Positions 1-64,000 of a stretch of DNA of 64,000 nucleotides are shown piece by piece. This DNA is from Nitrosopumilaceae archaeon. Its GTDB lineage: Archaea; Thermoproteota; Nitrososphaeria; Nitrososphaerales; Nitrosopumilaceae. Location: the NCBI GenBank assembly GCA_965209085.1, contig OZ242376.1:448001-512000 (forward strand). The letters are read 5' to 3'. The stretch's first letter is position 1. Every line of letters begins with the position of its first letter. The notes under the pieces are model-generated. The model saw nothing but the letters and a program-made list of their open reading frames with translations. It ran no database searches and was not told where the DNA came from. Both the position numbers and the translations under genes were made by a program.

Positions 1-62
1 TGGACATACACGCAATGCAGGGAATCACAAATCTAACGTCGCTAATATCGGTGAACTAACCT

Positions 63-1034
63 TTGGGCGATTACGAAGTTGTAATTATAGGTGCCGGACC
101 TGCAGGTTTGTCCGCTGGCATATACGTAGCTAGACAGAAATCATCATGTCTTATAATTTCAAAAGATTTGGGAGGGCAGTTAAATCTAATACCGAAACTT
201 GAAAATTACCCTGGAACAATAATGTCCAGCGGACCTCTTCTTGCAAAAACATTGGAAAGCCAATATCTAATGTTCAAAGGTGACCTTGAATATTCAACGG
301 TGGGAAGTGTAAGGGAGGCATCTGATGGATTGGTTGTAAAAACTAACCGCGGGGAGCATACTGCAAAGACCGTTATAGTTGCAGCCGGAAAAATACCAAA
401 CAACCTCGGACTTGAAAAAGAATCCGAATTCCAAAACAAGGGGGTTCATTATTGTACAAAATGTGATGCTCCGTTTTATCAGGGGAGAATCACCGCATCA
501 GTTGGCGTTGGCGCATATCTTTTGGAATCTGGAATACTTCTTTCCCGTATGGCATCAAAAACGTATGTGATATTCAAAGGGGGCAAACTGGGAGGGAATG
601 CGGATATGATATCGTCATTGGAAAATAAAACCAATGTGGAACTTGTCCCAAATTCCAGCATAAAATCAATAACAGGGGACGGAACTTTGGCACAAATCGT
701 CATAAGCGACAAAGAAGGGAATGAAAAAACTCTCCAAGTGGATGGATTGTTTATTGAAAACGGCTCCAAAATAAATTTGGATTTTGTAAAACAATTGGTA
801 AAAATAAACACAAAAGGCGAAATAGAGGTGGGAACTGCAGGATCTACATCACATCCGGCCATATTTGCTGCAGGTGATGCAACAAACATGCCATACAAGC
901 AAATTATTGCAGCATGCGGAGATGGCGCAGCGGCTGGACTTTCTGCGTTTAATTATGTTGAAAAACTTCAAGGTAAACCTGGCATACGATCCGACTGGAA
1001 AAAACAGATTGGAGATACGGTCTTTCATTATTAG
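63..1034 (+). CDS. trxB: thioredoxin reductase-family FAD-dependent oxidoreductase
   Basis: N-terminal GAGPAG FAD motif, ENYPG, redox motif GVHYCTKCDAPFY, C-terminal IFAAGD; the NADPH-binding motif is degenerate (GVGAY). Confidence 0.85.
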   Translation: MGDYEVVIIGAGPAGLSAGIYVARQKSSCLIISKDLGGQLNLIPKLENYPGTIMSSGPLLAKTLESQYLMFKGDLEYSTVGSVREASDGLVVKTNRGEHTAKTVIVAAGKIPNNLGLEKESEFQNKGVHYCTKCDAPFYQGRITASVGVGAYLLESGILLSRMASKTYVIFKGGKLGGNADMISSLENKTNVELVPNSSIKSITGDGTLAQIVISDKEGNEKTLQVDGLFIENGSKINLDFVKQLVKINTKGEIEVGTAGSTSHPAIFAAGDATNMPYKQIIAACGDGAAAGLSAFNYVEKLQGKPGIRSDWKKQIGDTVFHY

Positions 1035-1403
1035 ACATACGTTGAGAATTTAACTCAAATTGACGCATATGCGATAAGATTGAATCAATTTACAATTTGT
1101 ATGTACGTAGTTGCATAACCTGTCTAAACTGCACAGAACCTGCAATAATACTATGGCAAATCTTAGGTCTTTTTCATGATTTCCAACTTGCTGTTAATTT
1201 AGAGAGGTTTTTATTCAATTATGGATGTGGTGAATGTTATATTCACAGACGTCATACATGCGTAAAACATCCGTTTTCCGTACCTCCCTAACTTGACAGA
1301 AAAGATCCCTGATTTAACAACAGGTTCGAACCAAGCAAAAAGACCTAAGATTTACCAGAGTGCAATAACAACAGTTTTAAACACATGTTTAATTGATTCT
1401 ATC

Positions 1404-2681
1404 GTGAACAAAGTAATTATTCCAATTATTATTATAGTAACAATAGCAATTGCAGCCGTACTGTATACACAAATGGGTTCCATTATGATGCAAGATTCGG
1501 ACACTGTGATGGATTCTCAAATGACCGATATGGCAGAAACGCCGTCGCTTTCCGGAGCTGTGAAAATAGGAATAATGTTGCCGCTAACTGGAGATCTCTC
1601 ATCACACGGTGAAGAAAATCTGCTGGGAACAACATTTGGAATTGAAAATTTCAACAAATATCTCAAAGATGCCGGTGAAGACTGGTATTTGGAAGCTGTC
1701 ATAGAAGACACTGCCACAAATCCCGTCCAAGCACTTGAAAAAATACAAAACCTTCGGGCAAAGAATATCGAACTCGTGGTAGGGCCTGAATCTAGCAGTT
1801 CAACTAGTTCCGTGCTTCAATATGCTGATAGCAACAACATGATACTATTTAGCTGCTGCTCTACCTCTCCGGCACTTGCAATCCCAGGTGATAATGTATT
1901 CAGATTGGTTCCAGACGACAGACAACAGGGCAAGGCATTGGCGGCTCTGCTGAAAAACGAAGGAATTAAAAACCTGATCACGATATGGAGGGGCGACACG
2001 TACGGTGACGGTCTTGCAGAAAACTTGGAAAAATCTTTCATTGAAACAGGAGGTGCCGTATCTGATGGCATACGATATAATCCGGAAACTCCGGACTTTT
2101 CGGTTAGTGCATCAATACTATCTGATCTAGTATCCACGTTGGTTGACGAACACGGTTCTAGCACATCTGCAATAGTAATTATAGGATTTGCCGAATCCGT
2201 ACAATTCATCCAATCTGCCGCACAGCACGAAGTGTTGGACGATGTCAGATGGTTCGGATCTGATTCTTTGGCAAATGAGATAAAACTAGTGCAGGATCCG
2301 ATCACATTGGAATTTGTCCAAACTGTAAATTTTACTGCGATATCGCCCGGATTTGCATCAACTCCGGCATCTGAAAACGTCAAAACCATGGTATTTGACA
2401 CGCTAGGCAGGTATCCTACCACGTTTGTAGAAACCTCGTATGACATTCCATGGATTTACGGATTGGCTATATTGGATGCACAAAGCGACAGATATGCTGA
2501 CATTAAACCAATTCTGCCACAAATTGCATCCGAATACGAGGGGGCAATAGGGGCAATCCAATTAAATGAAAACGGAGATTTGGAATCGTCTGATTATTCC
2601 TTGTATGAAATTATTGGTGAAGACTGGATTGTCATCGGAAACTATTTTAGAAACGGCACTATAATTTTCAACAATCAATGA
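1404..2681 (+). CDS. ABC transporter substrate-binding protein, branched-chain amino acid (LivJ/K, PBP type 1) family
   Basis: N-terminal hydrophobic anchor, KIGIMLPLTGDLS, EDTATNP, FRLVPDD, LNENGD; GTG at 1404 preferred over the ORF-track TTG at 1293. Confidence 0.85.
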   Translation: MNKVIIPIIIIVTIAIAAVLYTQMGSIMMQDSDTVMDSQMTDMAETPSLSGAVKIGIMLPLTGDLSSHGEENLLGTTFGIENFNKYLKDAGEDWYLEAVIEDTATNPVQALEKIQNLRAKNIELVVGPESSSSTSSVLQYADSNNMILFSCCSTSPALAIPGDNVFRLVPDDRQQGKALAALLKNEGIKNLITIWRGDTYGDGLAENLEKSFIETGGAVSDGIRYNPETPDFSVSASILSDLVSTLVDEHGSSTSAIVIIGFAESVQFIQSAAQHEVLDDVRWFGSDSLANEIKLVQDPITLEFVQTVNFTAISPGFASTPASENVKTMVFDTLGRYPTTFVETSYDIPWIYGLAILDAQSDRYADIKPILPQIASEYEGAIGAIQLNENGDLESSDYSLYEIIGEDWIVIGNYFRNGTIIFNNQ

Positions 2682-3109
2682 AATCTGAAAAACTATCCAA
2701 AATACTAGTACCTGTGGATAATTCTAAAAACTCTTGGCGCGTAATTGATCATGCGATTGTATTTGCAAAAACAACCGGAGCGGAAATTACAGTTCTTTGC
2801 GTAATACCCACCGTACAGGAATCAGAATTCAAATCCTCCGCAACAGACAAAGAATCCGTGAAAATAGCCAAAGGTATTGTTGAACGTACGGTGGAATACG
2901 CTGCACGTAAAGGTGTTGCTTTCAAAACCCTCACAGACCACGGACATGTAGGATACTGTATAATAAAATACGCCCATTCAAAGAGCAGAAAATTTGACAT
3001 GCTGATAATAGGTTCACGTGGAAAAGGAAGAATTAGAAAAATGATATTTGGAAGTACGTCAAATTACGTCCTAAATGAATCGCGGATACCCGTAATGGTA
3101 ATAAAATAA
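2678..3109 (+). CDS. universal stress protein (UspA family)
   Basis: KILVPVDNS, IIGSRGKG..FGSTSNYVL..IPVMVIK. Confidence 0.9.
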   Translation: MKSEKLSKILVPVDNSKNSWRVIDHAIVFAKTTGAEITVLCVIPTVQESEFKSSATDKESVKIAKGIVERTVEYAARKGVAFKTLTDHGHVGYCIIKYAHSKSRKFDMLIIGSRGKGRIRKMIFGSTSNYVLNESRIPVMVIK

Positions 3110-3110
3110 G

Positions 3111-3190
3111 TAGAGCGTATGCATAATGGGTCAAATTCACAATTTTTACGAATAAAAATGACCGATTTGAACGGTTATGCATACGGTTTA
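3111..3190. mobile_element. 80-bp MITE-like palindromic element with IS5-type ends
   Basis: TAGAGCGTATGCATAA ... TTATGCATACGGTTTA inverted repeats (14/16); the interior is shared with 61771-61841; the ends resemble the TIRs of the IS5-type element at 27347-30028. Confidence 0.65.
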
Positions 3191-3375
3191 GTGGTTATAA
3201 ACCGGGGTGGATTAAATTCACAATCATCTAAAACAACTCGCTGCCAAAAAATATGAGATCACATCGTGTCTAGAATTTACCCAATAAATGAAAATGTGGG
3301 TACCAGATGGCACAAAGTGCTAACATTGTACTTGGAAAAAAAAACAGTTTTAACACCACGCTAGTTACGCCTGAT

Positions 3376-5793
3376 GTGAAAAAAATACAAATTGCAGTTT
3401 TGGCGGCCGTGATTATTACAGCATCTGCCATAGTGGGATCTTTTGCGTTTAATGGATCGGAAATTCTCCCAACATCTTTGGATGATAAAAAATCCGATCT
3501 TCGTGCGGTAAAAATCGGTATGATTCTTCCACTTACGGGTGATTTTTCATCGTACGGTTCTGAATCATTGGAGGCTGCCTTGTACGGGATTGACCAATTT
3601 AACAAATATCTTGAATCCACCGATCAGGATTGGTATTTGGATCCTGTCGTAGAAGATACGGCGACAAATCCAGTCCAGGCGCTTGAAAAAATACAAAACC
3701 TTCGGGCAAAAAACATCGAACTTGTATTAGGTTATACCAGCGGTTCATTAAACGCAGTACAAAGTTATGCGAACAGCAACGGCATGATGGTTTTTAGCGC
3801 AGCATCTACTGCTCCATCGCTTGCGATGCCGGATGATAATATATTCAGACTGACATCTGATGACAGACAGCAGGCAAAAGCGCTTGCATCTCTTTTAAAA
3901 AATCAGGGAATAAAAGTGGCAGTTACCGTATGGAGGGCAGATACGTACGGCGACGGTTTGAGTGAGAATTTCAAAACATCTTTTGCAAATGACGGCGGTA
4001 TTGCAGACGAGGGTATGCGATACAACCAAGAATCATTGGAATTTTCAGTCGATGCGGACATACTGAATTCCCGTGTTATATCGCTGATAGATGAACATGG
4101 CGCAGACAATGTAGGAATAGTTTTTATCGGATTTGCCGAAACAGTACAGTTTATGCAGTCTGCATCGCAGTATGATGCGTTAAAAAACATAAGATGGTTT
4201 GGTTCTGATTCCATCTCGCAGGAACACAAGATAATCGACGATGCAATAGCTGGACAATTTGCCGAAGACATCTCCCTGACTACGACCATAGTGGGATTCC
4301 CATCAACGCCTACATCCGAGATGCTTGATGCACATATGGTTGAAACACTGGGAAGAATTCCAACTACATTTGCAAAAACCGCATACGATATCATGTGGCT
4401 GTACGGTCTGGCAATATCCGAATCCGGTAGCGACAGATCCTCTGACGTGCTACCCATAATGCACAAGATTGCATCAGAATACTCTGGAGCGATAGGTCCG
4501 ACAATCCTCAATGAAAACGGAGATTTGGCCTCTGGTGATTATACAATACATGCCGTATCTGACGGGGATTGGGTATACCGTGGCACGTATTATAGGAACG
4601 GTACAATTATTCTGGACGGTGATCAAACAGAAATGGATGCGATTATGGCTACAAAGGGATTGCTTTCCGGTCCTGTAAAAATAGGACTACTCTCACCCAT
4701 ATCTGGATCACTGTCAGGATACGGTGAGGAAACCCGAGTTGGTTCAATATATGGTGCTGAAAAGTTCAACGAATATTTGAAATCTATCGACGAGGACTGG
4801 TACATGGAGATCATATCCGAAGACACTGCGACAAATCCGGTACAGGCACTTGAGAAAATCCAAATTTTGAATGCGAAAAATATCCAGCTTGTCATGGGTG
4901 CCACTACAAGCGCTTCTACAAGTAACATCAGACAATACGTGGACAATAACGGAATGCTCTTGTTTGCATGCTGCTCATCGGCACCGTCTCTTGCAATATC
5001 TGGCGACAGCATATACCGACTTGCACCTGACGACAGAAATCAGGCAAAGGCGCTGGCTGCCATAATGAAAGACAGAGGTGTAGAGGCATACGTGCCAATA
5101 TGGCGCGGCGATCCGTATGGGGATGGCATAAACGACAACCTGGCAACATATTTTGAGAATGGCGGCCAGTTACAAGAAAAGGGCATACGGTACAGTCCTG
5201 AAATAAGGGATTTTTCAGTGAAATCATCCGTACTGGCAGACCGAGTATCTGAATTGGTGGCAGAATACGGGGAAGACAAAGTCGCAGTGGTGCTTACCGG
5301 ATTTGGAGAGTCATTACAGCTAGTCCAATCTGCAAACTCTTACGAAATTTTGCGCAACGTGCAGTGGTTTGGAACAAACTCGCTTACCCATTCAAGCATA
5401 TTTCAAAACGATCCGATAGCAACGGATTTTGTCCAGGACGTAAACTTTACGGCATTGATTGTAAAACCCGAATCGACTAGTATTGGTGATGAGGTTACGC
5501 AACACGTTGTGGAAAAAATAGGCAGAAATGCAAGCATGTTTGTTCTCTCCTCATATGATATATCCTGGATTTACGGTACGGCGATACTGCAAGCCCAGAG
5601 TGATAGGGCATCTGAGATTAAACCAATTTTGGAACAGGTGGTATCTGAATACATCGGGGCATTGGGTACAATAAATCTGAACGAATACGGTGATATAGAA
5701 TCCGCTGATTACGTAATATCTACAATAATAGATGCAAACTGGGTGGATGTGGGGGTATACGGAATGGATGGAAACCTTGTATGGTATCCCTGA
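3376..5793 (+). CDS. double-domain ABC substrate-binding protein (two tandem LivJ/K-type PBP1 domains)
   Basis: signal/anchor, then two copies of KIG.L.P..G..S.YG.E / EDTATNPVQALEKIQ / RL..DDR.QAKALA / LNE.GD; GTG 3376 preferred over ATG 3307. Confidence 0.85.
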   Translation: MKKIQIAVLAAVIITASAIVGSFAFNGSEILPTSLDDKKSDLRAVKIGMILPLTGDFSSYGSESLEAALYGIDQFNKYLESTDQDWYLDPVVEDTATNPVQALEKIQNLRAKNIELVLGYTSGSLNAVQSYANSNGMMVFSAASTAPSLAMPDDNIFRLTSDDRQQAKALASLLKNQGIKVAVTVWRADTYGDGLSENFKTSFANDGGIADEGMRYNQESLEFSVDADILNSRVISLIDEHGADNVGIVFIGFAETVQFMQSASQYDALKNIRWFGSDSISQEHKIIDDAIAGQFAEDISLTTTIVGFPSTPTSEMLDAHMVETLGRIPTTFAKTAYDIMWLYGLAISESGSDRSSDVLPIMHKIASEYSGAIGPTILNENGDLASGDYTIHAVSDGDWVYRGTYYRNGTIILDGDQTEMDAIMATKGLLSGPVKIGLLSPISGSLSGYGEETRVGSIYGAEKFNEYLKSIDEDWYMEIISEDTATNPVQALEKIQILNAKNIQLVMGATTSASTSNIRQYVDNNGMLLFACCSSAPSLAISGDSIYRLAPDDRNQAKALAAIMKDRGVEAYVPIWRGDPYGDGINDNLATYFENGGQLQEKGIRYSPEIRDFSVKSSVLADRVSELVAEYGEDKVAVVLTGFGESLQLVQSANSYEILRNVQWFGTNSLTHSSIFQNDPIATDFVQDVNFTALIVKPESTSIGDEVTQHVVEKIGRNASMFVLSSYDISWIYGTAILQAQSDRASEIKPILEQVVSEYIGALGTINLNEYGDIESADYVISTIIDANWVDVGVYGMDGNLVWYP

Positions 5794-5910
5794 TTGCCCG
5801 CACCGCCAAAATTATGACCCAGTTTGGCATTTTTGTGAATATATACACAGCCTGCCGCACCGTGTATTCTTAACACTTAAAATTACAGCAAATGCGAATT
5901 AGTGGGTAAT

Positions 5911-7593
5911 ATGGAAACAATGTCCGGATCTGCAGCGCTAATGCGGTCGATGAAAAAAGAAGGCGTAAAACAAGTGTTTGGATTGCCAGGGGGGGCGAAT
6001 CTGCCCATGTATGATGAACTGTTCAAATCCGATATCCGGCACATACTGGTAAGGCACGAACAATCCGCCGCCCATATGGCAGATGGATTTGGCAGGGTAA
6101 GCCGCAAACCGGGAGTCTGCTTTGCAACTTCAGGACCTGGTGCCACCAACATACTGACCGGCTTAGCAACGGCCCAGGCTGATTCTGCACCAATGGTGGC
6201 AGTGACAGGACAGGTTCCGGTAAAAATGATTGGACGCGATGCATTTCAGGAAAGCGACATTATAGGAATGTCAAACCCGGTAGTAAAATATGCGTTTCAA
6301 CCAAGAACACCTGAAGAAATACCGCTTGCTGTACGGCGCGGATTTTATATTGCTGAAACCGGACGGCCAGGTCCTGTTCTACTGGATATTCCAAAGGACG
6401 TGCAGCAAAATGAGGCACCCATGGAGTTTCCAGAAGAGTTTCAGATGAACGGATATAATCCGTGGACGGATCCGGATGTGGTGGGAATTGAACGCGCAGT
6501 GGATCTGCTTTTGTCTTCTGAAAAACCCATAATATTGGCCGGAGGTGGAACTATAATTTCTTCAGCATTTGCAGAACTACAGGCGGTTGCAGAGATGCTT
6601 GGCATGCCCGTTGTTACGACATTCAAAGGCAAGGGGGCGTTTCCAGAAAACCATCCGCTTTCCATGGGGCCTATAGGAATGCACGGACATGCAGAAGCCA
6701 ATAAAATAATGACCGAAGCTGACTGTGTGTTGGCTGTGGGAACCCGATTTTCTGACCGTTCAGTGGGAACTGCGGAAGAATTTGAAAAACGCCTTAAAAT
6801 CATACATGTGGATGTGGATCCAGCAGAAATAGGAAAAAATCAGACTGCCAACGTAGCTGTGGTTGGAGATGTACGCGCATCCTTGCGCATCATGCTCTCG
6901 ATTTTGGCGAGAAAGGCAAAACGCGAAGATACTCTCTGGCGCAAACACGCGTATGAGCTAAAATCATACTGGAAGGACAATCTCAAAATACATCCCGGAG
7001 AGATGAGTGCAGCCCGCATACTGCGCAAACTGCGGGAAATTTTACCAAAAGAATCCATAGTGACTACCGAAGTGGGACAACATCAGATGTGGGCATCACT
7101 GTTCTTTGATGTGATACAACCTGGCACATTCTTTAGCTCTACGGGACTTGGAACCATGGGGTGGGGATTTCCTGCCGCCATAGGTGCCAAAGTGGCCAAA
7201 CCTGACGTACCGGTGGTGGACATTGCCGGTGACGGAAGCTTTAACATGACTGAAAACTCGCTTGCCACCTCTGTACTAGAGGACATACCGGTGATTGTAT
7301 TTTTGGTGAACAATTTCACACTTGGAATGGTGGCGCAATGGCAGAGAACGTTCTATGATCGGAGGATGATTGGAGTTGATCAAAAACACTGTCCAGATTA
7401 TGTAAAACTGGCCCAGTCATACGGGGCACAGGGTACAAGGGTGCAGTCCCTTGACGAGCTTGGCTCTGCATTAAAAGAGGCCTTAAAGTGTGACGTGAGC
7501 ACGGTGATAGACATTCCAATAGATCCAGAAGAGGATGTACTGCCGTTTGTGGCCCCTGGAACCCCGCTAAAGGACATGATCCTTCCCTCGTAG
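5911..7593 (+). CDS. ilvB: acetolactate synthase large subunit
   Basis: FGLPGGA, RHEQSAAHMADG, TSGPGATN, TPP motif GDGSFNM...NN..LGMVAQWQ. Confidence 0.95.
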   Translation: METMSGSAALMRSMKKEGVKQVFGLPGGANLPMYDELFKSDIRHILVRHEQSAAHMADGFGRVSRKPGVCFATSGPGATNILTGLATAQADSAPMVAVTGQVPVKMIGRDAFQESDIIGMSNPVVKYAFQPRTPEEIPLAVRRGFYIAETGRPGPVLLDIPKDVQQNEAPMEFPEEFQMNGYNPWTDPDVVGIERAVDLLLSSEKPIILAGGGTIISSAFAELQAVAEMLGMPVVTTFKGKGAFPENHPLSMGPIGMHGHAEANKIMTEADCVLAVGTRFSDRSVGTAEEFEKRLKIIHVDVDPAEIGKNQTANVAVVGDVRASLRIMLSILARKAKREDTLWRKHAYELKSYWKDNLKIHPGEMSAARILRKLREILPKESIVTTEVGQHQMWASLFFDVIQPGTFFSSTGLGTMGWGFPAAIGAKVAKPDVPVVDIAGDGSFNMTENSLATSVLEDIPVIVFLVNNFTLGMVAQWQRTFYDRRMIGVDQKHCPDYVKLAQSYGAQGTRVQSLDELGSALKEALKCDVSTVIDIPIDPEEDVLPFVAPGTPLKDMILPS

Positions 7594-7604
7594 GTGTATG
7601 TGAA

Positions 7605-8096
7605 ATGTGGTCCATACTCTCATTGTTGGTTGAAAACAGACCCGGCGTGTTATTCAAAATTACAAACATGTTCCGCGCGCGCAACTTTAACATAGACAGC
7701 ATATCTGTTGGAGTCACATCAAATCCGGAATTTTCCCGCATGACAATAACCACGTATGGGGATGAAAAACAGGCAAATCAAATACTAAAACAGCTGAATA
7801 AAATGATAGACGTGACAAAAGTGGAATTACTTGACAAGCATCATGCAATATATCGGGAGCTGGTTCTCTTTAAAATTAAAATATCAACTTCAGAGGAGAG
7901 CAGAAAAATAAACGATCTTGCAAAAGCGTACGATGGAAAAATACACGCTGCGCGCAAAAACTCAATCATTGTGGAAATGACTGCAACACCGGATCAGATA
8001 AACGCCTTTGAAGATTTGGTAAAGCCGTTTGGAATACTGCAGACTGCCCGGACCGGAATATCTGCATTATTGCGCGATAATGGGGATAACTCTTGA
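7605..8096 (+). CDS. ilvN: acetolactate synthase small (ACT) subunit
   Basis: LVENRPGVL..F..RNFNIDSISVG, SRMTI, ARTG; directly follows ilvB. Confidence 0.93.
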   Translation: MWSILSLLVENRPGVLFKITNMFRARNFNIDSISVGVTSNPEFSRMTITTYGDEKQANQILKQLNKMIDVTKVELLDKHHAIYRELVLFKIKISTSEESRKINDLAKAYDGKIHAARKNSIIVEMTATPDQINAFEDLVKPFGILQTARTGISALLRDNGDNS

Positions 8097-9601
8097 ACGT
8101 GCGCATATTTGACACCACGCTAAGGGATGGCGAGCAAACCCCTGGAGTCTCGCTCTCACCGCAGCAAAAACTTGACATTGCACAAAAGCTTGACGATCTG
8201 GGCGTGGATGCAATAGAGGCCGGATTTCCTGTCATATCCAAAGGCGAGGCTAAGGCAATCAAAATGATATCCTGCGCCGGACTTGAAGCGCAGGTGTGCG
8301 GACTTGCCCGCGCAAACAGGGCCGATATTGATGCAGTAGCTGATACTGGATTGCAATATGTGCATACGTTCATTGCCACATCTGACATTCATCTTGAATA
8401 CAAACTTCACATGAGCCGCGATGATGCGCACGATAGGGCAGTTGATGCAGTAGAATATGCAAAATCGCGCGGAATGCAGGTTGAATTTTCAGCCGAGGAT
8501 GCAACCCGGACTGATCGAGACTTTTTGCGCCGCATCTTTGTGGATGTGACCAAAGCCGGAGCTGACCGTCTGGACATACCTGATACTGTGGGATATTCAA
8601 CGCCCCAGTACTTGGCCCAAATCGTAAGGGAGACAATTGATTCTACAAAACTTCCGGTCAGCGTACACTGCCACAACGATTTTGGACTTGCGGTGGCAAA
8701 CGCCATATCCGGTGTGCAGGCGGGAGCCGAATGCGCGCACGTGACAATAAACGGAATCGGCGAGAGGGCCGGTAACACCTCGCTTGAGGAATTTACAATG
8801 GCGCTAAAATGCCTGAACTTTGAAAAAGAATGGAGCACGAATATAAAATCCGAAATGCTCTACGATATTTCGCGGTACGTATCCAAAATTTTTGGAATAC
8901 CCGTGCAGCCAAACAAATCAATCGTGGGCGAGAATGCGTTCGGACACGAATCAGGAATACATACGCACGGGGTTTTGAATAATCCCCTCACATACGAGCC
9001 CATAAAACCCGAGCTTGTCGGACGACGGCGTTCGATGAAGGTTGGAAAACACGCAGGAATGCACGGCATGCTTGCAATACTGGCTGAATTTGGAATAAAT
9101 CCGGACAAAAACGAATCTGAGGAAATCCTAAAGCACGTAAAACAGGTGGCCGATACGGGCAAAAAAATAACCGATGTCGAGCTGGCATCTGTTGCAATAA
9201 AACAAATGGGTGCTGAATCCTCACGCAAAACTGTAACCCTTGCCGGGCTGGAGGTATCAACCGGACTTGAAGCTGTACCCCGCGCAAAAGTAACACTTGA
9301 GATCGGAGGTCAGGAGCACACCGGCAATGCCGAGGGCGTGGGACCGGTGGATGCGGCCCTTAATGCCATACAGAAAATAACCGGCGAGACATCAAAGGTG
9401 CGGATAACCAAATACAATCTTGATTCAATTTCTGGCGGCTCTGGCGCAATGTGTGAGGTTACAGTAGAGGTCGAAGATGCCACATCGCATACAATATCTG
9501 CAAGGCACGTGGGAAAGGACATTGTCACCACGAGCGTAGAGGCTGTCCTTGATGCCATAAACCTGATAATGCTCAAAAATACAAGGGATCTAAATGTATG
9601 A
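8093..9601 (+). CDS. leuA: 2-isopropylmalate synthase (LeuA/CimA family)
   Basis: IFDTTLRDGEQTPG, HCHNDFGLAVAN, GIGERAGN, C-terminal regulatory domain GVGPVDA; citramalate synthase activity not excluded. Confidence 0.85.
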   Translation: MNVRIFDTTLRDGEQTPGVSLSPQQKLDIAQKLDDLGVDAIEAGFPVISKGEAKAIKMISCAGLEAQVCGLARANRADIDAVADTGLQYVHTFIATSDIHLEYKLHMSRDDAHDRAVDAVEYAKSRGMQVEFSAEDATRTDRDFLRRIFVDVTKAGADRLDIPDTVGYSTPQYLAQIVRETIDSTKLPVSVHCHNDFGLAVANAISGVQAGAECAHVTINGIGERAGNTSLEEFTMALKCLNFEKEWSTNIKSEMLYDISRYVSKIFGIPVQPNKSIVGENAFGHESGIHTHGVLNNPLTYEPIKPELVGRRRSMKVGKHAGMHGMLAILAEFGINPDKNESEEILKHVKQVADTGKKITDVELASVAIKQMGAESSRKTVTLAGLEVSTGLEAVPRAKVTLEIGGQEHTGNAEGVGPVDAALNAIQKITGETSKVRITKYNLDSISGGSGAMCEVTVEVEDATSHTISARHVGKDIVTTSVEAVLDAINLIMLKNTRDLNV

Positions 9602-10610
9602 GATATCAATGATAACTGGCGATGGAATAGGTCCAGAGCTTGCAGATTCTGCCTCTGCTGTAATAAAAACACTGGATGAAAAACTTGGAATAAAAATCAC
9701 CCTTGCAAAGCTTGCAGCCGGCGATGCGGCCCTAAAAGATCTTGGATCAGCTCTGCCAAAAGAGACCCTGGATAGTATAAAAAATTCCGATGCGTGCCTA
9801 AAGGCGCCCGTGGGGGAGAGTGCTGCAAAAGTAATAGTCGTATTGAGGCGCAAACTTGACCTGTATGCAAACCTGCGTCCTGCAAAATCCCATCCTGGAA
9901 CTGCGGCATTGCGCGATGACATTGACCTGCTGGTGGTGCGCGAGAATACTGAAGATCTTTATTCCGGACACGAAATTGACCTGGGCGATTCTGCAGTCGC
10001 ACTGCGCATAATTTCAAAAAAAGCATCACTGCGCATTGCAAAAAACGCATTCGAGTCAGCAGTGCGCCGCTCAAAAGAAAACCCGCTTGTAACGTGCGTC
10101 CACAAATCAAACGTAATGCCCATAACGGATGGAATATTCCGCAACGCCTGCTCGCAGGTTGCAAAAAAATATCCAAATGTGCGCCTTGAGCAAATGTACG
10201 TGGATGCGTGCGCCATGAACCTCATACGCCGGCCGCATGAATTTGACGTCATTGTAACAACAAACATGTTTGGCGACATACTCTCAGATGAGTCATCGCA
10301 GATTGTAGGCGGGCTTGGAATGGCACCGGCTGCAAACGTCGGCGATGACTTTGCACTCTTTGAGCCAGTACACGGGGCAGCTTTTGATATTGCCGGAAAA
10401 CAGGAGGCAAACCCATCCTCTTTCATACTCTCAGTAAAAATGATGCTAGAGTGGCTCTCATCAAAGCACGGCGATGATGCATGCCATACGGCTGCATCAA
10501 AGCTTGAAAATGCCGTATACGGGGCCGTACGGGACGGGGCAAAAACTGTGGATATTGGCGGCTCGATGAGCACAGTTGAATTTACCGGCGAGGTATTGCG
10601 CAGAATCTAG
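9594..10610 (+). CDS. leuB: 3-isopropylmalate dehydrogenase (IDH/IPMDH family)
   Basis: GDGIGPE, VRENTEDLY, NMFGDILSD, FEPVHGAAFDIAGK; in the ilv-leu operon. Confidence 0.85.
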   Translation: MYEISMITGDGIGPELADSASAVIKTLDEKLGIKITLAKLAAGDAALKDLGSALPKETLDSIKNSDACLKAPVGESAAKVIVVLRRKLDLYANLRPAKSHPGTAALRDDIDLLVVRENTEDLYSGHEIDLGDSAVALRIISKKASLRIAKNAFESAVRRSKENPLVTCVHKSNVMPITDGIFRNACSQVAKKYPNVRLEQMYVDACAMNLIRRPHEFDVIVTTNMFGDILSDESSQIVGGLGMAPAANVGDDFALFEPVHGAAFDIAGKQEANPSSFILSVKMMLEWLSSKHGDDACHTAASKLENAVYGAVRDGAKTVDIGGSMSTVEFTGEVLRRI

Positions 10611-11887
10611 GGCCGGAGCCTGTCCGGATCCCTTGGGTATAGCACACTCTCGCGTACATTATCCGTTCCTGTCAGCACCGATACAAATCTGTCAAGTCCA
10701 AGCCCCCATCCTGAATGTGGCGGCATGCCCCACTCAAATGTCTCAAGATGATCCGCGAAATTTTCCGGATTCAAACCCTGCTCTATCAGACGCTCTTTGA
10801 TTGCCTCAGGATCATGCAGCCGCGTTCCCCCAGATGAGAGCTCCAAATGCCCAAACTGCAAATCAAAAGAGCGCGAGAGCTCCCCCTCTTCGTCTTTTTC
10901 GCGTATGTAGAAAGGTTTTAGCTTTAGCGGCCAGTCTGTTAGAAAATAAAATCCCGGATGGATTTTACCGGCGGTGCGAAGATGCGCATCCTGCAAATCA
11001 TCTCCGAATTTTAAATCCTCCCCCTCTGACTGTAACTCCTCTACCAGCTGCGAGTATGTCACCTTTTCAAATGGCCCCTTTGGAGGCGTAATCTGCATAC
11101 CTAGCGCCTTTTGTTCAACGGTACAGTTTTCTGACACGTACGAATACGCACAAAGTACAATTTTTTCAAGCACGTCCATTACATCCGTATAATCCATGAA
11201 TGCCGCTTCAATATCTACAGAGGTAAATTCTGTCAGGTGCCTTCCCGTGTGGGAGTTTTCTGCGCGGTAAAAATTTGCAATCTCATATACGCGCTCAAGC
11301 CCGAGCGTCATCTGCTCCTTGTACAGCTGCGGACTTTGTGCCAGGTATGCTGTCTCTCCAAAGTATTCAAGCGAAAACAGGTTTGCTCCACCCTCGCTTG
11401 CACTCGCAATAATTTTTGGAGTGGTTATCTCTAAAAATCCCTCCTTTTCAATCGTATCCCGTATGGAATGCAGCGCATGGTGTCTAATTTTGAATATGGC
11501 CGCAGTCTTTTGATTTCTCATGTCAAGTGCCCTAGCATTAAGCCTGTTGTCTATGCCGCTTTCTTGCCGTCCAAGCGGGTCAACTGGCAGTTTGCGCGAT
11601 GCTTGCGCCAAAACGGTTATCTTTTTTGCCACCACCTCGTAATCATAATCGCGCGCCTTTGTCTCCTGTACCGTACCTGTTACTGCCAGCACGCTCTGCC
11701 GTGTCAGATCTTCCGGATACATCTGCCCGCGCACGACAATCTGTGTAATGCCCGTGCGGTCCCGGAGGGTCAGAAACGAGATTTTTGCCATCTTTCGTAT
11801 ATCCTCAACCCAGCCGCCAAGTCTTACATCAGATCCTACCTTGTCTTTACCAATATCTGCAATATCATCTGACTTGCCAAATCCCAT
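10607..11887 (-). CDS. aspS: aspartate--tRNA ligase (archaeal, likely non-discriminating)
   Basis: OB-fold FLTLRDRTG, YLAQSPQLYKE, YRAENSHTGRHLTEF, PPHSGWGLGLDR; start ATG 11887. Confidence 0.95.
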   Translation of the reverse strand: MGFGKSDDIADIGKDKVGSDVRLGGWVEDIRKMAKISFLTLRDRTGITQIVVRGQMYPEDLTRQSVLAVTGTVQETKARDYDYEVVAKKITVLAQASRKLPVDPLGRQESGIDNRLNARALDMRNQKTAAIFKIRHHALHSIRDTIEKEGFLEITTPKIIASASEGGANLFSLEYFGETAYLAQSPQLYKEQMTLGLERVYEIANFYRAENSHTGRHLTEFTSVDIEAAFMDYTDVMDVLEKIVLCAYSYVSENCTVEQKALGMQITPPKGPFEKVTYSQLVEELQSEGEDLKFGDDLQDAHLRTAGKIHPGFYFLTDWPLKLKPFYIREKDEEGELSRSFDLQFGHLELSSGGTRLHDPEAIKERLIEQGLNPENFADHLETFEWGMPPHSGWGLGLDRFVSVLTGTDNVRESVLYPRDPDRLRP

Positions 11888-11968
11888 AATATCGGTGGGT
11901 AAAATTCGTTTTATTGAATATTTGCATTGTAGGCAAAACAAAAATTGCCCCATACAGCAGCATCTCAC

Positions 11969-12907
11969 ATGGGTCTTGAGGTAAAGGGACTCTCTGTAGA
12001 GTATGAGGCAGAGGGGCGGAAAATTTACGCGCTTGAAAACGTCACATTTGAGATAAAGGACGGCGAATCAGTCGGCATTGCCGGTGAGAGCGCGTGCGGC
12101 AAAAGCACGCTTGGCAGGGCAGTACTGCGCTCCTTGGACGGGGGCAAGGCAACCTCCGGTTACATCTACGTGGACGGGCAGCAGATTCTTCTCATGCCCG
12201 AGGATGAGTTTGACTCTAAATACCGCTGGAAGATAATCTCAATGGTATTTCAGGCAGCGTCAAGCTCACTTGATCCGGTATTTTCAATAAAAAAACAATT
12301 CCATCAGATACTGCAGCGTCACAGCTTTAAAGGGAACCGCGATGAGATATCTGCTGCATCCTTAAAGTCAGTCGGCCTTGATGCAAACGTGCTTGAAAAA
12401 TTCCCGCACGAGCTGAGCGGGGGAATGAAACAGCGCGTGGCAGTGGCGATGGCCACGATACTTTGTCCAAAACTGATAATTGCAGACGAGCCGACCACCG
12501 CACTTGATGTCATACTGCAGGCGCAGATTGTAAACCTTTTCAAAGATCTTAAAAAACGCGGCGTCTCCATACTGTTCATCACACACGATCTGTGCGTACT
12601 CTCTGAAATTGCCGACAAGATTGGAATAATGTACGCCGGAGAAATGGTGGAGTTTGGAAATTTGCGCGACGTATACGAGAACCCTTTGCATCCGTACACT
12701 GCAGGACTTTTAAAATCAGTACCACGGCTTGATGGAAAAAAACCCGAATTCATACCGGGAGTGCCGCCGGATCTTTCAAACCCTCCGAAAGGATGCAGGT
12801 TTGCCAGCAGGTGTCCAAAAGTAATGGAAAAATGTTCAACAGCTTCGCCGGATTTTCACACAAAATCCGGATTTGTAAAATGCTGGCTGTATGATCCAAA
12901 AAAATAG
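11969..12907 (+). CDS. oligo/dipeptide ABC transporter ATP-binding protein (OppD/DppD-like)
   Basis: GESACGKST, LSGGMKQR, IADEPTTALD, HPYT, CRFASRC. Confidence 0.9.
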   Translation: MGLEVKGLSVEYEAEGRKIYALENVTFEIKDGESVGIAGESACGKSTLGRAVLRSLDGGKATSGYIYVDGQQILLMPEDEFDSKYRWKIISMVFQAASSSLDPVFSIKKQFHQILQRHSFKGNRDEISAASLKSVGLDANVLEKFPHELSGGMKQRVAVAMATILCPKLIIADEPTTALDVILQAQIVNLFKDLKKRGVSILFITHDLCVLSEIADKIGIMYAGEMVEFGNLRDVYENPLHPYTAGLLKSVPRLDGKKPEFIPGVPPDLSNPPKGCRFASRCPKVMEKCSTASPDFHTKSGFVKCWLYDPKK

Positions 12908-12908
12908 T

Positions 12909-13283
12909 CTATGAATGTTTTCTGACCAGACGCGTGCACGTATCTATGATTCGTAAAACTTCGGTGCGGACAACTTTTCTGTCAATTGAAACCCATATGG
13001 TAATTTTTTTTATGGTAAATGCAATCGTCTGCACTTTTTCACGCTCCTCCCAGACAAATTCAACATTGCCCAGACTTTTGTCAAAAAATGATTCCATGTC
13101 ATTTTTGAGGGCAACCTGGGAAAAATGATATTTTGTACTGTTTTCATCCATCATGGGCTTTAGATTCTGTCTTCTTTTGTACGCCAAAAGCTCGCCCTTT
13201 GATCCTATTGCCCCTGCAAACCTGACATGCGGACTAGATCTTGTTATAATGTCCAGTATCTCCCCGTACTTTCTTTGCGTCAT
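12909..13283 (-). CDS. hypothetical protein (roadblock-like thaumarchaeal family)
   Basis: VRFAGAI...LG.VEF...EREKV pattern of small thaumarchaeal proteins; start ATG 13283 preferred. Confidence 0.6.
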   Translation of the reverse strand: MTQRKYGEILDIITRSSPHVRFAGAIGSKGELLAYKRRQNLKPMMDENSTKYHFSQVALKNDMESFFDKSLGNVEFVWEEREKVQTIAFTIKKITIWVSIDRKVVRTEVLRIIDTCTRLVRKHS

Positions 13284-13378
13284 CAAATATTCGTATATTT
13301 GGTGGTTTTTAACAATTTCCAAAAATCCCCCTCGTGCATCTCTTATGATTAAATAGTTCGTGAGTAGATGCACCATTA

Positions 13379-14011
13379 ATGGACATTACGGATCTGCTCC
13401 CGTTCTCCCCCCAGGTAGGATACGTGGGTCTTGCATTGGTCAGTTTTTTTCTCTCACTCATCCCGTTTGTACCCCTGCCCTCTTTTGCATTTCTTGCAAC
13501 AATGTCTGCCGGCGATACGTACAATCTGCACCTGCTGGCCGTAATATCTGCTGTATTTGCCGCAACTGCAAAACTGTTCATCTTTTACATCGGGTATAGC
13601 GGCAGGCGCATTATGAAAAAATCAACGGTCAAAAGAATGCGTCCAATTGAGAGGGTGGTGAAAAAATACGGGGCAGCAGCTGCATTTATCGCAGCTGCAA
13701 CTCCGATACCTGATGATCTGATATACATCCCACTGGGTCTTGCGCGTTACAATCCTTTGCGGTTCTTTCTTTACACGCTTGCCGGAAAATTTGTAATTTC
13801 ATATGTGACGATAATAGCTGCACACCATCTTGGTCCGTCCGTTTTGGGCGGACTCACCGCGCGCATTGACAATTCCACGGATGTGTACATTGCAGTCGGA
13901 TTTCTGGTGGTAATACTTGGAATCATAGTGGCACTGATGATTTTTATCGACTGGACAAAAATCATCGGGCGGTTTGCGCCCTGGGCGCTCGAGGATGAAG
14001 AAGACAAGTAA
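13379..14011 (+). CDS. DedA/VTT (SNARE-associated) membrane protein
   Basis: several TM helices, IPFVPLP, AATPIPDDLIYIPLGL, F...LAGK. Confidence 0.8.
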   Translation: MDITDLLPFSPQVGYVGLALVSFFLSLIPFVPLPSFAFLATMSAGDTYNLHLLAVISAVFAATAKLFIFYIGYSGRRIMKKSTVKRMRPIERVVKKYGAAAAFIAAATPIPDDLIYIPLGLARYNPLRFFLYTLAGKFVISYVTIIAAHHLGPSVLGGLTARIDNSTDVYIAVGFLVVILGIIVALMIFIDWTKIIGRFAPWALEDEEDK

Positions 14012-15149
14012 AATTCCACATTTTTGTATTTCCGCAGCTTATACCTATGCGCGCTGATGATTTTATACCGTAAACTTTGACTCCGTTTGCAACATAGAGC
14101 GAATCTGATTTTGTAAGATCCTCGCCGTACTGGGATTTTGTAATCCTCATTGCCTGTGCAATCTTTGCCGGTCCATCAGCTATGCCACGAAGGGGTGATT
14201 TTGCGCCTTTGCGGGATGCGTTTCTGTTGCGCTCCATGGTTTTTACGCCTTCAAGCGGCTCAATAGCGCGCACTAGTACGGCACCAGCTTTGGACGTCTT
14301 GGATTTTGCCACAATGTTAAAGCAGTAATGCATGCCGTACGTAAAATACACGTACGCCATGCCGCATTCCCCGAACATTGCCCCATTCCTTGCAGTCTCC
14401 CCGCCGTACGCGTGGCTTGCCTCATCGTCTGCATGCCTGTACGCTTCAGTTTCAGTTATAATTCCGGACATGACAGTATTCCCAACGCGCCTGACAAGTT
14501 TCTTCCCAAGCAGTCCTTTTGCAACCCTGACAGTGTCCCTGCGGTAAAACAATCTTGAAAGTGGTGCCGAATGCGTAATCTTTGCAATCTCTGCAATGTC
14601 TTTTTTTAATACCGGCCAAAGTTTGCGGTTGTATATTACTGCCGCCGGATGCACCGTTGGATAATATCTTACGCCATCCTGTATCGTAATTTTCCCACGA
14701 TTTTCAGTAATACCGTTTTTTCCAAGAACTGACTGCAGCGCGGTGTTTCCCATCACGCATACGGTATCCGGTTTCAGGGCTGCAATTTCTTCTTTCAGGT
14801 ATGCTGCGCACGCTGCCCGCTCGTCATCTTTTGGCACCCTGTTTTTTGGCGGCCTGCATTTTACCACGTTTGTAATGTAAACTGAATCCCTCAAGAGTCC
14901 GGCAAACTTTAGAGCATCATCCAGTTTTTTTCCAGCAGAACCGGCAAACGGTCTGCCGCGCAAATCCTCGCTTCTCCCCGGAGCCTCGCCGATAAACATT
15001 ATCCTCGCATGCGCACTTCCATCTCCTGGAACTGACATTTTTCTTGTTTTGCATAAAGGGCATTTTGTGCAGGATCTTACCTTTTTTGCTATATCCTCAA
15101 GTGTGCCGTATTTTGAGCTCCCCACACATGTGCATTTTATACGCGACAA
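13962..15149 (-). CDS. fusion: family-4 uracil-DNA glycosylase + 3-methyladenine DNA glycosylase (AAG/MPG)
   Basis: N-half: CTKCPLC, FIGEAPG, TNVVKCRPP, HPAA; C-half: LLGK, IITETEAY, YVYFTYGMHYCFN, AVLVRAIEP, GPAK, RIGI; one uninterrupted frame. Confidence 0.85.
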   Translation of the reverse strand: MSRIKCTCVGSSKYGTLEDIAKKVRSCTKCPLCKTRKMSVPGDGSAHARIMFIGEAPGRSEDLRGRPFAGSAGKKLDDALKFAGLLRDSVYITNVVKCRPPKNRVPKDDERAACAAYLKEEIAALKPDTVCVMGNTALQSVLGKNGITENRGKITIQDGVRYYPTVHPAAVIYNRKLWPVLKKDIAEIAKITHSAPLSRLFYRRDTVRVAKGLLGKKLVRRVGNTVMSGIITETEAYRHADDEASHAYGGETARNGAMFGECGMAYVYFTYGMHYCFNIVAKSKTSKAGAVLVRAIEPLEGVKTMERNRNASRKGAKSPLRGIADGPAKIAQAMRITKSQYGEDLTKSDSLYVANGVKVYGIKSSARIGISCGNTKMWNFTCLLHPRAPRAQTAR

Positions 15150-15163
15150 ATATCTCTTGCATT

Positions 15164-15325
15164 CTAGCTGCTGTCTGAGAGGGCGGGCATTGTAAAGAAA
15201 AACTCGTCCTCAAAACCATAGTCTGCGCGTCCGCTGCGCCGCAAATATGTGAAATATTTCTCAGCATTCGGGTAAAACTGCCCATTATCGCTCATACTGT
15301 AACTTGCAATTGGGGGTTTTTTCAT
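15164..15325 (-). CDS. small hypothetical protein (53 aa)
   Basis: ATG-started MKKPPIASYS...FEDEFFFTMPALSDSS fills the gap between the UDG-AAG gene and the PIN-ATPase. Confidence 0.45.
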   Translation of the reverse strand: MKKPPIASYSMSDNGQFYPNAEKYFTYLRRSGRADYGFEDEFFFTMPALSDSS

Positions 15326-15421
15326 ACATGGTAAGCGATTATAGTCAAAGCGGGTTAATTTTATCAACTGAACCCTTGGGGATGCGTTAAAATCATAAGG
15401 GACTCTAATACGGTATAATTC

Positions 15422-17260
15422 ATGGGCGATATGGTGTTTGATACAAGCGCAGTGATAAACGGACAAATGATAAAACTTGCAAAATCTGGAGCAATAAAGG
15501 ACTCTAATGTGATAATCCTTACGGCAGTAATGGATGAGCTTGTATCGCAGGCGTCTTTGAAAAAAGATTCCGGCTCGGAGGGACTGCGGCAGATAAGTCT
15601 GCTGCGCGAGGGCAAAGACCGGTTTTGTGCCAAGATTATCTTTGAGGGCCGCCATCCAAGCGCTGAGGAGATAAGCCTTGCAAGACGGGGCCGGATGGAT
15701 GCGCTAATCCGGGACGAGGCAGCAGAACGCGGAGCAGAATTGTGCACCTCTGATGTATTGCAATACGAGGCTGCAAAGGCGCAGGGTGCTTCAACAAGGC
15801 TATTGCTTGAAAAATCCGACGGCGTGATGAATTTTCTAAAATATTTTGATGCAGATACGATGAGCATCCATCTAAAAGAGGGAATGATACCGCTTGCAAA
15901 AAGAGGCAAACCCGGGGATTTTCAGCTTCTCAAAGCAGGGGATAAAATCCTGGACAAAAAAGATATAATTGAGACATTCTCGCAGATACTCTCAAGTCCT
16001 GAAGTTGCCGAATCCGGAACGGAGATATCAAAGCGCGGCGCCACCGTGGTGCAGTATCTGGATTACCGCGTGGCCTTTACGCGCCCGCCGCTCTCTGAAA
16101 AATGCGAGCTGACAATTGTACACCCGACGATAACAATGAAACTTGAAGATTACCACCTCACTGAAAAACTTTTGAATCGGTTATCTGACTCTGCTGAAGG
16201 CGTGGTGGTGGCCGGCTCTCCGGGTTCGGGAAAAAGCACGTTTGCCTCAGCACTGGCAAACTTTTACAACGCAAAAAACCGCATCGTTAAAACATTTGAA
16301 TCCCCAAGGGATCTAAAAGTGGATGGCGGAGTTACCCAGTATGCAAAACTTGACGGCAGCTTTGAGAATACGGCGGACATTTTACTGCTGGTTCGGCCCG
16401 ATTATACAATATTTGACGAGGTTCGGCGGTATGATGATTTTAAAATCTTCTCGGATCTGCGTCTGGCAGGCGTAGGAATGGTGGGTGTCGTCCATGCAAG
16501 CACGCCCATTGACTCTGTACAGCGGTTTGTGGGAAAGATTGAGCTTGGAATAATACCGCACGTAATTGACACTGTCGTATTTGTTAAAGACGGCCAAATT
16601 CAAAACGTCTATTCACTCTCCCTTACAGTAAAGGTGCCTTCGGGAATGACAGAGCAGGACCTGGCCCGCCCCGTAGTGCAGATATCTGACTTTGAGAGCG
16701 GCTCCCCCCGCTATGAAATTTACACGTTTGGCGAGGAAAACGTCGTCATGCCAGTATCTGAGAGTGCGCAAACTGGCACCGCAGTGGACCGGCTTGCAGA
16801 AAAAGCGGTACTTGATGCGATCACGCGGTACGACCCCACAGCTAGCGTTTCAATAGTATCCCCCGGCCGCGCGCAGGTTCGCGTCTCTGCACAACACATG
16901 GCGCGCATCATCGGCCGGTCCGGATCAAATGTCATGCATCTTGAGCGCACGCTTGGAATTAAACTGGACATACAAAAACACGGAAACTCTGGAAACGGAT
17001 ACGATACGCCGTATGATGATAAGGATTTTGATTCCGGCACCGGAGAGGTGCCGTTTTCCTATGATGAGATTCGCAATTCCATTCTGATCAAAGTGGATCC
17101 TGAGCATGCCGGAGGGCAGGCTGACATTTACGTAAACGGTGAAATCATCGCCACCTCGCGCGTTGGCCCAAAGGGCAATGTAAAATTTTCAAAAAAAGGC
17201 CAAGCATCAAGGAAAATTGCAAACGCATCTGATCTTTCGGTACAAATCAGAGATCGTTAA
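15422..17260 (+). CDS. PIN-domain ATPase with KH domain (PINA family)
   Basis: PIN (VFDTSAVI, DALIRD, TSD), Walker A GSPGSGKST, DYTIFDEVR, KH IIGRSG. Confidence 0.9.
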   Translation: MGDMVFDTSAVINGQMIKLAKSGAIKDSNVIILTAVMDELVSQASLKKDSGSEGLRQISLLREGKDRFCAKIIFEGRHPSAEEISLARRGRMDALIRDEAAERGAELCTSDVLQYEAAKAQGASTRLLLEKSDGVMNFLKYFDADTMSIHLKEGMIPLAKRGKPGDFQLLKAGDKILDKKDIIETFSQILSSPEVAESGTEISKRGATVVQYLDYRVAFTRPPLSEKCELTIVHPTITMKLEDYHLTEKLLNRLSDSAEGVVVAGSPGSGKSTFASALANFYNAKNRIVKTFESPRDLKVDGGVTQYAKLDGSFENTADILLLVRPDYTIFDEVRRYDDFKIFSDLRLAGVGMVGVVHASTPIDSVQRFVGKIELGIIPHVIDTVVFVKDGQIQNVYSLSLTVKVPSGMTEQDLARPVVQISDFESGSPRYEIYTFGEENVVMPVSESAQTGTAVDRLAEKAVLDAITRYDPTASVSIVSPGRAQVRVSAQHMARIIGRSGSNVMHLERTLGIKLDIQKHGNSGNGYDTPYDDKDFDSGTGEVPFSYDEIRNSILIKVDPEHAGGQADIYVNGEIIATSRVGPKGNVKFSKKGQASRKIANASDLSVQIRDR

Positions 17261-17711
17261 AACGCTTCAACAGTCTTGGGTCAGAGCGCACAAACGCTAA
17301 AAACTTGCGCAGACGTCTTATCGTTTTGGGATTAAGATGGTGCTCTATGCCCTCTGCATCCTGGTTTGCCACTGCACTCTCCACCCCGAGTATCTCAAAA
17401 AACTCCAACAGTATGCTGTGTTTTTGTCTGACAGCGCGCGCCAGATTTGCCCCTTTTTTTGTCAGGTTTATTCCACGATATCTCTCATATCTGAGATATT
17501 TTCCATCATCAAGCCTGTGCAGCATTTTTGTAACACTTGGGGCGCTCACGTCCATGTATCTTGATATATCCAAGGTGGTGGCATACCCCTTTAGGTCCAC
17601 CAGTTCTGCAATCACTTCAAGATAATCCTCCATGCGGATGCTAGATGTGCCGTGCGCTGATCTGTGTGCGGCCTTTATTGATTCAAGTCTCTCCTCTGAG
17701 CTTTTATCCAT
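17247..17711 (-). CDS. DtxR/MntR family metal-dependent transcriptional regulator
   Basis: MEDYLEVI, VSAPSVTKML, DAEGIEHHL. Confidence 0.9.
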   Translation of the reverse strand: MDKSSEERLESIKAAHRSAHGTSSIRMEDYLEVIAELVDLKGYATTLDISRYMDVSAPSVTKMLHRLDDGKYLRYERYRGINLTKKGANLARAVRQKHSILLEFFEILGVESAVANQDAEGIEHHLNPKTIRRLRKFLAFVRSDPRLLKRFNDL

Positions 17712-17814
17712 CGTATATATGCGCACACTAGGGTCGTATAACTTTTGTATCCTTGAATGTTGTCAAAATTAACACGCAGGTAAACTGCATTGATCGGCGG
17801 GGATTAACCGTATT

Positions 17815-18177
17815 TTGTGCCAAAAACATACGTTGAGTGAAAATATGGCAAAAACACTGGCAATGATAAAGGCGCATTCAGCCTCTGTCAAGCGGCGGGC
17901 CAGCATGTACGGCGAAATTGCCAATGTGACAGATGCCAAAGTCTCTGAGATATCCTCGCTAAACCGCTCGCCAAAGACTGGAAAACATATGCAGAAAATC
18001 GGCTTTATCATGATGTGGATACCTGAACCCACGGGTGTTACGTGCGCAGTTGGAGCTCCAATGATTTTGGCCGGACGGTATCTTGACAAGAGAAGCGGCG
18101 GCTCCATATCTGATGTAACAGACGGTGCAAAGAGCGCACTTGATGGGGTAACTAGCGTGCACAATTCTATGATTTAG
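17815..18177 (+). CDS. hypothetical protein
   Basis: ORF with hydrophobic IPEPTGVTCAVGAPMILAG segment; true start may be ATG 17845. Confidence 0.6.
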   Translation: MCQKHTLSENMAKTLAMIKAHSASVKRRASMYGEIANVTDAKVSEISSLNRSPKTGKHMQKIGFIMMWIPEPTGVTCAVGAPMILAGRYLDKRSGGSISDVTDGAKSALDGVTSVHNSMI

Positions 18178-18245
18178 ATTGGCAAATTTTGCACGCCTAA
18201 AATTACTACCCTTGGTTTTTAAATGACGCAGGATGTTAAAACCGC

Positions 18246-19127
18246 ATGGCCACAAGGGCGCAGGCGTTAATTCCAATCGCAATAGCTGCGGCAATAGTGG
18301 GCATAGTGGGACTAGCCACGCTTCCAAATGATGCAAAACTTGAATCGGTTAATTTTCCGCGCGGCATTATATCCCTTGACGGGAAGCTGCTGGACGTGCA
18401 GATTGCAGACGATGGTCCCAGGCGCCTGCGGGGTCTGATGTTTCAGGAACAGTTGGAATACAACGAGGGTATGATCCTTGAATTTGAAAAAGAAGGCGTG
18501 TATCCGCAGTGGATGCTAAACCTCCAGTTTCCTTTGGATATTCTCTGGTTTGATTCTGCGGGGAAAATTGTGCACATTGAAGAAAATATACCCCCGTGCA
18601 AAACTGCACTTGAAACACGCGCGTGCACTGTGACAAATCCTGAGAACACACCGGCGATGTACATTCTAGAGCTGAGTGCCGGATATGTGCAAATGTTTAA
18701 CGTAACTATAAACTCTGTACTAAATGCTGACATTGAGCAAATCAATTTTCCGCGCGGCACCATATCCCTTGACGGGAAATTCCTAGAGGTGCAGATTGCA
18801 GACGATAATGAGCGGCGCACGCGCGGCCTGATGTTTCAGGAGCAGCTAGGATATGATGAGGGGATGATCTTTGATTTTGAAAGAGACGGCGTGTACTCTC
18901 TTTGGATGCCAAACATGCAGTTTCCCTTGGATATTCTCTGGTTTGATTCTGAGGGGCACGTGGTGCACATTGAGGAGAACGTACCCCCGTGCAATACTGC
19001 AAAGATGCCCTGCCCTACGGTGAAAAATAGCGGCACTCTGGCATTTTACGTCTTGGAGCTGGCAGCCGGATATGTGCAAATGTTTGATATAACTGCCGAC
19101 TCTGTGTTGGAGATTATATCCATATGA
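18246..19127 (+). CDS. DUF192 family protein with two tandem domains
   Basis: signal/anchor then twice VQIADD..RGLMFQ..GM..F..WM.N.QFPLDI..LEL.AG; 393-bp internal duplication (18351 vs 18744). Confidence 0.88.
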   Translation: MATRAQALIPIAIAAAIVGIVGLATLPNDAKLESVNFPRGIISLDGKLLDVQIADDGPRRLRGLMFQEQLEYNEGMILEFEKEGVYPQWMLNLQFPLDILWFDSAGKIVHIEENIPPCKTALETRACTVTNPENTPAMYILELSAGYVQMFNVTINSVLNADIEQINFPRGTISLDGKFLEVQIADDNERRTRGLMFQEQLGYDEGMIFDFERDGVYSLWMPNMQFPLDILWFDSEGHVVHIEENVPPCNTAKMPCPTVKNSGTLAFYVLELAAGYVQMFDITADSVLEIISI

Positions 19128-19167
19128 GCATAATACATGGCGTATCAAAACGCGGCGTCCTCTTATC

Positions 19168-19923
19168 ATGATGGATATGCTGTGGCTTTTGCCGCTGGGA
19201 TTTGTAGCCGGAACTGTCGGCTCGATGGTGGGCCTTGGAGGGGGAATCATAATGGTTCCTGCCCTGACTCTGGCCGGATATTCGCCTACACTGGCAGTTA
19301 CTGTAAGCCTTTATGCAATATTTAGCAATGCTGCTGCATCCACAATACTGTATGCCCGGCGGGGTCTTGTCGCCTTTAAAACCGGCATATTCATGGCAGC
19401 TGTTGCAATTCCGGGAACCGCACTGGGTGCTGTTCTCTCATCACGGGTGGATAGGGACGAGTTTCAGATTCTCTTTGGAGTTTTAATGATTGCAGTTGCA
19501 ATATACACTGCGGTAAGACAAAACATCAGCGGCGGGGCAAAAGTTGGTACCGTATCTGCTGCAATTGCAGCACTAGCTAGCCTTGGAGCCGGAATGGTGT
19601 CCAGCTTTTTTGGCATAGGGGGGGGAATCATATTTGTTCCTGTCCTAGTAATGGTGCTTGGAATGGGAATGGCGCGCGCCGCACCCACCTCGCAGTTTGC
19701 ACTCTTGTTCATATCTTTTGCCGGAATGATATCGCATACTGCACTTGGACACGCAGGATTGTACGAGGCGGCCCTGCTCTCTGCTGGCGCATTTGCAGGA
19801 GGATTGCTTGGATCAAAGCTTGCATCAAGGGTGCGGCAGAAAAATCTGCGGATAATATTGTCACTGCTTGTGGCAGCTGCTGCAATCCACTTGTTCATCG
19901 ATGCATTGTCAGGATGGTTTTAA
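19168..19923 (+). CDS. TauE/SafE family sulfite exporter
   Basis: two repeats of G.GGGII.VP, about 8 TM helices. Confidence 0.88.
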   Translation: MMDMLWLLPLGFVAGTVGSMVGLGGGIIMVPALTLAGYSPTLAVTVSLYAIFSNAAASTILYARRGLVAFKTGIFMAAVAIPGTALGAVLSSRVDRDEFQILFGVLMIAVAIYTAVRQNISGGAKVGTVSAAIAALASLGAGMVSSFFGIGGGIIFVPVLVMVLGMGMARAAPTSQFALLFISFAGMISHTALGHAGLYEAALLSAGAFAGGLLGSKLASRVRQKNLRIILSLLVAAAAIHLFIDALSGWF

Positions 19924-21650
19924 CGCAACTCATCAACGCAGTGTATTACCTGCGATGATGAGACAGCACCCTCCGTATGGAAATAATCAATTGCATCATT
20001 TATCCTCTGATTCTCCGGCTCTGCACCGCCAACTGCACCTGGTAAAATCAGGTGCGCCCTGATTTTGGATTTTAACACATCTGAGAGCTCTTGGTTTACG
20101 GTAGCTGCAAACGGACGGAGAGCTCCGCGGAACACCTCTGCTCTTGCACGCTGCACGCCGCTGACTTTACCTGCCGGCATTTGCGGCCCGATAATGGCGA
20201 TAATCCCTGTTTTTCCAACATATAATCTTGGATCCTTTGATCCTCCGGGTACAAACAACTCGAGTGCGCACTGTAAAACGGATGCGGGCGTATTGACAAA
20301 CCTGTCCACAAACTCGTCCCACTTTGCGCGCCCAATCTCTGTAAACGATACATCCGGTACATCGCCGGTAAAATGCAACATCTCTGCAATGGGGCCAATC
20401 TTTTCTGATGCAGTATTCATCCATTTTGTGATCTGCATTTGATCTGCAATGTCAGTTTTGTGCGAATGGAATTTCTCCGATATGGATGAGGCAAGCGCCT
20501 CTTTTGCATAATTGTCTATCATACAGACTACTTTGGCACCGCATGATTCTGCATGGAATGCTGCAGAAATCACCCTGTCAGCATCAGATTTGTTTGACGG
20601 ATTTACAGTTATAAAGACGCATTTTCCTGCAAGATCCGGTTTTGGAGATGCCGGTGTGCCAGATCCAACGTGCGGCCGTACAGGATAAAACACCCTGTCC
20701 CCTGGAATCACCTTGCCGTTTAACGTAGCAGATGTTGCATCGCCGCATAAAATTAAAACCATATCTGCCACCTGCGTCTGTGACAGAAACTGTCCGTCAG
20801 CTATCATGCGTGACGTGTTTTTTTGTATCTTTTCGGCAACTGTTGATATCTTTCCAAGCAGACTGCGCAGTGTTTTTTCATTATCTCCTGCAACAGCTTT
20901 GGATATTGTCTGCTTATCCTCGCCAAGCAGCGGCAAAACCTTATCACACGCTTTTTCTGTCTCTTCAGGATTCATATCCTCAAATCCTGACACGCGCATG
21001 AATTCTGCAGCTGCCTTTGGATACACTGTCTTGTATATCCTATCCGAATGCACAGGTCCCGGATTTGTTGCAATGGATGCTATGTTTTTTGCAACCAGCT
21101 CCCATGAGAGCGCCTCTGAGAGTCTGTTCTTTGCACCCTGTGCTGCAGTATACGGACTGCGAAATCTGTATGGGCGCTGCTCAAGCGGACGCTCTTCTGT
21201 AAAAAATGTCGATATTGTAATAATTTTGGCATTCTCTGCAAGAACCGGCAGGCTGCGAATACTGGTCCAAAACGTTCCAGTCAAATGTATTGCAACCGCA
21301 CTTTTGAAATCCTCAATTCGCATATGAGAAAAACACATCACGGGACCGGAGATGCCCGCATTGTTCACCACATAGTCTATCTTTGTGCCGGATTTTTCAA
21401 TTGCATCAAACATGCCATCTATCCCATCTGCATCACTCACATCGACTCCATCGTACATGGTAACTGATGCGCCGCTGCCTGATTCTGAGATTACCTTTTC
21501 TATTCCTTTGGCAGCCTCTACAAGAGGTTCTTTGCGCCTGCCAAGTATGATAACACTTGCCCCGTTTTGGACAAATTTTGTGGCTATGGCAAGACCAATA
21601 CCTGTACCGCTGCCCGTAATCAGAGCGGTCTTGTTTTTGAATTTTAACAC
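19920..21650 (-). CDS. two-domain SDR oxidoreductase (malonyl-CoA reductase-like)
   Basis: ITGSGTGIG, VNNAG, PYRFRSPY, NPGPVHSDRI, second degenerate Rossmann domain. Confidence 0.75.
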   Translation of the reverse strand: MLKFKNKTALITGSGTGIGLAIATKFVQNGASVIILGRRKEPLVEAAKGIEKVISESGSGASVTMYDGVDVSDADGIDGMFDAIEKSGTKIDYVVNNAGISGPVMCFSHMRIEDFKSAVAIHLTGTFWTSIRSLPVLAENAKIITISTFFTEERPLEQRPYRFRSPYTAAQGAKNRLSEALSWELVAKNIASIATNPGPVHSDRIYKTVYPKAAAEFMRVSGFEDMNPEETEKACDKVLPLLGEDKQTISKAVAGDNEKTLRSLLGKISTVAEKIQKNTSRMIADGQFLSQTQVADMVLILCGDATSATLNGKVIPGDRVFYPVRPHVGSGTPASPKPDLAGKCVFITVNPSNKSDADRVISAAFHAESCGAKVVCMIDNYAKEALASSISEKFHSHKTDIADQMQITKWMNTASEKIGPIAEMLHFTGDVPDVSFTEIGRAKWDEFVDRFVNTPASVLQCALELFVPGGSKDPRLYVGKTGIIAIIGPQMPAGKVSGVQRARAEVFRGALRPFAATVNQELSDVLKSKIRAHLILPGAVGGAEPENQRINDAIDYFHTEGAVSSSQVIHCVDELR

Positions 21651-21845
21651 GATCTGCTCTCAAATTTGACTCTTTATTTATGTTCAAATTTTGATTCACC
21701 TCATGCCAAAACATGCGATCATTTTTGTCAAATCCGGCATCATTTTGTACAGATTAAATCCTGGGTTCTGTTGCGTTGTCTGGTGCTAGGCGTGAATGTG
21801 GATCTTCTTTGGGTTGAATATCTTATGAACGATTGAATTCCTTTT

Positions 21846-22728
21846 TGATGCGAACCCCTGTAGAAGGAGAACGATTTTTGCATTAAAAATGATAGGATCC
21901 GAGGGCTCATTTTGTCATTGCCCTCCGTGCGGTGCCAAATTCTGATGGCGTCGCATATCCTATTGCAGTGTACTCGGTTCTGATTGTAATCCTCAAAGGC
22001 GTATGATATTGCATTCTCTGCGTCCTGGAACGTCTCAAAGTCGCGCGGCCCGAAATATTCTTTCTTGAGGCTCTTGTGAAAGGATTTCACATGACCGTTT
22101 TGATCTGGCGTATGGTAGTGGATGAATTCCTGCCGTACACCGTATGCTTTTACAGCTTGTCAAACTGTAATGAAACATACTGGGAACCGTTATCTGTTCT
22201 TAGAGTAAGATTTGAGCAATCCGGTTTCTTGGAGGCTAGATCTTCAGTTAATGCTGCAATGGCACCGTCTGTGACCGCTCTTGGCCCAAACGCATATCCT
22301 ACCCACTCGCGGGTAAATACAAAGGATGCTGAATAGATAACACCATCTGTCTTGACCGCACCAAACATACGTCATGTCCACCTGCCAGAGTTGATCAGGT
22401 CCTGCAGGTTTTGGCCGTTTTCTGGAGCGTATGATCTCTTTTTTGGGTTTTGCAGGCGTACTCTAGCCTAGATAATGGTATATTTTCTTAATCTTTTTGC
22501 AGTTTACGGGTTTGCCTGTAATGCAAGATATGGTGACTACCATTCTTCGTGTTCCATACGTGGGTCTGTTCTGAGCAACCTGTTGCACTGGTTTTGAGAT
22601 TTCTTTATCAATTCCGATAACGTGTGGTTTTTTGACAGCATACAGTCTCATGTTGGACGCTCCAGTATAGCGTGCGGATTTGCGAAGACTCAAACCTTGC
22701 TCCTGCATGAGTGTAACAGCTTTCATTG
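21846..22728 (-). mobile_element. IS3-family remnant (orfB integrase core, frameshifted; orfA missing)
   Basis: RPTYGTRR, LRTDNGSQY, SFHKSLKKEY, DYNQNRVH; right end TGATGCGAACCCC at 21846; homologous to 25161-26396. Confidence 0.85.
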
Positions 22729-23048
22729 TAACTGTCTAGAGTTTTGAAGCGATTTGATCATATGATCGAGTATTTTCCATCGTGATCTTTATGGATCAAG
22801 CCCAAACATGACGAATTGTTGTCAGAACGTGACCAAAATAACCTCAATCCTGGATTACTCCACAAGGTATTGCAGGAAAATGCACGGTTATGACGTATCG
22901 ACAAACAACAGAAAAAAGAGAACACTGTCATGAAAATCAAATATTCCCCACTTGAAGTAAAGTATTCCATACTTGAAAAAAATCTGCAGATCAACAAAAA
23001 GAAATAGATGATCTAAAATTCGCAGTAAAAGAACTTGCCGCAAAGAAT

Positions 23049-24213
23049 GGCTCTGTCCATGAATAAAATCAAAAACATACCATAAATCTTTTAGATCATG
23101 AACGTAAATGACCGAAAAAGCTTTGGATCAGTAGATCAGAGCCAATTTAATGAAATCAACAAAGCACAAACGACGAGGAAATCTTGCTAGATCACACCAA
23201 ATGTTAACCTCGATTATAATGAAAGCAAAAAATCAAGGGGTAAAGCCATGGAAACCAAGTCCGTTAGGACAAACCGGCTTTGACCCCCTGGGAATGACTG
23301 TGTGTATTGCCCTAAAGACAATGCAATAACTGTCATACGATGAACTCGTAGATTATCTTGAAGATTCATCACGTTTACGATCAATACCGGACTTGAAAAG
23401 AGTGCCGTCAAGGTCGGCGTTGCAAGTAGCATCTAGAATTGATAAGCATTTCATCACATGGATGATAAATTCTGCAGGCAGACCTGGAATGAAAGGTACA
23501 TTGTACGGGGATTCTACAGGAATTGCAATAAACGGGCATAATACATGGCTTGATGCAAAAAATGGATCAAGGTCCAGACGGGATTATCGTAAATTGCATA
23601 TTGTAACTACTGAAAACGGCATAATCATATCATATCCTATGATATTACCCATGCACGACGCCATGATGCACCAATATTTGAGCAAATATGTGACACACTG
23701 CCGCACGGTTCCGGTCATGTGATGCTTGATGCAGCATATCTTTCACGCAACATATGCACGCTCATAGAAAAGATTGGACGAATTCCTGTAACAATGCCAA
23801 GAAAAGATGTTCGCGTACGTGGATTTGACGCAATGGGAAAGATGCTTCGATGGCATCGTGATAATCCTGATGAATTTCTATCCATATACCACAAACGTAG
23901 CAACGTAGAGGCCACGTTTTCATCCATGAAGAGAAGGTTTTCATCCACTCTGAGTACACGCAAATTTGCAACACAGAAAATTGAATTATGCTTTTTTGTC
24001 TTGTGTTATAATATTCACATTCTAGCTGCCGCAGTCTAGATTCTGACACTTTGTGTCGAATACGATCCTAGCGTATGCTATACTCTAAAACCCAATATTT
24101 GCAATACTGACAAGATGAGCAGGGCTTGATAATGGCGAATTGGTGGACATGTTGCATGATTTTGAATAAATTTGATCGGATTTTATAAAAAATGCTCATT
24201 CATGGACAGAGAT
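23049..24213 (+). mobile_element. IS5-family (IS903-like ends) element with broken DDE transposase
   Basis: perfect 14-bp inverted repeat CTCTGTCCATGAAT (23051) / ATTCATGGACAGAG (24198-24211); fragments GDSTG..YRKLH, LDAAY, YHKRSNVEATFSSMKR in ORFs 23393-23722 and 23719-24039. Confidence 0.8.
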
Positions 24214-24263
24214 CCGCGCGGCAGTATAGTTAAATATCACAATAAAATAATAATTGGAATAAC

Positions 24264-25088
24264 ATGTTGAGAATTCATTCAAGTTTCATTATTTTTATGT
24301 GTATTATATTTATGTCATCGACATTATATACGACATATGCAGAATCCGAGTCAAAAACTTGTAAAGAAAGAGGGGAAGCATTTACAATTGATAAATATAA
24401 TACTACTGGGTATGAATTAATTCACATAATATCACACCCAAATCATACTGGAGATATCAAGCTTACATTATGTTGGATAGTTGATAATCAGATACAAGTT
24501 GGTAAATTAATAACATTAGATGCTAAAGCAAGTAGTGAACGCTATGCTATGAATAACAGTAATGATAAAATAACCATAACTTTTCCGAAGGAAGTCATAA
24601 ATTATTGGGAAGATCCAAATCATACAAGACAGTTAAATTATACAACGTCTAACCAATTAGTTTTGATACAAAATAATTCTATAATTTTTGAATCGAAACC
24701 AATTAATTTTCGATTTACTGTACCAGAAAATATTTCAATCTCATATTGTGAATATTTTCCAGATGAAGAATGTTTTAATGTAACTAGTTTACTTCGACCT
24801 GCATCATACTATTTAGATCAAGAAATTAAATTAATTGAAAAAACATTAAACCTAACTAAAAAAACATTAGAACTAACTAATAAAACAGCAATACTGACTA
24901 TGAAAATATTAGATTTAAATGAGAAAATGATACAATTGACTCTCATTATAGTAACATTGACTCTCATTATAGCAGCATTGACAATTTTAGGTTTTGTTGA
25001 TAGAATGTCCCACAAACTATTAACTCGTTTAAAAAAAGCATTAATAATTCGTTTAAAAAAACTATATATGAGGTCACCTCATGACTAA
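24264..25088 (+). CDS. AT-rich hypothetical membrane-anchored/secreted protein
   Basis: N-terminal signal-like helix, heptad coiled-coil before a C-terminal TM; cargo between IS elements. Confidence 0.7.
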   Translation: MLRIHSSFIIFMCIIFMSSTLYTTYAESESKTCKERGEAFTIDKYNTTGYELIHIISHPNHTGDIKLTLCWIVDNQIQVGKLITLDAKASSERYAMNNSNDKITITFPKEVINYWEDPNHTRQLNYTTSNQLVLIQNNSIIFESKPINFRFTVPENISISYCEYFPDEECFNVTSLLRPASYYLDQEIKLIEKTLNLTKKTLELTNKTAILTMKILDLNEKMIQLTLIIVTLTLIIAALTILGFVDRMSHKLLTRLKKALIIRLKKLYMRSPHD

Positions 25089-25160
25089 CAAATTAGTCAA
25101 TAACACACGATCATCTAGATCCAAATACCATCAATAAATAATACATCTCATGAGCAATCG

Positions 25161-26396
25161 TGGTGCGGATCCCTGTACAATGAGAACGATTTTTGCATTA
25201 AAAATGATAGGATCTGAGGGCTCATTTTATAATTGCCCTCCGTGCGGTGCCAAATTCTGATGGCGTTGCATATTCTATTGCAGTGTACTCGGTTCTGATT
25301 GTAATCCTCAAAGGCGTATGATATTGCAGCTTCGGCATCCTGGAACGTCTCAAAGTCGCGCGGACAGACATACTCTTTCTTGAGACTCTTGTGGAAGGAT
25401 TCCACATGACAGTTTTACTCTGGTGTATGGTAGTGGATGAATTCCGACCTCACACCGTATGCTTTTACAGCTTGTCAAACTGTAATGAAACATACTGGGA
25501 ACCGTTATCTGTTCTTAGAGTAAGATTTGAGCAATCCGGTTTCTTGGAGGCTGAAGCTTCAGTTAATGCTGCAATGGCACAGTCTGTGACCACTCTTGGC
25601 TCAAACGCATATCCTAACCATTCATGGGTAAATGCAAAGGATGTTGAATAGGTAACACCATCTGTCCTGACCGCACCAAATGTACGTCATGTCAGCTTGC
25701 CAAAGCTGATCCAGTCTTGTGGGCTTTGGTCGTTTTCTAGAGCGTATAATCTCTTTTTTGGGTTTTGCAAGCGTACTCCAGCCCAGATAATGGTATATTT
25801 TCTTCACTTTTTTGCAGTTTACAGGCTTGCCCGTAATACGGGACATGGTGGCAGCCATTCTTCATGTTCCATATGTGGGTCTGCTCTGACCAACTTGTTG
25901 CACCATCTTTGAGATTTCCTTGTTGATTTGAATAATGCGTGGTTTTTTCGGAGCGTACAGCATATTGTTGGATATTCCGGTATAACGTATGGATTTGCGG
26001 ACACTGAAACCTTGTTTTTGCATGAGGGTCAATGCTTTCATTTTGTGCTCTCCTCTAACGTTTTTTTAAAACATCATTGGCTATGGTCCGCTCTCCAATG
26101 AGTTTTTTGAGGGATTCATTTTCACTTGTAAGCGTCTTGACTGCATTGTCCCTAGGCTTTCCGGAAAGAGCAGCTTTGCAAGATTCAATGAATGACTCCC
26201 CCAACGATTGAACATTATCGGACTGATATTGTGTCTGCGGCACAGCTCAGCTTGGGTAATGCGTGTGTTTAATGACTCCATAATGATACGCACCTTTTCA
26301 TCTGGAGCACGATGTGGTTTTTTCATTGGCAAATCCACTCCAGAGGGGGTAAAATTTGTAACACTTGGAGTATTCTCATTTTATGGGGTCACTCCA
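25161..26396 (-). mobile_element. IS3-family element, full length (1236 bp), transposase pseudogenised
   Basis: imperfect TG..CA terminal repeats TGGTGCGGATCCCTGTACAATGAGAA / TTCTCATTTTATGGGGTCACTCCA; orfA HTH (EKVRII..QAELCRRHNIS), orfB WQADMTYI, ESFHKSLKKE; several frameshifts. Confidence 0.88.
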
Positions 26397-26552
26397 ACAT
26401 TCGCATACAAGACCGTTTCCAGTTCTAGAGACCGTATGGTATTTGTCGGGTGTGGTCATGGATTTTATCTTGAATTGATCAACGGCAGTTTAGATATTGC
26501 GTTTGGTGTGACGAGTATCTGTTTTGCTTGTCGTTTACGAGTGTTCACACAA

Positions 26553-26600
26553 TAGGTTACGAATTAGGTTATTTATAGATTAGGTTATCGAATAGGTTAT
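26553..26600 (+). promoter_or_regulatory. four TAGGTTA direct repeats around a TTTATA box (probable operator/promoter)
   Basis: TAGGTTA at 26553, 26565, 26581, 26593; TTTATA at 26572; immediately upstream of an AbrB-like gene. Confidence 0.55.
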
Positions 26601-26601
26601 T

Positions 26602-26814
26602 ATGATGTCAGATCGTATGTTATGTGTGGGAGAAAAAACAAATTTAGTGCACGCTAACAAAAGTGATTCATTACGTACGACAGTTCCATCTAGTATAGTA
26701 AAACAATTTGATTTAGGTGTGGGAGATCAAATTGAATGGAATATTGTTGCATGCGATAATAAAATTGGTTTGAAAGTGAATATTCATAAACAACAAATTG
26801 ATAAGAGTGATTAA
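26602..26814 (+). CDS. AbrB/MazE/SpoVT family DNA-binding protein
   Basis: SDSLRTTVPSSIVKQFDLGVGDQIEW swapped-hairpin signature. Confidence 0.8.
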   Translation: MMSDRMLCVGEKTNLVHANKSDSLRTTVPSSIVKQFDLGVGDQIEWNIVACDNKIGLKVNIHKQQIDKSD

Positions 26815-26815
26815 A

Positions 26816-27349
26816 ATGCTAGTAGAACAAAAATACAATACTATCGTGATTGATCCCCCATGGAGAATAACCACAACAGGACCAAATTCTAAACCGTGTA
26901 GGGGGAAAATTAAGAGACGATTATCTTATAAAACTATGAGTGATGGTGAGATTGCGAATTTTCCTATTGATGACTTTGCCTCTAAACAATGTAATCTGTT
27001 TATTTGGACAATACAAAGTCGGTTACCGACAGCTATGGAGATTATCAAAAAATGGGGATTTCATTATTACTGTACATATACTTGGGTTAAGAATACAGGC
27101 ATTACTATGCAAGGAGTTTTTAGGAATAGTGAGTTTGTTGTTTTTGGGTATAGAGGTAATTATGATATTCCGTTTAAAGGGAAATCCATGCCCACAGCTT
27201 TTAACGGTAAAACGAGCATTCACTCTGAAAAACCTGATGAATTTTATGAAATTATAAGAAAAAAAACAAATACACCTAGAATAGATATTTTTGCTCGTAA
27301 AAGACACTATGGTTTTACTGCGTGGGGGGATCAAGTTCATGAACACTAG
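26816..27349 (+). CDS. MT-A70 family N6-adenine methyltransferase
   Basis: YNTIVIDPPW, LFIWT, WGFHY..TWVK, HSEKPDEFY, IDIFARK, WGDQ. Confidence 0.9.
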   Translation: MLVEQKYNTIVIDPPWRITTTGPNSKPCRGKIKRRLSYKTMSDGEIANFPIDDFASKQCNLFIWTIQSRLPTAMEIIKKWGFHYYCTYTWVKNTGITMQGVFRNSEFVVFGYRGNYDIPFKGKSMPTAFNGKTSIHSEKPDEFYEIIRKKTNTPRIDIFARKRHYGFTAWGDQVHEH

Positions 27350-28819
27350 ATTTTATGCAATTGACCAAAAAAGCAATTTTGACGGATCGAAAGATCTATG
27401 ATCAAGGATCACATTCGTACGGCATGTGTGCCCCAGACAAGCGTATAATTGCCAAGTAAGAAAAGAGAATCTCCGAGCTGGAAGCAGAGGTTCAACGATA
27501 CAAAAATATGGTGCAAAGTGGCAATGGAAACAAAAGACAATACATCGACGAACATTTGGACGATATGATTGGCGATGACAATTATCTGTACGGGACGACT
27601 GGAATGGATCGTGAAGAATTTGAATGGATTCAGGAACGGTTCAAAAAAACCGTAGAAAATTCATCAGAGACTCCACGCTTTTCAGAATATGTCAACGATC
27701 CTGGAAACACCTGTATTCTCACTGCATCCCAAATTTTGTTTGTCAGTGCCGCAAACGCAACAATCCTAAACAGGAATTGCTTGCGGCCATTACAGGCGTT
27801 GATCAGAGCACCATCAGCAGATATCTGACCTTTTCTGATGAACTATTGATGGATATTCTTCCAACGGCTAAGAATATTGGTGCTGCAATACGGGCAATAC
27901 GTACAAGCGAGTTGTTTAAAAATTCGTACCCGGAAGGGATGGCGGCGAGTTGTATCTTGATACCACGTTTGTACAGGTTCAAAGGCCGCAGGAGAATCAA
28001 GAGGCAGTATACTCTGGAAAGCGCAAGAGGCACGTCTACAACGTACAGATAACCTCAAACAAAGACGGGTTGGTACTTGACATTGGTGGATCTGAAGAGG
28101 GCTCAGCACACGACATGGAGGTACTGCGGCGTAATCCGCCAAATTTTGGCAAATGGACTGATGGCATGAAAAATTCTGATACAAAAAAAGAGCGCCAAAT
28201 TATGCTATATACTGACAAGGGATATCTGTCCGTGGAAAAAGATTATCCTGGAATTATCTCAAAATAGCCGTACAAAAAACCAAAGGGTAAAGGGCTGACA
28301 GAGGCAAATCGTGAATACAGCAAGAGGATCAGTCGTAAGCGCATAAAAGTAGAGCATGCCATAAACTGGCTCAAATGGTTTCGTAGAATGAGTGCCATAT
28401 ATGATGACACAATGGATGCGTTTTATACAGAAATCCAAGTGGTTACAGGACTACCAATCTGCACATCATGTTAAAGGATCGCAAGTATATCGAACCGTTG
28501 GAAAAAGTCTGCCCTCAAATCAAGTAGCACATCTGTGCACACAGTCACGTATAATATTCTGCTTTATGTCTTGCATATGATATTTTGATTTATTTTGTTG
28601 TCTGCTTGAAGGTTTTAGGCCATGTGTACTTTGATCATGGTAATGCCATAGTTGGAATCATATGTCTTTGCAGTTGATTATGCATAACCATATGTGAAGG
28701 GAGCTTCTAAGACCACAGATGGTTGTAAGAATGTCAAACGATCCGTATCACCGAAACGTAAATCATCTAAAAAAGATCCAAATGCAAACAAACAGATTAC
28801 CACATATTCTGGGAAGAAT

Positions 28820-29815
28820 ATGTTTGTTGGAATGGACGTTCACAAGAAATTTCTTCAAATTGCAATGATGGATGAAAAAGCCAAAGTGATTTTTAATGAG
28901 AGGATTGAAAATGAAAACAAGTCCATCAGATGATTCTTCAGATCAAGTGTACCTGAAAATGCAAAAATCGTAATGGAATCTTCGTCCGTATGGTACGGAT
29001 TATATCGATACATGACAGATAAAATGGGTTATGATGTCGTATTGTCAAATCCATGGGCGACAAAAATCATCGCCGCATCCAAGAAAAAGACCGACAAGAG
29101 GGATGCTGTAACACTTGCAGACCTATTACGGTGCGGATACATATCCCTCTGTCATGTCTCAAACAAGGACATAGTGGAACAACGGCAACTTGTACGATAT
29201 CGCGACAGTCTTGTCAAGACAAGGACAACTCTAAAAAACAAAATACATGGAATTTTGTTACAGGGAGGGATAAAGATCTTTGGAGCAACATTTACGCTTA
29301 CATACAATAGAAAACTGCGTTCTCTAAAGGATTATCGTATAAACGGATATTTGGATTCTATTGGATTCGTTAATACAAAAATTGCAGACTCAAACATAAA
29401 AGTACACAACGCATCCGGCTCAAACAAGGATGCAATGTTGCTCAAGACAATACCTGGCATAGGTGATTTTATTTCATTGATACTGGCAGCAGAGATTGAT
29501 GGAGTTGAGAGGTTTTCTGAACCAAAACAACTCAAATCATATGCCGGTCTTGCCCCATCGGTTCGCAATTCAGCAGATGTGGTCCATCATGGACATATAA
29601 CAAAAAGAGGCAGCAGGATGATGCGGTGGGCACTGGTGGAAGCTGTTACCACCCATGTCCGATTTGCATCAGAGAGTAACATTTCTGAATTTTACCGGCG
29701 TCTTGCAGTAAAGAGAGGATCATCCAAGGCCAAAGTTGCAGCAGCGGCCAAGATGCTGGATATCATATTTCGTATGCTAAAGGATAGGAGTGAATTTGAA
29801 ATACATCATAGTTAA
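28820..29815 (+). pseudogene. IS110 DEDD recombinase with one in-frame nonsense codon
   Basis: GMDVHKK, MESS, KTDKRDA, TIPGIG, AEIDGVERF..YAGLAP..ITKRG; TGA at 28931-28933, same frame before and after. Confidence 0.88.
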
Positions 29816-29819
29816 AGCA

Positions 29820-29930
29820 ACAAACCGCGAGTTAGAGTTTGGGGATGTTACCCCGTTGTATAACTGCGGTAAGCTTTAACATGTGGACGAAGATGGTTGT
29901 GGGATTAAATCCCGAATGGATAGATGTCTT
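29820..29930 (+). ncRNA. putative bridge/seek RNA (target-binding and donor-binding loops)
   Basis: stem ACCGC/GCGGT with inner GGGG/CCCC and loop strands TAGAGTTT + TGTATAA matching the target; stem GACG/TGTC with inner GGGA/TCCC and loop strands ATGGTTGT + ATGGATA matching the circle junction; transcript boundaries unknown. Confidence 0.75.
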
Positions 29931-30140
29931 TTTACCTTTTGACTGGAAACAAACACATAGCGAAAGCCATACCGCATGACACAAAAAAGCAAGAAACCTT
30001 TAAAAAGTATTCACATGGATAAACTCTATTGGTTATGGATACAAAATAGAATGATGTGTTGGATCACGTACATAAATTTTGATTGTTTAGCTAAATTGGA
30101 CTATATGTAGATCTATTAATAAATATCATTAACGATAATA

Positions 30141-30668
30141 TTGGTAGAACGTATACCTGTGCAAGATCAAGCACGTGAGGACCTGATGATTGAGATTTTG
30201 GGTTTGAAAAAAGCTGAAGGCAGATTAGGACATGATGCCGAGGACAATAATGGAAATATCTTTGAGCTTAAATCATCAACAAAAAATAGCTTTGGAACAG
30301 GCAGGGATGTATCAGTTAGCATGATAAATAAATGGAGAAAACGACATTGGGTATTTGCAAATGGTACGAATTACAAATCGGGATTTAAAATTGAAAGTAT
30401 GTATTATTGCTCTCCAAATATGATGAAAGATCAATTTGATATTTTATATGAAAAATTTAAACCCGATATGAAAATATCTAAAACTGTTCTTGCATACGTT
30501 GATGGAATTTTAGTAGAAATTCAGATTGAACGTCTAAAATATTTGCTGAATAGAGGCATGACATATAATAATCCTCATATAAGCATGAAATATGTAAGTT
30601 CATATGGAATTGAAATTGATCTTTCATGCCCAAAGAATAGCTTAAAGACAATTATGGATAAAAATTAG
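30141..30668 (+). CDS. putative type II restriction endonuclease (PD-(D/E)xK fold)
   Basis: HDAED...FELKSST motif, AT-rich, next to the methyltransferase once the IS elements are removed. Confidence 0.6.
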   Translation: MVERIPVQDQAREDLMIEILGLKKAEGRLGHDAEDNNGNIFELKSSTKNSFGTGRDVSVSMINKWRKRHWVFANGTNYKSGFKIESMYYCSPNMMKDQFDILYEKFKPDMKISKTVLAYVDGILVEIQIERLKYLLNRGMTYNNPHISMKYVSSYGIEIDLSCPKNSLKTIMDKN

Positions 30669-30762
30669 AAATTCAGAGAAAATCCGCATTCGTGAATAAC
30701 CCCTCATAACGCAACAACCAAATCCTGATATGTTTATTTGTGGGTTGATGGTAATTTACACA

Positions 30763-31002
30763 ATGCATGATGATGATGAACCTGACACATTTGTCCTAGA
30801 AACACTTCCGGAACAATTTGTCCAAAAACTCTCAAAAATCGGAGTTACAGCCAAAGCAAACGAGATTGGAGAGGGCCAATTCGAAATCGGCGACTACTAT
30901 AGCAGGGTGTTTGTACCAACACCGCGCATGGTGACAAACCGCGGCAGCCTTGATGTCTCTGGCAAAAATATTGATGCGGTTCACATTATCCAAAAAGGAT
31001 AG
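30763..31002 (+). CDS. hypothetical protein
   Basis: ORF MHDDDEPDTF... with core-like composition. Confidence 0.65.
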   Translation: MHDDDEPDTFVLETLPEQFVQKLSKIGVTAKANEIGEGQFEIGDYYSRVFVPTPRMVTNRGSLDVSGKNIDAVHIIQKG

Positions 31003-31013
31003 TGTGCAAGCAT

Positions 31014-31388
31014 ATGCAAGATCCAACACCCATGATATGGGGCGCAATGGACCGGTTTCAGGCTCATTTTATAATCAAAGTAAAAAACAAATCTGATGCG
31101 GATTTGGCGGTAAAATCAATACCAAAGACAAGTGGACATTTTGGCGCAAAAAAACTCACAGGCATATCTTGGAACGGTGCTGGCTCACTTGCTGTATCAT
31201 TGAACGCTGATGCGGATTTAAACTCGTTAATTTTAAAATGCACACTGCACGATGCGCAGATATACATTGAACCTGGCACCGACTGTGTCCGCATACGTGG
31301 AAAATGGTCAAACGGACTTGAATTTGGAATAACAAAAGAAATGTTTGAAATCTACGACCGCATAGCCGGACACGTAAAATCCCTCTAG
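31014..31388 (+). CDS. hypothetical protein
   Basis: ORF MQDPTPMIWG...EIYDRIAGHVKSL, co-oriented with the previous gene. Confidence 0.7.
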   Translation: MQDPTPMIWGAMDRFQAHFIIKVKNKSDADLAVKSIPKTSGHFGAKKLTGISWNGAGSLAVSLNADADLNSLILKCTLHDAQIYIEPGTDCVRIRGKWSNGLEFGITKEMFEIYDRIAGHVKSL

Positions 31389-31930
31389 GCTTTCCACCAG
31401 TCAAGCGCAAGCATCTCAACTGCATACTCTCCGCCCTTTAACTTTGGTATTGCAAGTATGAACTGTTTGCGTACCGTGGTTGCAAGCCTTCCGGCCAAAA
31501 CCACCGCAGTTGAGGTTATAACATCGCTTGCAGAATACACCTGGACAAGATACGGGGCGTGATCTATTCCCGGACCTCTCTCATATACTGCAAAATCGCA
31601 TCCAAATTTTATTCCCGGATTTATAATGTACCCCTTGTTCCTAAAATGCTCATAAACTGCGTATTTTTTATCAAATCCGTGGTATTCATTTCTGCATATT
31701 TGAAGCAGATTCTCATAGCTTTGCTTTTTTTTCTCAGCATGTACTGTAATAATTTTTTTATCCAAAAGATAAATCCCTTCCATAAGATCGAGCACCAGCG
31801 GGGCGTCAATCTCGCCGAATTTTGGCTTTGGAATTCCAATGGGTTTTCCGTAATATCCCATTGAGAATAATTTGTTTGCATCATTTAAGGACCATATTAT
31901 GATCCGATTCTCGACTAGCTCGCCCTTCAA
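31385..31930 (-). CDS. endA: tRNA-intron endonuclease, catalytic subunit
   Basis: VY..FR.KGY..PGIKFGCDFAVYERGPGIDHAPYLV, RLATTVRK (Tyr/His/Lys triad). Confidence 0.93.
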   Translation of the reverse strand: MKGELVENRIIIWSLNDANKLFSMGYYGKPIGIPKPKFGEIDAPLVLDLMEGIYLLDKKIITVHAEKKKQSYENLLQICRNEYHGFDKKYAVYEHFRNKGYIINPGIKFGCDFAVYERGPGIDHAPYLVQVYSASDVITSTAVVLAGRLATTVRKQFILAIPKLKGGEYAVEMLALDWWKA

Positions 31931-32584
31931 TCAGAGACTCAGCGCCAACATGATAAAGGTGTCTGAAACCTTTTGGCACTTGTCGGCCATTTCCTCGATT
32001 CCTTCTATGACGTCCTTTACAAGCAAAACCTCTTTTATGTTGGAAATTTTATCCAACGCTATTATCGTGGCATTTCTGTATTTTGTATCAATCTCGCGTT
32101 CAATGTCTTGCGTTTCCTGGGCAAACTCTATAGCTTTTGAAACATCCGTGTTTAACATGCGGACAACTTCGTTGAGTTTTTGAATCTCATCTACAACCAG
32201 ATTTATCAAATCTGTAATACTTTCATAAATTTCAGAATTTTTAAAAGTGGCAATTTTGATGTTTGACATTTTAAATGAAATACCGGTAATGTATCCGGCA
32301 ATCTCGTCCATTGTATATGCTGTATTTAACAAGTTTTCACGGTTTAAAATAAGGCCTCCAACATCTGCCACTTCGCGCGTTATTTTTCTGCGAAGGCTTT
32401 CAACCTCTTCCTCTATGGCCGATATCTGATGGAGGCACGTCTTTAGGCCTTTTTTGTCTTTTTTAACGAGAATCTCAGGCAGTTTTGCCATCTCGCGCGC
32501 AGAATTGAGTATACGATTTATCTCATCTTGCAACATTGCAATGGCTTTGCGCTTTGCCTGTTCCTCTAGCTCACCGCTATACAT
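31931..32584 (-). CDS. DUF47 / PhoU-like phosphate transport regulator
   Basis: all-helical, IEEEVESLRR, MDEIA, IEREID, IEEMADKC. Confidence 0.8.
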   Translation of the reverse strand: MYSGELEEQAKRKAIAMLQDEINRILNSAREMAKLPEILVKKDKKGLKTCLHQISAIEEEVESLRRKITREVADVGGLILNRENLLNTAYTMDEIAGYITGISFKMSNIKIATFKNSEIYESITDLINLVVDEIQKLNEVVRMLNTDVSKAIEFAQETQDIEREIDTKYRNATIIALDKISNIKEVLLVKDVIEGIEEMADKCQKVSDTFIMLALSL

Positions 32585-32640
32585 TCACAACTGAAAACGT
32601 AAAACGTCTTAAATACCATGCCTTTTTTTGTAAAAATCCG

Positions 32641-34392
32641 TCAATTGCCAGATTTGTTCTGAGCTTTATACAATGCCACAACCTCTTCCCACGTGGATGC
32701 ATCTTCGGGAGATTTATCCGATCTGATTCTTCCTGTAAATTTTGGAAATCGCAGGGCAAGACCTGTGTCTTTTTTCAAAACTCCAAAAGCCGTTTTGTGA
32801 ATAGGACTAAGGGTAATCTCGGATGCGACCACTTCTATGACTAATTCTGGGGGAAACCACACGTCAGCATCCATGGCACTTTGAACCCTGGCATCTTTTT
32901 TGGCGCATGCCATACCTGAGAGAATCTGATATATCTGATCAAGATGCTCGTCGGTAAACCCCGTGCCGACTTTGCATATGCTTGAAAAAGAATCATCATC
33001 CCCATCGTATGTTGCCAGTAATAGTGTCCCATATCTTCCGGTACGCCTGCCCATGCCAAAATACGCGCCTATCACAATCAAATCCAAGCTGTCGCCAAGC
33101 TCGTTGCGGTATTCGCGTTTTAATTTCAGCCATTGGCTTCCGCGCGATCCGGCATTGTACGTGGAATCGGGCATCTTTAACATGAGCCCCTCAGAGCCGG
33201 CGTTTATACTCTCTTCCATAAATTCGACAATGTTGTTTTCCTCATTTACTATAACAGCGGTAATACATTTTGTAAAATTCCCGTTTTTTACCGTTTTTTC
33301 AAGCACCGCCCTTCTTTGGACATATTCTTTGTCAAGATAATCTACACCGTCAACATACAGTGCGTCAAAAAAATTCACGGATATTGGATAGTCTGCCACG
33401 GCTTTTTCAATGCCGTGTTTTTTCCTCCTGTGCATCAGTTCCTGAAACGGGAGAAAGTTGCCAGTCTTGGGATTTATGGCCACAGCCTCAGCTTCCAATA
33501 TGGCACTTGAGCATTTTAGATTCTCTTGTATGTTCTCTTTAATATCCGGATAAAATCTTGTAACATTTTCAAGACTTCTTGAAAATATCTGTACTTGCCC
33601 ATCTTTGATATGAATCTGAACGCGCTCCCCGTCCAGCTTGTATTCTGCTGCAAATCCTTTGCCCATCTTTTCCATAGCTTCTGCTTCGGATTTTACCCTG
33701 TCTGCAAGCATTGGCCGGATTGGCCTGAAAACTGAAACGCTGAATTTTTCCACAGCCTCCAACCCTCCTTTGCACACTGTATCTGCAATCTCGCCCAAAT
33801 CACTAGATACGTTGTATGCCGCCTCTACTTTCTGCCGGTTATTTTTATCGCCGGTAAACGCTATGGCAAGTCCGTCCATTACGGTATTTTCAGCAATGCC
33901 CAGCCTGAGTGTTCCAAGTAGCAGTTTTAGGATAAATCTAGCTTCTGTTGGATTGGCATCATTTAACAGACTTGATATGTATTTTATTTTTCTCTCCTGC
34001 GAGCTTGATCCTTTTAAATTTGCAATCGTATACAGCGTATCATATACGCGTTCAACGGTTATCTCTTGCATCATAAACGTGGTCTGTTTTCTGTTGCTTA
34101 AAATTCCGGATGCTGCACGTCCAAGGTCCCCGTCTTTTTTAAGCGCCTCCTCTATCCTGTCAATCTGAATGCCCGAGGATTTTGAGATTGCCCGAACGGC
34201 AAGCTTTTCGGCAACGCCAAGCTCGACTCCCTCATAATCGGGACGAATTTTTCCCTGTATGAGATAAACAATTTTTGACATGGTATCTTGCGGCGTTGCA
34301 TGAAACAAATCCACCAAATGTTCTGTAAGCTCTAATCTTTTTGTTGTATTTTCCATCTTTTCAAACGCTTCTGCCAAAATGGAAAAGTTCAT
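32641..34392 (-). CDS. lig: ATP-dependent DNA ligase
   Basis: PMLA, EYKLDGERVQ, EGLMLK, WLKLK, KVGTG, LRFPKF. Confidence 0.96.
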   Translation of the reverse strand: MNFSILAEAFEKMENTTKRLELTEHLVDLFHATPQDTMSKIVYLIQGKIRPDYEGVELGVAEKLAVRAISKSSGIQIDRIEEALKKDGDLGRAASGILSNRKQTTFMMQEITVERVYDTLYTIANLKGSSSQERKIKYISSLLNDANPTEARFILKLLLGTLRLGIAENTVMDGLAIAFTGDKNNRQKVEAAYNVSSDLGEIADTVCKGGLEAVEKFSVSVFRPIRPMLADRVKSEAEAMEKMGKGFAAEYKLDGERVQIHIKDGQVQIFSRSLENVTRFYPDIKENIQENLKCSSAILEAEAVAINPKTGNFLPFQELMHRRKKHGIEKAVADYPISVNFFDALYVDGVDYLDKEYVQRRAVLEKTVKNGNFTKCITAVIVNEENNIVEFMEESINAGSEGLMLKMPDSTYNAGSRGSQWLKLKREYRNELGDSLDLIVIGAYFGMGRRTGRYGTLLLATYDGDDDSFSSICKVGTGFTDEHLDQIYQILSGMACAKKDARVQSAMDADVWFPPELVIEVVASEITLSPIHKTAFGVLKKDTGLALRFPKFTGRIRSDKSPEDASTWEEVVALYKAQNKSGN

Positions 34393-34428
34393 GCTGTAAA
34401 TAATTCACACTTGGATAAAAATCTAATA

Positions 34429-34845
34429 TCAGATATACTTGAATATGGTTTTTTTATCAGAATCTCCTCCGTCGGTAACCATTGCAAAATTGTACAGCGG
34501 ATATGATTTCTTGTACTGTTTCATAAAACTCCACGTCACATCGTGGGTTCTAAAATTAACACGCAGACCATCCATCAAAGATTCCCTGCCGCATACATCA
34601 AAGATCACTATGGAATATTCCTTTGGTCTGTGATGGGGCCGTGCCTGCAAAAACCACGCAAAAGCAAATATGAATATCCCTGCAAGTATTATGGCGCCTC
34701 CAGCATCCCTGAAAAATCCGTACAGTGTGGCAGGTATTATGCGCCAAAAAAGTTCGGCGATAAACTGTGAAAATGAGACTACCGCTAGTGCCATAACAAT
34801 ATACGTTTTAAGCGCAAAAATGCCGTATATCCTCATGATGCGCAA
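34429..34845 (-). CDS. hypothetical membrane protein
   Basis: two TM helices plus soluble C-terminus, in the fbp-lig run. Confidence 0.7.
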   Translation of the reverse strand: MRIMRIYGIFALKTYIVMALAVVSFSQFIAELFWRIIPATLYGFFRDAGGAIILAGIFIFAFAWFLQARPHHRPKEYSIVIFDVCGRESLMDGLRVNFRTHDVTWSFMKQYKKSYPLYNFAMVTDGGDSDKKTIFKYI

Positions 34846-34895
34846 TTATTGTGTTTATTTTTAATTCTTGCTGTATTTTGCAGGCGATCTTTTAA

Positions 34896-36032
34896 CTAGT
34901 CAGGATCTTCGTAGGATTCTTTTCTCCTAACGCCGGATGTCTGATCTTTCATGGACACCATTTTCTCATTTAGAATACTTATTCTTGCCTTGTATCCTTC
35001 AGCATATTCTAGCTCAGAGGGTACCAGTGTTGCCGGATGTATGAATCCCTGACTTCGCATGGCAAGCGCTTTTTTGACGGCAATTTGGCGTATATAGTCC
35101 CAGTCGGGAGTTGAAAATCCATCAAAGGGACCTGTAAATTTCCCATCATGCATGCTGAAAACCAAAGATTCGATTATTGGTATGCAAAAATCAATGGATG
35201 CTGCAGTGTTTAATTTTACGGGCATTAGCGGCATGTTGTGGCTTCCTCTTGTATTGCCTGCAACATAGTGCGGATTGTTAAAGACGCTTCCAGCTTCTTC
35301 TGTGGCTGGGAAATTTTTCTGCGTGCGTATCAAACATATCGGATCGTCTTTCCCAACATATGTTCCGGCAATGTTGTGCAGTCTGTCAGTTGATGCAGAA
35401 AGTATGGGTTCACCGTCTCTAGTTTCCACAGTAGAAATCACATATCTTCCAGGATACATCAGCGCAGCTTCAATGGTAGGTTTGTCTTCCCACAACTGCA
35501 GCCGTGCAATCTTTCCTTCTTCAACATCCATGATGTTCATGACGACACCTTCTGCCAAGGATTTGTTTACAATCAGTCCTGTATTGCTAAGACTGTCGAC
35601 AAACAATTTGTACAACGGATAATTAAATGCGCCAGGTTCTGTCTTGTCTGCTGCAAAAATTGTAAACGCCTCGTTTGCCCTCTCTTCAAATTCCAGTTCT
35701 GCAACTCCAGGACCCATGCCTTTGACATTTCCTGAAAACGAATCCTTTAACAGATCCTGCCCCGCCCCGTACAGCCCTTCTTTTTTTGCCACCTCTGTGG
35801 CAGAAGAGAAAGCATCCCATGCAAGCTTGTGCACTTTGTCACTGTCAACTCCAAGAGTGTGTGACATTACAATGTGTATATCATCCCCGCAGTATCCGAT
35901 ATAATGATCAAGCAGCATGTTACCTGCACCCTTTACGGTGGATCTTACAGCATCCAAGAGACCATCACTTGGCCTTGTATGTCCGCCTATGCCGCCAACA
36001 TCGGCCTTTATCGCAGAAACGGTTATCTTCAT
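34896..36032 (-). CDS. fbp: fructose-1,6-bisphosphate aldolase/phosphatase (class V)
   Basis: SAIKADVGGIGGH, GDD, GLYGAGQDLLKD, ADKTEPGAFN, YVGKDDP. Confidence 0.95.
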   Translation of the reverse strand: MKITVSAIKADVGGIGGHTRPSDGLLDAVRSTVKGAGNMLLDHYIGYCGDDIHIVMSHTLGVDSDKVHKLAWDAFSSATEVAKKEGLYGAGQDLLKDSFSGNVKGMGPGVAELEFEERANEAFTIFAADKTEPGAFNYPLYKLFVDSLSNTGLIVNKSLAEGVVMNIMDVEEGKIARLQLWEDKPTIEAALMYPGRYVISTVETRDGEPILSASTDRLHNIAGTYVGKDDPICLIRTQKNFPATEEAGSVFNNPHYVAGNTRGSHNMPLMPVKLNTAASIDFCIPIIESLVFSMHDGKFTGPFDGFSTPDWDYIRQIAVKKALAMRSQGFIHPATLVPSELEYAEGYKARISILNEKMVSMKDQTSGVRRKESYEDPD

Positions 36033-36156
36033 ATCCTATGATAGAATATCACCGATGATTTATGTGTAGTTTTCATAACTTTGGGTAAATCTATAAAATC
36101 ACAATTTCTAACAAAAATCGCAAAGGTAATAAATGGCAATATTTGGTATGACATCG

Positions 36157-37455
36157 ATGGCAAAAAAAGACCACCTAAACCTAATCATAACAGGTCACAT
36201 TGATAATGGAAAATCCACAACAATGGGTCACTTTTTGATGGATTTGGGCGTGGTTGACGAGAGAACAATACAATCCCATGCAGAAGAGTCTGAAAAGATC
36301 GGCAAGGGTGACACTTTCAAATATGCCTGGGTTATGGACAACATTAAAGACGAGAGAGAGCGTGGCATTACAATTGATCTGGCATTTCAGAAATTCGAGT
36401 CTACAAAATACTTTTTCACACTAATTGACGCACCAGGACACCGAGACTTTATCAAAAACATGATTACAGGTGCTTCAGAGGCAGACTGTGCCGTTTTGGT
36501 TTTATCTGCCAAAGAAGGGGAAACTGACACTGCCATAGCCCCGGGCGGACAAGCACGAGAGCACGCATTTTTATTAAAAACACTGGGCGTAAAACAGATT
36601 ATCGTAGCCATCAATAAAATGGACAGTAGCAATTATTCCGAAGACGCATTCAAGGCTGCAAAGGAAAAAGGCGAAAAACTCATCAAATCCGTCGGTTACA
36701 AAGCGGATACTGTACCATTCATCCCAATATCTGGCTGGATAGGGGACAATTTGGTTAAAAAATCAGAAAACATGTCTTGGTATGGGGGAAAAACCCTGCT
36801 AGAAGCCTTTGATGACTTTATACTAGAGGAAAAACCAACGGGCAAACCATTGCGCGTACCAATCCAGGATGTTTATACAATTACTGGAGTTGGAACAGTA
36901 CCGGTAGGACGTGTAGAAACTGGAGTAATGAAACCAAACGACAAGATCATTATAATGCCTTCAGGTGCCGTAGGCGAGATTAAATCCATTGAAACTCACC
37001 ATACCCAACTAGACTCTGCGTCCGCAGGAGACAACGTGGGATTCAACCTTCGTGGAATAGAGAAAAAAGACATCCAGCGCGGCGATGTCATGGGCTCTCC
37101 GAGTGCACCTCCAAACGTGGCAAAAGAATTCCTTGCACAGATTATTGTTATCCACCATCCAACTGCACTAGCTCCTGGATATACCCCAGTCATGCACTGT
37201 CATACCGCACAAGTGGCCGCAACAATTACCGAATTTGTATCAAAGATAAACCCTGCAACCGGCGCTGAAGATGAAAAATCTCCAAAATTCCTAAAGGCGG
37301 GTGATTCTGCAATTGTAAAAATCCGTCCAGTAAGACCAACTCCTATAGAAACATTCCAGGAATTCCCAGAAATGGGCCGTTTTGCCCTGCGTGACATGGG
37401 CGCGACTATTGCTGCTGGTGTCGTAAAAGAAATTACCGAAGCACACCAGGTATAA
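36157..37455 (+). CDS. tuf: translation elongation factor EF-1 alpha
   Basis: GHIDNGKST, ERERGITID, DAPGHRDF, NKMD, GRFALRDMG. Confidence 0.97.
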   Translation: MAKKDHLNLIITGHIDNGKSTTMGHFLMDLGVVDERTIQSHAEESEKIGKGDTFKYAWVMDNIKDERERGITIDLAFQKFESTKYFFTLIDAPGHRDFIKNMITGASEADCAVLVLSAKEGETDTAIAPGGQAREHAFLLKTLGVKQIIVAINKMDSSNYSEDAFKAAKEKGEKLIKSVGYKADTVPFIPISGWIGDNLVKKSENMSWYGGKTLLEAFDDFILEEKPTGKPLRVPIQDVYTITGVGTVPVGRVETGVMKPNDKIIIMPSGAVGEIKSIETHHTQLDSASAGDNVGFNLRGIEKKDIQRGDVMGSPSAPPNVAKEFLAQIIVIHHPTALAPGYTPVMHCHTAQVAATITEFVSKINPATGAEDEKSPKFLKAGDSAIVKIRPVRPTPIETFQEFPEMGRFALRDMGATIAAGVVKEITEAHQV

Positions 37456-37465
37456 GCGGATTCAA

Positions 37466-37774
37466 ATGACGCAGCCTGCCCGTGTCAAACTCACAAGCAC
37501 AGATATTAAAAAACTCGATGGCGTATGCGCTGAGATTATGGGCATTGGTAAAAAAACAGGCGTAAAGATCAAAGGTCCGATACCACTGCCACTCAAAAAA
37601 CTGCACATTGCAACCAGAAAATCACCGTGCGGCAGTGGCACTGAAACGTATGAGAAATGGGAGATGCGTCTGCATAGAAGAGTTATTGACATAAGCGCCG
37701 ATGACAAGGCGATAAGACAGCTCATGAGACTAAAAATGCCAGATGATGTTCAAATAGAGCTGACCCTGACGTGA
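37466..37774 (+). CDS. rps10: 30S ribosomal protein S10 (uS10)
   Basis: KGPIPLP, TRKSPCGSG, WEMRLHRRVIDI; follows tuf. Confidence 0.96.
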   Translation: MTQPARVKLTSTDIKKLDGVCAEIMGIGKKTGVKIKGPIPLPLKKLHIATRKSPCGSGTETYEKWEMRLHRRVIDISADDKAIRQLMRLKMPDDVQIELTLT

Positions 37775-37811
37775 TTGCCTTTATTATGGGGTATTTTGGA
37801 GCAGGATACTG

Positions 37812-38024
37812 ATGGTTAATGAAGAGCTTTCTGAAAATGAAGAAACTGAAATGCCAGCAGAGGAGCCCAAAGTTCAACATGATGTCTTTTACAAATGTCT
37901 GCGTTGTGGAACGCATGCGTCAAATACGGAACTAGACAAACTGCCAGAGATAAAATGCATTTGTGGATTTAGAGTTTTTACCAAAGTTCGGCCCGAAATG
38001 CCAAAAATTGTAAACGCGATATAA
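37812..38024 (+). CDS. rpoP: RNA polymerase subunit P (Rpo12)
   Basis: YKCLRCG...IKCICGFRVFTKVRP zinc ribbon. Confidence 0.85.
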   Translation: MVNEELSENEETEMPAEEPKVQHDVFYKCLRCGTHASNTELDKLPEIKCICGFRVFTKVRPEMPKIVNAI

Positions 38025-38035
38025 CATTAAACATT

Positions 38036-38446
38036 TTATCCAAACTGTGATTTTTGTCCGTCCCAGCACGTTCTGCACAAATGTCCGTTTATTTTCCATT
38101 TTGGTTTTGGATTATATCTGATTAAACCCATCTTTGCACCGCATAAAACGCAAAAGTTTTTCTTTTTTTCATGCGTGTTTTCTTTATTATCAAAGCAGGC
38201 CTTGCACAACAGTCCTTCCATGTCCCACTGCCACCGCGGCTCCCACAAGTCGGTAATCTTGTAGCTTGTACTGCATATGATGCACGGCTGCCTTGCCTTG
38301 CCCTCATAATATTCCTGTGTCTTATCCACATGGCAGTCGCCGCACAATTTGCCCTTTAGGTTCCATTCTTTTCTCGGTTTGTGCATATGCGAGGCATTCT
38401 TGCCGCATATGATGCACGGTTCATTCTTTCTGTTAAAGAGGCCCAT
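38036..38446 (-). CDS. hypothetical protein with three zinc-ribbon repeats
   Basis: three CxxC...P..W...G.LCxxC units. Confidence 0.75.
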   Translation of the reverse strand: MGLFNRKNEPCIICGKNASHMHKPRKEWNLKGKLCGDCHVDKTQEYYEGKARQPCIICSTSYKITDLWEPRWQWDMEGLLCKACFDNKENTHEKKKNFCVLCGAKMGLIRYNPKPKWKINGHLCRTCWDGQKSQFG

Positions 38447-38491
38447 GAATTAAAGCAAATATCTCTTTAATAATATGTTATCTCATTTTAT

Positions 38492-38734
38492 TTGGGGAAA
38501 ATTTTTAACTATGCCATACTGATGACTTTCATGTACTATAACTTTGAGCTTGTCATGGCTGGAGCAATTCTGCTTACGGCAATGCTGATCGGGGGCATAG
38601 CATTGCGGGTAAGACGTTCACGCAGCATCGATGAAACACCGGATGCAAACCCGCTGGAGGGTGCGGATGCAAAAAATACCTGGCCTGATGTACGGGAAGA
38701 TACGGATGATGAGAGATCTGACTCGCAGACATAA
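38492..38734 (+). CDS. small single-TM hypothetical protein
   Basis: one TM helix plus acidic tail; start uncertain. Confidence 0.5.
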   Translation: MGKIFNYAILMTFMYYNFELVMAGAILLTAMLIGGIALRVRRSRSIDETPDANPLEGADAKNTWPDVREDTDDERSDSQT

Positions 38735-38763
38735 AATAGCCGTATCTGCAAACTTGTTTTGAA

Positions 38764-39321
38764 ATGAATCTAATCGTGGGAATAACAGGAAGTACCGGCG
38801 TCATATACGGAATAAGACTGCTTGAGACTTTGAAGAAACTGGGCGTAAACGTGCATCTTGTTATGAGCGAGTGGGCCGCAAAATGCATTCCAATGGAGAC
38901 TGAATATACATCAGAGCAGGTAAAAAAATTGGCAGGAGTGCACTCGGATCCTTCAAACATGGCATCATCAATTTCTAGTGGAACACACAAGTCAGATGGC
39001 ATGATCGTCGCACCGTGCAGCATGAAGACACTTGCTGCAATATCGTGCGGATACGATGACACACTAGTGGCCCGTGCGGCCGGAGTTACAATAAAAGAAT
39101 CACGAAAACTAGTTTTAATGGCAAGGGAGACGCCTCTTTCGGCAATACATCTTGAAAACATGCTGAAACTTTCAAGACTTGGAGTTGTAATTCTCCCGCC
39201 CGTGGCAGAATTTTATACAAAGCCTAAAACAATATCTGACATGGTGGATCATGGAGTGGGAAAATGCCTTGATCAATTCAACATACCGCATACATTGTAT
39301 GAGAGATGGGGCGGCAACTAG
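38764..39321 (+). CDS. ubiX: flavin prenyltransferase
   Basis: VGITGSTG, APCSMKTLA, RAAGVTIKE.RKLVL.RETP, FYTKP. Confidence 0.93.
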   Translation: MNLIVGITGSTGVIYGIRLLETLKKLGVNVHLVMSEWAAKCIPMETEYTSEQVKKLAGVHSDPSNMASSISSGTHKSDGMIVAPCSMKTLAAISCGYDDTLVARAAGVTIKESRKLVLMARETPLSAIHLENMLKLSRLGVVILPPVAEFYTKPKTISDMVDHGVGKCLDQFNIPHTLYERWGGN

Positions 39322-39338
39322 TGATATCCTGGCGGATA

Positions 39339-39767
39339 ATGCGACACATAACCTTTGATGTGAAAATAAGCGCCGACATTGAAAAAGCATTTGCAATCTC
39401 TACAAACTATGCAAATTTGCACACTGTAACAAACGGATTCTACACCCTCTCAAAAACACGATCAACTAGAAAGACCTCGACACTTGTCGGACATCGCATA
39501 CTTGTTTTAAAAAACACTCTTGTTGTAATGATAAAACATGTCATAGAGGATGGGTACGTGCACAAATCATACTGGGTCGGAGGGGATGCAAAGGGAAGCA
39601 TCATATCTGAAACGTATGAAAAATCCGAAAATGAAACCATACTGCATGTTGATGCGCAGCTTAACCTGCCATTTTTTTTGGCATTAAAATCCGTATTTTA
39701 TTCTAAAAAACTTGAATCAAACCTGCAACATATGGCGCAGGGTATTGCACGTGCTGCAGAATCCTAG
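39339..39767 (+). CDS. SRPBCC / polyketide cyclase-like protein
   Basis: I.A..EKAF...TNY..L, GGDAKGS.I.E.Y helix-grip pattern. Confidence 0.65.
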   Translation: MRHITFDVKISADIEKAFAISTNYANLHTVTNGFYTLSKTRSTRKTSTLVGHRILVLKNTLVVMIKHVIEDGYVHKSYWVGGDAKGSIISETYEKSENETILHVDAQLNLPFFLALKSVFYSKKLESNLQHMAQGIARAAES

Positions 39768-39964
39768 GATTCGTCATTTTTATCTTTGAATTTTTTCAAC
39801 TCATCGTCGCCTTCAAGTTTGCCTTTTTCAAATTCGCCTTTTGCCTTGCCAAACGTCTTTGCAAGCTCTGGTATTTTTTTTACCCCAAAGATTAGCACTG
39901 CGGCAATCACTATGACGATTATCAATTCCTGACCTGCAATAAAACCTGAAACCAATCCGAGCAT
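39764..39964 (-). CDS. tatA: twin-arginine translocase TatA
   Basis: ELIIV..LIFGVKKIPELAKTFGKAKGEF. Confidence 0.92.
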   Translation of the reverse strand: MLGLVSGFIAGQELIIVIVIAAVLIFGVKKIPELAKTFGKAKGEFEKGKLEGDDELKKFKDKNDES

Positions 39965-39997
39965 ACCCTAAATGCACGGAATTTAGATTTAAGTGTT

Positions 39998-40768
39998 TTA
40001 CACGCCAGATTCTTTTTTATTTTTACGCTCGTACCTTTCTGCAGCTATCATGCCTCCAAAATATAGGCCTATCATGGGGCCTGCAATGAACCACATGGTG
40101 ATGCCGCTGCCGTCAGGCGTGATAGCTGCACCGAATATCACAATGGCTACGATGGCATAGCGTATGTTTTTCCTCCAAAATTTCCCCCCCGTCATTCCGG
40201 ATGCTGTAAACGCGTACATTACCAGCGGAAGCTGAAACGACATTCCAAACGCAATCAAAAATTGGAGCACAAATCCGATAAAATCCATGACGTTAAGAAA
40301 CGTCACAAGTCCGGAAGATTCGCCGTATGTGTACAAAAAATCCAGTATGTACGGAATGACTGCCACGTATGAAAATATGCATCCTCCAAGAAACAAAAAA
40401 AGCGCGGGAAGTGCAATGCTTCGGCTAATCTTTACCTCTGTTTCTTTTAGTGCCGGCGCCAAAAATCCCACAGCCTCGCGGACTAGGATCGGCATTGAAC
40501 ATACGACTGATACAAGTGCTGCAATGTACACTTGGGCAAAAAATGCCTGACCTGGAGCAGTCTGTATAAGCTGCACGTTTTCTGGAACCAGAGTATCCCG
40601 CATATAGTTTGTTATCTGTGCTGCAATATTGTTGAGCGGTTCAGGCGTTGGATAATACAGCGTGAGTCCATACAGCTCGAACGGTTCTGCATGAAATGTT
40701 ATCAGAAAAACGGTAATTACACCAACTGCAACAGCGGATCTTAAAACACGTTTTCGTATCTCTTCCAA
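39998..40768 (-). CDS. tatC: twin-arginine translocase TatC
   Basis: (H)LEEIRKR, FLAPAL, FQLP, AITPD; adjacent to tatA. Confidence 0.92.
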   Translation of the reverse strand: MEEIRKRVLRSAVAVGVITVFLITFHAEPFELYGLTLYYPTPEPLNNIAAQITNYMRDTLVPENVQLIQTAPGQAFFAQVYIAALVSVVCSMPILVREAVGFLAPALKETEVKISRSIALPALFLFLGGCIFSYVAVIPYILDFLYTYGESSGLVTFLNVMDFIGFVLQFLIAFGMSFQLPLVMYAFTASGMTGGKFWRKNIRYAIVAIVIFGAAITPDGSGITMWFIAGPMIGLYFGGMIAAERYERKNKKESGV

Positions 40769-40819
40769 ATGAGGACCGATTTCGCCGGCTGCATACTTTA
40801 TGATGCCCCGCCTCCAAAC

Positions 40820-41323
40820 TTACTTGCCCGCTATGGGAAGCAGCTTTGCCTCTGGAAGACCGTAAGATTTTGCATCCTCTTCGAGCATGTCTGCAAATTC
40901 CAGTGTAATGATGGCCTTTGTGTTAAATTTAGATTCCAAATCGGATGCAAGCTGTGATATCTCTTTTGGAGAATATATGATCTTTGAATCTTCCAAAATG
41001 ATTCTCTGGCCTTTTTCAAGCGGTTTTCCGCCGAATTTGTCCTTTAGGAAATTTGTAATATTTGGAACTTCCTTTTGATCAATGTTGTTGTGGTAAAAGG
41101 ATATTCCTTTGATTGATTTGTAATTGTTTGGGGTTCCATGCCTGTACAGAAATACGCCGATGTATATTGCCTCCTCCTCCGGTGCACGCACGCACTTTAT
41201 GTCCCAGTTTAACAGCTTGTCCTCCGGATATGAACACTTTGCAACCTCTTTTGATTCCATTTTCCAATATCTGCATCTTGCCATATGATGTGGTATCATT
41301 TTGTCTGATATAAATACAACCAA
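40820..41323 (-). CDS. hypothetical protein
   Basis: ORF with core-like composition upstream of tatC; real start probably 41284 or 41260. Confidence 0.65.
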   Translation of the reverse strand: MVVFISDKMIPHHMARCRYWKMESKEVAKCSYPEDKLLNWDIKCVRAPEEEAIYIGVFLYRHGTPNNYKSIKGISFYHNNIDQKEVPNITNFLKDKFGGKPLEKGQRIILEDSKIIYSPKEISQLASDLESKFNTKAIITLEFADMLEEDAKSYGLPEAKLLPIAGK

Positions 41324-41369
41324 ATGACGTGGGATAGGTAATTATGCTTTGACTTTATGTACGCATCTT

Positions 41370-41636
41370 GTGGATACATACACAGTCAAGATTGTGATAG
41401 AAAACAAACCCGGAATCAACGATCCGGAAGGGGAAACAATACTGAATGATTTGATTCTCAAAGGTTCAGACTCCAAGATCACCGACGTTCGGACTGCCAA
41501 AATGCTTACCATAAAGATGCGGGAAAAATCCCCCAATGATGCAAAAAAAAGAACACAGAAAATGTGCGATGAGATGCGAATCTACAATCCGATGGTAAGC
41601 CAAATTTCAATTTCTGTCTCAAAGGCGCAAAAATGA
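41370..41636 (+). CDS. purS: FGAM synthase subunit PurS
   Basis: KPGINDPEGETI, MCD....NP; upstream of purQ. Confidence 0.9.
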   Translation: MDTYTVKIVIENKPGINDPEGETILNDLILKGSDSKITDVRTAKMLTIKMREKSPNDAKKRTQKMCDEMRIYNPMVSQISISVSKAQK

Positions 41637-41665
41637 TTCCCAATGTTCACATTAAATAAGCGGAC

Positions 41666-42355
41666 ATGCCAAGTATGCACGTGAGGGCAGGCATCGTGGT
41701 CTTTCCTGGAAGTAACTGCGATCGAGACATGATGCACGTAATGCGGGATGTTTGCGGGATTGACACACAGTTTTTTTGGCATGAAAAACCGCTCCCAAAA
41801 TCCGGTCTTGACGCAGTTGTACTGCCGGGAGGATTCTCATACGGTGACAGACTGCGTGCCGGTGTGATTGCAGCTCACAGTCCTGCAATGAGGGATGTTA
41901 AACGGATTGCCAAAGACGGCGTGCCGGTTTTGGGCGTCTGCAACGGTTTTCAAATACTTGTGGAATCTGGACTCTTGCCTGGCGTACTGTTGGGAAACGA
42001 ATCGCATTCCTTTATGTGCCAGTGGACCGAACTTTTAGTGGAGAATAATTCCACGCCGTTTACAAACATGCTGCAGATGCATCAGCGCATGCCAATACCC
42101 ATAGCAAACGGGGAGGGGAGATACTATGCGGACGAGGATACGATAAAAGAGATGCGCAAAAAAAACCAAATTGTTTTCAAATATACCAAAAGCGTAAACG
42201 GATCAAAAGGTGAAATAGCCGGCGTATGCAACAGGGAGGGCAACGTGGTGGGAATGATGCCACATCCTGAGAGGGCAGCAGAGCCGGAATTGAATCCTGC
42301 CGATTACAAACCTGCATCGATGATATTCAAATCACTCATGGGTGGATTCAGTTGA
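41666..42355 (+). CDS. purQ: FGAM synthase subunit PurQ
   Basis: FPGSNCDRD, PGGFSYGD.LRAG, GVCNGFQIL, GMMPHPER. Confidence 0.96.
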   Translation: MPSMHVRAGIVVFPGSNCDRDMMHVMRDVCGIDTQFFWHEKPLPKSGLDAVVLPGGFSYGDRLRAGVIAAHSPAMRDVKRIAKDGVPVLGVCNGFQILVESGLLPGVLLGNESHSFMCQWTELLVENNSTPFTNMLQMHQRMPIPIANGEGRYYADEDTIKEMRKKNQIVFKYTKSVNGSKGEIAGVCNREGNVVGMMPHPERAAEPELNPADYKPASMIFKSLMGGFS

Positions 42356-44514
42356 GTCTTACAAATGATGAGATGATACATTTGCGCTCAAGTCTAAAGC
42401 GTAACCCCACATCCACGGAACTAGACGTAGTCTCTGCAGAGTGGTCCGAGCACTGCTCGTACAAGTCCTCAAAGATGCATCTTGGACAGCTTCCAAATTC
42501 GGGCAAACTTGTCATATCCGAAAAAGGATACGATTCTGGTGTGCTTGATGTCGGGGACGGATACGTGGTAACTGTCCATATTGAAAGCCACAACCATCCT
42601 TCCGCCATCGAACCCTATGGCGGGGCGGCAACAGGTGTAGGCGGCGTGATACGGGACATACTCTCTGCTGGAACACGGCCCATTGCAATACTTGACGGAC
42701 TGCGGTTTGGCAACATACGCAAGGATGCGCATGCTGCATGGCTTTTTAGAAAAGCAGTATCCGGAATTGCAGCATACGGCAACTGTCTTGGAATACCAAC
42801 AGTCGGCGGAGAGATTGAATTTGATTCCTCGTATTCTGGATACGCCCTTGTGGATGTGGCAGCGGTGGGATTTGGAAAAAAAGATCTCTTGATTAAAAAC
42901 CGTGCAAAATCAGGAGATGTGGTTGTTTTACTTGGAGGTCCCACCGGCCGCGACGGGATGGGAGGTGCACAGTTTGCATCAGACAGTCTTAAATCCGAAG
43001 ACCGCTCCGCAGTGCAGATTCCTGATCCGTTTATCGAGAAAATGATCATAGAGGCGATATTGGATGCCCGGCGGGAGGGTCTGCTTCACGCCGTAAAGGA
43101 TCTTGGAGGAGGGGGACTCTCTTGTGCAATATCTGAAACCGCCGATGCATTATCCATAGGAATACGCATGGACGTATCCCGGGTGCACACTAGGGGATCA
43201 AAGATGCTGCCGCACGAGATAATGGTTTCTGAATCCCAGGAGCGCATGCTGATAATAACAACAAGATCCAAACTCAAACGTCTGCAGGAAATATGCAAAA
43301 AATACGGGGTGGCATGCTCTGATATCGGCCAGGTTACTAGTGATGGATTAATGCACGTAAAAAACGGCGCCAAAACCGTCGTTAAAATACGTGCAAAGAC
43401 GGTTGCAAACGCACCCTTACTTGATCTTCCATCAGTGCGTCCAAAATATTTGGATAATCTGCCAGATGGCTCTAATATCAAAACCCCCGCAAATCTCTCA
43501 AAACTCTTGCTAGAACTGCTTTCAAGTCCAAACATTGCCTCAAGGGAGCCGGTATACTCGCAGTATGATCATGAAGTGGGAATACGCACAATGGTTCGGC
43601 CGGGCAGGGATGCGGCACTGCTGAGGCTTGATAACGGAAAATACCTCTCGATGACGATGGATGGCAATCCGCGGCAGTGTTATGTAAATCCCAGGCGCGG
43701 AGCTGCCGGATGCTTTGAGGAGGCATGCCGTAATGTGGTGTGCACAGGCGCTCGGCCAATCGGAATGGTGGATCATCTGCAGTTTGGTGATCCAAATGAT
43801 CCTGAGATTTTCTGGACGTTTCTTGAATCACTCAAAGGAATAACTGAATGTGCAAAACGTCTGCAGATACCGTGCGTCGGGGGCAAGGTGAGCCTATACA
43901 ATGAGACGCCAAACGGTCCGATAAAACCCACTCCTGTTATAGGAGTGCTCGGCCTTGCAGAAAAACCGTTCTTGGCACAATCTGTAACCCGTGGAGATCA
44001 GCTTGTAATCGTAGGGGAGACAAAGGATGAGATGGGCGGCTCTGAATACTTTGAAGAGGTACATGCCATTAGCGGCGGGACGTGCCCGAGTGTTGATTAT
44101 GCAGCATCCTGCAAAAACTCCTCGTGTGTTTTACATGCTATAGAAAACGGAATGGTTTGTGCAGTACATGACTGCTCAAAGGGGGGACTTGCCGTTGCCA
44201 TATCTGAAATGTGCGTGTGTGATGGCATCGGATGCAGGGTGTACACCAATTTGATTCCTGCAGAAAAGATGCCCATCGACAGACTGCTCTTCTCTGAGAG
44301 TCATTCAAGATATCTTTTGGTCGTTCCACGATCAGATCTAAAACGCACCCTTGAATATCTTGAAAAAAGAAAATTAAAACATGCGGTAATTGGGGAATTT
44401 GGCGGCGATGTGATATCATTTGACGGAGACAAAAAACATACAGGTTTTGCCGTAAAACTAATGGTTGATAAGGCACAAAAAGCATGGCAAAACGGGTTGA
44501 TAGGTCTAATATGA
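42352..44514 (+). CDS. purL: FGAM synthase subunit PurL
   Basis: WSEHCSYKSS, ESHNHPSAIEPY.GAATGVGG, SESQERM, QYDHEV, GGKVSLYN. Confidence 0.96.
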   Translation: MSLTNDEMIHLRSSLKRNPTSTELDVVSAEWSEHCSYKSSKMHLGQLPNSGKLVISEKGYDSGVLDVGDGYVVTVHIESHNHPSAIEPYGGAATGVGGVIRDILSAGTRPIAILDGLRFGNIRKDAHAAWLFRKAVSGIAAYGNCLGIPTVGGEIEFDSSYSGYALVDVAAVGFGKKDLLIKNRAKSGDVVVLLGGPTGRDGMGGAQFASDSLKSEDRSAVQIPDPFIEKMIIEAILDARREGLLHAVKDLGGGGLSCAISETADALSIGIRMDVSRVHTRGSKMLPHEIMVSESQERMLIITTRSKLKRLQEICKKYGVACSDIGQVTSDGLMHVKNGAKTVVKIRAKTVANAPLLDLPSVRPKYLDNLPDGSNIKTPANLSKLLLELLSSPNIASREPVYSQYDHEVGIRTMVRPGRDAALLRLDNGKYLSMTMDGNPRQCYVNPRRGAAGCFEEACRNVVCTGARPIGMVDHLQFGDPNDPEIFWTFLESLKGITECAKRLQIPCVGGKVSLYNETPNGPIKPTPVIGVLGLAEKPFLAQSVTRGDQLVIVGETKDEMGGSEYFEEVHAISGGTCPSVDYAASCKNSSCVLHAIENGMVCAVHDCSKGGLAVAISEMCVCDGIGCRVYTNLIPAEKMPIDRLLFSESHSRYLLVVPRSDLKRTLEYLEKRKLKHAVIGEFGGDVISFDGDKKHTGFAVKLMVDKAQKAWQNGLIGLI

Positions 44515-45956
44515 CCCGGCAGGCAAGAGAAAACTGCGGAGTCGTGGGAATATTCAGCCTTGATGGAAAAAATGTCATCCCGATGGCATTTGATGCGCTT
44601 CGTGCAGTACAGCACCGGGGGCAGGAAGCGTGGGGAATTGCAATTCCAAATAAAATTCCCTTCAAGCGGACAGGACTAGTCTCTGAATCCTCAAAGGATT
44701 TTAAAAATCTCATGCAAGAGTACAACTCACCGTGCGCCATAGGTCATGTGCGGTATTCCACAATGGGGAAAAGCAGTCTAGAGAATGCACAGCCCCTCAA
44801 AGTGCGGGATTTGTGCGTGGCACACAATGGGACTATAAACAACGTACAAGAGCTCTCCAATCTTGTAGGCGGATGCTCGTTTACCCCCCAGAGTGCAAGC
44901 GATACGCTAGTGGCAGCGCAGCGTCTAGTCGACCTCATATCAAAAAAAGGCAACATGGGAGCGGCACTCTCTGTTTTGAAAAACGAGATGATAGGATCTT
45001 ATTGTTTTACATTTATCTCCGATGATGGCTCAGTATACGCTGCAAGGGATCCAAAAGGATTCCGGCCGATGGTTTTGGGATATAAAAAAGATACAAACAC
45101 GTACATTGTCGCATCCGAATCAGTCGCACTCTCTTCCATAGGTGCAGAATTAGAACGTGACATACGTCCGGGGGAGCTTGTACGGATGAGCAAAAAAGGA
45201 ATTGAATCTGAAATGTTCTCCGATGATGTATGCAAGGCACACTGTTCGTTTGAATTTACATATTTTGCACACCCTTCAAGCAAAATGGAAGGATCCAACA
45301 TTTATCTTGCAAGAAAACGCATCGGGCAGTTTCTGGCGAAAAAATTCCCAATAAAGGATGCTGACCTTGTAATTCCGGTACCGGATTCGGCGCGTCCTGC
45401 AGCTTTGGGTTTTGCACAGGAATCTGGAATTCCATTTGATGAGGGACTGCTAAAGGACCGGTATAGCAAAAAAGGTCCACTGCGCAGCTTTATTGAACCG
45501 CATCAGAGTGACCGCATAGAGATAAACCGGTGGATAATTCCAATTAAAGAGATTGTGGATGGAAAACATGTGGTGGTCATAGACGATAGCCTCGTGCGGG
45601 GTACAAGCTCGCGTGCAATAATAAAGGCGCTAAGACGTGCCGGTGCCAAAAAAATAAGCATGCTTGTAACGTATCCTCCCATACAGTATCCATGCTATGC
45701 CGGAATAGACTTTCCCTCCCAGGAAGAGCTTGCCACGTATTCCAAAGAAGGGCATGCCTCAGAGGAGGCGATGATAAAAAAGGTACGCACTAGTATTGGG
45801 GCCGATTTTCTAGGGTACAATGATTCAACAAACCTTGCAAATGCCATCGGCATGAATGAGGACTCTATGTGTTTTACATGCTCTACTGGAAATTACGAGT
45901 CGCTTGGAATAACGCCTGAATTTAAAAACCGTCTAAAGATAAAGGGCAAACCGTAA
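44511..45956 (+). CDS. purF: amidophosphoribosyltransferase
   Basis: ECGVVG-like N-terminus, QHRGQE, GHVRYST, HNG, VIDDSLVRGT; ATG 44511 overlaps the purL stop. Confidence 0.96.
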   Translation: MTRQARENCGVVGIFSLDGKNVIPMAFDALRAVQHRGQEAWGIAIPNKIPFKRTGLVSESSKDFKNLMQEYNSPCAIGHVRYSTMGKSSLENAQPLKVRDLCVAHNGTINNVQELSNLVGGCSFTPQSASDTLVAAQRLVDLISKKGNMGAALSVLKNEMIGSYCFTFISDDGSVYAARDPKGFRPMVLGYKKDTNTYIVASESVALSSIGAELERDIRPGELVRMSKKGIESEMFSDDVCKAHCSFEFTYFAHPSSKMEGSNIYLARKRIGQFLAKKFPIKDADLVIPVPDSARPAALGFAQESGIPFDEGLLKDRYSKKGPLRSFIEPHQSDRIEINRWIIPIKEIVDGKHVVVIDDSLVRGTSSRAIIKALRRAGAKKISMLVTYPPIQYPCYAGIDFPSQEELATYSKEGHASEEAMIKKVRTSIGADFLGYNDSTNLANAIGMNEDSMCFTCSTGNYESLGITPEFKNRLKIKGKP

Positions 45957-45988
45957 AAGATTAAACGTAATGTCTGCAGTCTCGCAGT

Positions 45989-46501
45989 ATGTCCGAATCG
46001 CTTATCGATATAAAGGCCAGAATTTTAAAACTGGACTCGCAGCTGCATAATGCCGGAGATGCCCCAAATCCGGCACCTGAAATGCTTGATGCGACAAACG
46101 CTCTCCGATTATGCGAGCATTTTGCCGAAATTGATTCTATAAAATCCGAATTAATTGGGACATATGTCCAGTATTCTGCAGGTCTTGAAGAGATGGTGGG
46201 TGAGGCACTGCAAATCCAAAAAGATCTGAGTGCGCTTTTGTCAAAAAAATCAAAACGTCCTGTGAAAAAACCGCAAAGAGAAACCACTGCAAAAAGAAAA
46301 CCTCCACTGCGTAAAATTACGATTCGTAAAAAACCATCAAAGAAAAAACCGCAGAAAAAAACTCTTGCAAAAAGAAAAACCCTGAAAAGAAAACCATCAC
46401 TGCGTAAAATTACGATTCGTAAAAAACTCTCAAAGAAAAAACCGCAGAAAAAAACAACTAGGAGAAAATCTTCAACAAAACATAAATCATCTAGACGTTA
46501 A
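45989..46501 (+). CDS. hypothetical protein with Lys/Arg-rich repeated C-terminal tail
   Basis: helical N-domain, then a duplicated LRKITIRKK.SKKKPQKKT unit (93-bp period). Confidence 0.7.
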   Translation: MSESLIDIKARILKLDSQLHNAGDAPNPAPEMLDATNALRLCEHFAEIDSIKSELIGTYVQYSAGLEEMVGEALQIQKDLSALLSKKSKRPVKKPQRETTAKRKPPLRKITIRKKPSKKKPQKKTLAKRKTLKRKPSLRKITIRKKLSKKKPQKKTTRRKSSTKHKSSRR

Positions 46502-46505
46502 TTTC

Positions 46506-47471
46506 TCATATCGTACCTGAAATAATCCTGTGAAATTCCTCTCCACTCTGCAAAACCAGTGCGCCATCCGGGTCCAGCCTTACTGCAATACCTTGCACGG
46601 TTTTACCTTTTGATTTGACTGTAACTTTTGAGCCTATCGTATCTGATGCATCAGTCCAGCGTTTTATCATATTTTTGCCCCCATCCTTCACCATAGAATC
46701 GATTTGCTCTTCTAAATTTAATAGAAATTTTTGAATTATTGGCACCTTGAGTCCTGCTCCCTTTAACACTGTAACATCGTCCCTTTTTGTTGATTTTTTT
46801 ATCTCATCTATCTTGAGATCATAGTTTACTCCAACGCCCAATACAACCTGGTTTAATCCATCCGAATCCAGTATGGCATCTGTGATTATACCTGCAACTT
46901 TTTTACCGTCCACGAGAAGATCATTTGGCCATTTTAATTTTGTATCTGCGTCAAGTATCTCACGTATTGCATCTGCAAGTGATACTGCAGCGGCAATCGG
47001 AAACAATGTGGGCTCAAAATTTGAGGATGCTCCAAGTATTACGGACATCCATATTCCGCCCTTTGGAGATACCCATACATTTTTTCCTCTACCACGCCCG
47101 GCATTTTGTTCTTCTGCTATCACAATGGCGCCGTTTTTTGCCGGATCTTTTGCCATCTCTACTGCGTAATCCTGCGTAGAATCAATATAGTCAAAATGGT
47201 ATGCGATTTGGCCAAGCATCTTTGTCTGAATGCCATCATCTATCTCCCACGGGTATGCTGCATCCATTGGCTGCAAAAGCCTGTACCCGTAGGTTTTATC
47301 CGATTCTATGGAATACCCCAGTGTGCGAAGTCTTTCGATATGTTTCCATACTGCTATGCGGCTTATCTTTAAAACATCGCTGAGATCCTGACCTGAAAGA
47401 TATTCTGAACCGTGCTCTTTTAAAAGCGAGAGAAGACGTACAAATCTTGGCGGATCGTATGATGTGTACAT
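46506..47471 (-). CDS. birA: biotin--protein ligase with N-terminal HTH
   Basis: SGQDLS..LKISRIAVWKHI, DSTQ, Q.AGRGR..W.SP, KWPND, KVAGI. Confidence 0.93.
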   Translation of the reverse strand: MYTSYDPPRFVRLLSLLKEHGSEYLSGQDLSDVLKISRIAVWKHIERLRTLGYSIESDKTYGYRLLQPMDAAYPWEIDDGIQTKMLGQIAYHFDYIDSTQDYAVEMAKDPAKNGAIVIAEEQNAGRGRGKNVWVSPKGGIWMSVILGASSNFEPTLFPIAAAVSLADAIREILDADTKLKWPNDLLVDGKKVAGIITDAILDSDGLNQVVLGVGVNYDLKIDEIKKSTKRDDVTVLKGAGLKVPIIQKFLLNLEEQIDSMVKDGGKNMIKRWTDASDTIGSKVTVKSKGKTVQGIAVRLDPDGALVLQSGEEFHRIISGTI

Positions 47472-47507
47472 TGCAACGTAAAGCCCGTTGCGGCATTTAT
47501 CATTATG

Positions 47508-47996
47508 CTAAAACCCTTTGTCCAAGTCAAAATCGCCGGCATCGCCTGAGTCACCCGTGCCCGTATCGGGCATCTGATCCGCTGGGACATAGTCTCCGGC
47601 ACTAGCTCCTATCATACTAAACATGGCACTAAACATCATCATGTCCATTACTCCAAAGAACATCATCATGGGAAGGAAACTGCGGTTATCGTCCATGAAT
47701 CCCTTCATTTTTTTCTTGTCGCCTGTCTTTTGCAGGGCAATCATCTTGCCCCAACGTTCCTGCATTTGGGATATTCTTAATTCAAGCTCATCCTGCCCTT
47801 TTGGTGTGGCGTGAATCTCTATTGATTTTCCAAGCCATCCTTTCTTTTCCTCAACTATAATCATGCTTTGCTCTTCTAGATGCTCCAAGATGGTGTTTAT
47901 CTCCTTTGGGTCTATGTTTGTCTTTGAGCGTATTTTATCGAATTTTTTTGCACCGCGGCGTACTGCTCCCAGTACGATAATCTCGTTTGGTTCCAT
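47508..47996 (-). CDS. winged-helix domain hypothetical protein
   Basis: wHTH-like N-terminus (L..LEE..I..TPKG), Met-rich and acidic Gly tail. Confidence 0.7.
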   Translation of the reverse strand: MEPNEIIVLGAVRRGAKKFDKIRSKTNIDPKEINTILEHLEEQSMIIVEEKKGWLGKSIEIHATPKGQDELELRISQMQERWGKMIALQKTGDKKKMKGFMDDNRSFLPMMMFFGVMDMMMFSAMFSMIGASAGDYVPADQMPDTGTGDSGDAGDFDLDKGF

Positions 47997-48282
47997 AAAG
48001 TATCTGTAAAATACACTAGTATAAATTCGATATCATGTTAAAAATTCTCTTATGAACGATCGAGTTCTTTTTGTTATAAACTTGTACGGTTTTGTTTAAA
48101 ATGGTGTACATCTATCGCTATGGGTCAGTCTCCACATTTGTAGATTTTGAATCCGACGGATCATATTCGTGATTAAATAGCACGTGGTTTTCGCTTGTAT
48201 GGCATCAAAGTTCAACCTGTGATACGCACTCACAATACAAGAACTTAACGGACATTTGTGCCTTTCACTCATCTGATGTGAT

Positions 48283-48516
48283 GTGGAAGATAAATCAACT
48301 AGATTATTTACGATAGATCTTCTTGGTGAAAATCTGATTAATACAATAACAGTAATCGGTTTGTTTGTGGTTTTAGTAAATCTGCATTTTAAGATGTTTA
48401 ATTATTGGGATTTTACACAAGTGGAATTAATGTTGACAATAGTTGGAATTGGTGCTGGTTTGTTTGGGTATTGGATGTGGAAGAAGTGGTTTAATCTAAA
48501 AATGATCATTTTTTGA
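48283..48516 (+). CDS. small two-TM hypothetical protein
   Basis: AT-rich ORF with two hydrophobic helices. Confidence 0.5.
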   Translation: MEDKSTRLFTIDLLGENLINTITVIGLFVVLVNLHFKMFNYWDFTQVELMLTIVGIGAGLFGYWMWKKWFNLKMIIF

Positions 48517-48844
48517 CATATGACGATAAACTTTTAGATCGCAAGATACTCCATGAGTAAGATGAATAGAATAATGCCGTCTATAACAGATGATATTAAC
48601 ATAAAGAAATGAGGGGTAATGAATTAGGTCAAAATTTGAAGAAATTTTTTTAACAAACATGGATCAAACATTGACATTTGTTAATGGAAATGGAATAATA
48701 ATTGGTAAAAAACTTGAAGATGTTGAAAAAACGCTTGAGGATCATACGGGCAAATTAAATGAGATTGGAGATGTGTTAAATGCGCTTTAAAGTAGATTTG
48801 ATAGAACGGATGAGAAATTAGATGAACTGTTGTGTAAAACACCC

Positions 48845-48887
48845 GATCCTTAACACTATTTTTAGCACCTGTAGGTTGAACAGTACC
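48845..48887 (-). repeat. single distal copy of the array repeat plus terminal motif
   Basis: minus strand GGTACTGTTCAA-N19-GTGTTAAGGATC; the same arms flank N20 at 50392-50435. Confidence 0.75.
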
Positions 48888-48895
48888 AAATAAAA

Positions 48896-49591
48896 TCATG
48901 CATAATTAATCATTACATCATCAACAATTTTGACAAATTCATTATTGAAATTTTTGCCCTGAATTAAAATTTTATCTTTATATAGTTCAATATTTATATT
49001 ATCATTACTACCACTTATAAAATCTAATTTTCCTAAATCTAAAATTTTATTTATTTTGTCCAATGAGTTTAATTCACAACTTAATACAAATTGTTCGTTC
49101 AAATGAATATCTATGTTGTTTAAATTATCTTTTAAATGCATCAGAATATCCATATAATTAATTATGTTCGATTTCAAATTACTTGTTTTGCATTTTATTT
49201 TAAAAGTACATTCTAATTGCTCAACATATTCATCATCAATGTTTTCATCATCTTTGGTAATAATATCCATTTTAATTTCTATTTCTTGTGATCCATTTTT
49301 TACATTAAATGAAAAACAATTATTATTTTCTCGAATATCTTCATATGCATCTGTAAGTTTAGTTTTTAATTTTGTTTTAAATTCATCAGCTTTAATGTTT
49401 TCCATATTGATCGATTTAACAATTAATGCAGTAGTTACATCTTTACTAAAAACATATCTAGCATATTTATTATAATGATATGTTGGTTTTTCTTTAAATC
49501 TACGTGGGATCATTCGATATACTAGTGACGATATCCCTAAGGTAACAGATATAATTGTTATAAATCCCCACCAATCAATCATGTGTTCCAT
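48896..49591 (-). CDS. AT-rich hypothetical protein with N-terminal TM helix
   Basis: 231-aa ORF starting 7 bp after the partner gene's stop. Confidence 0.75.
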   Translation of the reverse strand: MEHMIDWWGFITIISVTLGISSLVYRMIPRRFKEKPTYHYNKYARYVFSKDVTTALIVKSINMENIKADEFKTKLKTKLTDAYEDIRENNNCFSFNVKNGSQEIEIKMDIITKDDENIDDEYVEQLECTFKIKCKTSNLKSNIINYMDILMHLKDNLNNIDIHLNEQFVLSCELNSLDKINKILDLGKLDFISGSNDNINIELYKDKILIQGKNFNNEFVKIVDDVMINYA

Positions 49592-49597
49592 AATCCA

Positions 49598-50278
49598 TCA
49601 TGTACATAATGGAATAATATCTCTTAAAATGAATTGTTCTTGATTCTCTGATTCCATTTTATTACGTATTGACACAGTTGCAGTTTGACTTATGCTTAAT
49701 GTAACATCACTACCAGGTATGTTAAAGAATACGTTATTTCTAATTCCATGTTTGTCATATCTTATGAAATCCTGGGTGGCATCTATTAAATTCCCAGTTA
49801 TGTGCGCGTTAGATAATGCTGGCAGATCTAAATCTTTCCAACTACATCCTTTAATTATACATTTATTAATCTTTAAGTAAGCTTCTAATTTATCTTGGTG
49901 TATTTTTCTATTAAGTATAGGATCACTTTTATCATTAAATACAATGTTTGAAAGTAAATGTGCAGTTTTTGATGCTGATTGAAATGAATCATGGACAAAT
50001 AAATTTAAACTACCTTTATGAAATGTAAATGGTGTGATTCTTACCTTCTGTATAGATTTTTGTTTTCCTTCCCGATCCTGCCACTTGTCTAGATAATCTT
50101 GTTTCACAATACCGCCAACGTAATTCTCTTTAAATATAATATCATCAATGGTTGTCTTTAAAGTTACAGATTCTCCCTCTGGTGTGCTCGCAATTTCTTT
50201 AATTGGTTTAATGTGAAGTTTCTTCTTTATATCCTTAATACTCATATTTTCAATTACTTCAAATATGGTAATTCCCAT
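49598..50278 (-). CDS. AT-rich hypothetical alpha/beta protein
   Basis: long ORF in very AT-rich DNA; start could be 50278, 50293 or 50338. Confidence 0.75.
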   Translation of the reverse strand: MGITIFEVIENMSIKDIKKKLHIKPIKEIASTPEGESVTLKTTIDDIIFKENYVGGIVKQDYLDKWQDREGKQKSIQKVRITPFTFHKGSLNLFVHDSFQSASKTAHLLSNIVFNDKSDPILNRKIHQDKLEAYLKINKCIIKGCSWKDLDLPALSNAHITGNLIDATQDFIRYDKHGIRNNVFFNIPGSDVTLSISQTATVSIRNKMESENQEQFILRDIIPLCT

Positions 50279-50391
50279 ATTATTAATATTCATATGCAAT
50301 AATATAAAGAATTGGTAGATCTGTTTATCCAGATTCAAAAAATATACATTATTTATTAATAATTTTAATAAAAATCATCATTTCATCCACT

Positions 50392-50527
50392 GATCCTTAA
50401 CACCAGTCTGTAATCCTCGCAGATTGAACAGTACCCCTTCCGTCTAGAACTCTAGCAGATTGAACAGTACCTTTCACATCTGATGATCCTGTAGATTGAA
50501 CAGTGCTCTATAGTAGAGTGAACAGAT
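50392..50527. repeat. 36-bp-period interspaced repeat mini-array
   Basis: AGATTGAACAGT(A/G)C at 50421, 50457 and 50493 with different intervening sequences; degenerate fourth copy at 50515. Confidence 0.8.
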
Positions 50528-50624
50528 CTGTAGGTAAATTTAACATATGGAATTAAACAAAACCTCAGATGTTGAAGATCTAGGAATGAATTGAATGTGA
50601 ATGATATACAAATTTCAAGATATT

Positions 50625-51983
50625 TTAGCGATCTTTTACCATCCACAAAGTGCGTCCAGCTTCATCTTTTATCTCCACATTCATGTTTTTCAGCTCGTCC
50701 CTTAACGCATCAGACTCTGCATATTTTTTCTGCTCGCGTAACTCATTCCGCCTCTTCAATATCTGATTGATACGAATCATCTCATCATTTGATGGAACCT
50801 TTATGACAAGTCCCAGAGTATTCATCATGTATTCAAACACGGGACGAATTTCACCTGCCATCCCCTGAGACATCTTTGCACCCATGCCAATACAATATGA
50901 TGATAGTACATTTAACGCAACCAGTGCCCCATGCGTGTTCAAATCATCATCTAGTGCTGCATCAAAATCTTTTCTCATCTCTGCAACCTTTACAGAATCT
51001 CCAACGCCTGATTTGCACTGTAGCAACATGTTGTATGCAAGCCTTGTCCTGTTCCAATTTGACTCGTGCTCATCAAGGGACTCTTCTGTATAATCAACGG
51101 GCTTTGAATAATGCGCTCCAAGACAAAACATCCGTATCACATTTGGACTGCGTTTGTTCAATACTGCCGCCACCTGCCTTACATTTCCAACTGATTTTGA
51201 CATTTTTTCACCATCCACTGTAACCATTCCCACATGCATCCAAGTTTTTGCCATGGGTTTGCCGTTTTTAGATTCAGACTGGGCTATCTCATTTTCATGG
51301 TGGGGAAAAATCAAATCCCGGCCTCCACCGTGTATCTCAAATGTATCCCCAAGATATTTCTGGCATATTACAGAGCATTCTATGTGCCATCCTGGCCTCC
51401 CCTTCCCCCACGGACTCTCCCATGATGGCTCATCATCTGAGTTTTTCCACAGGGCAAAATCCAAAGGATTGCGCTTGCGCTCGTCAACTTGAACTCTGGC
51501 ACCTGCCTGCAGATCCTCAATATTTTTTTTTGAAAGTTTGCCGTATTTGGAAAATTTCTCCACTGCAAAATATGCGCCATTCTCTGTCACATATGCTGCA
51601 TCCGACTCTACCAGTTTTGATATAAATTCAATCATGTCTGCAATGTGTTCGGTGGCTCTTGGATATGCAAATGCACGCTTTACATTTAACGCATCAAAGC
51701 ACTCGTAATAATCCTGTATGTATTTTTCACTGACATCTTTGGCAGTAGAGCCATCCTTTACAGCCCTTGCAATTATTTTATCATCAACATCGGTAAAATT
51801 TTGCACAAGTTTAACACGCACTCCTTTTGATTCCAAATGCCGGCGTAACGCATCAAAGACCACTATGGTCCGTGCATGACCCATGTGTGATTTATCATAC
51901 ACTGTAACACCGCACAGGTATATTGAAATCTCCTCGCCATCAACTGTATTCTGATTGCCGGACATTGTATCGGATATTTTCAT
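50625..51983 (-). CDS. cysS: cysteine--tRNA ligase
   Basis: YLCGVTVYD.SHMGHAR, NFTDVDDKII, GRPGWHIECS, FPHHENEIAQ, KMSKS. Confidence 0.96.
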   Translation of the reverse strand: MKISDTMSGNQNTVDGEEISIYLCGVTVYDKSHMGHARTIVVFDALRRHLESKGVRVKLVQNFTDVDDKIIARAVKDGSTAKDVSEKYIQDYYECFDALNVKRAFAYPRATEHIADMIEFISKLVESDAAYVTENGAYFAVEKFSKYGKLSKKNIEDLQAGARVQVDERKRNPLDFALWKNSDDEPSWESPWGKGRPGWHIECSVICQKYLGDTFEIHGGGRDLIFPHHENEIAQSESKNGKPMAKTWMHVGMVTVDGEKMSKSVGNVRQVAAVLNKRSPNVIRMFCLGAHYSKPVDYTEESLDEHESNWNRTRLAYNMLLQCKSGVGDSVKVAEMRKDFDAALDDDLNTHGALVALNVLSSYCIGMGAKMSQGMAGEIRPVFEYMMNTLGLVIKVPSNDEMIRINQILKRRNELREQKKYAESDALRDELKNMNVEIKDEAGRTLWMVKDR

Positions 51984-51996
51984 ACCAACAATACAC

Positions 51997-52299
51997 TCAA
52001 ACATCTATGTATATTTGCCCGTTTTCTTCCTTTACGTCGTATTTTTGGAGCTGTACATCATTTAGATAATCCAATAATTTGCCAGTCTTTATGTCATAAT
52101 GCCAAAAATGCAGCGGACATTCGACCACCGTACCCTCTAATTTACCATAAGCTATGGAGCCGTCCTGATGCACACATACGGCATCTAGGGCGTGGTATCC
52201 TTCCTGGTTGAATACTGCTATGCGCTTTCCTTTGAGCCTAATCTCTTTTCCGCCGCCCTGGGGTATCTCGCCCTTTTTTGCAATTTTCTGCCATGCCAT
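51997..52299 (-). CDS. Rieske [2Fe-2S] ferredoxin
   Basis: CVH...ECPLH motifs. Confidence 0.9.
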   Translation of the reverse strand: MAWQKIAKKGEIPQGGGKEIRLKGKRIAVFNQEGYHALDAVCVHQDGSIAYGKLEGTVVECPLHFWHYDIKTGKLLDYLNDVQLQKYDVKEENGQIYIDV

Positions 52300-52377
52300 G
52301 CGAAAAACATCATACAGCCGCTTATTTATCTTGACGTACGGTATAGGGTTTTATAGCATTATTTCAAAGCCGCACAT

Positions 52378-53619
52378 ATGAAATACAAAGTTCGGGATAT
52401 TCGTCTTGCAAAAAAAGGCCAAATCTCGCACGAATGGGCAAAAAACCACATGCCCATATTGGAGAAAACACTGGCCAGATTTAGAAAAACAAAACCCCTC
52501 AAAGGAATTACAATTGGATTCTGCCTGCATATAACAAAAGAAACCTCAGTGTTGCTTTTGGGTGCAAAGGAGCTTGGAGCAACCGTGGCAGCATGCGGGG
52601 GAAACCCGCTTACCGCACAGGATGATATTGCAGCTTTTCTAGCCTCCAAAGGAATACACATTTACGCCTGGACAAAAGAGTCTGCAAAAGAATACGACTG
52701 GTGCATATCGCAAGTACTCTCGCACAAACCATCGATATTAGTTGATGATGGTGCGGACATGAACGTAATGGCGCATTTTGATAAAAAACACAAGGATTTG
52801 AAAATAATCGGTGCAACAGAAGAGACAACTGCCGGCGTAACGCGGATAAAAGCCATTGAGAAAAAAGGCAAGCTAAAGTATCCTGTCATAGTTGTAAATG
52901 ATGCACGGACAAAAAACATGTTTGACAATCGGTATGGAACAGGCCAGAGTACCATAGACGGATACCTGCGTGCCATGAACCTGCTCTTTGCATCAAAAAG
53001 AGTTGTTATTGCCGGGTATGGCTGGGTGGGACGCGGAGTGGCGCAGCGCTGCCGCGGAATGGGCTCCAAAGTTATACTTACGGAAGTGGATCCGGTAAAA
53101 GCGTTAGAGGCACACATGGACGGATACGAGGTAATGCCAATGGCACAAGCTGCAAAGATTGGTGATATCTTTGTTACGTGCACCGGCATGAGGGATATAA
53201 TAACAAAATCACACATCGGACTCATGAAGGATGGCGCAATATTGGGAAACGTGGGACACTTTGACATTGAAATTGATACAGAATATCTTTTAAAGAAATC
53301 AAAGTCTGTGCGGGAAGTGAGACCAAACCTTGATGAGTGTCTTCTTGCCGGCGGAAAGCGCGTCTATCTCATAGGTAAGGGCAGGCTTGCAAACCTGGTG
53401 GCAGCAGAAGGGCATCCCCCAGAGGTCATGGCTCAGTCTTTTTCAAATCAGATGATGTCCATAATGCACATACTCAAAAACCACAAAAAACTCCCACGCA
53501 CCCTCATAAAGGTGCCAGATGAGCTGGACAAACAGGTGGCAGTGGATGCACTAAAGGCAATGTCAGTTGGCATTGACAAACTTACTCCAAAGCAGATCGC
53601 ATACATGAATACCTGGTAG
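52378..53619 (+). CDS. ahcY: adenosylhomocysteinase
   Basis: CLHITKET, DDGAD, EETTAG, TK.MFDNRYGTGQS, GYGWVGRG, GHFDIEID, EGHP. Confidence 0.95.
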   Translation: MKYKVRDIRLAKKGQISHEWAKNHMPILEKTLARFRKTKPLKGITIGFCLHITKETSVLLLGAKELGATVAACGGNPLTAQDDIAAFLASKGIHIYAWTKESAKEYDWCISQVLSHKPSILVDDGADMNVMAHFDKKHKDLKIIGATEETTAGVTRIKAIEKKGKLKYPVIVVNDARTKNMFDNRYGTGQSTIDGYLRAMNLLFASKRVVIAGYGWVGRGVAQRCRGMGSKVILTEVDPVKALEAHMDGYEVMPMAQAAKIGDIFVTCTGMRDIITKSHIGLMKDGAILGNVGHFDIEIDTEYLLKKSKSVREVRPNLDECLLAGGKRVYLIGKGRLANLVAAEGHPPEVMAQSFSNQMMSIMHILKNHKKLPRTLIKVPDELDKQVAVDALKAMSVGIDKLTPKQIAYMNTW

Positions 53620-53635
53620 GCAGCGGTGCTACCTA

Positions 53636-54862
53636 TTGGGTAAAATTAAAAATGCAAAACTTGCACCTTTTGGCATTATCTCATACGAATGGGCATCTGC
53701 CCACATGCCTGTTTTATCCGGTATAATTGCCACGTATGCAAAGGCAAAACCCCTCTTGGGAATCAAAGTGGGATTTTGTCTCCAGCTGACATCTGAGACT
53801 GCATCTCTTATCCTTGGAGCCAAGGCACTTGGTGCGCAAGTTTGTGCCTCATCTGGGAATCCATTGACTACAAATGATGCCATTGCTGCATATCTTGCCT
53901 CTGTGGGGGTGGACGTATACGGATGGTCGGGGCAGACATATGTTGAATTTGCAAAATGCGCCGATGATGTCATGTTTCAAAAACCTGACATTATAGCAGA
54001 TGATGGTGCTGAGCTTGCAGTGCGTGCACATAATGATGGACGATTTTCAAAATATAAGATTCTTGGGGGTACAGAGGAGACCACCACAGGAGTGCGCCGA
54101 ATCAATTCCATGCAAAGATGTAACCGCATACGTTTTCCCATAATGGCGGTAAATGATGCGGACACGAAACGAATGTTTGACAATCGATACGGAACAGGTC
54201 AGAGTACAGTTGATGCATTAATGCGTACAACCAGTCTTCTTTTTGCATCAAAGATAGCCGTTGTATGCGGTTATGGCTGGGTTGGGCGAGGAGTGGCAGA
54301 GCGGCTGCGTGCCATGGGGTGTAGGGTAATTGTTACAGAAGTTGATCCAATACGTGCACTGGAAGCTCATATGGACGGATATGATCAAATGCCAATGATG
54401 CAAGCTGCATCACGCGGGCAGATATTTGTAACATGCACAGGAGGATCTAAAGTCATAACTTTGAAACACATGAGGCGTATGCGCGATGGTGCCATACTGG
54501 CAAACGCCGGACATTTTGATGTGGAAATTGACATGACACCCCTTGGCCGGGGAAAGCCGGTACGGCCAGGCCTTGATGAGCATTCTTTTTTGGGCAAAAA
54601 AATCTATATCATATCCAAAGGGCGGGTTGCAAATCTAGCTGCAGCTGAAGGGCATCCGCCAGAAATCATGGACCTCTCTTTCTCAAACCATCTTTTGTGC
54701 ATATTGCATGTGTGCAAAAACGGGAAAAAAATGGCAAACCGCATCCACGGTGTGCCAAAAAACATAGACAATCTTGTGGCACGCTCTGCTTTGCAAGCAT
54801 CTGGGGTGAAAATAGACAAATTATCTGCAGAGCAAATCCGGTACGCATCCCAAATGTTATGA
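53636..54862 (+). CDS. ahcY: adenosylhomocysteinase paralogue (His->Gln variant)
   Basis: same motifs as the upstream gene but CLQLTSET. Confidence 0.85.
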   Translation: MGKIKNAKLAPFGIISYEWASAHMPVLSGIIATYAKAKPLLGIKVGFCLQLTSETASLILGAKALGAQVCASSGNPLTTNDAIAAYLASVGVDVYGWSGQTYVEFAKCADDVMFQKPDIIADDGAELAVRAHNDGRFSKYKILGGTEETTTGVRRINSMQRCNRIRFPIMAVNDADTKRMFDNRYGTGQSTVDALMRTTSLLFASKIAVVCGYGWVGRGVAERLRAMGCRVIVTEVDPIRALEAHMDGYDQMPMMQAASRGQIFVTCTGGSKVITLKHMRRMRDGAILANAGHFDVEIDMTPLGRGKPVRPGLDEHSFLGKKIYIISKGRVANLAAAEGHPPEIMDLSFSNHLLCILHVCKNGKKMANRIHGVPKNIDNLVARSALQASGVKIDKLSAEQIRYASQML

Positions 54863-54890
54863 CTATAAAGCAATATTGCATATGTTATAC

Positions 54891-56534
54891 ATGAGGGATA
54901 GGGCAATCATAACCAGCGCTTTACCGTATGCAAACGGCGAGATACATCTGGGACACGTGGCATCCACCTATATTCCGGCCGATGTAATGACCCGATTTTT
55001 GAGACTAAAGGGTGTCGAGGCATATTACGTGTGCGCCTCTGATGATTACGGAACGCCAATACTGGTCCAGTCTGAAAAAGAGGGCAAAACTCCCCAAGAG
55101 TATGCCGGATACTGGAACGGCCGCGATGCTGAAGATTTTGCAGCACTTGATATAAAATTTGATTTATTTTACCGTACAAGCTCGCCTGAAAATATAAAAT
55201 TCGTCCAGGATGTATTTTGTAAATTGCAGGATGCGGGCCATATTTATGAAAAAGATGTGGTACAGTTTTACTGTGAAAATGATAAAAAATTCCTGCCTGA
55301 CCGGTACGTAAAGGGAACATGCCCTTACTGCAAAGCTGATGATCAGTATTCGGATTTGTGTGAAAAATGCGGCAGAGTTCCTGAAGAGATATTGGATCCA
55401 AAATGCAGCATCTGCTCCCGCCCTCCTGTGAAAAAATCCTCGTCGCATTATTTTTTCCGATTGGGAAGTTTTGCAGACAAACTTGAGTCATGGTTGGAGT
55501 CAAACAAAAACCTCCAGTCTGATGTTAAAAAATACGTACAAAACTGGATAAAATCCGGACTGGAAGACTGGGATATAACTCGGGATATTCCATGGGGCGT
55601 GCCGGTTCCGGGTTCTGAAAACAAGGTCTTTTACGGATGGTTTGACAATCATTTGGCCTATATCTCAACTGCAGTAAAGATGCTTGAATCCAAAGGGTAT
55701 GACGGATCCGAATTTTGGAATTCATCTGACATTTATCATTTTATCGGCAAAGATATCGTATACCATCACTATCTGTTTTTGCCGGCAATGCGGATGGGTC
55801 TTGGCGATGCGTACCGACTGCCTGATTATATCCCAACACGCGGACATCTTACCTTGCAGTCCCGCAAGATATCCAAAAGCCGCAACTGGTATATCGGCTT
55901 GAGGGAATTTTTAAAATACTATCCTGCCGATTATCTGCGGTTTTACCTTGTAGCAATAAACCCGTACACGCAAGATGATCTGAATTTTGACTGGGATGAT
56001 TTTATGACAAAGATAAACTCTGAATTAATCGGCAATGCCGGCAATTTGGTAAATCGGGCTTTGGGATTTACAAAGAAAACCTTTGGCGGGGTGGTGCCAA
56101 AACCTGAACATGTGGATGAGGCTGATAAAAAAGCCGAGATGCAGTTTGATGCATTTGCAGAGCAGACAGGTGCGCTTTTGACGCAAAATCATTTGGATCG
56201 GGCTCTAAAGCGCATATTGGAGTTTTCTGCATACTTTAACCAGTATTTTCAGCATAAAGAACCCTGGAAGGGTGAATCTGAGACGTGCGTGTACATGTCT
56301 GTAAACGCTGTCAGGTCAATGGCTATAGCACTCTGCCCGTTTTTGCCCTCATCTGCGCAGAAAATATGGGATCAGCTTGGATTGGATGGTACAGTCTCTG
56401 AGCAGGGCTGGGATGCGATATCAAAATTTGGAGTATTAGAGGGACACAAGATAGGCGACCCTACACCAATCTTTGCCAAAGTGGATGCAGACGATATAAA
56501 AGAATACAAGAAAAAATTCACTGGACATATTTGA
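54891..56534 (+). CDS. metG: methionine--tRNA ligase
   Basis: ITSALPYANG.IHLGH, zinc knuckles, WDITRD..WG, FIGKDI..HH, KISKS; no C-terminal EMAP domain. Confidence 0.96.
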   Translation: MRDRAIITSALPYANGEIHLGHVASTYIPADVMTRFLRLKGVEAYYVCASDDYGTPILVQSEKEGKTPQEYAGYWNGRDAEDFAALDIKFDLFYRTSSPENIKFVQDVFCKLQDAGHIYEKDVVQFYCENDKKFLPDRYVKGTCPYCKADDQYSDLCEKCGRVPEEILDPKCSICSRPPVKKSSSHYFFRLGSFADKLESWLESNKNLQSDVKKYVQNWIKSGLEDWDITRDIPWGVPVPGSENKVFYGWFDNHLAYISTAVKMLESKGYDGSEFWNSSDIYHFIGKDIVYHHYLFLPAMRMGLGDAYRLPDYIPTRGHLTLQSRKISKSRNWYIGLREFLKYYPADYLRFYLVAINPYTQDDLNFDWDDFMTKINSELIGNAGNLVNRALGFTKKTFGGVVPKPEHVDEADKKAEMQFDAFAEQTGALLTQNHLDRALKRILEFSAYFNQYFQHKEPWKGESETCVYMSVNAVRSMAIALCPFLPSSAQKIWDQLGLDGTVSEQGWDAISKFGVLEGHKIGDPTPIFAKVDADDIKEYKKKFTGHI

Positions 56535-56636
56535 TAACTTCTGGTGTCATGAAATCAAGGAATTTGGATGGATGTTTGCGTTGATCATATTTTGATTGAA
56601 TGCCAATTAATCTTTAGATCTAATGGGAATACATTG

Positions 56637-56900
56637 CTATTTTAAAGATTTTTTGATTACTGGATGTACATCTATACCATACCTTGGCTCACCGTCATTA
56701 GTATAATGGCTGGATTTAGACACGCTATCTGACACAGTTTTTATACCTATGGACATTCTTTTGTTTATATAGTAAACACTAAACTTTTCTTTCAACACCT
56801 CAAATTTCACATTCTCTATGATTATATTTTCATCTAGATCATCTGATGTTACATTTTTAAATTTTAAAGGTTTACGGTATTTTTTTGATTGTGATTTGAC
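56637..56900 (-). pseudogene. 5'-truncated AT-rich gene remnant
   Basis: 88 codons (87 aa plus stop) VKSQSKK...DGEPRYGIDVHPVIKKSLK* with no good in-frame start. Confidence 0.4.
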
Positions 56901-57001
56901 GTGGTAAGCTGACAGTCCTTGAAAAATCCATATTCGTATATATATACTGAAAAGTTTACAGCACCACTTGACATTCTAGTTAAATACTGTATTGTGTTTG
57001 C

Positions 57002-57757
57002 ATGTATGTGAATGAAAAAATTCCCCGTGTTTCAACGCGGGGACGTTTTGATCTCTTAAACGGAAAATCCATTGCCGGCCGCTCAGCATATACATTGTAC
57101 CCTGTGCGCTCTTTTGATGCCATTTATGGCAGTACCGAGGTGGCAGTAATGGTGCACGGATTACGAAACAATCCTGCAGGAGCCATTGAAAAATTTATCC
57201 TGGCAAAACGCCGCCTGCGAAAACTCAGATACGTGCATCCTGTTGTGGGATTCTCATATGATTCAAACACGCGTGGTGCACATGTGAGAAAAACCCAAAT
57301 GAGGGCACTGCGTGCCGGCCAGCGCATAGCAAAATATAATGGAAAAAATCTTGCACAATTTATTGTTGATTTTCACTCTAAAAGTCCAAAGACAAAATTC
57401 CGTCTTTTGGGCCACTCGCTTGGCTCTGAGGTAATATACAATACCCTGCTGCATCTTGATAAACTTGGAAAATCCCATCTAGTTTTGGCAACTTATTTCT
57501 TTGGAGCATCAGTCCCCTCTAATGTCGTATACATAAAGTCTGCAAATTTGGCAATACTGAAATTACCAGGTAAAATAATAAACTATTACAATCCAAATGA
57601 TGAGGTTTTACGTGAGGCAGTTGATGATGCAGACATTCGCGAGCCTCTCGGACTTGGAGTGTCCCGAAAAACTGTCCCAAAATACGTGCAAAAACGTGTC
57701 AAATCAAAAAACCACAGATTTGCAAGCTATATGCTCACGCTTGGCAAATTTCCATAA
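57002..57757 (+). CDS. alpha/beta hydrolase-fold protein
   Basis: MVHGL, LGHSLG nucleophile elbow, NYYN..D.VL, NH. Confidence 0.8.
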   Translation: MYVNEKIPRVSTRGRFDLLNGKSIAGRSAYTLYPVRSFDAIYGSTEVAVMVHGLRNNPAGAIEKFILAKRRLRKLRYVHPVVGFSYDSNTRGAHVRKTQMRALRAGQRIAKYNGKNLAQFIVDFHSKSPKTKFRLLGHSLGSEVIYNTLLHLDKLGKSHLVLATYFFGASVPSNVVYIKSANLAILKLPGKIINYYNPNDEVLREAVDDADIREPLGLGVSRKTVPKYVQKRVKSKNHRFASYMLTLGKFP

Positions 57758-57798
57758 TCTACACATGGTTAAATTATGCATAAAAAAACCGAATCTAA

Positions 57799-58731
57799 AT
57801 GGACTCTGTAAATTTCTCCATGCTAGGCGATCCGGAGATTGCCTCATTGTTTGGAAAAAAAGGAACATCCACGGATCTTACCCTATATGATAAGAAAGAA
57901 TCCGGAATAATACGCACATGGGTTGCACCAAACGGATTTCCAGAAAAAATACAGCCCCTGATGCAGGCCATAAATTTGGCCGAATACGCCCTGGTGAATA
58001 TTTCAACATTGGACAAATTTGCCGGCGAGATTGTAATCTCTTTGGATATTTTGCAAAAACGTCACGGAGTACTATTGCATACATACGAGGTGGATGAGGG
58101 ACGCCTTGAATCCATGATATCTGGAACAGTGCTTGAAAAATACCAAAGATCTGATGCAGACAATGTACACAAAGCGCTTGCACAATTCAAACCTGTTTCA
58201 TGTGATGGTCCAAGTCGCGTAATCATTGATCATTGTTTTGATGTAAAGGGGGCCGGAACCGTGGTTTTAGGTAAAGTTGAATCGGGGATGATAAAACAGT
58301 ATGATGAGCTGACACTATTGCCGTCCGGCTCCAAAGTCATGGTAAAATCAATACAAATGCACGATGATCCTGCAACAGAGGCACACTCTCCGGCACGCGT
58401 GGGACTCTCGATAAAAGGCGCTGATGTTGATGAGATATCACGCGGTGACATGCTGTGCGCCGGTGAGCTGCCAACTATTGGACTTGGGGTGCAACTTGAT
58501 TTTACAAAAAACAAATTCTACAAAGGCGAGCATACTGTAGGGCAGATGTGTCTTGTAAGCATTGGCATGCAGATACGGCCTGCAAAATTCTCCTCTATAG
58601 ATCCTGTAAAGCTTGTCTTTGAGAAACCTGCAGTATGTGAAAAAGAGCAGATATGCATCATACTAAAACCCGAATCTGAAACTGTAAGGATTCTAGGCTC
58701 AGGTAAAATACGGGCAATAGATACGCAATGA
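57799..58731 (+). CDS. SelB/EF-Tu-like protein with degenerate G domain
   Basis: KKGTSTDLT, IDHCFDVKGAGTVVLG, VKSIQMHD, RVGL.IKG; no GxxxxGKS/T P-loop. Confidence 0.8.
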   Translation: MDSVNFSMLGDPEIASLFGKKGTSTDLTLYDKKESGIIRTWVAPNGFPEKIQPLMQAINLAEYALVNISTLDKFAGEIVISLDILQKRHGVLLHTYEVDEGRLESMISGTVLEKYQRSDADNVHKALAQFKPVSCDGPSRVIIDHCFDVKGAGTVVLGKVESGMIKQYDELTLLPSGSKVMVKSIQMHDDPATEAHSPARVGLSIKGADVDEISRGDMLCAGELPTIGLGVQLDFTKNKFYKGEHTVGQMCLVSIGMQIRPAKFSSIDPVKLVFEKPAVCEKEQICIILKPESETVRILGSGKIRAIDTQ

Positions 58732-58850
58732 TGAAGCCAAAACGGTCGTGCCCCGTATGTAGGTCGTGCGGCGGGCACAAATTTGAACGTCTCAAAGATA
58801 ACGGTACTTTAGTTCGATGTACCTCGTGCGGTCTTGAGGTTCGCATATGA
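58728..58850 (+). CDS. 40-aa zinc-ribbon microprotein
   Basis: MMKPKRSCPVCRSCGG...VRCTSCGLEVRI*; ATGA overlaps with both neighbouring genes. Confidence 0.65.
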   Translation: MMKPKRSCPVCRSCGGHKFERLKDNGTLVRCTSCGLEVRI

Positions 58851-60112
58851 GCGATGGGCAGCGGTATACACTAGGCTCGATATACCTGGTAAATTTTTTT
58901 GGAACCTTGGGATTTAGCATTGTATTCCCGTTTTTGGTCTTTCTCAACCTTGAATTTGGCGGGGATTCGTTTCTCTTTGGCATGATGCTTGCAGTATATT
59001 CGTTATTTCAGATACCAGGAGCTGCCATTTTGGGCAAACTTTCTGATAAGATTGGCCGCAGAAAAGTGCTCTTGGCAAGCCACATGGGAACTGTCTGCTC
59101 GTGGGGCATATACATTTTGGCGCTGCTAGTCCCTCTGATCCCGCTGTATCATGTAACCTCTGGGATTGCCACATTTACCCTCACACTCCCGCTTTTGCTG
59201 TTGTTTATCGCCCGCGGTTTTGATGGGCTCACGGGCGGAAACGTGGCAGTTGCAAACGCGTATCTTGTTGATATCTCATCAAAAAATACAATTACTGCTA
59301 GACTTGGAAAAAATTCACTAGTCTCTGATTTGGGTCTGATTATAGGACCTATAATTGGCGGAACATTGGGATCAATTCTCTCAGGGACCGAAGCTCAAAA
59401 GGCAATTTTACCAGTTGCCACAACACTTGTGATTTCAGCTGCTGCCCTGTTTGTAATATTTCGTCTAAGAGAATCCCCGCTCTTTGCAAAAATAAAAGAT
59501 AACTCATCATCTATAAAATGTATAAAACCTAAACTTGCAGACGTACTGGCAGTTCCAAAGGTTTTACAGACGATGGGGATATTTTTTGTTTTAATCTTTA
59601 CACTTGGGCTTTTCATTACCATTTTGCCGCTGCATACACAGGTGGAACTTGACTGGTCTGCATTGGATATTGCAATTTTATTTGCAATATTTGGTCTTGC
59701 ACTGGTGGTTACAGAAGGACCTGTGATATCTAGGCTCTCAAATAAAATATCCGATATTGGGATTGGACTGGCAGGACTTGGAATTATCGCGTTAGGGTAT
59801 GGTATGTTTGCACTGGGGGGTGTGATTTACTGGTATTTTCTAGCAGCTGTACCGTTTGCCATAGGCTTGGGACTTGCCGCCACAGCGTTTCATGCATTTG
59901 CTACAAAACTTGCACCAGATCACCTCCAGGGTACACTGCAGGGGGCTTTGACTATGACTGATGCCATTGGTGCAGTATTTGGTCTCATGTTAGGCGGTAT
60001 TTTGTACGGGTTGATTGGAGCATATTGGATATACGTCATGATGGCAGCAGCTGCTGTACTGTTAATTCCATTTTCTGTATTTTTGCGGGGTATCTCTAAA
60101 AATGATGGTTAA
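58847..60112 (+). CDS. MFS transporter (TetA/DHA1-like)
   Basis: GKLSDKIGRRKVLL motif A, R.FDGLTGG, G.IIGP.IGG, about 12 TM. Confidence 0.9.
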   Translation: MSDGQRYTLGSIYLVNFFGTLGFSIVFPFLVFLNLEFGGDSFLFGMMLAVYSLFQIPGAAILGKLSDKIGRRKVLLASHMGTVCSWGIYILALLVPLIPLYHVTSGIATFTLTLPLLLLFIARGFDGLTGGNVAVANAYLVDISSKNTITARLGKNSLVSDLGLIIGPIIGGTLGSILSGTEAQKAILPVATTLVISAAALFVIFRLRESPLFAKIKDNSSSIKCIKPKLADVLAVPKVLQTMGIFFVLIFTLGLFITILPLHTQVELDWSALDIAILFAIFGLALVVTEGPVISRLSNKISDIGIGLAGLGIIALGYGMFALGGVIYWYFLAAVPFAIGLGLAATAFHAFATKLAPDHLQGTLQGALTMTDAIGAVFGLMLGGILYGLIGAYWIYVMMAAAAVLLIPFSVFLRGISKNDG

Positions 60113-60140
60113 TATTTGATGGATTGTGCAATGTGCGTAT

Positions 60141-61139
60141 ATGGCAAAAACATGGAAGGATGAGCAGATTAGCCTTGATTCGATAAAGGGTGAAAAGATT
60201 GCAGTAATCGGCTATGGAATACAGGGCAGTGCTCAGGCCTCCAACATGAAAGATTCCGGCCTTGATGTCATAGTTGGTTTAAACAAAGATGGCAAATCCT
60301 GGGCAAAAGCTGAGTCAGAGGGGCATACTGTCTTTGAGGTCTCAGAGGCATGTGCCAAAGCTGACATTATTCACGTACTGATACCGGACATGGTTCAGGC
60401 AAAGACGTTCAAAGAAAAGATTGCACCGCATCTCTCAGATGGTAATGCGCTATCATTTTCGCATGCTGCAGCAATACACTGGAGATGGATAGATGCGCCT
60501 GAAAATGTAGATGTGATAATGGTAGCCCCAAAGGGTCCAGGTTCCAAAGTGCGCGAGACATACCTTGATGGATTTGGAACCCCCTCCATAGTGGCAGTAC
60601 AGCAGGATCATACAGGTAAGGCATGGGATAGGACGCTTGGAATTGCAAAGGCAATTGGCAGTGCGCGGGCCGGACTGATAAAGACAACGTTTCAAGAAGA
60701 GGTTGAAACTGACTGGTTTGGAGAGCAAGCTGACCTATGTGGCGGTTCTGCATCAATGGTAATGAATGCGTTTGAAACTTTGGTGGAATCCGGATACCAG
60801 CCAGAGATTGCATACTTTGAGGTACTGCACGAGCTTAAACTGATTGTAGATATGATACAGCGTTACGGCATTGGCGGAATGTACCGCCGTGTAAGTGAGA
60901 CTGCAAGATTTGGCGGATTGACCCGCGGACCAATGGTGATGGATGCTGAATGCAAAAACCGCATGAAAAAAATAATTGAAATGATAAAGGATGGCACGTT
61001 TAACTCTGAATGGACCAGCGAATATGAGAAAAACGGCAAGGATGCATTTGAGCGCCACATGAGGGTGATTGATTCACACCAGATTGAAAAAGTTGGAAAA
61101 GAGATGCGCAAAATGATGTGGCCAGATTCCACAGAATAG
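60141..61139 (+). CDS. ilvC: ketol-acid reductoisomerase
   Basis: IGYGIQG.AQA.N.KDSG, MVAPKGPG, ETDWFGEQ..LCGG, AYFE.LHELKLIVD. Confidence 0.96.
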   Translation: MAKTWKDEQISLDSIKGEKIAVIGYGIQGSAQASNMKDSGLDVIVGLNKDGKSWAKAESEGHTVFEVSEACAKADIIHVLIPDMVQAKTFKEKIAPHLSDGNALSFSHAAAIHWRWIDAPENVDVIMVAPKGPGSKVRETYLDGFGTPSIVAVQQDHTGKAWDRTLGIAKAIGSARAGLIKTTFQEEVETDWFGEQADLCGGSASMVMNAFETLVESGYQPEIAYFEVLHELKLIVDMIQRYGIGGMYRRVSETARFGGLTRGPMVMDAECKNRMKKIIEMIKDGTFNSEWTSEYEKNGKDAFERHMRVIDSHQIEKVGKEMRKMMWPDSTE

Positions 61140-61143
61140 ATGT

Positions 61144-61572
61144 TTATTTTTTAGCTAGTTTTTTAACGCCATTGTTTACATAGTCTATGATATCCATCAG
61201 GGATGTTCCAGGTCCAAATACCTCGCTAATGCCGGCTTTTTTTAATGCTTTTTTATCCTCATCCGGTATTACTCCTCCTCCGACTACAAGGACATTTTTT
61301 ATTCTTTTTTTCTTCATCTCTTTGATAACCCGCGGGAATAATGTACCGTGTGCGCCATTTAACAAACTTAGTGCAATGACGTTGACATCTTCATCTTCGG
61401 CAATTCTAGCTACCCTCTCTGGCGTTGCAAAAAGGCCAGAATACACAACTTCCATGCCCGCATCCCGAAAAGCCTTACATAAGACTAATGCCCCGCGGTC
61501 ATGACCGTCTAATCCAAGCTTTGCCACGAGTATTTTCAGCGGATGTGACTGTGTTTTTTGCTTTGTACCCAT
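61144..61572 (-). CDS. methylmalonyl-CoA mutase, cobalamin-binding small subunit
   Basis: AKLGLDGHDRGA, GGVIP, FGPGT; start ATG 61572. Confidence 0.92.
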   Translation of the reverse strand: MGTKQKTQSHPLKILVAKLGLDGHDRGALVLCKAFRDAGMEVVYSGLFATPERVARIAEDEDVNVIALSLLNGAHGTLFPRVIKEMKKKRIKNVLVVGGGVIPDEDKKALKKAGISEVFGPGTSLMDIIDYVNNGVKKLAKK

Positions 61573-61670
61573 GAATGTATGTGATATGTGCCCATTTATT
61601 TGATTTGTGTTATGTTTTTGAGAACATCCGCATACATTAATTCGTGCCTTGCATACTGTAAAATGAATAT

Positions 61671-61841
61671 TAGACCGTACACAGCAACACGCCAAAGTTC
61701 ATGAGTGTTTGGTCATCCATGTACTATCGAATTGAGATTATTTTAGCGCACGAACTTTTGCGTGTAACTATACATAATTGATTGAATTCACAATTTTTAT
61801 GAATAAAAATGATTGATTTGAATGATTATGTACAAAATCTA
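61671..61841. mobile_element. MITE-like element related to 3111-3190
   Basis: shares AATTCACAATTTTTA.GAATAAAAATGA..GATTTGAA.G.TTATG; ends TAGACCGTAC / TGTACAAAATCTA; left boundary uncertain. Confidence 0.55.
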
Positions 61842-61866
61842 ATGTACTGATCTCTTAAATAATTCT

Positions 61867-62559
61867 TCATTTTTCATCACTATTGTATTTTTTTAGTAAT
61901 TCAATAATAGTTCTTCGATCCCATAGTATTACGTTATTAATTTTTGCTAGCTCTCTTGCAGATAATGTAAAAAATGAATTTGTCACCACTAATCCTTTAT
62001 CTGCATTATAATATTTTATTGCCCCGAAAACTTCTTGAACGGCCTTGTTTGTAACTTTTCTATTTATGGAGTAATTTTTTGCTTGAATGATTATTTTTTC
62101 ATCATTATGATATGTCAAAATATCTCCACCTTGATCTCCTTTTTGACCCGTTATTTGAGTATCTGTATATCCATTAATATCTAATAATTTTTTCATAAAT
62201 ATTTCAAATTCAGCTCCACTAAGCATGTCCACATCATAAATTTTGTATTCGTTAGATGATGTATTATCATCAGATTTTGTTATTGTTGGATTATAATTAG
62301 ATCTTATGAAATTTATTTTGCGAGTTGATATTTCATTATTCACAAAATCCAATAATTTTTTTGAGTCTAGTTGCTTTCCAATCAATTCTTCACCAATAAT
62401 TATTTTTGCGAATTTTTTTTTGTTCTTGTCTATTGAATCAGAAAACTCGTTGAGAAAATGAGGTAAAATATGTGACATTTTCTTTTCACCTGTAAACGTA
62501 TTCCAAAATTTATACACAAAATCATTTTCAATTTCAGGTTGTTTTTTATTAATGGACAT
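61867..62559 (-). CDS. Mrr-like restriction endonuclease domain protein
   Basis: LSGAEFE, GY, GDQGGDI, IIQAKNY, V...AVQEV..A..YY, VVTNSFFT..A.ELA, LWDR. Confidence 0.88.
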   Translation of the reverse strand: MSINKKQPEIENDFVYKFWNTFTGEKKMSHILPHFLNEFSDSIDKNKKKFAKIIIGEELIGKQLDSKKLLDFVNNEISTRKINFIRSNYNPTITKSDDNTSSNEYKIYDVDMLSGAEFEIFMKKLLDINGYTDTQITGQKGDQGGDILTYHNDEKIIIQAKNYSINRKVTNKAVQEVFGAIKYYNADKGLVVTNSFFTLSARELAKINNVILWDRRTIIELLKKYNSDEK

Positions 62560-62562
62560 AAT

Positions 62563-63999
62563 TTAGTTTCCTCTTATAATCTGCATAGTATCTCTTTGAA
62601 CTACAATAATTTTCGAACCTAAAAATTTCTTAATTTTGAAAATCATATATTTTTCATTCATACCAAACTCCCAGTTTTTATGTTTTTTATATTGATCATA
62701 TTTTTGGATCAATTCTTTTATTTGAGGATGATTACGATCACTGGATTTTAAATTGCGGCATGTATTACAATGATCTTTCTTAACACAATTCGAACTATAC
62801 GCACATTTACAGATCTTACATGTTTTTGCATCAAAACCACAATGTAATTTCATACAAATTCCACATGTTTCATAATGTGTTGCACAGAATAGATTATTAC
62901 AAATTCCACATTTTTTAGAATCATCTTCACATGACGGACTCTGACACGCCGTGCATTTTTTGATATCATTATTGCAAAATCTTCTAGAACAAATTCCACA
63001 TGTTTCAGAACAATGATCGCACGAAAACTCTGAACATTGTTGGCAATTTGTAACATGAGTTACGCATGATATTTTATTACAAATTCCACATTTATTAGAA
63101 TCTTCATCACAAATTAAAACATCACATACTGCACATTGATGCAAATCTCGACTACAAAACCGTCTTGAACAAAACCCACATGTTTCAGAACAAAAATAAC
63201 ATGAAAACTTTGAACAATGTTGGCAATTTGTAGCATGAATATTACATGTAATTTCAAAACAAAATTCACATGTTTTTGAACAATTATTACAAAATTCGTC
63301 TTTACATATATAGCATGAATTTAATTCTGAAGCACAATTTAAACAAAACTCATTATTGCAATTCAAACAATTTTTTATACAATTATCACACGTCGCATGT
63401 AAATTTTCACAAAGATGAATTGTTTCATTTTTACTTTGACAAATATCACAATATGTCACAAAGCTTGAAGAAGGATCTATGTACTGTGCTTTTAGACTAG
63501 TATTTTTATCTCCTTTTTGAATTGATAAAACGCAATCTAAAACACTGTATGAATATACCTGTGCAGCTAACAATGAGAAAGTTAGACTTGGCTTATATTT
63601 TTGAATAATATGTCTCAGTGCTGTTTGCTTATCGTTTCCAATTTTTTCAATATGTTTGACTGTTTCTTTTTCCATTTTTTTTATTTTATTTTTAAAATTT
63701 TCTTTTTTTTCAAAATATTTATGTGCAACATTAGCACTTTTAGCACGTAACATCCTTCGGTCAAATTCCTTAAGCTTATTTTCTTCATTTTTTAATTCAT
63801 CTTTAATTTCTTTTAATCGTTTTTGATCTTGAATATTTAACAATCCTATTTCATCATCTTTGTTTTGCTGTGTTAATCCCACATATTTTTCAACTTGAGG
63901 CATCATGTCACTTTCAAACTCTTTTATAGCTCTAGTATATGCATCACCAAATTTTTTATCACGTAAATTTAATTTTAGATTTTTTGTATTAAAATTCAA
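62563..63999 (-). CDS. coiled-coil + Cys-rich multi-zinc-finger protein (5' end outside the window)
   Basis: frame open to the window edge; more than 15 CxxC units at about 15-aa spacing. Confidence 0.8.
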   Translation of the reverse strand: MNFNTKNLKLNLRDKKFGDAYTRAIKEFESDMMPQVEKYVGLTQQNKDDEIGLLNIQDQKRLKEIKDELKNEENKLKEFDRRMLRAKSANVAHKYFEKKENFKNKIKKMEKETVKHIEKIGNDKQTALRHIIQKYKPSLTFSLLAAQVYSYSVLDCVLSIQKGDKNTSLKAQYIDPSSSFVTYCDICQSKNETIHLCENLHATCDNCIKNCLNCNNEFCLNCASELNSCYICKDEFCNNCSKTCEFCFEITCNIHATNCQHCSKFSCYFCSETCGFCSRRFCSRDLHQCAVCDVLICDEDSNKCGICNKISCVTHVTNCQQCSEFSCDHCSETCGICSRRFCNNDIKKCTACQSPSCEDDSKKCGICNNLFCATHYETCGICMKLHCGFDAKTCKICKCAYSSNCVKKDHCNTCRNLKSSDRNHPQIKELIQKYDQYKKHKNWEFGMNEKYMIFKIKKFLGSKIIVVQRDTMQIIRGN

Positions 64000-64000
64000 T

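What the first reader, a model, noticed from the sequence alone, without database searches (positions are those of the whole stretch)
28684..30028. Archaeal IS110/IS1111 element whose bridge-like RNA is programmed against another transposon's terminal repeat
Seen: ATAA occurs at both junctions (28684, 30019). Excising the element restores TTATGC-ATAA-ACTCTA, the inverted partner (12/13) of the IS5-type left end TAGATTTTATGCA at 27347, and gives the circle junction TTCACATGG-ATAA-CCATATGTGAA. The 3' non-coding end holds two hairpins with internal loops. Loop 1 (ACCGC 29824/GCGGT 29866, inner GGGG/CCCC) carries TAGAGTTT (29833) and TGTATAA (29857), matching opposite strands of the target with one G-U wobble. 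Loop 2 (GACG/TGTC, inner GGGA/TCCC) carries ATGGTTGT (29893) and ATGGATA (29916), matching both strands of the donor junction. Established: this is the bispecific bridge/seek RNA architecture of IS110-family recombinases, with IS1111 types encoding it downstream. Inference: an RNA-guided recombinase that parasitises IS5/MITE ends; one nonsense codon (28931) separates it from an intact enzyme.
Basis: partly seen in the sequence, partly recalled or inferred. Interest (0 to 1): 0.88.

Follow-up and report, generated by a model that had tools for sequence, protein, structure and literature searches.

The report
Archaeal RNA-guided IS110/IS1111 insertion sequence
This is a copy, disabled by one stop codon, of an RNA-guided jumping gene (IS110/IS1111 type) in an ammonia-oxidising-type archaeon; its own small RNA aims it at the end repeats of other jumping genes, a known mechanism seen here in a little-studied lineage.

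Summary
Window 28687-30019 is a 1335-bp IS110-family element of IS1111 layout: DEDD transposase, long 3' non-coding region, short sub-terminal inverted repeats. It sits inside the right terminal repeat of a decayed IS5-family element.

- **Copies:** the genome holds 7 full-length copies, many fragments and a second family at about 65% identity. Almost all lie at the same kind of site.
- **RNA structure:** the 3' region folds into five helices. Across 60 distinct relatives 93.7% of cells pair and 20 of 24 pairs show compensatory changes.
- **Guides:** the four unpaired strands track the DNA. Loop 1 matches the two flanks and loop 2 matches the element's ends (0 of 10000 permutations reach the observed match).
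- **Empty sites:** uninterrupted sites reading TTATGCATAAACTCTA exist elsewhere in the genome.
- **State of this copy:** it carries one TGA (CGA in sister copies). Two paralogues are intact.

The kind is known: bridge/seekRNA, and IS4321/IS5075 target transposon terminal repeats. I call it a new member of a known kind.

Three points are less expected. The loop-2 5' strand matches an internal left-end site better than the terminus. A conserved TATA-like box in the right end would, by inference, start a leaderless transposase mRNA only in the circle. Paralogues are naturally retargeted.

The parts
27347..27359 (+). Left terminal inverted repeat of the host IS5-family element (TAGATTTTATGCA)
   Evidence: It matches the reverse complement of the restored right end in 12 of 13 positions. 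The same TIR type ends many elements and MITEs in the genome.
27508..28474 (+). Decayed transposase gene of the host IS5-family element (frameshifted; in-frame TAG at 28265-28267)
   Evidence: ORF pieces. DDE_Tnp_4 1.9e-21 and DDE_Tnp_1 2.1e-12 when read with TAG=X. IS5-family NCBIfam models, below cut-off because it is a fragment.
28678..28686 (.). Left half of the target, TTATGCA (inner part of the host's right TIR), plus core TA (28685-28686)
   Evidence: 11 of 12 left junctions in the genome read [T/A]TATGC-ATAA.
28687..30019 (+). IS110-family element of IS1111 layout (1335 bp counting one core copy). Sub-terminal inverted repeat ATGTGAA 28692-28698 / TTCACAT 30010-30016
   Evidence: 7 full-length copies at 96-100%. 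(family). (ends).
28694..29815 (+). Transposase ORF starting at GTG in the left terminus. In-frame TGA at 28931-28933; conserved core starts at Met 28820. DEDD residues and Ser intact.
   Evidence: D6, E53, D92, D95 and S251 are invariant in 17 homologues; the terminal GTG is in frame with the core in the 34 distinct left ends examined; other copies read C at 28931.
28717..28726 (+). Left-end internal site AGATGGTTGT, identical in sense to the 5' strand of loop 2. It lies in the N-terminal extension of the ORF.
   Evidence: It covaries with the loop-2 5' strand across relatives and lies at LE position 28-35 in 18 of 21.
29811..29929 (+). Bridge/seekRNA core. Helices: P1 29811-18/29873-80 (contains the stop codon TAA 29813-15), P2 29824-28/29866-70, P3 29841-44/29851-54, P4 29885-88/29926-29, P5 29901-04/29910-13
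   Evidence: model R1; 120.7 bits here; covariation; RNAalifold finds the same helices.
29829..29840 (+). Loop 1, 5' strand. [quoted passage not shown]
29855..29865 (+). Loop 1, 3' strand. TGTATAA (family consensus TGCATAA) has the same sense as the left target plus core, so it pairs with the bottom strand.
29889..29900 (+). Loop 2, 5' strand (GAAGATGGTTGT). Complementary to the junction top strand ATAACCAT (one G-T) and identical to the internal site at 28717-28726.
29914..29925 (+). Loop 2, 3' strand. ATGGATA has the same sense as the right terminus CACATGGATA.
   Evidence: ATGGATA versus ATAGATA tracks CACATGGATA versus CACATAGATA.
29957..29970 (+). Third conserved hairpin with a GNRA-type loop (ATAGC-GAAA-GCCAT)
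   Evidence: alignment; stem changes seen by eye, not counted.
29992..30006 (+). Conserved purine-rich block plus TTTAAAAA (BRE/TATA-like), facing out of the right end
   Evidence: A+T is at least 90% over 7 columns in 43 distinct right ends, at a fixed distance from the end. Promoter function is inferred.
30020..30028 (.). Core TA (30020-30021) plus the right half of the target, AACTCTA (outer tip of the host's right TIR)

Best explanation
Window 28687-30019 is an insertion sequence of the IS110 family with IS1111 layout.

**RNA and guides.** Its transposase mRNA carries a structured RNA (bridge RNA / seekRNA) in the 3' untranslated region, with two internal loops.
- Loop 1 reads the target. 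Its 5' strand pairs with the top strand to the right of a TA core. Its 3' strand pairs with the bottom strand to the left of the core.
- Loop 2 reads the element's own ends. [quoted passage not shown] Its 5' strand pairs with the left end.

**Recombination.** By inference, the DEDD recombinase bound to this RNA recombines the circularised element into the target at the TA.

**Target.** In this genome the target is the tip of the terminal inverted repeat shared by an IS5-family element and its MITE derivatives. The element therefore nests in other transposons, which probably keeps insertions harmless to the host.

**This copy.** It cannot make transposase because CGA mutated to TGA. It keeps both ends and a high-scoring RNA, so it could be moved in trans by the two intact paralogues.

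**What is shown:** family membership, RNA structure by covariation, guide-DNA covariation, site specificity and empty sites.

**What is inferred:** RNA expression and binding, circle formation, and current activity.
For: **Family.** Pfam DEDD_Tnp_IS110 and Transposase_20. NCBIfam 'IS110 family RNA-guided transposase', 219 bits against a cut-off of 140. D6, E53, D92, D95 and S251 are invariant in 17 homologues.

**Site specificity.** 11 of 12 left junctions and 17 of 17 right junctions lie in the TIR motif. They fall in at least four different host-element contexts.

**Empty sites.** TTATGCATAAACTCTA occurs uninterrupted at three places.

**RNA structure.** On 60 distinct sequences 93.7% of cells pair, 20 of 24 pairs change on both sides, and 0 of 500 shuffles reach this. 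Slid controls pair in 35-49% of cells. RNAalifold finds the same five helices on a plain MAFFT alignment and leaves the four guide strands unpaired.

**Guides (longest shared stretch, cognate versus non-cognate):**
- Loop 1 5' versus right flank: 5.38 versus 3.39 (n=37).
- Loop 1 3' versus left flank: 5.83 versus 3.64 (n=30).
- Loop 2 3' versus right end: 6.55 versus 4.53 (n=22).
- In each case 0 of 10000 permutations reach the observed mean.

**Natural retargeting.**
- The second family in the same genome has loop-1 CGCAGTATA next to flank TATACTGCG, at the end of an IS630-family element.
- Three paralogues in G239 each match their own flanks, one over 11 nt.
- In the sister genome G349, CTTGTGCAT versus CGTATGCAT tracks ..ATGCATAAGG versus ..ATGCATACGG.

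**Strand order.** The top-strand complement lies 5' of the bottom-strand match, which is the order reported for IS1111-type seekRNAs (PMC11187229, sections read).
Against: - No RNA data. No listed sequencing run is RNA, so expression, processing and ends of the RNA are unknown.
- No circle junction was seen. The runs are contigs, and the element is repeated.
- Only 2 of 7 full-length family-1 copies have an open reading frame, and all 3 family-2 copies checked are broken. The family may be decaying.
- Within family 1 the guide variant does not always fit. Of 10 copies with TAGACTTT, 4 (3 independent) lie next to ..CTCTA, where a C-C mismatch results. One copy (C1:682079) has an unrelated left flank.
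- The sub-terminal repeat is only 7 bp perfect, at the short end of the reported 7-17 bp.
- Relatives are kin, so the permutation figures overstate independence.
- Single-sequence folding is not significant.
Confidence: 0.88

Rival explanations
1. The copies spread mainly by hitch-hiking. The element entered a host transposon or MITE once or a few times, and the composite was then multiplied by the host element's own transposition or by segmental duplication. On this view, shared flanks reflect descent, not repeated RNA-guided insertion.
For: - Two fragments (C1:728323 and C1:959195) share identical flanks on both sides.
- All four family-2 copies carry the same 1.1-kb IS630-family element on their right, while their left flanks differ. 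This fits movement of a composite, or repeated hits on the same end.
- Three family-1 copies share one left MITE arm.
Against: - Family-1 copies lie in at least four different host-end contexts, on both arms of the MITE and on both ends of the IS5-type element, with different outer flanks.
- An interrupted TIR should cripple the host element's own transposition.
- Across genera the guides change together with the flanks. Hitch-hiking does not predict that.
Confidence: 0.08
2. Target choice is made by the protein alone, as in a classical site-specific recombinase. The 3' region would then be only a terminator or UTR whose likeness to the flanks is incidental or copied from the target.
For: - There is no direct RNA evidence here.
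- The single-sequence fold is not significant.
- The element ends and sub-terminal repeats are conserved and could be read by protein.
Against: - Transposases 41-62% identical sit at unrelated sites, and the loop strands change to match each site.
- The helices that frame the loops are kept by compensatory changes.
- The family is experimentally RNA-guided in bacteria (PMC11187229 and PMC11208160, sections and passages read).
Confidence: 0.02
3. The whole family in this genome is now an inert fossil. The RNA and its matches are relics, and no copy moves today.
For: - 5 of 7 full-length family-1 copies and all 3 family-2 copies checked have broken reading frames.
- There are many 5'-truncated fragments.
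Against: - Two copies have open 375-codon frames, and copies are 96-100% identical.
- About 36 uninterrupted ATGCATA-type target sites remain.
- Guides in the intact copies still match their flanks.
Confidence: 0.25

Closest known systems
IS1111-group elements with seekRNA (ISEc11, ISPa11, ISKpn4; Siddiquee et al. 2024, PMC11187229)
   Same: - DEDD transposase of about 330-375 aa.
- Long non-coding region downstream of the gene.
- Sub-terminal inverted repeats, with a left extension of 7 bp counting the core (TAACCAT) and a right extension of 3 bp (GGA).
- The top-strand complement lies 5' of the bottom-strand match in the RNA.
- Site- and orientation-specific insertion, with no true target duplication.
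   Different: - Archaeal host.
- Transposase at most about 36% identical to anything in the plasmid collection.
- The RNA model does not hit a haloarchaeal or a Shigella IS110-family locus, and Rfam has no match.
- The motif is G-L-x-P-x4-S-A rather than S-G.
- The sub-terminal repeat is only 7 bp.
- There is a basic N-terminal extension starting at a GTG in the terminus.
IS621 bridge RNA (IS110 group; Durrant et al. 2024, PMC11208160)
   Same: - One RNA with a target-binding and a donor-binding internal loop.
- Each loop has one strand for each DNA strand.
- The pairings overlap at a dinucleotide core.
- The guides covary with targets and donors.
   Different: - Here the RNA is at the 3' end, not the 5' end.
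- The order of top-strand and bottom-strand binders in each loop is reversed.
- The core is TA rather than CT.
- The loop-2 5' strand matches an internal left-end site better than the terminus.
IS4321/IS5075 (target Tn21-family terminal repeats) and IS1111 in Coxiella (targets a REP inside the MITE QMITE2)
   Same: An IS1111-group element whose preferred site lies inside another mobile element's repeat, so it nests in transposons or MITEs.
   Different: - Those are bacterial; the target here is the outermost 16 bp of an IS5-family TIR.
- I saw only the title of Partridge & Hall 2003, in a reference list, and the abstract and passages of PMC5896051.
- No sequences of these elements were compared.

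Membership tests
IS110 family (DEDD / RNA-guided transposases) | N-terminal RuvC-like DEDD domain (PF01548) plus C-terminal PF02371 domain | tested here: met
   (1e-27 and 7.2e-23, both above the gathering score). (NF033542, 219 bits, cut-off 140, on an intact paralogue).
IS110 family (DEDD / RNA-guided transposases) | Catalytic D, E, D, D and the conserved Ser of the C-terminal motif are present | tested here: met
   D6, E53, D92, D95 and S251 are invariant in 17 aligned homologues. All are present in the window copy. That these residues are the catalytic ones is by analogy with IS621, which I recall rather than tested.
IS110 family (DEDD / RNA-guided transposases) | Structured non-coding RNA inside the element with two loops complementary to target and donor | tested here: met
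   (structure). (guide-DNA covariation).
IS110 family (DEDD / RNA-guided transposases) | RNA is made, binds the transposase and is required for movement | not testable with these tools
   No RNA run is listed. This needs an experiment.
IS1111 group | Longer non-coding region (and the RNA) downstream of the transposase gene | tested here: met
   The ORF ends at 29815 and the element at 30019, so the 3' region is about 204 bp. At the 5' end the GTG lies at position 8 of the element.
IS1111 group | Sub-terminal inverted repeats (reported as 7-17 bp, usually 11-13) with asymmetric extensions of 7 bp (left) and 3 bp (right) | tested here: met
   ATGTGAA 28692-28698 / TTCACAT 30010-30016 is 7 bp perfect. 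The extensions are TAACCAT (7, counting the core) and GGA (3). The repeat is at the short end of the reported range (PMC11208160, passage; PMC11187229, section 4).
IS1111 group | In the RNA the top-strand complement lies 5' of the bottom-strand match | tested here: met
   compared with PMC11187229 sections 4 and 9.
IS1111 group | C-terminal motif GL-P----S(t)G | tested here: inconclusive
   The window copy reads G-L-A-P-S-V-R-N-S-A, so A stands in place of G. S251 is invariant. The paper notes occasional TA.
IS1111 group | Transposase clusters with IS1111-group transposases in a tree | not tested
IS1111 group | Circular intermediate with abutted ends that creates a promoter | not testable with these tools
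   Contigs showed no junction. A conserved TATA-like box in the right end is compatible with this.

The most novel reading that the evidence does not exclude
This archaeal clade may have rebuilt two steps of the IS1111 life cycle.

**(1) Donor reading.** The 5' strand of the donor loop may read an internal site rather than the left terminus. The site lies about 30 bp inside the left end, within the coding N-terminal extension of the transposase. It has the same sense as the RNA and resembles a direct copy of the right end (ATTCA[C/G]AT plus guide-matching bases). If so, both halves of the donor loop would bind bottom strands of two direct repeats.

**(2) Expression switch.** A complete BRE/TATA promoter sits in the right end, about 26 nt upstream of a GTG at position 8 of the left end. 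The transposase and its RNA would then be made as a leaderless transcript only after circularisation. In the integrated state the same promoter fires outward into neighbouring genes, here towards a PvuII-like endonuclease gene 113 bp away.
Probability: 0.3. Interest if true: 0.65.

Novelty: new member of a known kind. Interest (0 to 1): 0.47.

Why it matters
- **A clean natural experiment.** Inside single small genomes, paralogous elements carry different guide pairs, each matched to its own insertion site. Two lineages hit the same transposon end at two different TA positions, with compensatory guide changes.
- **A wider range.** RNA-guided DEDD recombination, with sequence-level evidence, now extends to mesophilic ammonia-oxidiser-type archaea. 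In the class sampled, 78 of 401 genomes carry the transposase (that tally includes one unpublished genome, G282). 19 of 151 family genomes carry the RNA.
- **Transposon ecology.** The element lives almost entirely inside other transposons' ends.
- **Practical use.** The clade offers compact recombinases (about 330-375 aa) with a roughly 120-nt RNA core from a low-G+C, mesophilic background, plus a covariance model to find more.
- **Mechanism.** The internal left-end match and the right-end TATA box are testable leads on how IS1111-type elements recognise their donor and switch on after excision. The 2024 seekRNA paper leaves both questions open (discussion read).

Tried and rejected
- **Single-sequence folding** of 29816-30028 gave z = -0.9, so it was not used as evidence.
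- **Rfam:** no family at gathering score in the whole window. Only chance-level snoRNA/lncRNA hits (E > 1) in 28600-30100.
- **The search for related loci** with one protein gave a single locus. I switched to the genome search.
- **Sequencing runs:** no RNA holder is listed. Contigs of four runs laid on 27000-30400 gave joints and loose ends that I trace to paralogous copies. One is the 30028>28361 joint, which equals the flank of C1:670225. Another is the loose end GAACTCTA after 28685, which equals the flank type of C1:561069. There was no circle junction and no empty allele of this very locus.
- **RNA model on other loci:** R1 run on a Halorubrum and a Shigella IS110-family locus gave no match at E <= 1 with filters off. 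I did not analyse their own RNAs.
- **Within-family guide test:** the G/C guide variant against the CTCTA/GTCTA target gives 4 of 4 for the G type and 6 of 10 for the C type. That is too few independent copies to count as evidence on its own.
- **Recoding of the TGA:** I considered it and dropped it, because sister copies read CGA at that codon and are otherwise open.
- **Not run:** protein fold, complex prediction and atlas searches, because family membership was clear.
- **Literature:** searches for IS110 with Nitrosopumil* and for bridge RNA + IS110 + archaea found no paper describing this clade's RNA. They did find large surveys: PMC11208160, the preprints 10.1101/2024.06.21.599552 and 10.64898/2026.10.21.760802, and PMC13343696.
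Full report
**What is in the window.**
- An IS5-family element starts at 27347 (TAGATTTTATGCA). Its transposase gene is decayed: frameshifted ORF pieces and an in-frame TAG at 28265, with DDE_Tnp_4 at 1.9e-21 when read with X.
- Its right terminal repeat is split by a 1335-bp insert. The left junction reads ..GATTATGCA-TA-ACCATATGTGAAG.. (core TA 28685-28686). The right junction reads ..TTCACATGGA-TA-AACTCTA (core 30020-30021).
- Removing the insert gives TTATGCATAAACTCTA. Its reverse complement matches the left end in 12 of 13 positions.
- The whole nest lies between an MT-A70-type methyltransferase gene (26798-27349) and a PvuII-like endonuclease gene (30141-30668).

**The insert is an IS110-family element.**
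- The ORF 28694-29815 matches DEDD_Tnp_IS110 (1e-27) and Transposase_20 (7.2e-23). It has one in-frame TGA at 28931-28933.
- An intact paralogue scores 219 bits on NCBIfam NF033542, 'IS110 family RNA-guided transposase', cut-off 140.
- D6, E53, D92, D95 and S251 are invariant in 17 aligned homologues.
- The closest proteins outside this genome are 59% identical. The only named one is an 'IS110 family transposase' of a Nitrosopumilus MAG. The best hit in the plasmid collection is haloarchaeal, at 36%.

**Copies in the genome (1.69 Mb, one contig).**
- A DNA search found 28 matches: 7 full-length copies at 96-100%, many fragments, and a second family at about 65% identity.
- Of the 7 full-length family-1 copies, 2 have open 375-codon frames (C1:156306-157650 and C1:693550-694894). 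The window copy and one other share the TGA. All 3 family-2 copies checked are broken.
- Other copies read C at 28931, so the stop arose from CGA.

**Insertion sites.**
- 11 of 12 copies that keep a left end follow [T/A]TATGC. The exception is C1:682079.
- 17 of 17 that keep a right end are followed by A/C/G-C/G-T-C/T-T/C-A. In 15 of these the string ends in TCTA.
- The left flanks fall into at least four contexts: two ends of the IS5-type element and the two arms of a roughly 80-bp MITE built from the same repeats.
- The genome has 43 uninterrupted matches to ATGC[A/G]TA-NNN-TCTA, 36 of them of the ATGCATA type. Three read exactly TTATGCATAAACTCTA, and one reads ATATGCATAAACTCTA.
- These are paralogous empty sites, not the empty allele of this locus.

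**Family 2.**
- It ends ..CACATGGA-TA-TACTGCGGATC.. at the tip of a 1.1-kb element. That element has inverted ends and an IS630-family gene: DDE_3 at 2e-14, NF033545 at 112.9 bits against a cut-off of 100.
- Its left flanks differ between copies.

**The RNA.**
- The 3' regions of relatives from the same class align to a common scaffold. The transposase was found in 78 of 401 genomes (the tally includes the unpublished G282).
- I wrote five helices on a MAFFT alignment of 21 sequences and built covariance model R1 (133 positions, 24 pairs).
- R1 finds 20 copies in this genome, 16 of family 1 and 4 of family 2. It finds matches in 19 of 151 genomes of the family.
- On 72 matches (60 distinct), 93.7% of cells pair and 20 of 24 pairs change on both sides. 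0 of 500 shuffles reach any of the five measures, and slid controls pair in 35-49% of cells. That alignment is fitted to the model and so leans towards it.
- RNAalifold on the plain alignment predicts the same five helices, with 14 of 25 pairs showing compensatory change. It leaves the four guide strands open.
- P1 contains the stop codon, so the RNA is the 3' UTR of the transposase message.
- A third hairpin with a GNRA-type loop follows (not counted).
- Rfam has no match.

**Guides in the window copy.**
- Loop 1 5' strand: TAGAGTTT (29833) is the exact complement of AAACTCTA.
- Loop 1 3' strand: TGTATAA (29857) equals TGCATAA of the left target apart from a C>T that makes a G-U pair. Fourteen of the 16 aligned copies have TGCATAA.
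- Loop 2 3' strand: ATGGATA (29916) equals the right terminus.
- Loop 2 5' strand: ATGGTTGT (29893) pairs with ATAACCAT of the circle junction, with one G-T.

**Guides across relatives (one row per distinct guide and DNA).** The measure is the longest shared stretch, cognate versus non-cognate.

| Comparison | Cognate | Non-cognate | n | Permutations reaching the observed mean |
|---|---|---|---|---|
| Loop 1 5' vs reverse complement of right flank | 5.38 | 3.39 | 37 | 0 of 10000 |
| Loop 1 3' vs left flank | 5.83 | 3.64 | 30 | 0 of 10000 |
| Loop 2 3' vs right end | 6.55 | 4.53 | 22 | 0 of 10000 |
| Loop 2 5' vs an internal left-end site, same sense | 6.71 | 4.83 | 17 | 0 of 10000 |
| Loop 2 5' vs reverse complement of the left terminus | 4.06 | 3.62 | 18 | 143 of 10000 |

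Kin are not independent, so these figures overstate significance.

**Individual cases.**
- Three paralogues in G239 have three different guide pairs, each fitting its own flanks. One fits over 11 nt.
- Five copies in G185 carry TATGAATCA, and four of them lie next to TGATTCATA.
- In G349, the sister genome, two elements sit in the same TIR type at an inner TA. There CTTGTGCAT versus CGTATGCAT tracks ..ATGCATAAGG versus ..ATGCATACGG.
- Elements in other genera (L036, L041, L043, L050) also sit in TAGA..TTATGCATA-type ends.

**Against.**
- Within family 1, the TAGACTTT variant lies next to ..CTCTA in 4 of 10 copies. One copy has an unrelated left flank.
- One G349 copy (L084, first match) does not fit its flank.

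**Which group.** The following fit the IS1111 type as described in PMC11187229 (sections 4, 6, 9, 10, 13 and 14 read) and PMC11208160 (passages read):
- the RNA is downstream of the gene;
- the top-strand binder precedes the bottom-strand binder;
- there is a 7-bp sub-terminal inverted repeat, with extensions of 7 and 3 bp;
- the motif G-L-x-P-x4-S-A is present.

I did not make a tree with named references. I recall, but did not test, that IS621's catalytic residues correspond to those found here.

**Two things I did not expect.**
- *The internal left-end site.* The loop-2 5' strand is identical in sense to a site at position 28-35 of the left end in 18 of 21 elements. In the window this is AGATGGTTGT, 28717-28726. 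Identity over the last 9 guide bases averages 7.1. Pairing with the junction top strand averages 6.0 (4.9 Watson-Crick). The site lies in a basic N-terminal extension of the ORF. That extension starts at a GTG at position 8 of the left end, in frame in the 34 distinct left ends examined and open for at least 300 codons in 20 of them. The two codons after a conserved Ser-Asp vary freely while the bases follow the guide.
- *The TATA-like box.* The right end carries a conserved purine-rich block plus TTTAWAAA at -20 to -13 from the end, seen in 43 distinct right ends. With the usual archaeal spacing (recalled, about 26-27 nt from box centre to start), transcription in a circle would begin at about the G of that GTG. 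This is inference.

**Verdict.** The mechanism class is established, and targeting of transposon ends has bacterial precedents. Large surveys of IS110-adjacent RNAs exist, and I could not see their supplements. I therefore file it as a new member of a known kind, of moderate interest, with two testable archaeal twists.

Noticed in passing
window 26798-27349 and 30141-30668: The IS5-type element with its nested IS lies between an MT-A70-type methyltransferase gene and a PvuII-like restriction endonuclease gene, probably one restriction-modification unit. The host element's first three bases (TAG, 27347-27349) serve as the methyltransferase's stop codon. The right-end TATA-like box of the nested IS points at the endonuclease gene 113 bp away.
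   Followed up: partly
genome C1:568866-568947, 816374-816455, 1565833-1565914 (outside the window): These are roughly 80-bp MITEs made of just two copies of the IS5-type terminal repeat (..ATGCATACGCTCTA / ..ATGCATACGGTCTA). Both arms serve as insertion sites for family 1.
   Followed up: partly
genome C1:666533-668990 (L022) and three sister loci: The second IS110 family (about 65% identical) always abuts the same end of a 1.1-kb IS630-family element, at its flanking TA, while the left flanks differ. Either the pair moves as a composite or that end is hit repeatedly.
   Followed up: partly
window 28760-28800 and relatives (L031-L048): The nucleotide block GCAAACAAACAGATTA(CC/GGG) upstream of the conserved transposase core is kept across relatives 41-62% identical in protein. 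It encodes A-N-K-Q-I in the N-terminal extension. Whether the conservation acts on protein or on nucleic acid was not examined.
   Followed up: no
genome-wide: At least nine family-1 fragments are 5'-truncated yet keep the RNA region and the right end. They could still supply guide RNA, or act as right-end decoys.
   Followed up: no
L037 (G304:C1:2400171-2404148): Two copies of a related element lie head-to-head about 800 bp apart, with a partial extra RNA copy between them (three R1 matches in one 4-kb locus).
   Followed up: no
window 31385-31930 (-): A tRNA-intron endonuclease gene (both Pfam domains), an archaeal/eukaryotic marker. This supports the archaeal assignment of the window.
   Followed up: partly
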